DNA of 51,729 nt. Source: Bdellovibrionales bacterium (GTDB taxonomy: Bacteria > Bdellovibrionota > Bdellovibrionia > Bdellovibrionales > JAGQZY01). The notes beneath the pieces are model-generated. The model did no database searches, was not told the DNA's origin, and worked only from the letters and a program-made list of their open reading frames with translations. A program made the position numbers and the translations under genes. The stretch spans positions 1 through 51,729 of the forward strand of contig JANPLN010000069.1 of assembly GCA_031426555.1 (NCBI GenBank), read 5' to 3'. Shown here piece after piece: positions 1 to 51,729 of this stretch. How positions within the stretch are numbered: position 1 is the stretch's first letter; each line of letters opens with the position of its first letter.

Positions 1-1182
1 CCAAACTCACAGCTGGGTCAGTTTTTCGGCTCAGGCGTTGGCGGCGGAACAAATAATAACAGCACCAACAACAATGTTCTCAGTGATAACCAACAAGCCG
101 ATATGATTGCGGTGAACGAGCTCTATCTGACCTTCGTTCAAGAGTTTGGTGTGCTCACGGTAGGTCGCGCACCATTGCAGTTCGGTTTAGGAATGTCGTA
201 CAACGCGGGGACCGGCGCTTTTGATCACTGGTTTGATAACCGCGACATGGTGGCCTACAAAATGTCTTTCGGAAACCTTACCTTCACACCGATGATGGCC
301 AAAGTGGTCGAGGGCGAATTGGGTTACGAGGACGACATCGACGACTTCATGGTGCAGGTCATGTACGAGAATCCTGATACAGAATTAAAATTGGGAGCGA
401 TGTACAGAATTCGCCATGCCGGTCGCTACGGAAATTCAGCTCCAGGGGCTCCCGTGTTTGGTGACGGCGCTGCCACGGTCCCGGCATCTGCCGGTTTCAA
501 AGGCGAGTATCTCAATCTCTTTTTCTCGCGCTGGGTGGGTGAGTCTTTCAAGATTGGTTTGGAAGCGTCCACACAAAAAGGTGAAACAGGTGTTATATCA
601 AGTCTTGGAACTGTCAGTATGGATGCCTACGGTGTGGCATTGGAAATTGATTGGATTCCCAAAGCGTCTTCGTTCCATGCGGGGCTTAAAGCTGGGATAG
701 CTAGCGGCGATGACGCCGGCACGGTGAATAACTACGAAGGCTTTATGTTTGATCGCAACTACGACGTTGCGTTCTTATTATTTAATCATCCGCTCGGCAG
801 ATTTGATTTATTCAGAACCGCGGGCAATCGTCCGCAAGCCACTGGCGTTGAGACATCCTATCCATCTTTCCGCGCCGACGAAGAAACCATCAGTAATGTG
901 ATGTATGTTTCTCCACACTTTAAGTACAAGTGGTCCGATACATTAGATTCACAATTGGGATTGACATATGCCCAGCTCAATAGCGATCCTATTCAAGGGA
1001 CATCCGTGGATAAAGCTGTAGGGTTTGAGGTAGACATCACTCTTAACTATAAGCCCTACGAGAATGTTCAGTGGGTGAATCGTTTTGGAGTTTTTGCTCC
1101 TGGAGCGGCCTTCGAAGCCGGCGGCCAGAACGACCCCAAAACTGTTTATGGTTTAGAGACTAAAGCCGCTATTACATTTTAG
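1..1182 (+). CDS. Outer-membrane beta-barrel protein (porin/alginate-export-like), 5'-truncated by the window
   Basis: Frame is open from base 1 (PNSQLGQFFG...); alternating amphipathic strands, GRAPLQFGLG motif, C-terminal Phe (KAAITF). Confidence 0.75.
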   Translation, partial: PNSQLGQFFGSGVGGGTNNNSTNNNVLSDNQQADMIAVNELYLTFVQEFGVLTVGRAPLQFGLGMSYNAGTGAFDHWFDNRDMVAYKMSFGNLTFTPMMAKVVEGELGYEDDIDDFMVQVMYENPDTELKLGAMYRIRHAGRYGNSAPGAPVFGDGAATVPASAGFKGEYLNLFFSRWVGESFKIGLEASTQKGETGVISSLGTVSMDAYGVALEIDWIPKASSFHAGLKAGIASGDDAGTVNNYEGFMFDRNYDVAFLLFNHPLGRFDLFRTAGNRPQATGVETSYPSFRADEETISNVMYVSPHFKYKWSDTLDSQLGLTYAQLNSDPIQGTSVDKAVGFEVDITLNYKPYENVQWVNRFGVFAPGAAFEAGGQNDPKTVYGLETKAAITF

Positions 1183-1231
1183 TACGACAGCAAGATAGCA
1201 TCGAGATATACATAAGAAAGCGGTTGCAGGG

Positions 1232-1262
1232 CCCCGGGAGTGAAAACTTCCGGGGTTTTTTA
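1232..1262 (+). terminator. Rho-independent terminator
   Basis: ccccgggag-tgaaaa-cttccgggg stem followed by a T-run, downstream of the barrel gene. Confidence 0.8.
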
Positions 1263-1277
1263 GTTTTAAAGACCCTC

Positions 1278-2000
1278 TTAGATGGCGACGGTGCCCGTGG
1301 TTCCCGTTGGAGTGCTGGTAGCCTCGGGAAGGCGCGGTCCGATAAAGTCATTGCTCAACGGAATCTCTGGCGAGCTATTGACGGTGCCGGTGCTATATTG
1401 CGGTGTGAATTCGAGAAGCGCATCGTTGTTCCAAGTGTTATTGGAAACAGCAAAAGAAGTTGGGAAAGCGTTCGCGGTGGAAACGTAATTTATATGCAGA
1501 ATATATTCTTTCAGCTCCACAATGCGAGCTTTTGACTCCGGTCGCAATCCCACTTGGATAGATAAATCTAAAAGGTTGATTTTCTTAAAGGCGTACATGC
1601 TGTTAGACCGACGTTGTCCCTCAATGCGTAACAGATTGTTTTGTTCTTGTTGAATGGCGTGCAAGAGTTGCGAAGAAGCATTGAGATAGTAGTTGATGTT
1701 GGGGTTGCTGTTTCGAAGGTTGAGATAATACTGCAAGCGCGCGCGCGCTACAGATGCTTGTTCGGAAAGGGCGATTTCGTGCTCTAAAAACCCTTTGTAG
1801 GTGTCTTCGATATTTTTCATGGAATACGGATTGGGTGAGTTGGTTGGGGCGGCGAGATCTCGAGGTGTGGGTGCCACGGGGCTGAGTTCTGCGCTACCAG
1901 AAAAGTTCGGATAGCTTGCAGGCTGCCTTTCATTCAGAGTCGTCTGAAAAAAGAACGTCAAAAGCGCGGCAAACAAAAAACCAGAATAGAAGTAGCGCAT
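1278..2000 (-). CDS. Secreted/membrane-anchored hypothetical protein with RxPAS motif
   Basis: 240-aa ORF, GGGGG RBS, N-terminal hydrophobic segment followed by RQPAS. Confidence 0.7.
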   Translation of the reverse strand: MRYFYSGFLFAALLTFFFQTTLNERQPASYPNFSGSAELSPVAPTPRDLAAPTNSPNPYSMKNIEDTYKGFLEHEIALSEQASVARARLQYYLNLRNSNPNINYYLNASSQLLHAIQQEQNNLLRIEGQRRSNSMYAFKKINLLDLSIQVGLRPESKARIVELKEYILHINYVSTANAFPTSFAVSNNTWNNDALLEFTPQYSTGTVNSSPEIPLSNDFIGPRLPEATSTPTGTTGTVAI

Positions 2001-2023
2001 AAAATCCCCCTAACATGTATCTA

Positions 2024-2039
2024 TTCAATTCCAGTGCCG
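2024..2039 (-). promoter_or_regulatory. Possible sigma-54 (-24/-12) promoter
   Basis: Minus strand CGGCAC-TGGAA-TTGAA about 25 nt upstream of the 2000 start; imperfect -12 element. Confidence 0.35.
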
Positions 2040-2207
2040 GACTAAGTGAAATATGCAGCTTATGACAGACAAGCACTGTCTGCAAATTAGACAGTGATCA
2101 ATTTCTTGGTCGCCGTGGAGGGCTCTCTTGCCGACGCCTTTCTCACATTGAGACAGATCTCAGAAAAGTCCATTGACGAACAAAGAAATATTTTTGTTAA
2201 TAGGAGA

Positions 2208-3509
2208 ATGAAAAATCAAGTTTCTGATCTTTTAAAAAATTCCCATTGGCGTCTGGGCTCTCTGTACTTTTCCTTTCCCGACGAAAACCATTCGCGGAAT
2301 TTTTTTGCCTTCGAAGCTTTAAAGCTGATTCAGCGCTATAAACAAAATAGCGTATTGATCGATCACCAGATCGGTCATCTCGTTTTGACGGAGCAAACTA
2401 AAAAACGCCTTGAGCTTGCAAAAAGTTCCGATCTCAAACAAGCCGAACTTTTTTCCAAGCTTCTTAAGTTTCTTGATTTTGAAGATATTAAAATGGACGA
2501 GCTCTTAACCTACCTTCAGCATCGCCCCGGACCAAGTGCCTTAAGTCCAAATTTTGACAACTCATTTCGCGATTGGTGTTGGGGTCAGGAGGAAATCAAT
2601 CTGTATTCGGACTCGTTGCAAAAAGTTTTAGGCGGGCAAGAGGGCTTCGAAAAAGTATTGTGTTTGGGTTCGGGGTCGGGTCGCTTGTGCTATGAGTTTT
2701 TTTTAAAAAACAAAGTCAGTTGGAGCGTTTTTGTCGATTTTAATCCCCTGCTTTTAAAAATTTCGGAACAAGTCATCCGCGGCGAGCATCTTCAGTTGTT
2801 CGAGGCACCCACGATTCCAAGCGAGCCGGGCCATTACAAAATTTTGCGAGAGCTCAAAGCACCGCAAGCCATTCAAAGTGGCATTGAGCATCTTGTGGCT
2901 GATGCACGAACCACTCTCTTTAAACCTAAAACCTTTTCCACGGTTTTAACTCCGTGGCTGATTGACGCCATCGATATGCCACTTCCCGATTTGATGGCGC
3001 TGATCAACTCCTACTTGGTTGTTGGTGGCCACTGGTTGAGCACGGGCCCATTGCATCTTGATAAAAAAGAATTAGCAGATCATTTTCTGAAAGAAGAAAT
3101 TATCGAATTCGCGCAGCAGGCGGGCTTTGAGCTCGTTGCCACTCACGACGTGATGGCGCCTTACATGAAGTCTGCGGAAAGCGGTTCCTACCGCATCGAA
3201 AGAGTGCACAGCTTCAATTTTAAAAAAATAAAAGATGTGGAGGTGAAAGATTTTAATCTCAATCATCTAGAGCCGAGTTGGTGGCAAAACGCCGACGAAA
3301 AAATTCAGCTGCCAATTGCCACACTGAATTTGGTGCGAGGACACGAGGTCAACGCCCATGTGCTTTCGCTGGTTGATGGTCAGCACAGTCTCAATCAGAT
3401 AGCCGCTGCCATGGCCAAGGATTTTGGTGGGGACATCGATAAAGTTCGCTATCTGTGTGCGCAGATTATAAAAAATGCCCTCATGTTAGCGCGCCAACAG
3501 ATTAGCTGA
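2208..3509 (+). CDS. Class I SAM-dependent methyltransferase, carnosine N-methyltransferase (N2227)-like, with C-terminal winged-helix-like domain
   Basis: RDWCWG, VLCLGSGSGRL, TPWLID and GGHWLSTGPL motifs; C-terminal LVDGQHSLNQIA; ATG 2208 preferred over the track start 2094. Confidence 0.7.
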   Translation: MKNQVSDLLKNSHWRLGSLYFSFPDENHSRNFFAFEALKLIQRYKQNSVLIDHQIGHLVLTEQTKKRLELAKSSDLKQAELFSKLLKFLDFEDIKMDELLTYLQHRPGPSALSPNFDNSFRDWCWGQEEINLYSDSLQKVLGGQEGFEKVLCLGSGSGRLCYEFFLKNKVSWSVFVDFNPLLLKISEQVIRGEHLQLFEAPTIPSEPGHYKILRELKAPQAIQSGIEHLVADARTTLFKPKTFSTVLTPWLIDAIDMPLPDLMALINSYLVVGGHWLSTGPLHLDKKELADHFLKEEIIEFAQQAGFELVATHDVMAPYMKSAESGSYRIERVHSFNFKKIKDVEVKDFNLNHLEPSWWQNADEKIQLPIATLNLVRGHEVNAHVLSLVDGQHSLNQIAAAMAKDFGGDIDKVRYLCAQIIKNALMLARQQIS

Positions 3510-5037
3510 GAATTTCGTTCAGTACGCGGCCACCGTAAACTCCAAAGTTGGGCAGGTTCACCCCAAAAGCCATGGCAAAGGTGCGATAAAAATCAGAGAG
3601 AGCATGAAAGTTCTTCCAACGTCCGTATTGAGAATACGTGGGATAGCGGATGTAATTGGCCTGGGCTTTCAGAGCCGGATTGGTTGACCAAATATAAATC
3701 GGTTGGCGTCCATTTGTTCCATTAAATCCATGGTGGTTTCCGCCCGAAGACATCCCTCTGTCGGAGAGAAAGATGACCGTTGTATTTGCCGGCATTACGC
3801 CGCGTTTTCCAGAAAGATTTTCCAGCATACGGGCTAGAAGACTCACGTAAAACTTAACGACTCGTTGATTGCCCTCTTTCCAAGCGGCATCGTAGCTGTG
3901 ATAGTTCCAATCAGCATTGTAAAAAGGATCAGTCCCAGAGGGAGAAACAACTCCCTCAAACCAGCGATTGTTAACCTTGGCATCCACATTTCGTCGGAAC
4001 CCGATATCAGTAGAATGTTTGCGCTCAACTCCCGACCCAATGCCCACCACGTTTGTGAGTCCACATTGGAGAGCGAGTGTCGCCCCGTCCACAAGTCCCA
4101 GGAGCTCGTCTTCCGGCGCCGAGCCCGCAGCGAGCGCCGATGGAGCGGAGGGTTTGCAACTGATGGAGGCTTCTGCCATTTTCTTTTTATCGTAAGTATC
4201 GAGAGAGGAGAGAAAGACATTTAATTTGTCTTTATATTCACTGGAAATATTTCGTTCTAAGTTCACAACATCGGTTTTTAAGGCATCCATCACCCGCAAG
4301 CGGCGCGCTGTTTTTACGCCGGCATCGGAGACAGAAAGATTCTTCCCATCGATAAAATCCTGGCCAAAGAGCTTTCGTTCCAAAGCCCGTGTCCGGGACA
4401 GATAAGGAACCGGACTGTTTGCGCCCGAGGCAAAACAGGCTAAAGTTTCTTCTGTGTAAGTTTTTTCCCAAGAGTAATCCGAATTGGCTAAACCCACCAA
4501 AACAGAGGAGTGTGTGACCCCTTGCCCACTTGGACCTCCGGCAATGATCTGATCAATCGTGGGACCATGGGGTATACTTGGATTGGCCTTCATCGCAACA
4601 GAATCCCCACCGGCTAACCCGCAGATCCCGTTGAGCCCTGCGTAGCGCATCCCATGTTGAACGACTCCAGGATCGGAATGCGCACCGTGAAAAACGCCCT
4701 CGACAACCAGAGAATTTTGAAAGAAGGGAGCCATTGGAGCCATTAATGTGGGCCAGTCGCCCGCTACCATTTTTGTGATTGGAATCGCGGTCGCGTTGCT
4801 GTAGTTCTTTCCCTGTTGAATATCAAAGTTTATTCCTTTGGGTAAAAATTCGCCGGCAGGATTTCCCATATAAGGTTGCGCATTCATATAGAATATTATG
4901 AGCTTTTGTTGTGAAACTGATTGAGCGTGAGCTTCGAGGAACAAGCGATCTAAAAAGGGATTAAAAACCAAAGCGCCGGCACCCACGCCTAAATGCTTTA
5001 AAAATAATCGACGATCTCTTTGAAGTTTAGACATCAC
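3502..5037 (-). CDS. DUF1552-family protein with Tat signal
   Basis: RRLFLK Tat motif, PTIDQIIA, ALQCGLTNV; overlaps the upstream DUF1592-type gene as is typical. Confidence 0.8.
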   Translation of the reverse strand: MMSKLQRDRRLFLKHLGVGAGALVFNPFLDRLFLEAHAQSVSQQKLIIFYMNAQPYMGNPAGEFLPKGINFDIQQGKNYSNATAIPITKMVAGDWPTLMAPMAPFFQNSLVVEGVFHGAHSDPGVVQHGMRYAGLNGICGLAGGDSVAMKANPSIPHGPTIDQIIAGGPSGQGVTHSSVLVGLANSDYSWEKTYTEETLACFASGANSPVPYLSRTRALERKLFGQDFIDGKNLSVSDAGVKTARRLRVMDALKTDVVNLERNISSEYKDKLNVFLSSLDTYDKKKMAEASISCKPSAPSALAAGSAPEDELLGLVDGATLALQCGLTNVVGIGSGVERKHSTDIGFRRNVDAKVNNRWFEGVVSPSGTDPFYNADWNYHSYDAAWKEGNQRVVKFYVSLLARMLENLSGKRGVMPANTTVIFLSDRGMSSGGNHHGFNGTNGRQPIYIWSTNPALKAQANYIRYPTYSQYGRWKNFHALSDFYRTFAMAFGVNLPNFGVYGGRVLNEILS

Positions 5038-6656
5038 TGTCCTCCTGCATCTACACGCTGAATCGCTTCGGGAGAAGACACCATTTTGATAATGACCTCT
5101 TTAAAGTTTCCGCCGTTTTTATCGTAAACGTCTATATAAGTTTGCAGCTGGCTAGCAGCAAGCCCAGGTCGAACAGAGCCTCCCAGCCAAAACTGTAGGG
5201 AGTGGGCCAAGAAACAAGCCTCCGTCGTTTGCGACGAGGCTAATTTTCGCATCATATCTTGATGGTTATTAAAATCACCATCTTGATCACCGGTCCCGTC
5301 CAAAGCCCCTTTGGCATCAACGGGTTGTCCGGCTTCGGTCACCCGATAGCGACCAAAATGATCAAAAAATTGATAGGCCAAACCTAGCGGATTCATTTTT
5401 GCGTGGCATTCATTGCAAGACTTGCTCGTAGTGATTTCCATTTTTTCTCGCAGAGTCATCGTATCGTCAATTGGCAAAGCCGGGATGGCATCGATTTCCC
5501 TTTTTGGGAGTTCTCCGCAAAGAATGCTTTCGCGAATGTAGAGACCGCGTCCGATGGCGTAGTTGTCGTCGTCTTTTGTAAAGTGAACAAGCCAACTCGG
5601 TTGCGTTAACAGGCCCACACGCTGGTCGGGAGCATCGCGGATTGTTTGCGTTGCGTAAGTTCCGGTAAGTCCATAAAACGGCGCACTCTTCGTCGAAACA
5701 GAGATCTTATTGGTAGACATGAGCTGTTTCCAAAAATCTTTGTCAGAGTTATTTTTCAAGAGATACTGCACAAGTGAATCGGTGTCCTTTACGGCCGCCG
5801 GGAAATCAAATTTTGGAAACTGCGCTAAATCTTTCGTCGAATCCATGGTCGAATAAAGAAAGTACTCTCTAAAAAACTTAAGAAGTTTACTATTCGTATC
5901 CAACTGCGAGAGGAGGCGTCGTGTTTGTTTTTCACGTTCAACCTCATCCAAAAGCGAATTGTTATCCGCGGCAAGCATAAGTTCCGCATCTGGGGGATTG
6001 TCGGTCAGCGTGTAAGCTAAAAAATTGGCGATTTCAAAAGATGTGAGTTTACCGGTGGAATCACCGACCTCTTGACGATACACCAAGCGCGGAGACATCA
6101 GCATTGCCACTAACATTCCCGTAAAAGCTTCTTGAGGTGAGGGAATATGAATATTTCCGTCTGTCAAAACTTTGTGATAGATCGCTAGCTCGGCTGGTGT
6201 GAGGTTGGAGTGGAATACCTTTTTACTCCAACTCGAAACCAAGCCATTCAAACACGAAGCTGAGGTATCGCCGAGGGATAAGCAGTTTTGTTTTGCTAAA
6301 AAAGTGGAGCTTGCAACTTTTCCGGCAACAAACTCCGCCATGGACCACGCTTTTTCGATATCCGAATCGGTAACGGTTACGAGAGTTTTGTCTGTGGAAA
6401 ATCTTGCCGGATTGGGTCGCTCAAAGGGACGGCTTAACGTTTTGAGCGAGGTCACATCTACCGAACTGACTAAAAACTTTTGCAGAGAATTTACATATTG
6501 GTCAGAATCAAGAGGAACAATTCTTTTCTCGAGAGAGAGTTTGGTTGTTTGCAGACTGTCTTCCGAGCTCAGCTGCGAAGACACTTTTGTGGTGAACGAG
6601 GGACCACAGTTTTGATAAAAAACCATGACCAGTAATACCGCCACCATGAACTTCAT
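5034..6656 (-). CDS. DUF1592/DUF1588/DUF1595-domain lipoprotein with a CxxCH motif
   Basis: FYQNCG lipobox-like N-terminus, MSPRLVYRQE, LTSFEIA..LAYTL..PPD, RVGLLTQ, RG..IRE.ILC, CNECH..MNPLG..F..FD..GRYR. Confidence 0.85.
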   Translation of the reverse strand: MKFMVAVLLVMVFYQNCGPSFTTKVSSQLSSEDSLQTTKLSLEKRIVPLDSDQYVNSLQKFLVSSVDVTSLKTLSRPFERPNPARFSTDKTLVTVTDSDIEKAWSMAEFVAGKVASSTFLAKQNCLSLGDTSASCLNGLVSSWSKKVFHSNLTPAELAIYHKVLTDGNIHIPSPQEAFTGMLVAMLMSPRLVYRQEVGDSTGKLTSFEIANFLAYTLTDNPPDAELMLAADNNSLLDEVEREKQTRRLLSQLDTNSKLLKFFREYFLYSTMDSTKDLAQFPKFDFPAAVKDTDSLVQYLLKNNSDKDFWKQLMSTNKISVSTKSAPFYGLTGTYATQTIRDAPDQRVGLLTQPSWLVHFTKDDDNYAIGRGLYIRESILCGELPKREIDAIPALPIDDTMTLREKMEITTSKSCNECHAKMNPLGLAYQFFDHFGRYRVTEAGQPVDAKGALDGTGDQDGDFNNHQDMMRKLASSQTTEACFLAHSLQFWLGGSVRPGLAASQLQTYIDVYDKNGGNFKEVIIKMVSSPEAIQRVDAGGQ

Positions 6657-6834
6657 TTTTTTGTACGTTCTCCAACCCACCATACCTAAGTAAGTATGCA
6701 AAAAATCTACCAAAAAAGCGTTTTCTTTTGAGAGGCGACATTCCCTATAGAGGCGATCAGGTGGGCTTCTCAATATAAGACGTCAACCGAGACGACAGTG
6801 ACCAAAAAATAGCAAAAAAGCGTGGAAAGCCTTT

Positions 6835-6990
6835 GACGGGACTCTATCGAGTTGTTTTTTTGGTGGGAGCCGGACTCACGGCTTAAGAAGTTTTGGCAGA
6901 TTAAAGAAAAACACTAAGACGGCTTTTTCCTGCAAGAGCACCTCGGTTCCGGGGTTTGAGTCCACCCCGTCCTTAGTGAGGTGCTCTTGT
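6835..6990. ncRNA. Putative structured RNA element of unknown class
   Basis: 12-bp stem 6933-6944/6978-6989, inner 6-bp stem 6950-6955/6964-6969, second hairpin 6868-6883 whose loop gactca is complementary to loop tgagtc; strand undetermined. Confidence 0.45.
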
Positions 6991-7089
6991 GATTCATAGA
7001 TATATCAAGGTGGTATCCATAATAGAAATTCATTCTTTTTATCTCGGCGATAAGCATGTCTTATATATGAAAAACCAAGGAAATCGGCT

Positions 7090-7692
7090 CTAGAAGCTGT
7101 TTTTAAGCCACCCAGTGACCGAAAAACGCTCGCGATTTGTAAAATTCACTTTATGGTAAATCCCACCACTCAAAAACACGACGAGGCGTCCAAAGTGCGG
7201 CAAAATACGCAAGGCTTCCTGGCTTGAATCCCTCTCCTCAAACAGCACAAGTTCGCCCCCATCGTTGGGTGCCCAATTCTTATTCAAATAGAGCACGAAC
7301 GAAATCTGTCGTGAGGAGTTTTTTTTAAACACGTCGATATGCTTTTCGTAATGCGCCAGGGGAGGATAAAAAGCATAGTGAACTTCGTACTGACTGAGTC
7401 CTAACAAAAGCTCGGGTCGAAGTTTTTGCAAAAATAAATCAAGCCAATCTGCAAATTTTTTTTCCTCGGGGGCGATTTTTGTGAAGTCCATCCAACGAAT
7501 AAAATCACCGCGAATTTCCTTTTGAATTTGCGTTTCAACGCCCTGTCCAATCTGGGCTTTTTTAAATTCGCTCAATTGTTTGTGGTTAAGGAGCTGAGAG
7601 AGTAAGTCATCACAAACATCGGCGGGCACCAGACTATCGCTCACATGCCAGCCCTTTTCTTTTAAATCCTGTACCAGCGGTTTTAAATCCAT
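7090..7692 (-). CDS. 2OG-Fe(II) oxygenase, prolyl-hydroxylase (SM-20/EGLN)-like
   Basis: IRGDFIRW, YEKHID (HxD), LYLNKNW..DGGEL, distal His and R.S.TGW; start set at ATG 7692. Confidence 0.85.
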   Translation of the reverse strand: MDLKPLVQDLKEKGWHVSDSLVPADVCDDLLSQLLNHKQLSEFKKAQIGQGVETQIQKEIRGDFIRWMDFTKIAPEEKKFADWLDLFLQKLRPELLLGLSQYEVHYAFYPPLAHYEKHIDVFKKNSSRQISFVLYLNKNWAPNDGGELVLFEERDSSQEALRILPHFGRLVVFLSGGIYHKVNFTNRERFSVTGWLKNSF

Positions 7693-7754
7693 GATTCTTT
7701 TATACACGGATGTCTGGACCTTGCCAAACGGCGTTCCAAGCTCATTATAAAAAA

Positions 7755-9092
7755 ATGGATAAAGAAAACACAAACCCAGCCACCCCAGACGACTCTCAAC
7801 CAGACGAGATTCAACCGGACGACATTCAACCGGACGACATTCAACCGGCAGACATTCAATCAGCAGACATTCAAAAAGAATTGCAAGATTTGGTGCAAAA
7901 AAAATTCGGCGGAATGGTGCAAGTGGTTTCCATGGAAACACTTCCCACTCCGGATAAAGAAATCGAGTCCACCACGCCTCCTCCTAAAAAATATAATTTC
8001 GAGTTTAACTATACTCCAAAACAAATCGTTGAGGAGTTGGATCAAACCATTATTGGGCAGCTGGAGGCCAAAAAAGCATTGGCGCTGGCTGTGTGCGATC
8101 ATTACCGCCATATCCACGCCGAGCAAGAGGGCGACCTGATGGGGCATTATCAAAAACAGAATGTTCTTTTGTTGGGGCCCACAGGAGTCGGTAAGACGTT
8201 TCTTGTTCGCTCCATTGCAAAAATGATTGGTGTGTCGTTTGTAAAAGCCGATGCCACACGCTTTAGCGAAGTGGGCTATATGGGCGCCAACGTGGATGAT
8301 ATCATTCGCGATCTTGTTCAGCAGGCCAAGGGCGATTTGCGCCTCGCCGAAAATGGAATTGTGTACGTGGACGAAGTGGATAAAATCGCTTCCAGTCCTG
8401 GTCGAATGGGTCGGGATGTGAGTGGGCGAGGAGTTCAATTTGGCTTTTTGCGTTTGCTCGAAGACGCGGATGTGGACATCAATAGCTCCCACGACATCGC
8501 TTCGCAGTTTAGAACTTTTATGAACTTTCAAAAAAAAGGCGGGCTCCAAAAAGAAGTTGTGCGAACTAAAAATATTCTTTTTATTTTTAGCGGAGCTTTT
8601 CCAGAACTTGTCCCAATTATCAAAAAACGTCTATCCGACTCGCAGATCGGTATTAACACCAAAGTGCGTGGGGCAGCCTCCGAGGATTCGTCGGCCTTTC
8701 TTCCGCAAGTCCTAAGTGAAGATCTGGTACAGTTTGGTTTTGAGCAAGAGTTTATCGGGCGCTTGCCAGTGGTCACGTCTTGCTCGTCGCTCACTGTGGA
8801 AGAACTTTTTAAAATTCTTAAGGAATCTCAAGCTTCCATCATCCATCAGTACATTCGCAGTTTTCGTCATTACGGAATCACCCTTAAATTTTCTGATGCG
8901 GCCCTTCGACTGATTGCTGCGCAAGCGCAAAAACAAAATACCGGGGCTCGGGCCTTAGTGAAAGTTTGCGAAAGCCTCCTCCGTGATTTTAAGTACGAGC
9001 TTCCCGAGTCGAACTTTCAGTCCACTCTCGAGGTCACTCCCGAAATGGTTGCAAATCCGAAAGGTTTTTTGCAATACATCCTGGGGTACTGA
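7755..9092 (+). CDS. ClpX-like AAA+ unfoldase lacking the N-terminal zinc-binding domain
   Basis: [12 protein letters not shown] pore loop, [30 protein letters not shown]. Confidence 0.88.
7785..7874 (+). repeat. 6 x 15-bp in-frame tandem repeat (PDDIQ-like pentapeptide)
   Basis: ccagacgactctcaa / ccagacgagattcaa / ccggacgacattcaa x2 / ccggcagacattcaa / tcagcagacattcaa. Confidence 0.95.
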
Positions 9093-9985
9093 TGGGAACG
9101 CTCCTCTCGCAGTTTTCAGAAGACGTTGTGCAGTTGATCGAAAAGATCTCCCCCTTTGTTGTGCGAATTCATAATGGAGCTGGCACTGGCAGTGGATTTT
9201 TAATTTCTCCCGAAGGTTACGTGCTGACCAATTCGCATGTTGTGCAAAAAAGCAATCAAGTGCTTGTGGAACCTCTCACCAAAGAGCCGTTCACCGCCCA
9301 TGTGGTGGGCCGCGACGAAAAAACAGATTTGGCATTGTTAAAAACCAAACCTTACACCAAACACGCTCTTAAGCTGGTTTCGCAAGATCCACGGATTGGC
9401 GAATTTGTGGTGGCCATTGGTTCGCCGCTGCGTTTTGAAATCACGGTGACCATGGGCATGGTGAGTGCCCTTCATCGACAACTGCCAATGCCCAATGGAT
9501 GGCTTGAGGGCCTGGTGCAAACCGACGCGGCCATCAACCCCGGTAATTCTGGGGGGCCCCTGATAAACTCCTATGGCGAGGTTGTAGGCGTTAACACAGC
9601 CATCGTTCCCTACGCGCAAGGCTTAGGCTTTGCGGTGTCTTCAGGCACAGCATCGTGGGTCACCAGCGAGTTGATCCGTTTTGGCAAAGTCAGACGTAAG
9701 TTTTTAGGCATCCGCGCCTATCCCACAAATTATTTCGACAACGAACAAACCAAAAAATTTGGCGTGAAGGTGCAGGACATCGAACCAGGCAGTCCCGCTC
9801 GGCGAGCTGGTTTACAAAACAACGATCTCATCGTATCTGTGAACGGCGAAACCATTCGCTTTATCGACGATCTCCAAAAAGCCCTCAGCTTTCGCGAGCG
9901 CGAAATCCACGAAATCATCGTCCGCCGCCACGACCGCGAGATGACGTTCTATGCGTCCAACGTCCCCGAGCGCGAAGTGTCGTAA
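9092..9985 (+). CDS. HtrA/DegS-like trypsin protease with one PDZ domain, no signal peptide
   Basis: [32 protein letters not shown] and a PDZ domain; TGATG overlap with the ATPase gene. Confidence 0.92.
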
Positions 9986-10009
9986 CGTCGACTAACCAAT
10001 CAAAGCTTC

Positions 10010-10186
10010 TTAATTCGGGCTAGTCTCGTAGTAGTCGTCAATGATGTCACAACTCTCGTTCTGCAAGTCAATCACTTGATGGCAATCAGAATTTTCGCCC
10101 CTTATCACTGAAATAATTTTATCTTTAAAAAGATATAAGATAAAAATAAAAATGCAGATAAGCAGTAAACCAATCTTTAGAAACAT
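10010..10186 (-). CDS. Small single-TM hypothetical protein
   Basis: AT-rich ORF with a hydrophobic stretch ending YLFKD; start could extend to 10222. Confidence 0.5.
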   Translation of the reverse strand: MFLKIGLLLICIFIFILYLFKDKIISVIRGENSDCHQVIDLQNESCDIIDDYYETSPN

Positions 10187-10211
10187 TTTAAATCTAAAAT
10201 TTTTGTTGTGC

Positions 10212-10352
10212 CTATTGAGCAATGATCCATCCTTTTAAATTGTCTTTAAATAGATAAGCCAAAAGCATAATAAGAAAAATCATTATTAAATACTTGGACA
10301 AGCATTTAATGAAGTACAAAACTTTATTACTTTCTGAGGTTAATTTCTGCAT
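10212..10352 (-). CDS. Small single-TM hypothetical protein (46 aa, below the ORF-track cutoff)
   Basis: MQKLTSESNKVLYFIKCLSKYLIMIFLIMLLAYLFKDNLKGWIIAQ; GGAG upstream; shares YLFKD with its neighbour. Confidence 0.45.
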   Translation of the reverse strand: MQKLTSESNKVLYFIKCLSKYLIMIFLIMLLAYLFKDNLKGWIIAQ

Positions 10353-10541
10353 CTATGCAAAATCTCCCGTGTGCATTCATTCTTAAATGTTATTCGATTG
10401 GTGGTGCGAAGGCTAACGATTACAATCGGTTTTGGACGCGCATTAAATTCACATTTTTTATAAAATAAAAAAACAATAAGCGTCGTTGTAAAAGCATTAG
10501 GAAAAATTGCACTTTATTACTCACTGACCCTACCCCATTGC

Positions 10542-10712
10542 TTACTGATAGTAATTATTAGTACCATAACCCGGACTTTGGACGCCTGAAGTTTTCCCCG
10601 CAAAAAATTGCGGGGGAGTTCGCGCTCGATTCGGCATCGTTTCCCAAGGATTACGTTTTTCATATGGGAGCGGATTACTTAGGGTATAACCATTACTTAA
10701 ATTTTCCCCCAT
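10542..10712 (-). pseudogene. Possible orphan RHS C-terminal remnant (56 aa)
   Basis: MGENLSNGYTLSNPL... resembles the core end NLYGYVMQDPV of the adjacent RHS; starts 3 nt after the CAAX protease stop. Confidence 0.35.
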
Positions 10713-10715
10713 CTG

Positions 10716-11423
10716 CTAATTCCGATTATGCAAATGATTATTTCGTGTCCAAAAGAAAAAAACTAAAGCAAGGATGGTTAAGCAAAAGATTTCAATCATG
10801 ATCCACGCGCTTGTTAAGCTTGAGACAGGTAGCCAAAAAATGATAAAACTATCATAAACAGCATGAAGTAGAGAGAGCATGAAAAGCGAGACGTTCTTAT
10901 CTCTTAGTAAAGCAAAAATAATTCCAATTAAAAAAATTGTTGGTAACTCATTTGCTGGCACCACTTGTATGTGAAAAATCATAAAAAGGAACGTAGAGAA
11001 CAGAATAGCTATAAAACTGCCTTTCTGTGTTTTCATAGAGTCAAAAAATAGGCCGCGAAAAAGTCCTTCTTCGAAGAAACCAACTAAAAAGCTTCCCCAA
11101 ATAATCCAAAATAGCAAATCTGATTGCAATCGCTGTGTTTCGACAAACAAAGCGCGGAGAGGAATTAAACTTATTAAAAAAATTCCGATGTAAAGCGTAT
11201 ATTTTTTACCGACTATGCTGCCATTTACAACCGATTCTAATTTTTTCCATTTTTGAACAAAAACTAAGCACACAAGGCAAAGTAAACGAGGAATCATCAT
11301 TATAATATCTCTGAAAGCCCAGTCACTGTGTGTTTCTACCGGGTAATAGGTGTAGATTAAGTCACGGGCCACGACATAGAATAACAAAATTGTGCACGCC
11401 ATGAGGAAAACTTTATTTTTCAT
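10716..11423 (-). CDS. CPBP (CAAX/Abi) family intramembrane metalloprotease
   Basis: EEGLFRG, FMIFH and LHAVYD motifs; multiple TM segments; low GC. Confidence 0.9.
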   Translation of the reverse strand: MKNKVFLMACTILLFYVVARDLIYTYYPVETHSDWAFRDIIMMIPRLLCLVCLVFVQKWKKLESVVNGSIVGKKYTLYIGIFLISLIPLRALFVETQRLQSDLLFWIIWGSFLVGFFEEGLFRGLFFDSMKTQKGSFIAILFSTFLFMIFHIQVVPANELPTIFLIGIIFALLRDKNVSLFMLSLLHAVYDSFIIFWLPVSSLTSAWIMIEIFCLTILALVFFFWTRNNHLHNRN

Positions 11424-11485
11424 AATTGCCTTACTTTAAAATTATCCTCATTTCAAATGATCATAAGACGCTTAAGTATCGTATT

Positions 11486-14400
11486 TTATCTCATTACTTG
11501 ATCATTAGGTCCACAACCTCGAACTCCTCCGCCGCCACCTGGATACTTAGGAACTTTCTTAAAGGTCGGAGGGGAATCTACTGGCGGTGGGCGGTCAATT
11601 GGATTTGTCCTAGGCGGACGAGGAAGAGCAGGTGGCTCTAACCCTGGCGGCAGGCGGGGAGTGAAACGTGGAAAAGGATACAAATTCAACTCCGGCACAG
11701 GTGCGGGATTGTATGGGGCCTGCGGCCCTCCATCTGGAGAGTAACCCGTTGAGTCCACCAAATTGACAGGATCTTGCATGACATACCCATATAGATTCAT
11801 ATCAGCGCCATTAAATAAAATAGGATCTTTGGTCATCCATCTCCCGATGATTCCATTGTATTCACGGGCTCCGAATCTGACAAGTTTTGTATCAGAATCA
11901 TACAGACCACCGGCGAAGCCGAAGGGTTGGAAGCCAGGGTTTGAGTCTGAAAGTACGTTTCCGTAGGTTGAATAAGTCAGTTGCTGTGCAATCACACCGT
12001 TTGCGGAATTCACAACAGCCAGCACGCTTCCAAGGTTGTCTTTCACAAGCTTGTATTTAATCCCTCCACGGATCATATAATCAGGAGCATTAACAGATTG
12101 GGCGTAAATGAATTCGCTCACAAGTTGTCCTGCGCCATTGTACTCAGCCGCGATGCGAAGATCGTCCTGCCATAGGAATTGCTTCACTAAACTGCCGTTA
12201 ACTTTTTTACCAACCCGTCGGTTAAACGCATCAAATATGTAAGTGATTTGCGAGCCATTGGGTAACGTGACGGATTTGAGATGGCCAAACACGTTGTAGG
12301 TAAAGTTGGTGCTGCCAGCGGGGAGGTTGGCGCTATCGGTGATATTGATCAGCTCGCCGTTGAGGTTGTGCGTAAACTGTAAACTTCCCCAGGTAAGAAT
12401 TTGGTCTTTGGAGGCGTAGGTGGCGTTGATGGCGCTACCGTTTTCGGTGACTTGGGTGCGGTTGCTGTTGGAATCAAAAACTTGGCTGAGGACAGCGACG
12501 CCGTTTTTTTGCACAGAGGTGAGGCGGCCTGCGGTGTCGTAGATGTAGTTAAGGGTATATTGAGGAGTGCCTTCGAGGGTCTCGAGTTTTTGTGAAATGC
12601 GCCCGAGCCTGTCGCGAGTGAATTTGTAGTCTTGGTAAATACGGGAGTTTTGATAGCGGTTTTTTAACACCGTAAGTTCGCCGAAGGCGCTGTAGTTTTT
12701 GTTTTCGAAGATTCGGTTTAACTGCGTGCGGATGATCCGGCCATTCGTTAGGTTTCTTGTGATATTGAGATCACCCACTTGAATCAGATCACTGTCGTTG
12801 TCGTAAACATAATTAATGCTTGTGCCGCCTTGCACGCTGCTTGTTTCGGTTTCGAAATTGTTATTGAGGGTGCGTGACCACTGAATTGTTGTGGGTGCTT
12901 GCATTTGGATGGAGGTGAGGAGCCCTGCGGTGTAGGAAAATGTTTCCTGCACGTTATCGGGGGATCTTGCGCTATCTAGTAAGTTCCAATCGGGGTTGTT
13001 GCCCATGATGTAGGACCCTTGGGGTGTTGCAATGCTGGTAAGTCGTGCGGTGGCCGTGTCGTAGTTATACTGTGCAATGGCCCCATCAGGGCGAACCATT
13101 GAGGTGATTTTGCGATCATTGTCGTAGTTCCACGTCGTGGGATTTGTTGTTAGATAACCCGATAGTAGATCAAAGTTGTTGTACGTCAGTGCCTGTGCGG
13201 GTTTACCCGGTGGAGTGACGCTGGTGAGATTGTTGTTTTTATCGTAAGTAAAAAGCGTTTGGCGCCCGTCGGGCATGGTTTGCGAGGTCATTTTTCCAGA
13301 GCGGTCGTGGGTAAAACGTGTGATTTGCCCAAGAGCATTTCGCGTGTTCGCAATATTTCCAAGGCTTGAGTATCTGTAGAGTGTGGTGCGATTGCTTTGC
13401 GACACCTGCGCCAGTCGACCTTGGCTGTCGTAGGCTAGACCTACTGGGTGATCCGTTGCAAATTGATATTGTGTTGGCCGCTCAAAACTATCAACGGTGA
13501 TTTTTGTTTGTCTGGATAGCGGCGAAGTGTAGGTGTAGTTGGACAAAGCCCCGTCGTAAACAAGCGTCGAAGATTGCGGCCCATTGATATGACTAGTGTT
13601 AACAAAGCCCTTTGTGTAGGTGGCAATATCAAAAAGGTTATCGGCTGTGTTCAACTGAACGGTTCTGTATTCTGCAGAAACATCGCTCAACTGTCCAAAG
13701 CGATATGAGGTGTCCGTTATAAAGGGGTTTTGCGTTCGGGGATCCACAGAGTAATTCGATAAATTCGCACCGCCCACATCATCTGTGCTAGCACTTAAAA
13801 ACGTAGTTTCCCAGATAAATATTAGAACTCATTTCGGTGGGCTGCATGCTGGGAATGGTTTTTTTGGTTGTTAATATACTTCTGTTTGTATCCGAAATAA
13901 TAGATGTGGTGTAATTTCTTGCGAATCCCATGGCGCTTATCGTTGTTGTCGACGTGCCATTATCCAAATTTAAGAACGACAAATCAATCGAGCTTCCCGC
14001 AGCGCTTTGGTCGTTGATCAAGCGACCAATAGAATCATAGCTAAAGGTGTTTATAACACCGCGTGGATTTTTATAGGTTCTTAAAAGATTGTTTTGATAC
14101 GTCATCAGATGTGTTTCAAAGCTTCCAAACTGAATACGCGATAGATTTCCAGCTGCATTTATTTGTAGCGTGGTGACATGCCCGTAGGGACCTGTGATGG
14201 ATGTTGGCGCATCACTCACAGGGTCTCTTTGAATCGTCGTCTGCAGTCCGTTGTAATCAACCACAGAAATCAAAGAGCCGTTGGTGTTGTAGTTGAAGGC
14301 GTATTTTGTAGTACCTTTTGTTCCGAAGAGCGTACGGAGGTGTCTCTTTGTGGAGGCTGAGAATTCATACACTTCGGAATTATCTTTCGAAAAAACGCGG

Positions 14401-14866
14401 TAGGTATCGGGGGCGACATTAAGGGTTCCAGGCGCAAAAGCGTCTGTGCCGTCGCCATAGTAAATCACTCGTTCGTTGGTGTCGTAAAAATGGTGGACAT
14501 TTAAGGTCCAACCACCGAGACCGATTTTTTTAAAATCAAGGGGCCTTAGATAAAAAAGTTGATAGGTGGATTTGGTATCAATGTTTCCGTTGGCGGGAGT
14601 ATAGATTGTGTTGGCGGAGGCAATAGTACTCCCGATAACTGCATTGCCATTTTCGTCCAAACCATCCCAGGTAAAAAGTTGCTTGGATCCGGGAATCAGT
14701 TGGCCCGCGTTATAGTTATAAGTAAATGTACGACTGTTTCCGACTCTTATGTCTAATCTGGTGTTATACTCGTTAGCTCAAAAAAACAAGTTGCCAAACT
14801 TTCCTGCGAAAAGAGGAATAGAAATGGAATAACAAAAACTGTAAAAACAGAGCGGTAGTGCTTCAT
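11486..14866 (-). pseudogene. Secreted RHS/YD-repeat (teneurin-like) protein, split into three reading frames
   Basis: Signal-peptide ORF 14753-14866 with GAGGT RBS; second frame open 14777-13788 (FTWDGLDENG, LGGWTLNVHHFYD); third frame open 13828-11486 with YD repeats and RHS core (PFGFAGGLYD, FGAREY, GRWMTKDP, DPVNLVDSTG). Confidence 0.8.
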
Positions 14867-14924
14867 GTTAATGACCTCACATAGGATTCGAAATTAAGAG
14901 AATGCCCAGCCCAAGACTAGACAT

Positions 14925-14951
14925 TTATCGGACTGATTTTTTTAAATATGA
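14925..14951 (-). promoter_or_regulatory. Possible sigma-28 (FliA) promoter of the RHS gene
   Basis: Minus strand TCAT-N15-TCCGATAA versus consensus TAAA-N15-GCCGATAA. Confidence 0.35.
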
Positions 14952-15021
14952 GGATTTAAGTTAAATATAGTCTATTTATCAATTTGATATGGAGTTTTGA
15001 GTCTTAAATTGAGAAAGTACT

Positions 15022-15408
15022 TTATTGATTGTGGCGGTGGTCGCGTAAAAAGAAGAGCGGGATTTTGATTTTAAAATCGTTTCCTTCGGCGTCTTTCATA
15101 ATGTAACTACCGCGCATGCTGCCGGTGGGAGTGGGGAGTGGGCAGAAGCTGGTGTACTCGTAGGCGGTTCCAGGTTCGAAGAACGGCTGTTCGCCGATCA
15201 CGCCGGGGCCTTCGATGTCTTCTCTGCGCTGTTCGCCGTCCATGATGATCCAGTGGCGGGCTAGCAAGCGAGCTTTTTTCTCGCCGGTGTTGCGAATTCG
15301 AATTCGATAAGCAAAAAAATACTGGCTGTTCTCTGGTTTGGATTGCTCCGGAACATACGTAGGCTCAGCTTCAACTATAAAACCGTCAGTCTCTTCTTGG
15401 TAAATCAT
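15022..15408 (-). CDS. apaG: ApaG domain protein
   Basis: FAYRIRIRN, RHWII, GPGVIGEQP, YEYTSFCPLPTPTGSMRGSY. Confidence 0.95.
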   Translation of the reverse strand: MIYQEETDGFIVEAEPTYVPEQSKPENSQYFFAYRIRIRNTGEKKARLLARHWIIMDGEQRREDIEGPGVIGEQPFFEPGTAYEYTSFCPLPTPTGSMRGSYIMKDAEGNDFKIKIPLFFLRDHRHNQ

Positions 15409-15884
15409 AACTTGTGGTCGGTTTTTATCTTCTCAAAAAGCCCTTGGCAAGCGTCTTCAAGGATATTTAACACTTGTTCAAAGGTTTCAGGTCCGCCGTA
15501 GTACGGGTCGGGAACTTCTTTCACGGTCAGCTGCGTGCAAAACTGCGCCATCTTGTAAATTTTGTGGAGATTTTTTTTTTCGATATCATAGCTTTGCAAA
15601 TCTGCATAGTTGATGTCGTCCATCACAACGATGTAATCAAACTTTTCAAAATCTTCAGCGGATAAAAAGGGGCGCGAAACGCTGGTCACTTCGTAGCCGC
15701 GTTTTTTGGCATGCACGATGGTGCGTGGGTCAGATTCTTCGCCTTCGTGGTGGCCAGCGGTGCCGGCAGAGTCGATGAAAAAACGATCGGTGAGTTTTTT
15801 TCGACTGATCAAGCCCTTCATCACGGCTTCGGCAGAAGGAGAGCGGCAAATATTGCCAAGACATACAAAGAGAATATAAATCAT
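15405..15884 (-). CDS. Low-molecular-weight protein-tyrosine phosphatase
   Basis: FVCLGNICRSP, DSAGT, VPDPYYG. Confidence 0.95.
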   Translation of the reverse strand: MIYILFVCLGNICRSPSAEAVMKGLISRKKLTDRFFIDSAGTAGHHEGEESDPRTIVHAKKRGYEVTSVSRPFLSAEDFEKFDYIVVMDDINYADLQSYDIEKKNLHKIYKMAQFCTQLTVKEVPDPYYGGPETFEQVLNILEDACQGLFEKIKTDHKL

Positions 15885-17506
15885 TAGGTCAGCCTTTTAC
15901 GTAATTTCCAAAGCTGTTGACTGATGTAAGGTCGGCGTTTTTCTCCGGTACATACCATAAGCAGCTTGGTGATTTTGAGATGGGTGGGATCGGTAATCAA
16001 AAGAATCATCATTTCGCGGATGTAATTTGTATTTAGCGTGACGTAGTTGTCGGTTCCGACACCTAGTTTGACGCCCTTTTTTTCCCACCAGCTAAACGGG
16101 TGCTCTTTGTAATCCTCAAACTGTCCAGTTAATTTTTTATTGGACGAAGGGAGTGCGATCACCGACAGCTCTTTGTCGATCATGCGGTTGAGAACATCGT
16201 GCTGATAGTGCTCAAGTTCGCGAGCGGCGTGGAACTTAGCTTTTACAAAATAAATTTCTTCGATTTGGCTCACCGGCGTGCCGTTGATTAAATGTTCGCG
16301 AATCATATCGCGGCCGTTCCAATCGAGCTCCATCAGCTCGCGGTACTCCTGGCTTTTTGGATCGATGGCAATGCCTTTGCGATATTTGGCGAGGACGGTC
16401 TGATACATTTTATGGAAATAAAAGTTAGGATTGATGCCAAGGCTGAGTCCGTGTTCAACGGCGTCCACGTGCCAGATGTTCATGGCGTTGTCCACCGACT
16501 GAATGCCGCGACGAAGGGTGTCCCAGGTTTCACCGTGGTGGCTGCGAATTTTAAGACCGCGCGTTTGCAATTTACGCAGACCAAACTTCATTTCTTTAAA
16601 ATGCTCCTTGCGGTACAAGGATTTTTCCGAGCCCACAGTGTCCACCTCGGTCACGTGGGGGGACAGCTCCGGAAATTTTTCTAACAAATCTAAGAGCGAC
16701 TGAACTTGGTGATCAAAGTGATCTTTTTTGGTGCGAAAGCGTTTTGCATCAAAGAATTCCGGTTCTTTGCGAAAGCACGGCGACAAAATAAATTCGAAGT
16801 CTGAATGATCGCGACGAAAGCGGGTAAAGCCCTCGTACAATCCGCACACAACTTCTTCGCTGCTGAGAGTGTCGGCTCCCGGAATCTCTTCTTTGCTCGA
16901 CGTTGTCGCGCGCGAAAGGGTAAATTTAATGCGAATCGAGCCCACGTTGTATTTGTAATACAACTCACTGGCCATGTGGTAGGCGGCTTCGGCGTGGGCG
17001 TCTTTTGATGTTAAGATCAGCTTAGGAAGTAGTAGGATTTCTAAGTACCGATCAAACTGTTCATTGTCCTGCAAGCGCATTAAATCATTTACTTTTTTGT
17101 GGCTGTCCAAAGGAAACATTTGCGAGCCAAAAACGTTTTGGATTTTTTGTTCGTAAAGCTTTTTATGTTCGCCGTTGAGCAGTGTTTGCAGACGCGGAAA
17201 AACAAACTCCGCGGTGAGTGAGCCGGTCAGATGGATGTGCTCTTCGCGGTATTTTAAGGGAAAGTTTTGAAAAAACTCATAAAAAGCTCGGCCCACAGAG
17301 TGATCGAGGAGATCTTCGATGGGCGCTTGGTTAATTCGAAACAGATCGAGCTTTTTTGAAAAGTCTAAGATTTGCGCTTTAATCAACTCCGGAACGTCTT
17401 CAGAGCCAATCAGCAGCTCCAAAGTACTCTGGAGACTCAAGCCATTGGTTTCGCTTATGATTTTTACAAGATGGGGAAGTATTTTTTTTACAGAAATGTC
17501 ATTCAT
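15884..17506 (-). CDS. Adenosine/AMP deaminase-like metallo-amidohydrolase
   Basis: EEHIHLTGS, SHHGE, EHG, PSSN and GTDN metal-binding pattern; start 17506 or 17524. Confidence 0.75.
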   Translation of the reverse strand: MNDISVKKILPHLVKIISETNGLSLQSTLELLIGSEDVPELIKAQILDFSKKLDLFRINQAPIEDLLDHSVGRAFYEFFQNFPLKYREEHIHLTGSLTAEFVFPRLQTLLNGEHKKLYEQKIQNVFGSQMFPLDSHKKVNDLMRLQDNEQFDRYLEILLLPKLILTSKDAHAEAAYHMASELYYKYNVGSIRIKFTLSRATTSSKEEIPGADTLSSEEVVCGLYEGFTRFRRDHSDFEFILSPCFRKEPEFFDAKRFRTKKDHFDHQVQSLLDLLEKFPELSPHVTEVDTVGSEKSLYRKEHFKEMKFGLRKLQTRGLKIRSHHGETWDTLRRGIQSVDNAMNIWHVDAVEHGLSLGINPNFYFHKMYQTVLAKYRKGIAIDPKSQEYRELMELDWNGRDMIREHLINGTPVSQIEEIYFVKAKFHAARELEHYQHDVLNRMIDKELSVIALPSSNKKLTGQFEDYKEHPFSWWEKKGVKLGVGTDNYVTLNTNYIREMMILLITDPTHLKITKLLMVCTGEKRRPYISQQLWKLRKRLT

Positions 17507-17547
17507 TAAAATCCAAGTATACACATGGTTTGACGCTTCGTGAAGCC

Positions 17548-20205
17548 CTATTTCGCATTTTGATCCATTTTTAAGGCTCTATCCACGATTTCAAACACAT
17601 TCTTCGATAAGCCGGGATGTTGATGAACACGCTGTATGTGTTTCTTCGCAAGAGTCTTCAATTCTGGATGCCACTGCGTCCACTCATTAAAGCACGTTGC
17701 AATTCGTGCCGCTACCTGCGGGTTGCGCTGATCCACATCCAAAATCTGATCTGCCGCAAAGGTGTAACCGGCTCCATCTATACGATGAAAGCGCAGCGGG
17801 TTTAAAGATATCATCGAAAAGATGAGAGAAAATATTTTATTCGGATTGGACTTATCATAAGCCGGGTGTGATAGAAGAGCTTGCACATTTTCGAGCGCGT
17901 CGTCACGCCATGAGAGAGCCTGTGCCATAAACCATTTGTTCATCACCAGGGAGTCGTGCTTCCACTTTTGCTGAAAATTTTCAAACAACCCGTCCGATTT
18001 TTTGTGAGTGGCCACCATCAGCACATTCATCACATCCGTCATCGTGGGCGCTTGCTGAAAGGCTGTGTTTAAAAAATCAAGATGTTGAGAGTCCTGACCC
18101 CAGGTCCGATAAAATAAAAGCACGGATTCTAGCGAACGGACGTCGGCGGCGCGCTGGGGGTGGGTTGTTTTTTGTATTTGGCAAAATTGCCACGCCGTTT
18201 GTAATTCCGTCGACAGGTTTTTTTGCACGCACGCAAAGAAAAACCAATAGGCCTTTTCGATGGCGTTGGGTTTTTCGCCCGGGCACAGCTGCATAAAGTA
18301 ACCCACACTGGGAGGAGTTAAAAGCTTGGCAACAAAGGCTGGATCTTCGTGCTCCAAATTCACTAACGCCTGCTGCATGGCTGCCATTAGTGCCAAATCT
18401 TCGTTCAACGTTTTGTTGGCATTCACATCCGTCAGCAAACTACGTAAAAAGTGCGTGTAAAGTTTTTGCGCCGCCTCGAAACGATTGAAGGAATCTGAAT
18501 CCTTCGCCATTAAAAAGAGCAGCACGTCTTTTGTGGGTTCAGACGTCGCATCGTAGTTAAGTTTGACCGGAGCTGAAAACTCTCTCAGCAGCGACAGCAC
18601 GGGTTTTTCGCTAACATGCGCAAATAAAAACTCGTTCTCTTCGGCGTCCACAGTTAAAACACCTTTTGTGGATTCCTCGCCCTTGACCAAATTCAACGCG
18701 AGCGGCTTTCCAGTTGCGGAGAAAGCTGCATACTTTAACGGGATCACATAGGGCTTGTTATTTTTTTGTGTCACTGGATCCACCGTTTTTTGCCAGACGG
18801 TGAGGCGCAGTTCTTTGCGATCACTGTCGTACTGTTCGCGCACGGTAAGAGTGGGAGTTCCCGCTTGATCGTACCAATTTTTAAACTGGCTGAGGTTGCG
18901 ACCGGAGGTGATTTCGTGGGCTTTAATAAAATCGTCGGTGGTCACAGCTTGTCCGTCGTAGAGCTGAAAATATTTTTTTACACCCTGGATAAAAACCTCG
19001 CGGCCCAAAAGTGTTTGCAACATGCGAATCACTTCGGCACCTTTGTCGTAAACGGTGCGAGTGTAAAAGTTGTCGATGGCCATGTACGACGACGGGCGAA
19101 TCGGGTGAGCCATGCCGCTGGCGTCTTCGGGAAATTGGCGATTTCTTAACTGAGTCACGTCTTCTATGCGTTTCACACCCCGGGAGTTCAAATCCGACGA
19201 AAACTCTTGGTCGCGAAACACCGTGAGGCCTTCTTTAAGACTCAACTGAAACCAATCCCTACAGGTCACGCGGTTTCCCGACCAATTGTGAAAATACTCG
19301 TGAGCGATGACAGTTTGGATTCCCATAAACTCTGCATCCGTTGCGGATTGCTCGTCGGCTAAAACAAATTTTGAATTAAAAATATTCAGACCTTTGTTTT
19401 CCATGGCGCCCATATTAAAATCATCCACCGCTACGATCATGTAAACGTTGAGGTCATACTCAAGTCCATAAACGTCCTCGTCCCACTTCATGGATTGTTT
19501 TAACGACTTCATGGCATGGCCACAGCGGGCTTCGTTGCCTTTGTCTGTGTAGATCTCTAAATCCACTGTGCGCCCCGAAAGCGTTGTGTAAGTGTCTTTC
19601 ACCAAACCCAAATCCCCCGCTACCAAGGCAAACAAATAGCAGGGCTTTGGAAATGGATCTTGCCAGGTCACGCGATGGCGACCGTTTGGCAAATCGCTGC
19701 TCTCAAGGCGATCGCCATTGCAAAGCAACATGGGGTATTTATTTTTATCGGCTTCGATGGTGGTTGTGTATTTGGATAAAATATCGGGACGGTCTAAAAA
19801 ATAAGTCACTCTGCGGAAACCCTGGGCCTCCATCTGTGTACAAAAAATCTTTTTCGTTTTGTAAAGACCAACAAAGGAGGTGTTGTTTTGCGGCTTGAGT
19901 TCGGTTTCGATTTCAAGTTCGAAGCGCTTCTCCGGCGGCGCCAAAAGCGTCAGCGAGTCGGCGGTGACTTCGTAGTCAGTGGTCGCGAGCGGGCGACCGT
20001 CTATTTTTAGACTTCGAAGTTTGATATTTTCGCCATCCAATTTCAGTTTTCCTGCGCTTGGTCCACCAGCGGAGCGAGTTTTCTGCACTTGCATCGTTGC
20101 AGTGACGATCGTCATCTCCTCGTCGAGTTGAAAATATAAATCAATTTGTGGAATTAAAAATGCCGGCGCTTGATAGTCTTTAAGGTAAATTGTCTGTGGT
20201 TGCAT
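17548..20205 (-). CDS. pepN: Aminopeptidase N (M1 family)
   Basis: IYLKDY start, GAMENKGLN, HEYFHNWSGNRVTCRDWFQLSLKEG. Confidence 0.97.
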   Translation of the reverse strand: MQPQTIYLKDYQAPAFLIPQIDLYFQLDEEMTIVTATMQVQKTRSAGGPSAGKLKLDGENIKLRSLKIDGRPLATTDYEVTADSLTLLAPPEKRFELEIETELKPQNNTSFVGLYKTKKIFCTQMEAQGFRRVTYFLDRPDILSKYTTTIEADKNKYPMLLCNGDRLESSDLPNGRHRVTWQDPFPKPCYLFALVAGDLGLVKDTYTTLSGRTVDLEIYTDKGNEARCGHAMKSLKQSMKWDEDVYGLEYDLNVYMIVAVDDFNMGAMENKGLNIFNSKFVLADEQSATDAEFMGIQTVIAHEYFHNWSGNRVTCRDWFQLSLKEGLTVFRDQEFSSDLNSRGVKRIEDVTQLRNRQFPEDASGMAHPIRPSSYMAIDNFYTRTVYDKGAEVIRMLQTLLGREVFIQGVKKYFQLYDGQAVTTDDFIKAHEITSGRNLSQFKNWYDQAGTPTLTVREQYDSDRKELRLTVWQKTVDPVTQKNNKPYVIPLKYAAFSATGKPLALNLVKGEESTKGVLTVDAEENEFLFAHVSEKPVLSLLREFSAPVKLNYDATSEPTKDVLLFLMAKDSDSFNRFEAAQKLYTHFLRSLLTDVNANKTLNEDLALMAAMQQALVNLEHEDPAFVAKLLTPPSVGYFMQLCPGEKPNAIEKAYWFFFACVQKNLSTELQTAWQFCQIQKTTHPQRAADVRSLESVLLFYRTWGQDSQHLDFLNTAFQQAPTMTDVMNVLMVATHKKSDGLFENFQQKWKHDSLVMNKWFMAQALSWRDDALENVQALLSHPAYDKSNPNKIFSLIFSMISLNPLRFHRIDGAGYTFAADQILDVDQRNPQVAARIATCFNEWTQWHPELKTLAKKHIQRVHQHPGLSKNVFEIVDRALKMDQNAK

Positions 20206-20243
20206 GATTGTGTTTCCGTTGTTTTGTTGGTACGACCGTGAAT

Positions 20244-20924
20244 ATGCGTAAACAAATGAGCGGTATAGAATGTATTGTCGAAAATCCAGGTCAGTCAAAT
20301 GTTGTTGTCTTATTTCATGGTTACGGGGCAGATTTTAGCGATCTTGCGCCGCTGGCATACATGATGGATCCCAAAGGGGAGTGGACGTGGATTTTTCCAA
20401 ATGGCCCCGAGACCGTGGACATTGGTTATCATATGACCGGTCGAGCCTGGTTTCCTATTTCTGTGGAAGACCTGCAAAAAGCAATGCTCACCGGAAAATT
20501 TAAAGATTACGCTGGTGCCACACCGCAAGGCCTTGATCGCATTCTCCCCCAGCTCGAAGAGCTCATTGAAGGTTTAAAAAACGATCACAAAAACATCGTC
20601 ATTGGTGGCTTTAGCCAAGGCGGAATGACGGCGAGTCATTTGTTAAAGGCCGCAGGCGATCACCTTAAGGGAGCCTTGCTCCTTTCCACTGTTTTACTCA
20701 ATTTGGAAAAATTAAAAAAATCTATGGAAGGTCTACCTGCGAAAGCGTTTTTGCAGTCCCATGGGAGCAAGGATACAGTGCTCCCGGTCAAACAAGGCAT
20801 GGATTTGTTCCAGTTTTTAAAAAAGAGCGGCTGGGAAGGGCGATGGGTGGAATTCTCCGGAGGCCACGAAATCCCCCCAATTGTTCTGCAAAAGTCCCAA
20901 GAGTTTCTAAAAAACCTCCTTTAA
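20244..20924 (+). CDS. Phospholipase/carboxylesterase (alpha/beta hydrolase)
   Basis: FHGYGA, GFSQGG, HGSKD, GGHEI. Confidence 0.9.
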   Translation: MRKQMSGIECIVENPGQSNVVVLFHGYGADFSDLAPLAYMMDPKGEWTWIFPNGPETVDIGYHMTGRAWFPISVEDLQKAMLTGKFKDYAGATPQGLDRILPQLEELIEGLKNDHKNIVIGGFSQGGMTASHLLKAAGDHLKGALLLSTVLLNLEKLKKSMEGLPAKAFLQSHGSKDTVLPVKQGMDLFQFLKKSGWEGRWVEFSGGHEIPPIVLQKSQEFLKNLL

Positions 20925-21025
20925 CCCCCTCCTCAAATTGTGACAAATTCGAGCCGCTTTTTTTATAAAGTGCGCTTATTTTGCGTTTTAAACCATTTTT
21001 CTAAGAAACAAACCATGAAAGGCGC

Positions 21026-21041
21026 TGGCACGAAGCTTGTA
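21026..21041 (+). promoter_or_regulatory. Possible sigma-54 promoter
   Basis: TGGCAC-GAAGC-TTGTA about 40 nt before ATG 21079 (consensus TGGCAC-N5-TTGCW). Confidence 0.5.
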
Positions 21042-21078
21042 TTTATCGCTTCGAACAAAACAACCAAAGGAGTTTTGA

Positions 21079-21432
21079 ATGAAGAATATTAATAAGGCTA
21101 AATTAGCAATGAGTGCCATGGCGGCCACATTGCTCACTGCAAATGCTAGCGCAATGATTGAATTTGATCCGGATGCTCGGGTTATTCAGTACAAGACGAA
21201 AGTTTCGTGTCTCAATTCATGGGGCGCCGATGGCCAATTGACAATTCATTCGTCTGAATATTGTGACCAATCTAACAATAACAAAATTAACAACCGTCCG
21301 TTAAAGGACAATGGTTGTGCTGACGAACAGGTAGCCATCAAAGAAACGGTCCGACAAAACAAGAAATTTAAAATCAAAATCAAAGAGTGTGCTGTTGAAA
21401 ATGACAGCGCGATTGAGCCATCTCAATTGTAA
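21079..21432 (+). CDS. Small secreted four-Cys protein, paralogue 1
   Basis: AAGGAG RBS; Sec signal ending ANASA; clear paralogy to the next ORF. Confidence 0.85.
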   Translation: MKNINKAKLAMSAMAATLLTANASAMIEFDPDARVIQYKTKVSCLNSWGADGQLTIHSSEYCDQSNNNKINNRPLKDNGCADEQVAIKETVRQNKKFKIKIKECAVENDSAIEPSQL

Positions 21433-21456
21433 TGCTTTACATTTGATTCTTGTTCG

Positions 21457-21495
21457 AAAAAGGCCAACTCAATTTCTGAGTTGGCCTTTTTTTTT
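21457..21495 (+). terminator. Rho-independent terminator
   Basis: aaaaaggccaactca / tgagttggcc stem plus T9. Confidence 0.9.
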
Positions 21496-21588
21496 GAAAA
21501 ATAGCCACGGTCTTGGTATTTCACTGGAATCCGAAGAGTCAGCCTGCTACTTATTTGTGCAGAGTTAACAAATAATCAGGAGTTAAGT

Positions 21589-21942
21589 ATGAGAAATATA
21601 AATAAAGCCAATTTAGCGATGAGTGCCTTAGCGGCCACTCTCATTTCTGCCAACGCCAGCGCCTTGATGGTCGAAGACCCAGATGCGCCCGTTCAGAAGT
21701 ACAAAACCAAAGTTATGTGCTTAAGCGCATGGGGTTCAGAGGGTTCACAAACTGTTTATTCTTATTGTGATCAAGCTGAGAACAATAAAGTTAACAAACG
21801 CCCCCTTAACGAGAACGGCTGTGCGGCAGAACAAGTTGCTGTACAAGAGACGATCAACGTAACGGCAAAAGAAAAATTCAAAATTAAAATTAATAAATGC
21901 GCCGTCGAAAACGACAGCGAAATCGAGCCAACTCAATTGTAA
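21589..21942 (+). CDS. Small secreted four-Cys protein, paralogue 2
   Basis: AGGAG RBS; same length, signal peptide, four Cys and C-terminus CAVENDS.IEP.QL. Confidence 0.85.
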   Translation: MRNINKANLAMSALAATLISANASALMVEDPDAPVQKYKTKVMCLSAWGSEGSQTVYSYCDQAENNKVNKRPLNENGCAAEQVAVQETINVTAKEKFKIKINKCAVENDSEIEPTQL

Positions 21943-21978
21943 TTTTAGTTTTCAGAATCTATGAATTCAAAGGTCAGC

Positions 21979-22818
21979 TCAGTTTTTGGGTTGACCTTTT
22001 TTTTTGAGATAGCTTAAGAATTCCGGATTGTATTTCTTCGTTTTCTTGTGATCAATCAGTTCCCATGTGTATTCTTTTGAGTTTGGCAAAAACTTTTGCG
22101 GCTCTGTCGCGTAAAAACGCAACCGTGGATAAGGCTTCTCAGCAGAATATGTTTGCAAGTCCTTTTGCCAATCGTCCACAGTGGACAGTTTTTTAACCAG
22201 CGGATCAATCACCCAGGTTTTCCCGTTTGCCTGCACAGCCACAGCCACATGGAACTTCCAAACCAGGGGTTGATAAACCAGAGGGCCCACGGCAAAGATT
22301 TTTTTGATGTGTTTCTGAGCCACCCCTCGCTGTAGTAAAAAATAGTGCACCATCAGGGCCTTATAAAAACAAAACCCAATGGCAATTTCGGCCGTGGTGG
22401 CGACAGTTTTTGATTGGTCAAAAAAACGATAGGCGCTCGCATCATCAAGTACGGATTGCATAAACGCCTCGTCGATGTCCGCCGTAGCCGTGGCGGCAGA
22501 TTTTTGCAAGTCTAAAAATTCGTCTTTGTTTTTTTGTTCTACAGAATTCATATAAAAAGTGTTCTTTTTGTCGCTATAGCTTTTGCTCGTTTTATCGTTA
22601 TTTTGTTTGGCCCATTCCTTGGTGATGGAGCTCAGTTCTTCTTTGTAAAATTTTAAAAGATCGATGTTCACATTGTTTTTTGAAGAGGGGTCAAGATCTC
22701 CGTTGAGTTGCGAAAGGACTCCCGTCCATTCGCTCCTCTGTGCAGAAACTTCTTTCGCATACCCCGGAGAGATACACAGAATCATGGCGCTCACAACGCT
22801 GGCGAAACGTTTTATCAC
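21979..22818 (-). CDS. Secreted protein-glutamine glutaminase-like (transglutaminase-fold Cys-His-Asp) enzyme
   Basis: Signal peptide, IGFCFYKA, WKFHVA, VIDP; GTGA overlap with the upstream stop. Confidence 0.7.
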   Translation of the reverse strand: MIKRFASVVSAMILCISPGYAKEVSAQRSEWTGVLSQLNGDLDPSSKNNVNIDLLKFYKEELSSITKEWAKQNNDKTSKSYSDKKNTFYMNSVEQKNKDEFLDLQKSAATATADIDEAFMQSVLDDASAYRFFDQSKTVATTAEIAIGFCFYKALMVHYFLLQRGVAQKHIKKIFAVGPLVYQPLVWKFHVAVAVQANGKTWVIDPLVKKLSTVDDWQKDLQTYSAEKPYPRLRFYATEPQKFLPNSKEYTWELIDHKKTKKYNPEFLSYLKKKGQPKN

Positions 22819-23939
22819 TTGCACTTGTTGAAGATGTTAAGTGTTTCTGTAGAAACCCGATTCATAAACACGCTCATCAGCTCAGCCAATATTAATGCCT
22901 CAGTGGCGTACTCTTTCGAGCAAGGGGCCATGGTTTTTAAAAACTGCAAAGACATCAGTTCGTGTCCCCCGGCGTCGTTGATATTCATATGAACATTTAT
23001 AAACTTGGCCGCCGATGCCATTCCGCAATCAGTGAGCAAATCCGCTAAGGGATCCGTTTCGGAATAATTGCTGCGTTCGAAAAAATCGATCATAATGGCA
23101 AACGCTAAAAAATTTCTTTTCGCGGCAAACGCCAAAAGATCCATGATGACTTTGGCGTTGATGCTCACAGGCAAGTTTTCTTTTTGAAAGCCCAGCTCCT
23201 TAAGGGCCCGACCTAAAATTGCATCATGTCCGGTTTCCTCGCGGAGAAAATCTTCCACCAAGGGCTTTGCGTTTTGCGAATTGAGCAGGGCGGGTGTTAC
23301 GGAAGCAAGGCAGCGCTCAGTGACGTAATGATTTTGTCGAACGATAAAGGCGACGGCTTTGGCGCGGAGATCATTGGGGAGACTTTTAATTTGTTGGTAC
23401 ACAGTGACGACTTTGCTGTTCTCCAAGGAGTCTAACATGTAGTAGCGACGTGCCACGGTCAAAAGACTTTCGGGGTGAATTTCGTTGTCGATGGAACAAA
23501 AATCCAGGGCCTCTTCGACATTCCAATTAAAATCTTTTCGGCTGGCCGCCGATTGTATTTCTAAACTATTTCCGCTGTTGATTCCTTCAAAAGAATTTTT
23601 CTCAAGAGAGGAAATTTGCGACAGACTTTCAAAAAGCGTTTTGCCGAGCAATTTATCGTCTGCAATTTCAAAGTCATCGCCCTTTTTGGGTGCCGGCACG
23701 ATGTAATATACAGGGTACTTATTAAAACTCTCAAGAAGTGTGCTGATAGTTTGCAAATCGGTGACGGTGACCTGATTTGTTTGCAGATTGTGTAAGCATT
23801 GTTTTAAAATTTCAGGGTTTTCGATCTCGACCTGAGTGGCAATTCTGAGCCACGGCACCTGTAAGTTGAGACTGTTATTTGTTTCGTCGAAATCGATTTT
23901 AAGCTCGTCGTAGGGAATCAACATATTGGACATCCCCAC
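22815..23939 (-). CDS. Heme-oxygenase-like diiron enzyme (TenA/PqqC/CADD superfamily)
   Basis: EETGHD, FFE and HMNINDAGGHE iron-ligand pattern in an all-helical C-terminal domain. Confidence 0.6.
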   Translation of the reverse strand: MGMSNMLIPYDELKIDFDETNNSLNLQVPWLRIATQVEIENPEILKQCLHNLQTNQVTVTDLQTISTLLESFNKYPVYYIVPAPKKGDDFEIADDKLLGKTLFESLSQISSLEKNSFEGINSGNSLEIQSAASRKDFNWNVEEALDFCSIDNEIHPESLLTVARRYYMLDSLENSKVVTVYQQIKSLPNDLRAKAVAFIVRQNHYVTERCLASVTPALLNSQNAKPLVEDFLREETGHDAILGRALKELGFQKENLPVSINAKVIMDLLAFAAKRNFLAFAIMIDFFERSNYSETDPLADLLTDCGMASAAKFINVHMNINDAGGHELMSLQFLKTMAPCSKEYATEALILAELMSVFMNRVSTETLNIFNKCK

Positions 23940-24029
23940 ATGATATCTTTAGCCGCGAAGGTGGCCAAAACCTTCTGGAAACTCAGCTTAAATTGACACC
24001 TAGGTCGAGGTGGTGCTAACGAAGAAAGT

Positions 24030-24761
24030 ATGAAAAACTACAAACACTTTACAATCCTTGGCTTATTATTTTTATTTGAATCTCTTTTCGCGCAAGAAAG
24101 TACAGTGGCGGCTGAGACCGTCGCCCCCGAAGTTTCTGCCAGCGCCCCGGCTCCTCTCGGGCCTGCTTTTAACGATTATTCCAAAGGCACAATGAGCCGC
24201 TTTGGTTTTTTTGTGGGGGGCCTGCCGGTTCCCATGCTCAGTGGCGGTGCGGCCGCCAGCGCCGAGTTTTTACTCACGCCGTGGCTTTCGCTAACGGGCG
24301 GCTACGAACGGCGAAGAGCGTCGACGGATAGAACCTTTGAGATTAACCTTTTGGACGAAGGCAGCCGAACCATTGCAAAAAGCACGCTTCTGGGCTTGCG
24401 CATCTACAATGGATTAAGCGGGCGCTGGTGGAAAGGCTTTTACATCAATGCCGGGTACAAATGGTCCACCATGGATACCAAGTACACTCCCGGGTTGTTC
24501 GCTGGCAATCAAGCGAGTCGTGTGGATTCCGATGAGGATGTCTATGCGGGCCTGGGATATCGTTTAACGGCACAAATTCGAAAGAATACCGTCTTATTAC
24601 TGGATGTGGGCGTGAACTATGAGCCGGGCGGGATCAGAAAAGTTTACTACGATGACAATGGAACTGGGCTTTTTGGGCCAAACCCCGATGGCGTTGGACT
24701 GATTCAAACCGACGTGGGACATCAACTTTTTCCAGAAGCAAAGGTCGGCTTACGCTTCTAG
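24030..24761 (+). CDS. Outer-membrane beta-barrel protein
   Basis: Signal peptide, amphipathic strands, C-terminal VGLRF. Confidence 0.7.
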   Translation: MKNYKHFTILGLLFLFESLFAQESTVAAETVAPEVSASAPAPLGPAFNDYSKGTMSRFGFFVGGLPVPMLSGGAAASAEFLLTPWLSLTGGYERRRASTDRTFEINLLDEGSRTIAKSTLLGLRIYNGLSGRWWKGFYINAGYKWSTMDTKYTPGLFAGNQASRVDSDEDVYAGLGYRLTAQIRKNTVLLLDVGVNYEPGGIRKVYYDDNGTGLFGPNPDGVGLIQTDVGHQLFPEAKVGLRF

Positions 24762-24768
24762 AGCATTG

Positions 24769-25173
24769 CTAGGTCAGGGGCTTTAGCTTTTCGCGAACGG
24801 CCTCGGGAATTCCCTGAGCCACGCGTTTCTCTTTATTCAAAAAAACATGCACCGACTCGATCGTGCAACAAACAGAGCCATTTTGCAGAAGCTCGGTTTC
24901 GAGCTGAAACGACGTCTCTCCTACAGACTTCACTGACACCCGCGCTTCGCAAGCGTCGAAGGCCAAAAGGGGGCGTCGAAAATCACCACTCACTTTTTTT
25001 ATCGGAACGGCCCACGCTTCGTTTTGAAACCAATTTTTTTTACTTCCATAAATCTCCTCCACCCATTCCTCATAGGCGTCGTGAAACAGGGTAAAAGCCT
25101 CGTTAAAAAACAAGAGCCCCGCAGAATCAGTTTGATGGAATCGTGGCGATAGAGTTGTAGTGAAGTTGCGCAT
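24769..25173 (-). CDS. Hot-dog fold acyl-CoA thioesterase (4HBT/DHNA-CoA hydrolase-like)
   Basis: RFHQTDSAGLLFF, HDAYE, VGETSF. Confidence 0.85.
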   Translation of the reverse strand: MRNFTTTLSPRFHQTDSAGLLFFNEAFTLFHDAYEEWVEEIYGSKKNWFQNEAWAVPIKKVSGDFRRPLLAFDACEARVSVKSVGETSFQLETELLQNGSVCCTIESVHVFLNKEKRVAQGIPEAVREKLKPLT

Positions 25174-25260
25174 ATAAAAACGGTACAACGCGCAGAGTAA
25201 ACGAGTCAAGGTGCAGGGGTTGTGTTGTGTCGTGCCAAGGGGTTTGTTATACGTCACACC

Positions 25261-26199
25261 GTGGATCTTAAAATCTATTCGACTACAGATTTTCCATCGT
25301 ACTTACCTCAGCTTAATAATCTTTATGATGATTTGTTTGAAGGTGGAAAAGGCTTTCGCGCAAAGCTCACGCAAATGGTGGCGGAGTGCTTACAATTAAA
25401 TCGCGAAGCCATTCATTTACTCTGCCAAACGGTGGAGTTTATACATAACTCTTCTTTGCTGCACGACGATCTCATTGATCGCTCCAGCCTTCGCCGCGGA
25501 AAAACAGCCGCTTGGGTTAAGTTTACACCCGAGTACGCCGTGCTTGCTGGCGATTACCTTCTTGCGCGCGTGATGGTGAACCTTTCTCAGTACGGTAATA
25601 TCGAGCTCATTCAGCTGACGAGCAAGGCCATTTCTGATTTGATAGAGGGCGAATGGTTGCAAGACGACCATGTTAAAAAAATAAATGTCACCATGGAACA
25701 AATGGATCACGTGCACATCTTAAAAACCGGGTCGTTGTTTCAGTGGTGCATGCGTGCGCCATTTTTAGCGGCTGGGATATCCACCCCACAGGTCCACGTT
25801 GAGTTGCGCAAACTGGGAGAAATTCTCGGCCTGTTGTTACAGCGCAGTGACGACCTTTTGGATTTTGATGTTCGCAATGGCGAGCAAAAAAATATCATGG
25901 GCGATCTTAGCGCCGGCTACGTCAATTCGTTTTGTGCATTTTTATTTTATGATCTTCCCGAAGCCGAACGCGAGCAGCTCTCGCACATCATCGATCTTAA
26001 AAAATTTAAAAGTGCCATTGGCGAACCGTATTTTTTAAAAAAGCTAGAACAGTTTGACGAAATAAATCGAAAGTTGATCGACGATTATCAAAGAACTCTT
26101 TCTGGAGTGGCAAGCCATCTCAGTGGAGATGTTGCAAAGAATCTGGTCGCGGTTCTCACTCGACTTCCGCAGCCGATCTATTGGCGGGACGCCCAATGA
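25261..26199 (+). CDS. Polyprenyl diphosphate synthase
   Basis: SLLHDDLID..RRG, AVLAGDYL, KTG, QRSDDLLD; start uncertain (GTG 25261 or 25222). Confidence 0.9.
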   Translation: MDLKIYSTTDFPSYLPQLNNLYDDLFEGGKGFRAKLTQMVAECLQLNREAIHLLCQTVEFIHNSSLLHDDLIDRSSLRRGKTAAWVKFTPEYAVLAGDYLLARVMVNLSQYGNIELIQLTSKAISDLIEGEWLQDDHVKKINVTMEQMDHVHILKTGSLFQWCMRAPFLAAGISTPQVHVELRKLGEILGLLLQRSDDLLDFDVRNGEQKNIMGDLSAGYVNSFCAFLFYDLPEAEREQLSHIIDLKKFKSAIGEPYFLKKLEQFDEINRKLIDDYQRTLSGVASHLSGDVAKNLVAVLTRLPQPIYWRDAQ

Positions 26200-26264
26200 A
26201 CAAACGGGACGCCCAATGAATAAACGGGAAGCCAAATGATTCATCGGGAAGCCCAATGATTATT
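26185..26264 (+). repeat. 4 x 20-bp tandem repeat spanning a stop/start junction
   Basis: cgggacgcccaatgaacaaa / cgggacgcccaatgaataaa / cgggaagccaaatgattcat / cgggaagcccaatgattatt. Confidence 0.95.
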
Positions 26265-27035
26265 TATTGTTCTGACTCAGTCCCAGATCTGATGACGACA
26301 GAGCAGCAGGATCATTGTACGAAGGATTTAAAAGCAACCTTAGTAACGCATCTTCCAGAGGCCGAGTTTTATTTGGAGTTCACTCCGCAGTCATCGCGAG
26401 TGTCGCTGAAGCGTAACAACAGTAACGAGCACGGAATTTTTGTCGACTTCGAAAGCGACGAGCAAAAATACAAACAACAACGAATTTCGAGCGGCAAAGA
26501 TCTATTGGCGCGAGCCATCGGCGTAGAGCCCGGGATTTCTATTTGCGATTTAACCCTGGGTCTTGCGGGCGATGCTTTTAAACTTTGTTATTTCGGCGCG
26601 CAAGTGGTCGGTTACGAGAAAAACCCGTTCGTGTGGGCCTTGGTTGAAAACGCGGCCTGGAGATGGAATCAGCAGAAAGGGATTCAACAAAATAAATCTT
26701 TGCCATTAAAGCCCATAAACGCCGACTCTTGCGAAGCGCTCCAACTTGCAAAAACAGAGGGCTCAGCTTCTATGTTTTCGAACGCCGAAGTTTTTTACCT
26801 CGACCCCATGTTCAATCTTGTGCGAACGGCTTTACCCCGCAAAGGCATGCAGTATTTAGATCACATCACTGCACCGACGCCCGAAAAGGATCTCGAGAGT
26901 ATTTTGATGGGTCTAAAAGAGGCAAAAAAGAAGCTGGTTGTAAAACGCGCGCTGCAAAGCGATTGGCTTTGCGGTTACAAACCTTCGCGAAGTGTCGAGG
27001 GAAAAATGGTCCGCTTCGACATCTACGGACAATGA
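26256..27035 (+). CDS. rsmJ: 16S rRNA m2G1516 methyltransferase-like
   Basis: LARAIG, DLTLGLAGDAF, YLDPMF, VVKR, RFDIY. Confidence 0.8.
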   Translation: MIIYCSDSVPDLMTTEQQDHCTKDLKATLVTHLPEAEFYLEFTPQSSRVSLKRNNSNEHGIFVDFESDEQKYKQQRISSGKDLLARAIGVEPGISICDLTLGLAGDAFKLCYFGAQVVGYEKNPFVWALVENAAWRWNQQKGIQQNKSLPLKPINADSCEALQLAKTEGSASMFSNAEVFYLDPMFNLVRTALPRKGMQYLDHITAPTPEKDLESILMGLKEAKKKLVVKRALQSDWLCGYKPSRSVEGKMVRFDIYGQ

Positions 27036-27269
27036 TTATTTTTCCAGACCCTTTCTGATGAAAGTGATAATGAGTGATTGATACCCTTTACCATCGATTT
27101 TCGCGCGGGTTTTTAGCGCGCGTAAAAGGTTTCCTGGCACTCTTAAGCTAATAGGAACCGTAGCCTCGTTGGTATTGGCACTTAACTTCCGCATGTCTTC
27201 CAAAAACTGCACGGCTTGCAGTGGCGAAATTTCAGCTATGGGCTGTTTTTTACTATTTTTTTTTGCCAC
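27036..27269 (-). CDS. CopG/BrnA-like ribbon-helix-helix protein (putative antitoxin/repressor)
   Basis: ISLRVP..LL..LK..A...G.GYQSLI pattern. Confidence 0.8.
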   Translation of the reverse strand: MAKKNSKKQPIAEISPLQAVQFLEDMRKLSANTNEATVPISLRVPGNLLRALKTRAKIDGKGYQSLIITFIRKGLEK

Positions 27270-27729
27270 TGAGTCGCTCCCGTATATTTTCAATATCAAC
27301 TAAATCCTGCGGGCGGCCGCTGGTTATTTTCATACGAAGGAGCTCCTCCAAAGTAGCCACAGGTATTTTTCGTGTTCCCACTGAAATCATCTTCACCTTC
27401 AAAGCTTTTAGCTCTTCAGTGATAATGATATCAACCTGGCGACTGGGATCTTCATAATCAACAAAAGACCATGCGATGAGGTTTCGCTTTTCAATAAATT
27501 CCTCGCGCATACTGATAACATCGTGTGCGCGAACGGGGATTCGAGAAACCAGACCGATCTCTTTCAAAGCCAGTTCGGCATTTCGAAAATCGTTGAGTTT
27601 TAGACTGAGGACAATGTCAATATCAACCGTGCTGCGGACCAGTCCTTGCAGAGCCAGGGCGTAGCCCCCAACAATGGCAAAGTTGATTTTTTTCAATTGT
27701 AGGGAGTCTACGAGTTCGTAAAGGAGCAT
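27253..27729 (-). CDS. Minimal nucleotidyltransferase (AbiEii/DUF6036-like)
   Basis: IVGGYAL..G..RSTVDIDI, VDI, L.RMK..SGRPQDLVDI. Confidence 0.8.
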   Translation of the reverse strand: MLLYELVDSLQLKKINFAIVGGYALALQGLVRSTVDIDIVLSLKLNDFRNAELALKEIGLVSRIPVRAHDVISMREEFIEKRNLIAWSFVDYEDPSRQVDIIITEELKALKVKMISVGTRKIPVATLEELLRMKITSGRPQDLVDIENIRERLSGKKK

Positions 27730-27733
27730 GTGA

Positions 27734-27761
27734 CTATTGTATATACATGTATATACAATAG
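27734..27761. promoter_or_regulatory. Perfect 28-bp palindrome, likely autoregulatory operator
   Basis: ctattgtatatacatgtatatacaatag is its own reverse complement and lies 4 nt upstream of the NTase start. Confidence 0.75.
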
Positions 27762-27768
27762 CAAGTTT

Positions 27769-28554
27769 TTAAAAATGCCGGGCTTTCATCTTGCGCAGGA
27801 GCTTGGCGTAGCGACTATTGGTCACTTTTTCCGATCGAAACGTCATATACTGGCCAAGGTCCTCGGCGGCGCGGACGAGATCGCCGATGGCATAGGCGGC
27901 GCGCGCTCGATCTACTAAATGTTGCAAGGCAAACGGTTGATGATGGATGAGGTGGGATTGTAATTTGTAAAATTGCACAAGGCTGCGCTCGCGCAAGGAT
28001 TGGGTTTTTAACAAGGACAGATAATTGGTTAAGAGTGTTTTTGCATTGACCGACTGAGTAAAATCGCAACCCGCGTTCACCATGTCGACAATTTCTGCCT
28101 TAGAATATTCGCGAAACGTGGAGTTGAATTCAAAAAGATGCGACTTTCCGGAATCGAGCAATTTGACAACCCACAGTGTTGGTCCCTGCAAAACATCGAG
28201 TTGAAGGTTGAGATTTTTAGCGAGGCTGAGGAAGAGCAGTAAAAGCACTTCCGGGGGACCGCTTCGGCTCAGAAGGGTATAGGGAAGCAAACACTTATCC
28301 AATGTCGGCTTTGAAGCTAACGAACTAAATCCACGTTTGTTAAAGAAAAAATCATGCAGGCAAAAAAGTCGTTCTCTCGGCGACTCAGGAAGGTCTAAGT
28401 TGGAAGCCTGCTCAAGCAGGGCGCGATACTTTTTTACGGTGAGCTCTGGCGACCACGAGGATTTCATATCGGCGGCAATGCGACTCAGCTCGGTCACGAA
28501 ATAGTCGTGCTCCGAATGAACCAATACCAAATGATGTGAAAATGTTGCTGCCAC
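27769..28554 (-). CDS. SirB1/transglutaminase-like family protein with C-terminal TPR-like region
   Basis: FFFNKRGF, L..TL.SRSG.P..L..L pattern, DRARA...GD...A.EDL..Y; GTG 28554 after a G-rich RBS. Confidence 0.65.
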   Translation of the reverse strand: MAATFSHHLVLVHSEHDYFVTELSRIAADMKSSWSPELTVKKYRALLEQASNLDLPESPRERLFCLHDFFFNKRGFSSLASKPTLDKCLLPYTLLSRSGPPEVLLLLFLSLAKNLNLQLDVLQGPTLWVVKLLDSGKSHLFEFNSTFREYSKAEIVDMVNAGCDFTQSVNAKTLLTNYLSLLKTQSLRERSLVQFYKLQSHLIHHQPFALQHLVDRARAAYAIGDLVRAAEDLGQYMTFRSEKVTNSRYAKLLRKMKARHF

Positions 28555-28675
28555 TGCCCCCCCTACAAAGACGTGATCTCCCAGGTTCGATGTACTCAGA
28601 GAGGTCCAGGGATTGCAAGAAAGATATTTTACACGTTGCGCCCGAGATCCCAGCCGTGGCAATTTAGAAGAATGG

Positions 28676-29575
28676 ATGACACTCATGGATGAAACGTCGA
28701 CTCTCAAAGGCAAAATCAAAGCTCTGGAAAAAGAGCTGGAACTTAAAGACAAAGATTTAGTCACCTATCAAAAAGAGCTCACCCGCGCCAACGAACAACT
28801 CGAGCACTTAGTCATCCACATACATTCGCAGCTTAAAAAAGCCTTAGAAATCCAACGTCAGGTTGTGCCCACCGAATTTCCGCACATCCCCGGTTTTGAA
28901 TTTAGCACAAAATTCATCGCAAGCTCCCTCACCGGTGGAGACTACTTCGATATATTTGAACATCGGGATAAAATGCAGTTTGGTATGCTGTTAAGCTCGT
29001 CCTCGGGCTACAACCTTTCGGCTTTGTTTTTATCGGTTTTTATGAAGTTTACATTTCAAGCCCGCTCCGATGAGCAAAGCTATGCACCTAGCCACCTTTT
29101 ACAGGCTCTGCAAAAAGAATTTTTGCCCAATATCGACGACAAGGATCGCTTTAATTGCTTTTATGGAGCCATGAATCGCCGCCACTTGCGTTTGGATTAC
29201 GTGAATATGGGCGACGTTGTAGCTGTGCACTATTCCCATGCAACCAAAAATTTAAAAAGACTTCAATATGAACAGGAGCCGGTTCGCAAGGGTAAGGATC
29301 TTAAACAGTACAAAATCGAAAGTCTCAACTTTGAACCCAAGGACAAACTGATCCTCTGCTCTCCTGGACTTTTTAAGGCGGCCAGCCCCCAGGGTGAGTA
29401 TTTTGGGGAAGAGCGCTTTTATTCAATTGTAAAGAAATCTGCAGAATCCGACGTCCATAACCTGCGCAACGAAGTCTTTTTCCAAACCCAACAGTTTATG
29501 AAGTCAAAGAATCTGCCCCAGGATCTCACTGTTATTGTGGTTGAAGTTAAAGAGAGAGTGCTAAAACTCGCCTAA
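28676..29575 (+). CDS. Coiled-coil plus SpoIIE/PP2C-like domain, apparently degenerate
   Basis: ALEIQ, GGDYFD, GEYFGEER, DLTVIVVE; start uncertain (28613-28685). Confidence 0.8.
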   Translation: MTLMDETSTLKGKIKALEKELELKDKDLVTYQKELTRANEQLEHLVIHIHSQLKKALEIQRQVVPTEFPHIPGFEFSTKFIASSLTGGDYFDIFEHRDKMQFGMLLSSSSGYNLSALFLSVFMKFTFQARSDEQSYAPSHLLQALQKEFLPNIDDKDRFNCFYGAMNRRHLRLDYVNMGDVVAVHYSHATKNLKRLQYEQEPVRKGKDLKQYKIESLNFEPKDKLILCSPGLFKAASPQGEYFGEERFYSIVKKSAESDVHNLRNEVFFQTQQFMKSKNLPQDLTVIVVEVKERVLKLA

Positions 29576-29696
29576 GGACGGAGGTCCCATTGTGCGGCTT
29601 GGCGCGGTGTTGGGAATCCCTGGTCTTTGTTTTTAAACTCTCCACAGACCTTAAAATTTGTGTCATAACAAGAGTATCTACGAAAGGATCCTCATC

Positions 29697-30836
29697 ATGT
29701 CTGAACCTGTGAAAATTTACGACGGAGCTATTGATCGCGGACTCGAGGGCGTAGTTGCCTGCACGACGGGAATTTCGTCGATCATTGATGTGACTCTTTG
29801 TTACCGCGGATACACCATCGAAGACCTCGCGGCCCATTCAAATTTTGAAGAGGTGAGCTGGTTGTTGTGGAATGGAAAACTTCCCAACTCCTCCGAGCTT
29901 GAAACATTTAAGGCAGAACTTAAAAAAGAAATGAATTTGGACGGAAAATTAATCGATCAGCTAAAAAAGCTGCCCACCAACGTTCATCCCATGTCATGGT
30001 TGCGAACCGCCACCTCTATGTTGGCGATGTGGGACCCCGAAGCTCAGGATATGTCGGATGCGGCAAACCGTCGCAAGGCTTTACGCCTTACAGCTAAAAT
30101 GGGAATGCTGGTTGCACTTTTTCAACGGGTTCGTGATGGCAAAGATTTTGTTCAACCCAATCCTGATAAAAGCATCGGCTGGAATTTTTTGTACATGCTC
30201 AAGGGTCAAGAGCCAGATTCTGAGTTTGCAAAAATTTTTGATACCTGTTTAGTTCTGCACGCGGATCACGAACTCAATTGCTCGGCATTCGCTTCCCGCG
30301 TGACAGCGTCATCATTGAGCGACATGTATTCCGCCGTTGTCAGTGCCATTTGTGCTCTTAAAGGGCCACTTCATGGTGGTGCCAACGAGCAAGTGATGTT
30401 GATGCTCAAAGAGATCGGTGGAATGTCGAAAGTGAACGCGTGGCTTGATAACGCTCTTAAGAACAAAGCTAAAATCATGGGCTTTGGCCATAGAGTTTAT
30501 AAAAACGGGGACCCTCGCGCAAAAATTCTAAGTCAGATGAGTGAGTTTCTGACTAAAAAAGTTGGTCAACCTGAGTACTATCAGATGTCGAAGATCTTAG
30601 ACGATACCATGCAGTCCCAAAAAGGCCTTTTGCCCAATGTGGATTTTTATTCAGCCACTGTTTACAACGCGATGGCTATACCCATTGATATTTTTACGCC
30701 GATCTTTGCCGTATCGCGAGTTTCCGGTTGGTGCGCTCATATTCTTGAGCAATATTCTAATAATAGAATCTATCGACCCCGCGGGCAGTGGACTGGACCC
30801 ACAGATTTAAAATACACGCCCATCGAAAAAAGGTAG
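29697..30836 (+). CDS. Citrate (or 2-methylcitrate) synthase
   Basis: GLEGVVA, LHADHELN, GPLHGGANE, GFGHRVYK..DPR, PNVDFYS. Confidence 0.95.
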   Translation: MSEPVKIYDGAIDRGLEGVVACTTGISSIIDVTLCYRGYTIEDLAAHSNFEEVSWLLWNGKLPNSSELETFKAELKKEMNLDGKLIDQLKKLPTNVHPMSWLRTATSMLAMWDPEAQDMSDAANRRKALRLTAKMGMLVALFQRVRDGKDFVQPNPDKSIGWNFLYMLKGQEPDSEFAKIFDTCLVLHADHELNCSAFASRVTASSLSDMYSAVVSAICALKGPLHGGANEQVMLMLKEIGGMSKVNAWLDNALKNKAKIMGFGHRVYKNGDPRAKILSQMSEFLTKKVGQPEYYQMSKILDDTMQSQKGLLPNVDFYSATVYNAMAIPIDIFTPIFAVSRVSGWCAHILEQYSNNRIYRPRGQWTGPTDLKYTPIEKR

Positions 30837-30978
30837 TTTTGTCGTTCTTTTAGTCAGCTCTTATTCCTTTATGAATTGGATGTTTTAAGGATTCTCGTGT
30901 CTCTTTCTGAGACACGAGTGTAAATTAGCCTCTCTCAAGTGCAAAAAAATTCCGATATGCATGCAAAGAGGTGACGAC

Positions 30979-31668
30979 ATGAGTTTAATTACAATCGTTT
31001 CGATGAATCAAGCCGAGAGTAAAAAAATTCAGGATCTATTAACTGAAGTGCGCACAGATAAATATCGCGTTCAATTTGAGTTTTTACGCCCGCTCCAGAT
31101 CTCTGCACTCAAGTTAGATAAAAACATGGATCTTCTGATTTACAACAATCCCAATAACTTAACCATGACGCTTCAACAGCAAATCACGGGCTGGCGAAGA
31201 CACGGGTTTCACTCGTCCATTTTATTACTCACTAAAGTTGCAGACCCCGCGGCCATGGGCAGTGTGGAAAACATTAGTAACTGTGTGCTTTTGGAAAAGC
31301 CTTTCGATGAAAAAGATCTAAAAGGCATTGCCGAAAAGTTTTTGAACACGGTGCAAGTGCAACAGCGCAAATACCGCCGCTATTCAACGCAGCAAATGGT
31401 CAATTTGAGTTCCTATGTGACCGACTTTAAAACTCCTACCAAAGTGAATAACATGTCTCTTGGTGGACTGCGAGTTGAGGGTCCGGTAACGGATCTGCGC
31501 ATCGGCGAAGTTTTAAAAATTAACTTTAGCCTAGATAAGTTAAATGTGGAGCGGGTGATGAACGGCCGCGTGGTATGGGTGGACAATGAAAGCCCTCGCC
31601 CCAGCGCAGGCATTCAGTTTATGAAAGAAACCGAAGTCTACACTCATCTGCTGCGCGAAATTGGCTAA
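30979..31668 (+). CDS. Degenerate receiver domain plus PilZ domain protein
   Basis: LEKPF at the end of the receiver; RKYRR and NMSLGG c-di-GMP motifs; GAGGTG RBS before ATG 30979. Confidence 0.8.
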   Translation: MSLITIVSMNQAESKKIQDLLTEVRTDKYRVQFEFLRPLQISALKLDKNMDLLIYNNPNNLTMTLQQQITGWRRHGFHSSILLLTKVADPAAMGSVENISNCVLLEKPFDEKDLKGIAEKFLNTVQVQQRKYRRYSTQQMVNLSSYVTDFKTPTKVNNMSLGGLRVEGPVTDLRIGEVLKINFSLDKLNVERVMNGRVVWVDNESPRPSAGIQFMKETEVYTHLLREIG

Positions 31669-31683
31669 GTAGGAAATACATCA

Positions 31684-32391
31684 ATGAAATTTTCATCGCA
31701 AGGATCCACTCTTTGGATTCTTATGCAGGACGACCATCATACGGCCAACGCTCTCACGTTGGCCGACTCCCGAGAGCTCAAAAAGCAAATTAAGAAACCG
31801 TGGACTCTCATCGTTTGCAAAGGCGAAGAGAGGGTATTTTGCTCTGGCGGGCAGCTGAAAGATTACGCTCGACTAAAAACCAAGGAATCTGGTCTAAAGA
31901 TCAATAACGAAATAAAAAAAAATCTCTCCACTTTACAAAAACACTCCGCACTCAAAATCGCGCTGGTTGGCGGCGATTGTTTTGGTGGTGGCATCGAGTT
32001 TTTAGGCAGTTTTGATTTGGTTTACTCGGTCCCCCAGGCGCTGTTTGGCTTTTGGCAAAACAAAATGGGAGTGAGTTATGGGTGGGGCGGGTATGACCTG
32101 TTGCAACGACAGCTCAGTCCTTCGTTTTTAAAAACCGCACTCCTCGAAGAAAAAATATTCACCGCATTTGAACTAAAAAGAGCCGGCTTGATCTATGAAA
32201 TCGTAAAACACCACGATTTCAACCAAATTGCAGAGAGGTGGGAAAAAACCTTCGCAGCAAAAAAATCCAAGTTGGAAATTCAAAAGCATCTTGGCAAGAA
32301 AGCAAACGAAGTTTTTAAAAAACTCTGGTGGGCTCCCGAGCACCGTCAAATCCTCGAAAAAATCTTAAAAAAAAAGACCCAGGAAACCTGA
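31684..32391 (+). CDS. Enoyl-CoA hydratase/isomerase family protein
   Basis: ANAL, FCSGGQL, GDCFGGGIE. Confidence 0.85.
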   Translation: MKFSSQGSTLWILMQDDHHTANALTLADSRELKKQIKKPWTLIVCKGEERVFCSGGQLKDYARLKTKESGLKINNEIKKNLSTLQKHSALKIALVGGDCFGGGIEFLGSFDLVYSVPQALFGFWQNKMGVSYGWGGYDLLQRQLSPSFLKTALLEEKIFTAFELKRAGLIYEIVKHHDFNQIAERWEKTFAAKKSKLEIQKHLGKKANEVFKKLWWAPEHRQILEKILKKKTQET

Positions 32392-32401
32392 GTCTTTTTT
32401 T
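32370..32401. terminator. Bidirectional terminator
   Basis: aaaaaagacccagg-aaa-cctgagtctttttt between convergent ORFs. Confidence 0.75.
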
Positions 32402-32406
32402 ATTAC

Positions 32407-32595
32407 TTATTTAATTGATGCTTTTACAAGATTTTCTTCTGAAGCACCTTTATTTACGATAACGGTCAAAACCTTCGCTTTAAATACGCCATCTGCGTCG
32501 GATTGGCGTACATTCAAAGTCAAAGTTAGGATGTTGGTCGCTTTGTTATAGCTGGCTTTCGTTCCTGTAACGTTGGCGCTAGAAAGGCCACTCAT
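32407..32595 (-). pseudogene. 3' fragment of an unknown gene
   Basis: Protein-like tail (KASYNKATNILTLTLNV...KASIK) ending at a terminator; its 5' part runs into the antisense of the TPR gene. Confidence 0.4.
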
Positions 32596-33601
32596 CAGGC
32601 AGTACAACTTGGCGCAGGCTCTCACAGTTCTCAATACATTGATGGTGCTGCAGCCAAACCATCCGTCCACTGTGGGAATGATTTCGTACACGCTCTTTAA
32701 ACTGAAGCGCTTTACTGAGGCCTTGCCTCTGCTGGATTTGCGCCTTTCGCTGTCCGACCACGTGCCCTCCCTGAGTCGGAAGGCGCAGGCGCTTTTTCAC
32801 CTGCGAAGTTACGCCGAGGCTCTTCCCCTTGCGGTCGAAGTACTAAAGATCGAGCCCCAGAACCCCGCTGTGCTGGCTGTGCAGCTGACCTCTCTCTATA
32901 AATTGCGTCGCTTCACCGAAGCCATCGCGGCGGCCGATCACATGATAAAAGCCAATCCAACGCGCTCTTTAGCCTTAAGTTTAAAGGCCCAATCGCTGAT
33001 GCGGCTGGAGCGTTTTGCAGAGGCCTTACAAGTGATTGAATTTCGCCTGCAGTTTGAACCTAACAACCCTCACGTCTTAGCTATGCAAGTTCACGCGTTA
33101 TTAAAACTCGAACGGTTCAACGAGGCAGCGACCATCGTGGGTCGTATCGAAGATGGTTTTTTTAAATTCTATTACTCGGCCCAAGTGTTTATTGCTAAAA
33201 AACAATATACGAAAGCCATCGAATTGCTAAAAACTTTAGATTCGGGTCTTAATGTGAAATGGCTTTTAGCGCAGGCGTATTTCCTTGCCGGAGATATGAA
33301 GAGTTCGCGGCAAAGTTTACTCTTTATTGTGCAAAACTCTAAGACGCTTCAACCAAGGGTTGTCGCAGCTTTGATAAAAATCCATCTGTTGGGCGAACAG
33401 ACGGCCATGGATCCTTTCCTTTTCGGTCTGACCCAACAGCTCTCAAAAAAGGAACTCGACAAAATTTTAGCTTATAAAGAATCGCTCTTTTGGGATTACG
33501 AACCAGTTTCACAGGGTCCCGAAGTCTCCATTTCGAATTCTTTTTGGGATGGCCTCAATGCGAAACCCGTGAATGGCCAAACCTTCAACTCAACCTACTA
33601 A
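32573..33601 (+). CDS. Tetratricopeptide repeat protein, probably 5'-truncated
   Basis: Repeated 34-aa units (L.KL.RF.EA....P.N); TTG start without RBS; in-frame stop at 32549. Confidence 0.75.
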   Translation: MALERPLIRQYNLAQALTVLNTLMVLQPNHPSTVGMISYTLFKLKRFTEALPLLDLRLSLSDHVPSLSRKAQALFHLRSYAEALPLAVEVLKIEPQNPAVLAVQLTSLYKLRRFTEAIAAADHMIKANPTRSLALSLKAQSLMRLERFAEALQVIEFRLQFEPNNPHVLAMQVHALLKLERFNEAATIVGRIEDGFFKFYYSAQVFIAKKQYTKAIELLKTLDSGLNVKWLLAQAYFLAGDMKSSRQSLLFIVQNSKTLQPRVVAALIKIHLLGEQTAMDPFLFGLTQQLSKKELDKILAYKESLFWDYEPVSQGPEVSISNSFWDGLNAKPVNGQTFNSTY

Positions 33602-33607
33602 ATGTAG

Positions 33608-34074
33608 CTAAGCAGGGGGCTTTCTAATCGGACCTCTGATTGCGTAAGGCACTCTCCCTGCAACTTCACAGTCGTTCAGCAAAATGTAGTCCATTACACT
33701 CAAGAAATCTCTTCCCCAGGTGACCACCCGTGAATAGGGCGACAATATCCAAAGCCCTTTTCCCAACTTTTGAGAAATAACTCCGGTTAGAGATCGAATA
33801 AATCCTCTGTACAGCTGTCGGTTGGTGATCTTATACAAAAATGAAAATGATCTTTCTGCACACTCTCCTTGTACACTTTAACCCCAAACTTTTTCGCATA
33901 AAGAAAAAAGAGTTTTCTGAGCAAACTTCGATGAGAATAAAGATTTGCGCTTTTTTTAGATTTCAAAACAAAATGCAGAGGTTTACGACTGTCCAATATA
34001 CGAGCGGCTTTGCGTTTTCCTTTTACAGATAGAGAACCACCAAACTCTTTCTCCGTTGGTTTAAAGAAACTCAT
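33608..34074 (-). mobile_element. Y1 HUH (REP-associated, RAYT/IS200-like) transposase, frameshifted
   Basis: GGSL..GKRK..R.L...PLHFVLKS and DHFH (HUH) in one frame; FIRSLTG, PYSRVVTWGRDF..V..YI..N (catalytic Tyr region) in another; frameshift near 33830. Confidence 0.75.
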
Positions 34075-34714
34075 TTGTCTGGCTATTATTTTCTCCTCTG
34101 TTTTCTCTTTTTAAGAAAACAATATACATCCATTTTTTAAAACCTATTTTTGGAGAAAATAAAAAATTAAACACCGACCAGATACAACGCTTTATCGTGT
34201 TTTAAATCGCGGCAACAGCTTTGCCCCGAAGAGTAAATCTAACCAATGAACCGCTTGGTGAGTTTTAGACAAAAATTCTAATGAAGAAGATTTAAGGATA
34301 CAAAACAAGCGTCAAGCACTGATGACAGTTGTCAAAAAAATAATAGAAACCTATTTTCAAAAAAGAAATTTTTTACCGCCTCTTCGGAGTCCAATGTACG
34401 GCTAACGCTGGGGCAATCTCGGTTGATTAAGAGGATTGCTCGACTGGCTCTGGTGCAAATCTCGGCTGATCAGGAAGATCAGACGAAACGGGTTTAAAAG
34501 GGCAGCGGCCCTTTTCGTTCAGGATGAACCTATCCACAAACTGGCTACTTTATTTAGAAAGATCTTTAAATGAAGCCAAAACGGCCTGTTTTTAAAAAAA
34601 TTTCCAAATTGATCTTGGTTAAAAAGAAATTTTTAACCTGAGACTACAAATGTGTACCTGCCCTTTGACGTGACCCGCTAAGACATCATTCAACAAGTTC
34701 TGAGCGGGGGATTT

Positions 34715-35227
34715 ATGAAAAAGCCTAAGTTGTTAGTGATCGCCATGTTTTTTATGGTTTTATTCACCAGTCATTTTTGTTTTGCGCTGACGGTTTGCCT
34801 CTACGCCCGGTCCACAAACGACCCCGCAAGTGGTCACGCTTTTATTAATGTTCAAGACAAAGGCCGCACAGTGGAGAGCTATGGCTTGTGGCCTAACGAC
34901 AAACTGACTTCGGCGTTCCCAAACCCAATCGCGATAAACCGAACTGGCGACTTTCCCATGGCAGTCTTAAGAAAGATGAACGTGATCATCCCAGCGAAAA
35001 TGGAAAAAATGCTGGAGGGAAAAGTCTGTGCAGACCTAGCGGTGTCGCGTGAGGTGTTGCGAGAAAAAGCACTCAGTTACACAACGAAAGAGGAATACGG
35101 ACCTTACAGATCGCTACAAAATAACTGCACCCATTTTGCTGTGCGAATGTTTAATTTTGCGACTGATTCTGAATTTCCGGTGGTCGTTACCCCTAAAAAA
35201 GTAAATGCCATCATCCGAAATCTTTAA
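34715..35227 (+). CDS. Secreted permuted papain-like (His...NC) peptidase
   Basis: Signal peptide; GHAF, YGLWP, Y...NNCTHFA. Confidence 0.6.
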   Translation: MKKPKLLVIAMFFMVLFTSHFCFALTVCLYARSTNDPASGHAFINVQDKGRTVESYGLWPNDKLTSAFPNPIAINRTGDFPMAVLRKMNVIIPAKMEKMLEGKVCADLAVSREVLREKALSYTTKEEYGPYRSLQNNCTHFAVRMFNFATDSEFPVVVTPKKVNAIIRNL

Positions 35228-35823
35228 GCAATCTCAACAAATTCGCGGATCATTTTAGCGATACCCGTGAACACCTCATGGGGCTGGGCTTCATGCATGT
35301 AAGCGGGGGTGGTGAGAATGCGATGCTCGCGATCCGAAATATACTCGGTCACAGAGCAGACTTCGTGAAGCGCTCCCGTTTTTGCAATCTCTGCGGCGGT
35401 TTGTGGGTCGTCGCCGATGGTGACGGCAATGCCTTTTTTTCCGAGCACGCGGGCAACAATGGCTGGAGCAATGCAAATGGCGGCGATGGGTTTTTGATCT
35501 GAGTAAAAAGCTTTGAGAACACGTTCCACATCTGGAATCACGGTGCATTTTGCCCCGTTTACAGCCCAATCCGAAAGATGTTTGGCAGCTCCAAAACCGC
35601 CGGGCATCAGCAGTCCGTCAAACTCAGAAGGGTTGAGCTGAGCTATGTCCTGAGTTGTCCCACGAGAAATTTGATTGGAAGCCTCGATTTGATGCGCAGG
35701 CGCAAAACAAACCACCTGAGCGCCGGCTTGGTTTAAGCAGATCAAAGCACTCACAGCTTCGGTGAGTTCAGAGCCATCTTGATATCCACTACCTGAAAGA
35801 ATCACGGCGATTTTTTTGTTCAT
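35224..35823 (-). CDS. elbB: DJ-1/PfpI family glyoxalase ElbB
   Basis: AVILSGSGYQDGSE, PGGFGAAK.LS, AICIAP, TTPAYM. Confidence 0.9.
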   Translation of the reverse strand: MNKKIAVILSGSGYQDGSELTEAVSALICLNQAGAQVVCFAPAHQIEASNQISRGTTQDIAQLNPSEFDGLLMPGGFGAAKHLSDWAVNGAKCTVIPDVERVLKAFYSDQKPIAAICIAPAIVARVLGKKGIAVTIGDDPQTAAEIAKTGALHEVCSVTEYISDREHRILTTPAYMHEAQPHEVFTGIAKMIREFVEIA

Positions 35824-35843
35824 AGAGACTGCTATAGCAGCTG

Positions 35844-36554
35844 TTAGAACTGATAATCAAATACGGATTTGCACTGACGCACGAGGGGACGCGCTGTATC
35901 CACGCTGACGATGGTGGAGTAACAGCTTTTGAGAATGGTTGCAAAATAAGGGACTTCGTCGCTGAGCCACGCTTCCACCTTTGTGGTTTGCGGGTCCACG
36001 GGATCTTCAAAAACCACATCGTAGGAAATTTTTTTTACATTCAAGATACAATCCTGCGGCTCAACGCAGGGCTCTTTTTCTAAAACTTTCGCAGGCTTTG
36101 GAAAGATTTCGTCGCGCACAACAAGGTTGTAAAACTTGATCAGGGGGTCGGGTGTACCCACGTCTTGATCTTCCTCCTCTGGGGGAGGCTCCGTAGAAAG
36201 ATAAAAAACATCTTTAAAGACAGCGTGCGGAGATCCCTCTTGCAAGTGATCGACGATCTTTTTTTGCATGGTAATTTCAATATAACCAGGACCTTCTTGG
36301 CGATCCAGAATTGTGATTCCCTCTTCGGAAATTAAGCTCACCGTGGGATTCTGCTGACCGGTGTAAATTTCCTGGGACTGTATAAAGTAAGTAAATTCAC
36401 CTTTTTGAATATTGAGCGGATTGGTCTTTGCTAGAATCTCTTGCTGCACCTTATTGATTTCTTGTGCCGTCGTAGGCACGCGGGGCGCCGACGGGCTGTC
36501 CGACGAGCAGCCCAGTTGCAGCCAAATAAAAGCTAACAAGAAAAGTCGAATCAA
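35844..36554 (-). CDS. Hypothetical lipoprotein
   Basis: Hydrophobic leader plus LGC lipobox; TTGA overlap with the upstream stop. Confidence 0.7.
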   Translation of the reverse strand: MIRLFLLAFIWLQLGCSSDSPSAPRVPTTAQEINKVQQEILAKTNPLNIQKGEFTYFIQSQEIYTGQQNPTVSLISEEGITILDRQEGPGYIEITMQKKIVDHLQEGSPHAVFKDVFYLSTEPPPEEEDQDVGTPDPLIKFYNLVVRDEIFPKPAKVLEKEPCVEPQDCILNVKKISYDVVFEDPVDPQTTKVEAWLSDEVPYFATILKSCYSTIVSVDTARPLVRQCKSVFDYQF

Positions 36555-37648
36555 ATGGAATCCCAGCCCCAAAACCAAAGGGGAAGTGGGAGAAGTTTAT
36601 TGAGCTTCTCCAGAGTGGCTTCCGAAAACGCATGCATTTCTGACGGCTTTTGCGGGCCAAACAACAAATGAATGATATCGGATTCCGATTCCGTTTTGTA
36701 AACGCCTTCGCTGGTCCCAAAGTACAGAGTGTTCTCGTGCATCTCGATGGCAAAATCATTCAAACCCATGCGACGTGCGGTTTTTTGTACCTTTTTCACC
36801 AACGAATGTTTGTCGATCAGCTTGATCATTCCAAGAATGCCCTCGTAGGATTGAGCCCCGCCGCTCAAGCAGCGACGAATTAAATTTTTACAGTGCGGAG
36901 GTGTGATGACGATGATTTCTTTTTTCTGTTGCTCGCGAGCGGCGATAAAGAGTTCTACCAAAGCCGACGTATTGCCACCCCATTCGTGAATATAGCCTTG
37001 GAGGTCGATGCCTTTACCTTCGATGGCATAAGCTTCCATTTGGTTATTTTTGTTCCAAGCGGTGTACACGCGAGAGTTTGGAATCTGCAGGTATTTTTTT
37101 ATATCGTCGATGGAACGATGACTGGTTACAGAGTGGAGATTATAAAGTCGCAGCAGAGCGTTGGGGTCGATCTGTTTGGTATTTAAAACTTTTAAGTCCG
37201 TGCGGCGTTCTTGCGGCTTAAAATTGTCGTTGATGATTAAACTGAGTTCAGTTCCGGCCAATTCAAATTGAAAGTTTTTGTAAAAATCAAAGAGATCAGT
37301 CCATAAAACTGCGAAGTCACACTGTAACGATTTTGCATGGTCGATGCAGTTATCAATGAGGTGCGAGCTGAGCCCCTGCTGCCGAAAGCGAGGGTCCGTC
37401 ATGACGCTGCCGATGATGGCCACATTAAAGAGAGAGTAGGGAGTTTTGATAATCGTTGGCTTAACAACAGCATGGGAAATTATTTTTTTATCATCATCGG
37501 TGATGATGCGAATATTGTGAGCATTTTTAGCTTCAAAAGCGAGAGGGTATTCATCGCTCACTGACCACCCATCTGTGGTTCTGTTTTGATTTATAAATTC
37601 ATAAACTTGATTGAGCTCGTGGGCCTCTGGTGCGCGCGGTTTCTGCAT
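36551..37648 (-). CDS. GNAT acetyltransferase (Eis-like tandem GNAT)
   Basis: IGSVMTDPRFRQQGLS acetyl-CoA motif, FYKNFQF; AAAAGGGGGAG RBS. Confidence 0.85.
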   Translation of the reverse strand: MQKPRAPEAHELNQVYEFINQNRTTDGWSVSDEYPLAFEAKNAHNIRIITDDDKKIISHAVVKPTIIKTPYSLFNVAIIGSVMTDPRFRQQGLSSHLIDNCIDHAKSLQCDFAVLWTDLFDFYKNFQFELAGTELSLIINDNFKPQERRTDLKVLNTKQIDPNALLRLYNLHSVTSHRSIDDIKKYLQIPNSRVYTAWNKNNQMEAYAIEGKGIDLQGYIHEWGGNTSALVELFIAAREQQKKEIIVITPPHCKNLIRRCLSGGAQSYEGILGMIKLIDKHSLVKKVQKTARRMGLNDFAIEMHENTLYFGTSEGVYKTESESDIIHLLFGPQKPSEMHAFSEATLEKLNKLLPLPLWFWGWDSI

Positions 37649-37779
37649 AACTCCCCCTTTTCACTTATCATAGCTGACGCGGGAGTAGATTCTCATCTAT
37701 TCAGCGGCTGATCTCGACAAATAGCGGTGCTGGTTCGTTAAAAATAGACTTTGTGCTGAGAGCCGCTCCGAGAGATGAA

Positions 37780-37808
37780 TTGACACTATTGGGGTTGTGT
37801 TCAAATAT
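37780..37808 (+). promoter_or_regulatory. Possible sigma-70 promoter giving a leaderless transcript
   Basis: TTGACA-N17-AAATAT with ATG 37814 five nt downstream and no Shine-Dalgarno. Confidence 0.4.
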
Positions 37809-37813
37809 GGGTT

Positions 37814-38296
37814 ATGATTCTGGCCTATCTTGAAAGCTTCAAATATGTTGGTCATTTGTGGCCCATTTCTCTTCTTCGGTTTGTCATTGGCTGGCAGTAC
37901 CTTCGTATGGCCTTAAATCACGTCAATTCGAGCTATTTGCAGCATCCTTATCTGAGCGAGCAGTTGCGCTTAAAACTGGAAAGCATCGGCGTTCTAAATG
38001 GCTATTTGCACTTTTGGGAAGTGCAAATCCAGGATAGCTGGCTTGTGGTCAGTTACCTAATAGTGATTACGGAATTTTTAGTAGCAGCCTCCTACTTCTT
38101 GGGATATTTGGTGCGTCCCGTTGCCTTATGGGCTGCGTTTTTATCCCTCCATCTCTTTTGGATGGTGGAAGCGCAAGGGGACTCCACGCAACTTCTCGCA
38201 TTTTTTATTCACATTACTTTTTTTCTCATTGGTGCCGGCCGCTGTTTAGGCTTCGATTATTATTTTTATAAAAGTCGCCGCGGACTTCTTTGGTAA
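37814..38296 (+). CDS. DoxX-family membrane protein
   Basis: LLRFVIGW, E......LG..VR, GAGRCLGFD. Confidence 0.75.
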   Translation: MILAYLESFKYVGHLWPISLLRFVIGWQYLRMALNHVNSSYLQHPYLSEQLRLKLESIGVLNGYLHFWEVQIQDSWLVVSYLIVITEFLVAASYFLGYLVRPVALWAAFLSLHLFWMVEAQGDSTQLLAFFIHITFFLIGAGRCLGFDYYFYKSRRGLLW

Positions 38297-39336
38297 TGAT
38301 GAAAGCACCCTCGTTCATTTTGATGTACTTTATGGCCTTTATGGTGGTTGTTGGTGGGTTGGCGAGTTTTTTTCAGTACGAGAAAAAAAATCCACAAACT
38401 GCAAACAAAAATGTGTTGCGCGTCCTCTCCTACAGCAGCTTCATTAAGGAGTGGGGGCCTGGGCCGATCTTGGCGAAAGAGTTCGAAGACGAAACCGGCA
38501 TTAAGATCGAGTGGATCGATGCGGGCTATGCCGGACAAATTTTAGAAGAATTAAAAAAAAACGAAAACTCAGTGGATGCCGTATTGGGCTTGGACCTGAT
38601 TGCCATGCACGAAGCAAAAAAAATCCTGCAATGGAAAAAACTCAATCGCTACAACACTTATTTTTCCCGGGAGTTGCCGTCGGGAGTGATCTTTGACCAA
38701 TTTTTACCAATTGATTGGTCGCCGATGACATTTGTTTTCAAAAAGAAAATGGCACTCCCTCCACAACGCTTGGAAGATCTTCTCAATGCAGATTTTGCCA
38801 ATTCTTTGGGACTGCAAGACCCAAATATAAGCTCCACGGGTTTTTATTTTTTAGCCTGGATTATGTCGGTGATGGGTGAAGAAAAGGGCTTTGAATATCT
38901 CAAAAATCTAAAGAACTCCATTCGCGTGGTGTCCCCGTCGTGGTCGGCCTCGTATGGCTTGTTTAAAAACAATCTCGTTCCTCTTGTTTTTACCTTTTTT
39001 ACCTCGCCGATTTATCATCACCTCAACGAAAAAGACTTTAGCTACCAACCCATCTACTTTGATGAGCCACTGATCTATACTGTGGAGTACGCAGCCGTGC
39101 CGGCAACTTGTACTTCGTGCGACGATGCTCAGCTCTTGGTGGAGTTTTTATTGCGAATGAGCTCGCAAAGAACCATCATGGAAAAAAACTATATGCTGCC
39201 AGTGGTTGAAGGTGTGCGCAAAGGCACAGCTTTTGACTTTTCTAAAAATATACAACTGATCAAGCCCAATGCGTTTTTAAAAACGATTGATAACAAAGAA
39301 AAAATCTTAAACCAATGGAACAAGACAGGGCTTTGA
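38290..39336 (+). CDS. thiB: Thiamine-type ABC transporter substrate-binding protein
   Basis: YSSF..EWGPGP, AVLGLD, QDP..SSTG, WSASYGLF, TSP.YH. Confidence 0.8.
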   Translation: MVMMKAPSFILMYFMAFMVVVGGLASFFQYEKKNPQTANKNVLRVLSYSSFIKEWGPGPILAKEFEDETGIKIEWIDAGYAGQILEELKKNENSVDAVLGLDLIAMHEAKKILQWKKLNRYNTYFSRELPSGVIFDQFLPIDWSPMTFVFKKKMALPPQRLEDLLNADFANSLGLQDPNISSTGFYFLAWIMSVMGEEKGFEYLKNLKNSIRVVSPSWSASYGLFKNNLVPLVFTFFTSPIYHHLNEKDFSYQPIYFDEPLIYTVEYAAVPATCTSCDDAQLLVEFLLRMSSQRTIMEKNYMLPVVEGVRKGTAFDFSKNIQLIKPNAFLKTIDNKEKILNQWNKTGL

Positions 39337-40791
39337 TTGTCGCCAAAAAAGCTTTCCATCTTTTTTTTCGTTGCGCTACTTTGGCTGCCTTCTTTTCTCG
39401 TTTTCAAAAACTTCGATTTTTTTCACGTCGAAACACTCTTGCGGTCGCAAAACGCTCTGTTGTCGTTTTTGCAGGCGCTTTGCAGCTCCCTCGTCACTTT
39501 GCTCATCGCGTTTCCTGCAGCCTGGGGAATGCTGGCTTTAAAGCGTCGTAGTTCAGCCCAGCTTTTTTTTATTTTTGAGTTTTTAGTTTTGATTCCCAGT
39601 TTTCTGCCATCCTTGATGGTGATGATCAGCGTCTTGGTGCTCCTGCCCTCATTTCCATTTGGATTTTGGGGAGTTGTTGGCATGCATACAATCATCGAAG
39701 TTGGGCTCGTTGTGGTCTTTCTCACTCGTTGGCTGGAGATCAAACTCCGCACCTACGAACCGCTTTTTGAACTGTATCCAAAATCCTTAGGCCAACAGTG
39801 GTCGCTGACGTGGCCGCTACTCAAGCGCGAACTTTTTATGGTTTTTGGCTTTCTGTTTGTTTTCTTTCTGACGAGTTTATCTGTGCCCATCATCATGTCG
39901 GGTGCGGATCGCTATGTGAGCCTTGAGTATTTAATTTATGCCAGCTTAAAAAATCGCGGCGACTGGAACACGGCTCTGCATTTTTATTTGCTGCAGCTCG
40001 GATTTATTTTTCTTTGTTTGTCCTTCTTGCCTCGGCGGGAGTTGGAAGATCCGGAAACTGAAACAGTGGCTTATGGAGGCCATCGCCAAGGACTCATGCT
40101 TGCGCTCTTGGCCTGCGTGCCGGTCGTTCTGTGCTTACTGGGGTTGGTGATGCATTTTTTTGCGGGACTGCAGGCGATGCAACGCGAGCCCGTGGAATTT
40201 GCATCTGCTGTTGTGGGGTCTTTGTTGCTGGCATTTATGAGTGCGGGATTTGTCTTTGTTTTTTTATCGGGGCTTGCCTATTTTTATCAACACGCGCCGA
40301 CACGGAAGTATCTTCAATTTTGGACCATTCCCAGCGGCGTGGTGATTGGATTTTTTTGGCAGCAACAATTAGCTAGTGCCGCGCTGGTGAGTCTGTTGGT
40401 GCTTTCGGCGGTGATTGCATTTTTATTTTTACCAACGCTCGCTAAGCTTGGCGTGTATCAACAGATCGAAAAGCTTCATGAGCAAATCGAAATGGCAGAG
40501 CTTTTAGGAGCTTCGCAATTTAAAATTTTTAGATTGATCACGTTTCCATTCATTTTGCCGTGGATTGCGCTTTCCATGGGGCTGGCCTCGCTGTGGGCCA
40601 TGGGAGACTTTGCGATTTCAAGGTTATTTGTTCGTACTGATATTACCTTGGCTTTAAAAATGCAAAGTTTGGTGGAGCAATACCGTTGGGAGCATGCACT
40701 TTTTCTTGCGTGGTTTTTATTGCTTATGAGCGCTGTTGTTTTTCTATTTTTTGGAGGGTTTGCCTTTGTCGCTTATAAAAAACTTAAATAA
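39337..40791 (+). CDS. thiP: ABC transporter permease (ThiP-like)
   Basis: Multi-TM with duplicated permease domain, EMAELLGA loop, MGDFA. Confidence 0.7.
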   Translation: MSPKKLSIFFFVALLWLPSFLVFKNFDFFHVETLLRSQNALLSFLQALCSSLVTLLIAFPAAWGMLALKRRSSAQLFFIFEFLVLIPSFLPSLMVMISVLVLLPSFPFGFWGVVGMHTIIEVGLVVVFLTRWLEIKLRTYEPLFELYPKSLGQQWSLTWPLLKRELFMVFGFLFVFFLTSLSVPIIMSGADRYVSLEYLIYASLKNRGDWNTALHFYLLQLGFIFLCLSFLPRRELEDPETETVAYGGHRQGLMLALLACVPVVLCLLGLVMHFFAGLQAMQREPVEFASAVVGSLLLAFMSAGFVFVFLSGLAYFYQHAPTRKYLQFWTIPSGVVIGFFWQQQLASAALVSLLVLSAVIAFLFLPTLAKLGVYQQIEKLHEQIEMAELLGASQFKIFRLITFPFILPWIALSMGLASLWAMGDFAISRLFVRTDITLALKMQSLVEQYRWEHALFLAWFLLLMSAVVFLFFGGFAFVAYKKLK

Positions 40792-41422
40792 AGTTTACGA
40801 GAATTTTACCATGGACATCCCAGAGCTGGAGTGGCCCGACACCGGTGTGACCGTCCTGTGGGGCGAGTCGGGTGCTGGTAAAACCACTTTGATTCGTTTA
40901 TTGATTGGCTTGGAAGACGCCTCGTACGATTGGGTGTTTGGCTCGGAAAATATCGCCAAGCTGCCTCCAGCGCAAAGAGGCCTGGGGGTTGTTTTTCAAA
41001 GCCTCGCTTTATTTTCCCATTTAACCGCTCGGCAAAATATGGAGTTTGTGTTTTCTAAGATCTCAACAGACGAGCGCCGCGAGCTGGAGGATGTGAGTCG
41101 CTTTTTAGAAATCGAGTCATTTATAAATCAAAAAGTTCACAGCCTGTCGGGAGGCCAAAAGCAACGTGTGGCCCTGGCGCGCGCTCTTTTAAAGGCTCCG
41201 CGGCTCTTGATGCTGGACGAGCCGTTCTCGGCTTTGGATTATCAACTTAAAAGACAGGCCCGCTCCCTTGTACAAAAAATTGCACGGGAGCGAAAAATCC
41301 CGGTTTTGCTGGTGACCCACGACCCAGAAGACGTGCGTCTCCTGGCTCAGCGAGTCGTCATTCTTGAAAAAGGACGAATAAAGGCTTCCCAAATGCCCGA
41401 AGACTTTTTAAAACTCCTGTAA
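40766..41422 (+). CDS. ABC transporter ATP-binding protein (ThiQ-like)
   Basis: GESGAGKT, LSGGQKQR, LDEPF, VTHD; GGAGG RBS before TTG 40766. Confidence 0.9.
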   Translation: MSLIKNLNKVYENFTMDIPELEWPDTGVTVLWGESGAGKTTLIRLLIGLEDASYDWVFGSENIAKLPPAQRGLGVVFQSLALFSHLTARQNMEFVFSKISTDERRELEDVSRFLEIESFINQKVHSLSGGQKQRVALARALLKAPRLLMLDEPFSALDYQLKRQARSLVQKIARERKIPVLLVTHDPEDVRLLAQRVVILEKGRIKASQMPEDFLKLL

Positions 41423-41449
41423 CTCTATCCAACTTCAAAGGGGCCCAAT

Positions 41450-43486
41450 ATGTCCATCACTCCCTTAACAGTCCAAAACAAACTGCATGGCAATCCAACT
41501 TCAGAACTGCTGTGGAGCCAGTCGGTAAAAACACGCGGCGGCGGCACTACAAAAGTGGCTTGCCCCGTGGCGTCTCGAGCGATGATTGCGTTGATGGACA
41601 TGGCTGCCGTTCAGGGCGGAGCCGCCAGTCACTTTGGTGGACCTTCAGCGTTTGCCGAAATCATGTCCAGTGCCTTTGGATATTTTTTTGCGAAGGCCAA
41701 AGAGCAGAACAAGCAATGGCATCAACTCTTCCACTTTGTAAACGATGCTGGTCACTGCGAAAACGGACTCTACGCCATCAAAGCCAATTATCGATTGGCG
41801 GGATTGAGTTTGGAAAGCTTAAATCAATTTCGTTCCGTTAATAGCGTTCTCACGGGTCATGGTGAAGCGCATTTATTTCCCGAAGGTGTTTATATCAGTA
41901 ACGGCCCCCTTGGATCGGGCCTCCCACAGGCCCAGGGTTTGGCCATGGCCGAAGTGTTGTCTGCGCAACCACGGGTGACCTTTGCCGCCATTTCTGACGG
42001 TGGTTGTATGGAAGGGGAGGCGCGCGAAGCTCTGGCCGCCATTCCCGGTTTAGCACAAAATAAACGCCTCGGACCGTTTGTGTTATTGATCAGCGATAAC
42101 AATACAAAACTTTCTGGCCGCATCGATCAGGATTCTTTTTCCATGCAACCCACCTTTACTGCTCTCGAAGCTTTGGGTTGGAATGTGCAAAAAATCGAAA
42201 ACGGCCACGATTTACAAAAAGTGTTTTCTGCCATCGAAGCCGCCGACGAACAGATTCGCAACTCGCCAGCCAAACCCATCGCCCTGTGGTTTAAAACCAT
42301 CAAAGGAAAAGGCGTTTTAAAAACCGAGCAGGCAGCCACTGGTGGACACGGTTTTCCTCTTAAAAAAGCCGACGAGTTGCCACCGTTTCTGCAAGAAATA
42401 TTTCAAGGTCAAACGGTGCCAGCGCCCTTCACTGAGTGGATGAATCGTTTGATTGCACAGGAAAGCAAACCTGCCGCGCCAGCTGCCCAGGGCAGCGGTG
42501 CTGTGGCAACGAAAAAAGAAAAAATTCAAGATGGCGTGGCCAAAGCCCTCAACGAAGCCGTGGAAAAAAATCGCTATCCAGTGATTTCGATCTCTGCGGA
42601 TCTCCAGGGCTCCACAGGAGTTGAGTCGTTCAGAAAAAAATTCCCACAAAACACCTTCGACATTGGTGTGGCCGAAGCCAACATGGTGAGCGTTGGAATT
42701 GGTTTATCCAAACAAGGTTATATTCCCGTGGTGGACACCTTTGCTCAGTTTGGGGTGACGAAGGGCGCTCTGCCCTTCATCATGAGCGGGCTCTCCGAGG
42801 GCCCCATGATCGGCGTGTTTTCGCACACGGGATTTCAAGATGCCGCTGACGGAGCGTCTCACCAAGCGCTATCCTACATTTCGATGTTGGGGTCCATTCC
42901 CAATGTGGATTTGTATTGCCTCACTTGCAGCGACGAAGCCTATGCACTGATTTCGCAAGCGGTGGAAAAATTTGTTCAAGCCCGCGCAAAAAATCAGGTT
43001 CCACGCACGTCCATATTCTTCTTGGGCCGCGAAACGTTTCCGCCGTCTTTTAATTCACAACTGAAATACGAAATCGGCAAAGCGCAAATTCTCAGCGATC
43101 AAATCCAGGGGACAAAAAATGTGTTGATTGCAGTTTCGGGTTCGCTTGTGACTTACGCTCTAAAGGCGCAAGAGGAACTTAAGAACAAAGGAATCGGCAG
43201 CATTGTGATAAATCCTTCGATCATGAATCACATCGACATCGCTAGTTTAAAAGCCGCCATGGAAAAAACGAATGGAAATATCATTACACTCGAAGACCAT
43301 CGCCAGGTGGGCGGAATGTCGTCGTACATCAGCCAGGCCTTGTTAGAAAACAAAGTGATAGTCAAAAACTTTGTGAGCTTGGGAGTGGCAGAACACTTCG
43401 GACGAAGCGCCTACAAAGCCGACGAACTCTATCGCGCCAACAACATGGACGACAAAGCCATCGTCACAGCCGCGTTAACTTTCTAA
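41450..43486 (+). CDS. Transketolase-like TPP-dependent enzyme
   Basis: SHFGG, DAGH, GPLGSG, SDG..MEG..N TPP motif, GVAEANM, DGASHQ. Confidence 0.85.
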   Translation: MSITPLTVQNKLHGNPTSELLWSQSVKTRGGGTTKVACPVASRAMIALMDMAAVQGGAASHFGGPSAFAEIMSSAFGYFFAKAKEQNKQWHQLFHFVNDAGHCENGLYAIKANYRLAGLSLESLNQFRSVNSVLTGHGEAHLFPEGVYISNGPLGSGLPQAQGLAMAEVLSAQPRVTFAAISDGGCMEGEAREALAAIPGLAQNKRLGPFVLLISDNNTKLSGRIDQDSFSMQPTFTALEALGWNVQKIENGHDLQKVFSAIEAADEQIRNSPAKPIALWFKTIKGKGVLKTEQAATGGHGFPLKKADELPPFLQEIFQGQTVPAPFTEWMNRLIAQESKPAAPAAQGSGAVATKKEKIQDGVAKALNEAVEKNRYPVISISADLQGSTGVESFRKKFPQNTFDIGVAEANMVSVGIGLSKQGYIPVVDTFAQFGVTKGALPFIMSGLSEGPMIGVFSHTGFQDAADGASHQALSYISMLGSIPNVDLYCLTCSDEAYALISQAVEKFVQARAKNQVPRTSIFFLGRETFPPSFNSQLKYEIGKAQILSDQIQGTKNVLIAVSGSLVTYALKAQEELKNKGIGSIVINPSIMNHIDIASLKAAMEKTNGNIITLEDHRQVGGMSSYISQALLENKVIVKNFVSLGVAEHFGRSAYKADELYRANNMDDKAIVTAALTF

Positions 43487-43508
43487 AAGGTACCAAGTAC
43501 CTTTTAGA
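43482..43508. repeat. 12-bp inverted repeat between convergent genes (terminator or REP-like)
   Basis: tctaaaaggtac-caa-gtaccttttaga. Confidence 0.7.
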
Positions 43509-43740
43509 CTTTGTCTTTCGTGCTTTGCTTTTGGCTTTGGGCTTCGCGGTTCATGTCGCCGTGAAGTTTTTGTTTGGCAGAATCGGTGACATCAAGTTCG
43601 TTTTCGTCCTCGCCTGACATTCCTTTTTTAAATCCACGAATTGCATCGCCCAAGGAGCGTCCCAATTGTGGGAGCTTTGCCGGGCCCATTACAAAAACGA
43701 CCACAATTACGGCCAAAATCAGCATATGCGAACCACTCAT
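43504..43740 (-). CDS. tatA: Twin-arginine translocase subunit TatA/E
   Basis: N-terminal TM, GPAKLPQLGRSLGDAIRGFKK; AAGGAGG RBS. Confidence 0.92.
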   Translation of the reverse strand: MSGSHMLILAVIVVVFVMGPAKLPQLGRSLGDAIRGFKKGMSGEDENELDVTDSAKQKLHGDMNREAQSQKQSTKDKV

Positions 43741-43796
43741 AAATCCTCCTTAGTTAACCGATATCCTTCAACATTTCGGCATAAATATAGTCTAAC

Positions 43797-44939
43797 TTAA
43801 GTGGGACGTCGACTGTCTTTTTGCAAACGACGCCATTGGTGCACCTCAGGGAGAGTGAGGTGATGATAGGCTGCTGCAAGTCCCAGTGCGAGATCAAAAG
43901 AGCGGTTGGTGAGCAAATGTTCGCGGTGACGACCGCGCATTTTCTCGGGTACTGGATGTTTGCCTAGTTGTTTTACAAGATTGAGCGCTTGCGTGAAAAG
44001 CTCGGACTCCACCCGGTGCATCCCCAATTCCAAACGCATAAACGCATCCAATTTTTCGTCGATCCGCGCCGATAAGGACTGAGTCCAGGATTCGTTGTGA
44101 GCCGCTAAAAAGGCATACATAAAAACCGCATAGAGAGCGACCGCTTCGGCCGCTCCGCGCATGAGTTCAAAACCCTGATCGAGGTAGTGCAAAAACATTT
44201 TGGCTTTTACGGGATCCTCGAGCAGTGCATGCACCGACGGCAACATGCTTTTGAGAATTTGCAAATCATAGGCCTCAAGCAACGCCCGCGAAGGATCATC
44301 AAGGCGCAAAATTTTTAAAAGATCTTCGCGCACGCGGGGGAGTACAGCTTTGCTCAGCAGGGGAGCGCCATCGAGCATGGCTTGTCGAAGGTTGGGTTCG
44401 ATGGAAAATCCAATTTTGTGAGCGAAGCGCAAGGCGCGAAGGATGCGGATCGGATCCTGCTCGATTCTAATTTTTGGATCTCCGATCATGCGCACGACGC
44501 GAGCGCGAATATCGTTGAGGCCTTCGGTGAAATCGATGATCTGCTTCTGCGTGGGATCGTAAAATAAGCCATTGATCGTAAAGTCTCTTCGCAGAGCATC
44601 GTCCTTGGGCTCGCCATAGATGTTTTCGTCCACCAGATCGGGGCTCTCTTCGTTGAGGTAATTGAGGGAGCGGAAGGTGGAAACTTCGAATTGCTGTCCA
44701 TAGCGTCTGACAAGAACCAAACGAAACCGGCGGCCAATGAGAAACGAAGGACGGATGATTTTTTGCACTTGCTCGGGGAGAGCCATGGTGACTATATCGA
44801 AATCTTTGGGTTTAATACCTACCAGAAGATCGCGAACGCAGCCGCCCACTAAATACGTGGTAAAGTTTTTCCGTTGCAGGTGCTCAATGATGTTGAGAGC
44901 TTCGGGGTCGATTAGGTTTGCGTCGAGTTCAAGTTTCAC
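43797..44939 (-). CDS. pcnB: Poly(A) polymerase I
   Basis: VGGCVRDLL, KDFDI, PAP-specific LIGRRFRLVLV, RRDFTIN, DPIRILRA. Confidence 0.88.
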   Translation of the reverse strand: MKLELDANLIDPEALNIIEHLQRKNFTTYLVGGCVRDLLVGIKPKDFDIVTMALPEQVQKIIRPSFLIGRRFRLVLVRRYGQQFEVSTFRSLNYLNEESPDLVDENIYGEPKDDALRRDFTINGLFYDPTQKQIIDFTEGLNDIRARVVRMIGDPKIRIEQDPIRILRALRFAHKIGFSIEPNLRQAMLDGAPLLSKAVLPRVREDLLKILRLDDPSRALLEAYDLQILKSMLPSVHALLEDPVKAKMFLHYLDQGFELMRGAAEAVALYAVFMYAFLAAHNESWTQSLSARIDEKLDAFMRLELGMHRVESELFTQALNLVKQLGKHPVPEKMRGRHREHLLTNRSFDLALGLAAAYHHLTLPEVHQWRRLQKDSRRPT

Positions 44940-44969
44940 AGAGTGCTCTTCATCAGGTGGTGATCGTTC

Positions 44970-45773
44970 ATGGCGTCATATAGCGAAAATTTTAACTACC
45001 AAATCATAGGTGCAGATGCCAACCCCAAACTTGTATTCTTACATGGTCTGATGGGTTTTGGAAGCAATTGGAAGTCCACCGCACGCCACTTTGAGGACCG
45101 TTTTCAGAGCCTGCTTTTAGATCAGCGGGGGCATGGGCGTTCCTTTCGGCCACCCACCGGTTATAAGATAGACGACTATGTATCTGATTTGGAACAGATT
45201 TTGGCGTCGCTTGGGTGGACCCAAATCACCCTGGTGGGGCACTCCATGGGAGCCCGTGTCGCAGCTCGTTTTGCCGAACGTTTCCCCAAAACGGTGAAGC
45301 GCCTGATCTTGGTGGACATGGGGCCCGAATCCAGTATTTCCACGATGACATCGGTGGAGGAAAAAATTAGAAGCGTCCCAGTTCCTTTTGCATCGCGCGA
45401 TGAGGCGAGGGCCTATTTTGATGGGCCGTTTTTACAAAAATATAAAAACGCAACGCTCAAGCAATTTTTTTACGCCAATTTAGAGCAAAAGCAAAATGGC
45501 GAAATGAGCTGGCGATTCTTTCTTCCCGGGATTCTTGAAAGCCTCTGGCAATCCCGCACTGTTCAGCAGTGGGAAACCTTCCGCGCATTTTCCATGCAGA
45601 CCCTTTTGGTCCGCGGGGAACTGTCTACAGATTTACCGCAGGAACTCTTTGCCAAAACCCTACTCAGCAATCCAAAAATTCAAGGTCACGTGGTCTCGGG
45701 CGCGGGGCATTGGGTGCATGTTGATAAACCCCAGGAGTTGCTCCAAATTTTTGAAGACTTTCTCGCAAAATAG
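44970..45773 (+). CDS. Alpha/beta hydrolase (YbfF-like esterase)
   Basis: LHGLMG, DQRGHG.S, GHSMG, AGHWVH. Confidence 0.9.
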   Translation: MASYSENFNYQIIGADANPKLVFLHGLMGFGSNWKSTARHFEDRFQSLLLDQRGHGRSFRPPTGYKIDDYVSDLEQILASLGWTQITLVGHSMGARVAARFAERFPKTVKRLILVDMGPESSISTMTSVEEKIRSVPVPFASRDEARAYFDGPFLQKYKNATLKQFFYANLEQKQNGEMSWRFFLPGILESLWQSRTVQQWETFRAFSMQTLLVRGELSTDLPQELFAKTLLSNPKIQGHVVSGAGHWVHVDKPQELLQIFEDFLAK

Positions 45774-45803
45774 ATGATAGATTCTCTCTTTTAAGGCAGG
45801 GAA

Positions 45804-47669
45804 ATGACAGACAGCATCAAAAAGTTTACAGACTTTCAACTCCATCCCACAATCATCAAGGCCATCGAAGCCATGGGATATAACTCCTGCACGCCGATTC
45901 AAGCGCGATGTTTGCCGATTCTTCTCAAAGGGCAAGACATTGCAGGCCTTGCACAAACTGGCACGGGAAAAACAGCCGCATTTTTAATTCCAATGATTGA
46001 TCGCATTTTGCGCTCGCAGGAAAAAAATGAAGAGCTTCCAGACCGTGTCTTTAAAGATTGGCAAGATTCCAATTTTATTTTGATTTTGGTTCCAACGCGC
46101 GAGCTTGTCACTCAAGTGCTCGATAATTTGCATCAGCTCACTGCAGGTAGCGGACTGACCTCCATTTTTCTCTACGGTGGTGTGGGTTACGATGAGCAAA
46201 AAGCATCGTTAAAAAAACCGTACCAGTTTTTGGTGGCTACGCCGGGTCGTTTACTCGATTTGTACAAAGAAGGCCTCATCGATTTTAAACAAGTCCGCGC
46301 CATGATTTTTGACGAAGCCGATCGCATGTTTGATATGGGTTTCCAACAGGATGTGTTTTTTATTCTGAATCGCGTGCCCAAAGAGCGTCAGCTTTTGATG
46401 TTCAGTGCGACGTTGAACTTCCAAGTGACGGAGATGGCGTACGAAGCCCACTCCAACCCTGTGGAAATCGACGTGAGTCGCGACAAAGTGACTACTGAGA
46501 ATATCGAAGATTTTATTATCCATTTAGGCAAAGAAGAAAAACCAAAGTATCTGCTCAGTATTTTTAAAAAATACAATCCGCAGCAAGTGATTATTTTTAG
46601 TAATTTTAAAAACAAAGTGAATCGTGTCGCAGATTTTTTAACCGAGAACGGTTATCCCGCTTTAGGCATTTCGAGTTTGATGACGCAAGTGCAGCGCAAC
46701 CGCGTGATTGAGCGTTTTAAATCCGAAAACAAACACAACATCATGGTGGCAACAGATCTCGCCGCTCGCGGTTTGGATATCAAAGGTGTGGATCTTGTTA
46801 TCAATTATGAAATGCCCGAAGATGCAGAAAATTACGTGCATCGCATTGGTCGCACGGGTCGCGCTGAACAAAAAGGTATGGCCATTAGCTTTGTTTCGGA
46901 TCGCGATGTGGAATCCTTAGTGCGAATCGAAGAGTACCTCAAAGAAAAATTAGATACCATTTGGTTGGAAGACACTGATTTTGTGACTGAATTTAAACCG
47001 CTTCCGCCAGAGGATTTTTATCGTCCTCGCTTCGACAAGGGTGCGCCGCCAGATCGCGGACCTCGTAGAAATTCCTCAGACAGTCGTCGTCCTCGCAGAG
47101 ACGACGGGCCTCGCCGCGACAACAACGGACCTCGCCAAGAGGGTGGACCACGAAGAGATAGTGGGCCTCGACGGGAAGGACCAAACAGAGACGGACCAAA
47201 CCGTGACGGACCACGACGAGATGGTCCGAGTCGGGATGGACCGCGCAGAGATCGACCGCCGCGGGTGGATGCACCCCAAGGCGATCACAATCCCATGGAA
47301 GCTACCGGGCCAGACCATGACATGCCAGAGTTTGAAAGACCAAACACTGACCGGTCCTCCAATGACAGAGCCTCCGGTGGGGCCGTTCATCGCGACCGCA
47401 AAATGGGTCGCCATCAAAACTCCAGCAAAAATCCAAATCGCTCCGAAAATCCAAGACGTGAAAATTTAGGCAGTCAAGATGGATCGCCGGATCGCCCTCA
47501 AGACCGCAATCAGAGTGGTGGCAGGAAGCGCTTTGATAACAGAAATGATCGCGGAGCTAAAAAACCATACAACAGTCGACCAGCGGCAAAGAGTGCGTCG
47601 GCTAAACCAAGTGGTTCCCTATGGGGTAAGATTTCTAGCAAAATTAAACAGCTCGTCGGAGCTCGCTAG
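45804..47669 (+). CDS. DEAD-box RNA helicase (RhlB-like) with a long disordered C-terminal tail
   Basis: Q motif, AQTGTGKT, PTREL, DEAD, SAT, HRIGRTGR. Confidence 0.95.
   Translation: MTDSIKKFTDFQLHPTIIKAIEAMGYNSCTPIQARCLPILLKGQDIAGLAQTGTGKTAAFLIPMIDRILRSQEKNEELPDRVFKDWQDSNFILILVPTRELVTQVLDNLHQLTAGSGLTSIFLYGGVGYDEQKASLKKPYQFLVATPGRLLDLYKEGLIDFKQVRAMIFDEADRMFDMGFQQDVFFILNRVPKERQLLMFSATLNFQVTEMAYEAHSNPVEIDVSRDKVTTENIEDFIIHLGKEEKPKYLLSIFKKYNPQQVIIFSNFKNKVNRVADFLTENGYPALGISSLMTQVQRNRVIERFKSENKHNIMVATDLAARGLDIKGVDLVINYEMPEDAENYVHRIGRTGRAEQKGMAISFVSDRDVESLVRIEEYLKEKLDTIWLEDTDFVTEFKPLPPEDFYRPRFDKGAPPDRGPRRNSSDSRRPRRDDGPRRDNNGPRQEGGPRRDSGPRREGPNRDGPNRDGPRRDGPSRDGPRRDRPPRVDAPQGDHNPMEATGPDHDMPEFERPNTDRSSNDRASGGAVHRDRKMGRHQNSSKNPNRSENPRRENLGSQDGSPDRPQDRNQSGGRKRFDNRNDRGAKKPYNSRPAAKSASAKPSGSLWGKISSKIKQLVGAR
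47050..47265 (+). repeat. Degenerate (R)RDGP low-complexity coding repeats
   Basis: GPRRDSGPRREGPNRDGPNRDGPRRDGPSRDGPRRD with synonymous divergence. Confidence 0.8.
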
Positions 47670-47671
47670 TT

Positions 47672-48040
47672 ATGCTTCTTAAGGGCCTCGTTTTTGGCGT
47701 GGCCCTGTTACATATTTATTTTTTAATTCTCGAAATGTTTTTTTGGACCAAACCCTTGGGCTTAAAGGTTTTTGGGCAATCTCTCGACAAAGCAAAAGCT
47801 TCGCAAGTTCTTGCGGCCAACCAAGGATTGTACAACGGCTTTCTCGCAGCGGGCTTGTTGTGGAGTTTGCTGCACCCCGTGGCCGAGACGGCGCTTCAAC
47901 TGCAAAGTTTTTTCCTGGCCTGTGTTGTGGTGGCTGGTGGTTACGGCGCCTACAGCGTGAGTAAAAAAATTCTGTGGGTGCAAGCCATGCCAGCCACCGT
48001 GGCGTTGGTGATCATTTACTTTTCTCATTTATTTTATTAA
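47672..48040 (+). CDS. DUF1304 membrane protein
   Basis: H.Y...LEMF.W, AANQGLYNGFLAAGL, QA.PA. Confidence 0.9.
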   Translation: MLLKGLVFGVALLHIYFLILEMFFWTKPLGLKVFGQSLDKAKASQVLAANQGLYNGFLAAGLLWSLLHPVAETALQLQSFFLACVVVAGGYGAYSVSKKILWVQAMPATVALVIIYFSHLFY

Positions 48041-50458
48041 TTAAAAAATATTTTTGCACGCGACAGGTCCCTCTGGCACGGTTCGCGATTCTGCAACGGG
48101 GTCTTTGACACCGTTGCTCCACCAATCGAGCTCTTTAAAGTGGATCTTCGGATCGATACCAATTTCTTTTAAAAAGTCGTTGATAAAATCGAGCTGTTGA
48201 GTGGCGGTGAGCCCAGTGGGTATGCGTCCTTCCGCGAGCAGCTGTGGGTAGGATTTTAAAAAACGATTCAAAGCGCGAATGCTTTCGGGTTGGTACATCA
48301 AAAACCCGGAGTTTCCCTGAGGATTGGTCTCGATGATTTTTATTGTGCCATCGCTGAGGACAGCCGCATCGAGACCCATGGGGAATCCGCGCAACTCCCA
48401 CGGAATTTGATCGATAAATTTTTGCACTGTTTTTTCCACCCGCAAAGCTTCTTCGGGGTTCTCCACCAGTTTCGACGTATCGGGATTCTTGTAAGAATAG
48501 CGATCGATGGTGGATCCATTTCCAAGCACACGACCCGCCACCACTTCAACTCGGTATTCCGATTTTATGCTCATCTTTTCTTGTACGATGGTCCATTCGG
48601 TTTCTTTCATCATCCGATTGATGCGAAACCCTCGATAGCCCTCAAGGTTTCGCAAAGCGCGGACGTAAGCATCGGGATCAGCGCCCAGCTGGCGCTCAAG
48701 AATTTTTTCCCTTTCTGCTAAAAAGTTAGAATTGCGATAAATATCAACTTCCTTTTGCAAATCCGTTTCGCTGCTCACCAAGAAGCTCGCATCCGTTGCA
48801 TGATCGCGAACGCCTTTAAGGACCCACCCCTTGGGAAATTGTCGATCCAACTTTTGTCTGAGTTGAGCGATATCGTCCACCGACGAAGCCCCCCAAGCAT
48901 CTCTCAACAGAAGCGTCTTCGGCATGGCGCCAGGGACGTATTTTTCTAAGAATTTGGCCTCGACGTATTTGTCTGTCATAACGATGGCTAAAAAAGAGTT
49001 AATAACGCCCGGGTTGTGCGCTCCCACAACCACCGATGCCATTTCGACCAGCGGATGAAACACTACACTCTCGCCGGGAACCAGCCATGGCAACGACAGT
49101 GAGCCCCGGGCCGGAAGTAATAAGGGAGATGTTTTGTTGTAGGGGTATCTTAGCAAATACCGCATTTCTTTCGTCGTATCTGGTGTGGAACTGACTTTTG
49201 GATTGGCCCATAAAATTCGCACCACATTTGTGGAATCGCCTTTCAGCAGCGCAGTCGCAACAGTACGGCGAATGTCTTTTTCGCGAAGCCCGGTGGCTTG
49301 GGAAATTTTTTGAATTTCGTGATCTGTATAATGTTTAAGAAGAGAAGAAGTTCCGTGTTGCGCGGGATCGAAATGGATTTGTCCCAAGGCTTCTGACATG
49401 CGCACAAAGCCCACGGCTTCTTTCACAGCTTGTTTGACGTTAAAATCATTGTTGCGATCGCGAAATTCGATGGCGGGAATCAATTTAATCCAAAGATTTT
49501 CCTTTAAAATTTTAGCTAGAGCGTCTTCGGGAAAAGCATAAAGCAGAAGAGAGCTCAACTTGAGCGGTGAAAATTTAATCACGCGAAAAAGCGGCGATTC
49601 TTTCAGCGTAAACGCATCGGTTTCGGTGATGTAGAGCAAAACATTTTTTTTAATTTCTTCGATGGGGGCGTCCCACGCCGCGGGGTCATTTAAAAGTTCC
49701 GACAGCTGTCGATACAGCAAATCATCTTTTAATTGTTCAAGGCTCGGCTCATACGCCGGATCCATCAGTCGCTGCATAAAGCCTGCAGACAGGGGCTGAA
49801 TATAATGCTTTCGAACTTCGGGGATTTGATAATGGGTCTCGATTTGTTGTCGATGTACAGGGTCGAGATAGTTGCGCAATAGATTAACGAGATCTTTCGC
49901 GTGAAAGTTTTCTTTGAGTCCTTGGCCCATTTCCACATTCACTTGCAAAGAGACCGCAACGTCCTTTCGAGTGCCAGTGGCACCGGCTTTTAGCAAAGCA
50001 TCCAACGCTTTTTGCAGTTCTTCTACGCCTCGATAATCAATGGGCCCTGGGTCCGTGAGCAATTCTAAAATTAAGGACTTCTTTTGGTTTTTTCCAGGCA
50101 CCACACCGCTGGTCTCGTTGGCTTCCGGTTTAATCACCAGTCGCATACCGGTCGAGTTTTTTTTGATTTTGGATCTTCGAAGTATTTTTTGCGTTCTAAT
50201 GATTTTTCCGTTTTCTTCCACAGAAATTTCTTTGCTAAATTCCGCAAATTCCACCTGTCCTCCAACCACTCCCTGGACAATCTTTGTGGCCTCTTCGAGG
50301 GTGAGACCCGAGAATTCCACTTCGATACCCGTGCGAATTGCATCCTGAGCGTGATGATAGAAAGCGGCAAGATCGACAATGTCTGTTGGTTCTGTTGCAA
50401 AGACGGGCGACCAAAAAGTTACGACAGAGATAAAAAGCAGTGCACATGTGTTTTTCAT
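48041..50458 (-). CDS. Signal peptide plus putative amidoligase (Amidoligase_2-like) domain plus ATP-grasp domain
   Basis: Leader MKNT..SPVFA; GIEVEF, LELLT.PGP, L..AGA, QVN, IEFR; then DKY, FPKGWVLK, VQEK, EYRV, GLD, IIETNP. Confidence 0.65.
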   Translation of the reverse strand: MKNTCALLFISVVTFWSPVFATEPTDIVDLAAFYHHAQDAIRTGIEVEFSGLTLEEATKIVQGVVGGQVEFAEFSKEISVEENGKIIRTQKILRRSKIKKNSTGMRLVIKPEANETSGVVPGKNQKKSLILELLTDPGPIDYRGVEELQKALDALLKAGATGTRKDVAVSLQVNVEMGQGLKENFHAKDLVNLLRNYLDPVHRQQIETHYQIPEVRKHYIQPLSAGFMQRLMDPAYEPSLEQLKDDLLYRQLSELLNDPAAWDAPIEEIKKNVLLYITETDAFTLKESPLFRVIKFSPLKLSSLLLYAFPEDALAKILKENLWIKLIPAIEFRDRNNDFNVKQAVKEAVGFVRMSEALGQIHFDPAQHGTSSLLKHYTDHEIQKISQATGLREKDIRRTVATALLKGDSTNVVRILWANPKVSSTPDTTKEMRYLLRYPYNKTSPLLLPARGSLSLPWLVPGESVVFHPLVEMASVVVGAHNPGVINSFLAIVMTDKYVEAKFLEKYVPGAMPKTLLLRDAWGASSVDDIAQLRQKLDRQFPKGWVLKGVRDHATDASFLVSSETDLQKEVDIYRNSNFLAEREKILERQLGADPDAYVRALRNLEGYRGFRINRMMKETEWTIVQEKMSIKSEYRVEVVAGRVLGNGSTIDRYSYKNPDTSKLVENPEEALRVEKTVQKFIDQIPWELRGFPMGLDAAVLSDGTIKIIETNPQGNSGFLMYQPESIRALNRFLKSYPQLLAEGRIPTGLTATQQLDFINDFLKEIGIDPKIHFKELDWWSNGVKDPVAESRTVPEGPVACKNIF

Positions 50459-51729
50459 AAATCATCCAGGGTCTTAGACCAGTTTAAAAAGGTTTCCCAA
50501 TGGGCATCACCCACAGCTTTTATAGGTTCAAATTTTTCGGCAAATTGTTTTCCAAACGTAAGAAGTTTTAAAAAATCAGCATTCTTTCTAAAATTTGGAT
50601 TTGCTTGGTAGTTCAGGGCTCGCAAGTAATATTCGTTGAGCAATTCACGCAGTCCCACAAGAGACTTTTCGTTGAGACCGTGGACCTCTGCATCTTTGAT
50701 CCATTCTGGAATATCGTGCTTTAAGTGAGAGACCGCGTTTGCCAGATCGTTGTAAAATAGAAAGCCAGCAGTCCCTTCGATGGAAATGCCATAGCGCTCT
50801 CGTAAAAACCGTGTGTGGGCACCGAGCACGTGGGGCAGACGCAAAAATCCTGACCATCCTCCGGTTCGTCCGTTGTTGGTGTTGATCTCGATGAGTTGAA
50901 GACGGCCGTTGGCCCCGATAAATACATCGAAGGAATACGCAGAACGAAGCGTAAAACCCACCGGCATTAAATCAAGAAACTCCTGCACAAACTTTTCAAC
51001 ACGAGCGATTTTTTCGGGTGCATCTGGTGTGTACCAGCGCGTTTGCGTGGTGCCGGGCACGACGTCCTTATAAAAACTATGAGTGCGAAACTCATTGTCA
51101 TTTCCGTAGGAGCTATCTTTGCTGCCGGCCGCAGTGTCCTTGATGAGTCCCATCAGCATAAACTGTTCGCCACTGAGAGGTTTTGAGTAAGAAGGATTGA
51201 TGTAAGGCGACAGAAAGTCTGTTGGTTTGTACAGGTTTGTGTTCTGTGCCAACAGGTCACGCACTATTTCTTTTGCATTAAAATAAATATTCTTTCCACC
51301 AGAACTTAAGCCAATCACCGGCTTAATAACGAACCCCTCAGGAAATGCCTCTTCCAGGGCACGCGTCAGTGTGCTTTCCGAAACCTGAATTCGACCAATG
51401 TGATCCACGAGATTTCGAGTCCGCAAAAATTCGTTTAGTCCCAATGCACGAGGATGGTAGAAGGTGGCTCGATCCCCTAAAAAATATTCCATCACTTTGT
51501 AGATGAGCAGTTTGTCGGTCAGCAACATTGAGAGTTCATCGGCTCGTAGTATTTCAGATTTGTAGAGAAAGTTGAGAAACTCGGCTTTTCGGGCGCGGAG
51601 GGAAATAGTTTGCGGGCGCAGTCGATGAGACGAGGGTGTCGTGTTTTTAATCAACTCAACGGCCCGATCCACCTGACCTTGAAGTAGGGTTGTCGGCTGA
51701 CGCAAAAAAAGGCTAGTGCATTGAAGCTG
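50455..51729 (-). CDS. ATP-grasp fold protein, 5' end outside the window
   Basis: Frame open to the window end; DKL, FPEGFVIKP..G..SGG, EFRTH, SFDV, LIEIN; ATGA overlap with the next gene. Confidence 0.7.
   Translation of the reverse strand, partial: QLQCTSLFLRQPTTLLQGQVDRAVELIKNTTPSSHRLRPQTISLRARKAEFLNFLYKSEILRADELSMLLTDKLLIYKVMEYFLGDRATFYHPRALGLNEFLRTRNLVDHIGRIQVSESTLTRALEEAFPEGFVIKPVIGLSSGGKNIYFNAKEIVRDLLAQNTNLYKPTDFLSPYINPSYSKPLSGEQFMLMGLIKDTAAGSKDSSYGNDNEFRTHSFYKDVVPGTTQTRWYTPDAPEKIARVEKFVQEFLDLMPVGFTLRSAYSFDVFIGANGRLQLIEINTNNGRTGGWSGFLRLPHVLGAHTRFLRERYGISIEGTAGFLFYNDLANAVSHLKHDIPEWIKDAEVHGLNEKSLVGLRELLNEYYLRALNYQANPNFRKNADFLKLLTFGKQFAEKFEPIKAVGDAHWETFLNWSKTLDDL

Follow-up and report, generated by a model that had tools for sequence, protein, structure and literature searches.

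The intergenic stretch at positions 6835-6990 of the window (the whole 51,729-nucleotide stretch of contig JANPLN010000069.1 from a Bdellovibrionales bacterium, assembly GCA_031426555.1) contains hairpins with mutually complementary loops, and raises the question of whether it encodes a functional RNA, from which strand such an RNA would be read and how it would act. Few ncRNAs have been described for the predatory Bdellovibrionota in the portions of the literature considered here: one hit-locus RNA, and eight sRNAs from the attack phase of a single species. The initial annotation regarded the stretch as a structured ncRNA or a switchable cis-regulator, and all of the stems, loops and coordinates that it listed are indeed present. 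The present analysis reveals a conserved, single-copy and unannotated element, which likely encodes a folded non-coding RNA; its expression and its action on other molecules are predictions from the sequence.

Distribution and extent of the element

Homologues occur in one copy per genome in all 26 genomes of one family of Bdellovibrio-like bacteria. BLAST located the element in 9 of 61 genomes, a fourth genus was added via synteny with the clpX-like gene at 7764-9092 (plus strand), and a covariance model (R1) gave a single match in each of 22 of the 26 family genomes. The other four (G014, G007, G011 and G006) first appeared as weak matches of about 26 bits, which proved real on inspection; in G007 and G011 roughly 3 kb separate the element from the clpX-like gene, and in G006 the two are side by side. 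The conserved heart is the core (6826-6926) rather than the large hairpin. Core identity is 100%, 90% and 86% in G002, G005 and G004, respectively, where the clpX-like DNA is 78%, 74% and 74% identical. The conserved unit extends from 6814 to 7064 and includes a promoter block, such that the limits first assigned (6835-6990) are too narrow. On the left, conservation ends sharply at 6813-6814, in two run contigs as well.

Model R1 detected no element in 124 other genomes of the order, nor was one found in 149 genomes of the phylum. Two sets of 34 and 37 genomes from other families produced weak matches only, none of them above noise, and family f10, which appears to hold complete Bdellovibrio-like genomes, had no model match above noise. 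Of the weak matches that were inspected (13 and 11), a single one does not coincide with a long ORF, and the repeat was seen upstream of none; for the 13, the upstream window was 260 nt, which also missed the repeat of the true match L338. Since true distant homologues score only about 26 bits, absence of the element outside the family is not shown. In pattern searches of genome contigs, 17 of 60 matches are true by profile; all are labelled Bdellovibrio-related, and they overlap the genome set and are thus not independent. Two of 50 metagenome matches are true, and two matches in viral contigs were rejected as chance-like by eye. The element is also covered by contigs from four runs, of which one, flagged as probably DNA, contributes a piece of 159 nt; these contigs do not constitute evidence of expression.

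Several other identities were considered and discarded. The end of a mobile element or a REP/MITE repeat is disfavored by the single copy per genome, by the lack of a transposase among the neighbors and by the lack of any match in phage and plasmid collections. An origin of replication was dismissed, as dnaA is 186 kb away in G024. RNase P, 6S, SRP and tmRNA are all found elsewhere in the genome above cut-off, and the idea of a divergent housekeeping RNA was accordingly rejected. The Rfam scan proposed as a check yielded no Rfam 15 family at the gathering threshold on the element, in the source window and in 16 homologous loci; sub-threshold matches fell elsewhere in the loci, and no ribozyme match was located on the element. 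No published description was found in searches on structured or non-coding RNAs of Bdellovibrio or Bdellovibrionota, on clpX-linked motifs and on a LysR-small RNA regulon. Two large motif surveys (PMC11109978, PMC8632094) mention neither "Bdellovibrio" nor "clpX" in their main texts or in one supplement; the other supplement falls outside this scope and may bear on novelty.

Fold of the predicted RNA and its loop-loop contact

Read on the minus strand, the predicted ncRNA is about 178 nt long (6814-6991; about 125-400 nt in relatives), its extent being based on conservation, its start on promoter geometry and its end on a U6 tract (6814-6819) at the sharp left limit of conservation, together with a break in synteny. 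The core opens with an invariant AGCCGUC and closes with GGCU. The opening segment (6918-6926, invariant in 20 of 20 aligned sequences) includes AAAGCC, the 5' strand of a predicted core-closing helix, P1, the 3' strand of which is GGCUUU (6826-6831). Hairpins P3 (6868-6883, with the kissing loop UGAGUC) and P2 (6841-6852, ACUC/GAGU) are situated inside the core; the P2 loop is GAUA here and GAAA, GCAA or GGAA in several relatives. The linkers carry C-rich motifs of the form CCYRYC. Motif 1 (6895-6900) reads UCUGCC in the source genome and CCUAUC, CCUACC or CCUGCC in relatives. Motif 2 (6862-6867, CCCACC) is predicted to be single-stranded, with an unpaired probability of 0.96 in the source genome and 0.39-0.98 in the other close forms. 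Motif 3 (6835-6840) reads CCCGUC. The core is preceded by an accessory 5' domain (6933-6989), composed of a 12-bp closing stem, an inner stem and an apical loop, which is about 40 nt shorter in the source genome than in G002, G004 and G005, about 140-250 nt long in the distant forms and absent in G024 and G025.

The hairpins that drew attention to the locus, and the complementarity of their loops, are real. The perfect 12-bp stem (6933-6944/6978-6989) was reached in none of 150 dinucleotide shuffles of 6820-7000. It encloses the inner stem (6950-6955/6964-6969) with its loop ttgagtcc (6956-6963), which is complementary to the loop gactca (6873-6878) of the hairpin at 6868-6883. In the plus-strand MFE structure this 6-nt loop-loop match was equalled in none of 250 dinucleotide shuffles of the same segment. 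The same test on the minus strand gave an observed match of 3 nt, attained in 117 of 250 shuffles, the 5-bp hairpin being absent from that MFE structure; the hairpin does form in the minus-strand fold of 6820-7010. Folding z-scores are -2.3 for the plus strand and -3.2 for the minus strand.

Comparison among homologues provides support for the individual helices to different degrees. In P3, double changes are evident at three of the five pairs, and 90% of the cells are paired. For the three helices together, 84% of the cells are paired, compared to 79.4% in shuffles (0 of 500), in a control that ignores relatedness and in which P2 is poorly aligned; as all homologues are kin, such cell counts overstate the number of independent events. 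In the four distant forms, RNAalifold recovered the helices P1, P3 and P2 as well as a terminator, and 9 of the 34 pairs carry double changes. P1 itself exhibits no double change and has a low pairing probability in most single-sequence folds, and is thus predicted rather than shown.

The contact between P3 and the 5' domain involves the segment GACUCA (6957-6962, minus strand) of the apical loop, as defined from the pair table and the loop context. Its GAG/CUC anchor is retained in all 21 long close forms. The covariation check suggested for the loop-loop pairing revealed compensatory changes at two positions that flank the anchor: at +3, 7 of the long close forms have U-A and 12 have C-G; at -1, 17 have U-A and 1 has C-G. 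These counts keep all rows, including that of G013, which was scored with the wrong partner loop and has a 6-bp kissing match when the loop context is examined. C-G at +3 is shared by the fourth genus and the metagenome locus L124, the core of which resembles that of G010 by eye; this suggests two events. The view of the locus as a structured ncRNA with a loop-loop contact is thus backed by both conservation and compensatory changes. G024 and G025, which have no 5' domain, carry a different P3 loop, CUUCC; in the four distant forms the P3 loops are different again, and no clear partner was found for them. The kissing contact is, on this comparative evidence, real but accessory, because two short forms are devoid of the partner domain and four distant forms contain other loops. 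In the long forms, the 5' domain would probably dock onto P3 via a kissing contact of 4-7 bp, as a structural and dispensable feature.

Other details first reported for the locus are less well conserved. The alternative pairing of cactaagacgg (6912-6922) with ccgtccttagtg (6967-6978) exists in the source genome and is not maintained among relatives: a nominal p<0.05 was obtained in 1 of 25 long forms, namely the source genome (p=0.04). The additional ggactc (6839-6844), noted as also complementary to the loop, is present as described; it belongs to the stem of hairpin P2, as one of its arms, and fails to track the changes in the loop. A 27-codon minus-strand ORF beginning at 6997 can also be read, with its ATG upstream of the predicted start site. 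It is not shared among relatives, and in G003, which is 98% identical, a stop occurs after six codons.

Promoter, strand, neighboring genes and regulator

The promoter block (6999-7064) stays with the element even where other genes separate it from the clpX-like gene. It comprises three inverted repeats: IR1 (7050-7064), a LysR-type ATAAG-N5-CTTAT repeat centered at 7057 (about -66); IR2 (7028-7042), a weak repeat centered at 7035 (about -44) that abuts a poor -35 region; and IR3 (7019-7033), ATAA-N7-TCAT, centered at 7026 (about -35), which overlaps both IR2 and the -35 region and is degraded in the four most distant genomes. These are followed on the minus strand by an extended -10-like element, TG-A-TATATC (6999-7007; -13 to -8), and a predicted start at about 6991. 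The -10-like element lies at a fixed distance from the first helix in both long and short forms, and its variant in G025, TGCTATAAAAT, also precedes the tmRNA of the source genome; a generic promoter scan did not flag it. The IR1+IR2 pattern was detected at the locus in 19 of 21 family genomes, in 3 of 240 others and in none of the control. A Fur/PerR-like reading of the block fits some genomes by eye and the source genus poorly. The IR centers are spaced by steps of 22 and 9 bp. The oxyR-oxyS operator has its centers at -66, -44 and -35, and that of cynR-cynT at -66, -44 and -34 (ATAA-n7-TTAT), according to the portion of the source used here (PMC5002191). The minus-strand start was placed at about 6991 because the steps are the same as in oxyR-oxyS, and the start site itself thus derives from operator geometry.

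Further indications of strand come from the homologues. Within P3, the wobbles as read on the minus strand comprise eight G-U and no A-C, at two positions. Intrinsic terminators, consisting of a hairpin and a U tail, follow P1 directly on the minus strand in G014 and, by eye, in G007, G011 and G006; in the source genus there is a U6 tract without a clear terminator hairpin. RNAalifold gave a similar SCI on both strands and hence no strand separation, and a few terminal positions and one hairpin in G013 fit the plus strand better by eye. Taken as a whole, the promoter geometry, wobbles and terminators indicate that the element is very likely an independent minus-strand RNA gene, running from about 6991 to 6814.

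The structure might instead act on the plus strand, for example as a long leader of the clpX-like gene, or as DNA only. The constant linkage to the clpX-like gene, the purine-rich nature of the conserved motifs on the plus strand and the similar RNAalifold scores of the two strands would all be in keeping with such a role. We consider it unlikely, as no conserved sequence able to hold a plus-strand promoter exists to the left of 6813, other genes (up to about 3 kb) intervene between the element and the clpX-like gene, and the promoter geometry and terminators point to the minus strand; the distance from dnaA in G024 and the single copy also argue against an origin or a REP-like repeat.

The clpX-like gene (7764-9092) encodes an AAA+ protein that scores below the ClpX equivalog cut-off. 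It is a constant divergent neighbor of the element, serving as a synteny anchor rather than as part of the RNA, which faces away from it wherever the two are assembled together. The gene is found at E<=1e-100 in 30 of 121 genomes of the order and is followed by a degP/htrA-like protease gene; the start of its protein (window 7790-7870) consists of low-complexity QP(D/A)DI repeats that vary in number among genus mates. A 2OG-Fe(II) oxygenase gene (7090-7686, minus strand, approximate start) is inserted between the promoter block and the clpX-like gene in two genera only.

The left neighbor is a different gene in nearly every genome. It points towards the element in three of eight relatives' loci, and is convergent also in G014, G007 and G011. 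This variation in identity and orientation, which is seen among close relatives, is inconsistent with the earlier placement of the element in the leader of the DUF1592/DUF1552 operon and, together with the lack of conservation of the alternative pairing, with a switchable cis-regulator. In this regard, a cis-acting leader (riboswitch or attenuator) of the left gene has very little probability. The left gene does lie on the same strand as the predicted RNA in the source genome and in five of eight relatives' loci, and read-through would be possible in the close genus, in which the U tract has no clear terminator hairpin. The left genes are, however, mutually unrelated and convergent in the three of eight loci and the three distant genomes named above, the element is not consistently located 5' of functionally related same-strand genes, the alternative pairing is significant in a single form of the 25, and the terminators come after P1 with no conserved anti-terminator. 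Further along the window, at 11486-14660, two adjacent minus-strand ORFs contain YD/RHS-like repeats by eye and are apparently one gene in pieces.

As a stand-alone minus-strand gene, the RNA would be controlled by a LysR-type protein, for which the product of G000:C24:14755-15669 is the probable candidate. This regulator would bind IR1+IR3 without inducer and slide to IR1+IR2 to activate. G024 (100% complete) possesses a single LysR gene, which is orthologous to the C24 gene, and retains the promoter block. The C24 gene (L193, L280) is present in 99 of 101 genomes of the order, and a sequence ATA[AG]-N7-[CT]TAT, mostly ATAAG-N5-CTTAT, occurs within 200 nt upstream of 24 of its 28 orthologues examined (genome rate, 0.007 per 200 nt). 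IR1 is one of four perfect boxes in the source genome and has the best flanking register, by a score derived from the element itself. Genome-wide, the perfect ATAAG-N5-CTTAT is found at chance frequency (similar to the control) and other LysR genes carry the same box; the oxyR operator of the family is also similar, ATAG-N7-CTAT-N6-ATAG, with a middle spacer of 6 rather than 7 bp. The regulator was consequently assigned mainly by elimination in G024. The LysR genes lie on other contigs, such that the regulator gene is not a divergent neighbor of the element. The C24 protein met no curated family cut-off and has no solved relative at E 1e-25.

OxyR is disfavored as the regulator, since an OxyR-like query had no match in G024 or G018, both of which keep the block. 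In G000, an OxyR-like gene (C30:128802-129752; L200, L201-L224) is divergent from ahpC-ahpD. Additional LysR-type boxes were observed in this connection. A second box is positioned about 100 bp upstream of IR1 in G014, G011 and G007 (L338, L355 and L356) and about 90 bp upstream in G006. In a genome of another family, an ATAAG-N5-CTTAT box (L315, G067:C1:2220804), accompanied in similar register by another ATAA element, may be a target of the same regulator; the gene downstream of it looks like a class I fumarate hydratase. The RNA described here is a first candidate target for the LysR protein of these 99 of 101 genomes.

A second candidate sRNA was noted on the minus strand of G000:C32 at about 18590-18770 (L326, L327), between convergent merC-like and acetyl-CoA synthetase genes. 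Its ATAAG-N5-CTTAT box is accompanied by additional elements in the same register, by a (C/U)GGGGA repeat present four to five times and by a hairpin resembling a terminator. Four of five genus mates conserve it; Rfam offers no match, and a role as a CsrA sponge is possible. Separately, L322:1703-1766 (G019) contains a Guanidine-III riboswitch above cut-off, which precedes a small ORF resembling a membrane transporter.

Possible modes of action and comparison with known systems

The mode of action to which we give tentative preference, at somewhat below an even chance, is that the LysR-activated (predicted) minus-strand RNA represses or stabilizes mRNAs in trans and independently of Hfq, through base pairing between its exposed C-rich motifs and G-rich ribosome-binding regions. 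There is close to an even chance that the two to three CCYRYC motifs are the pairing seeds. Most forms harbor two to three CCYRYC motifs per core, and G024 has one within the counted stretch; individual cores are only modestly enriched in them, with p ranging from <0.004 to 0.45. Motif 2 is altered to CCCAAG, CCUAAG or CCCAAA in the four distant forms. Hfq was not found in any of five genomes. Among 2756 crude gene starts scanned for duplexes, no target stood out, the best value for the motif-2 seed being -21.0 kcal/mol compared to best values of -18.0 to -26.5 for shuffled seeds. Pairing of the RNA with the second candidate RNA (C32) is no better than in shuffles (-58.6 versus a mean of -63.1). 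To our knowledge, a kissing-loop architecture is unusual among pairing sRNAs, which counts against this mechanism. The logic of C-rich seeds has been described for RoxS, RsaE and FsrA in the part of the source consulted (PMC4409812).

Alternatively, the same gene and promoter may produce a scaffold or sponge for a protein, which would bind a "hairpin then CCYRYC" module and the invariant AGCCGUC/GGC junction in the style of CsrB and CsrA. Such a function, which we regard as rather unlikely, would account for the repeated motifs beside hairpins, for a P1 junction that is invariant rather than covarying, and for a tertiary contact and a 5' domain that is freely enlarged or lost; the failure to find an mRNA target and the presence of CsrA in five of five genomes are also in its favor. 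In G007, G011 and G014, which have the three largest forms, the P3 loop reads CAnGGAnG and resembles a CsrA site. Against a scaffold, P3 has no GGA loop in the other 23 genomes, no gene for an RNA-binding protein is linked to the locus and no candidate CCYRYC-binding protein was identified.

The core could also represent a small-molecule aptamer without an expression platform, pre-organized by the kissing contact, similar to merRNA. In its conserved junction nucleotides and loop-loop contact, the element is similar to riboswitch aptamers. The order provides a precedent in merRNA of Bdellovibrio bacteriovorus, described as a stand-alone c-di-GMP riboswitch RNA (PMC3627812). We consider an aptamer quite improbable nevertheless, as there is no match to an Rfam aptamer, the c-di-GMP-I RNA of the source genome is located elsewhere, the conserved residues are pyrimidine-rich on the predicted strand and the kissing contact is dispensable. 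A direct link of the element to merRNA or c-di-GMP-I was rejected, as the c-di-GMP-I RNA is on another contig and the LysR box found at a comparable position in G067 is that of a different LysR gene. Behind the c-di-GMP-I RNA at G000:C72:21270-21362 (L059) there is a terminator-like hairpin, and its strand carries no long ORF downstream; this RNA is possibly merRNA-like.

A broader proposal would place the element in a new class of modular, tertiary-folded RNA, in which a kissing loop docks a plug-in 5' domain onto an invariant junction core and which would serve as a scaffold for proteins or a sponge for ligands instead of as an ordinary sRNA. The principal output of a LysR regulator common to nearly all Bdellovibrionales would then be this RNA and the second, G-rich one that shares its operator. 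We put this forward as a speculative possibility, on the unlikely side. Whichever mode of action applies, the RNA is kept in all 26 family genomes with a core far more conserved than the adjoining protein-coding DNA, and its predicted start, end, operator and regulator make it directly testable. The short form without a docking domain, the long forms with covarying kissing loops and the distant forms with other loops constitute a natural series, and may serve as a model for the way in which RNA domains join a conserved core.

Among known systems, CsrB/RsmZ-type sponges carry multiple GGA motifs in their loops. Like them, the element displays repeated short motifs beside hairpins in genomes that encode CsrA; unlike them, it has no repeated GGA loops on the predicted strand, with the exception of one such loop in three distant genomes. 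The merRNA and other attack-phase sRNAs of B. bacteriovorus are likewise structured, stand-alone ncRNAs from the order, with lengths of 100-450 nt as given in the part of the source considered (PMC3627812). Compared by description, they differ from the element, which has no c-di-GMP-I aptamer and a LysR-type instead of a FliA-type promoter. As in RoxS/RsaE, FsrA and CsfG of Bacillus and Staphylococcus, the element is predicted to combine several single-stranded C-rich motifs with control by a transcription factor and little role for Hfq, as far as the portion of the source used here describes them (PMC4409812). Its motif, in contrast, is CCYRYC rather than runs of CCCC; it belongs to a different phylum, has neither an Rfam match nor a target that stands out, and adopts a multi-domain fold with a kissing contact. 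In operator layout, the element resembles the LysR-activated sRNA genes of E. coli, OxyS (and GcvB): the centers of its three repeats are separated by 22 and 9 bp and its predicted start lies some 35 bp beyond IR3, matching the values given for oxyR-oxyS and cynR-cynT (PMC5002191). The element differs from OxyS in that its regulator gene is not a divergent neighbor, the likely regulator is not OxyR, no sequence match exists, Hfq was not found, and a tertiary kissing contact and an accessory domain are present. The predicted RNA would thus work like a LysR-activated sRNA gene, yet is in no known family.
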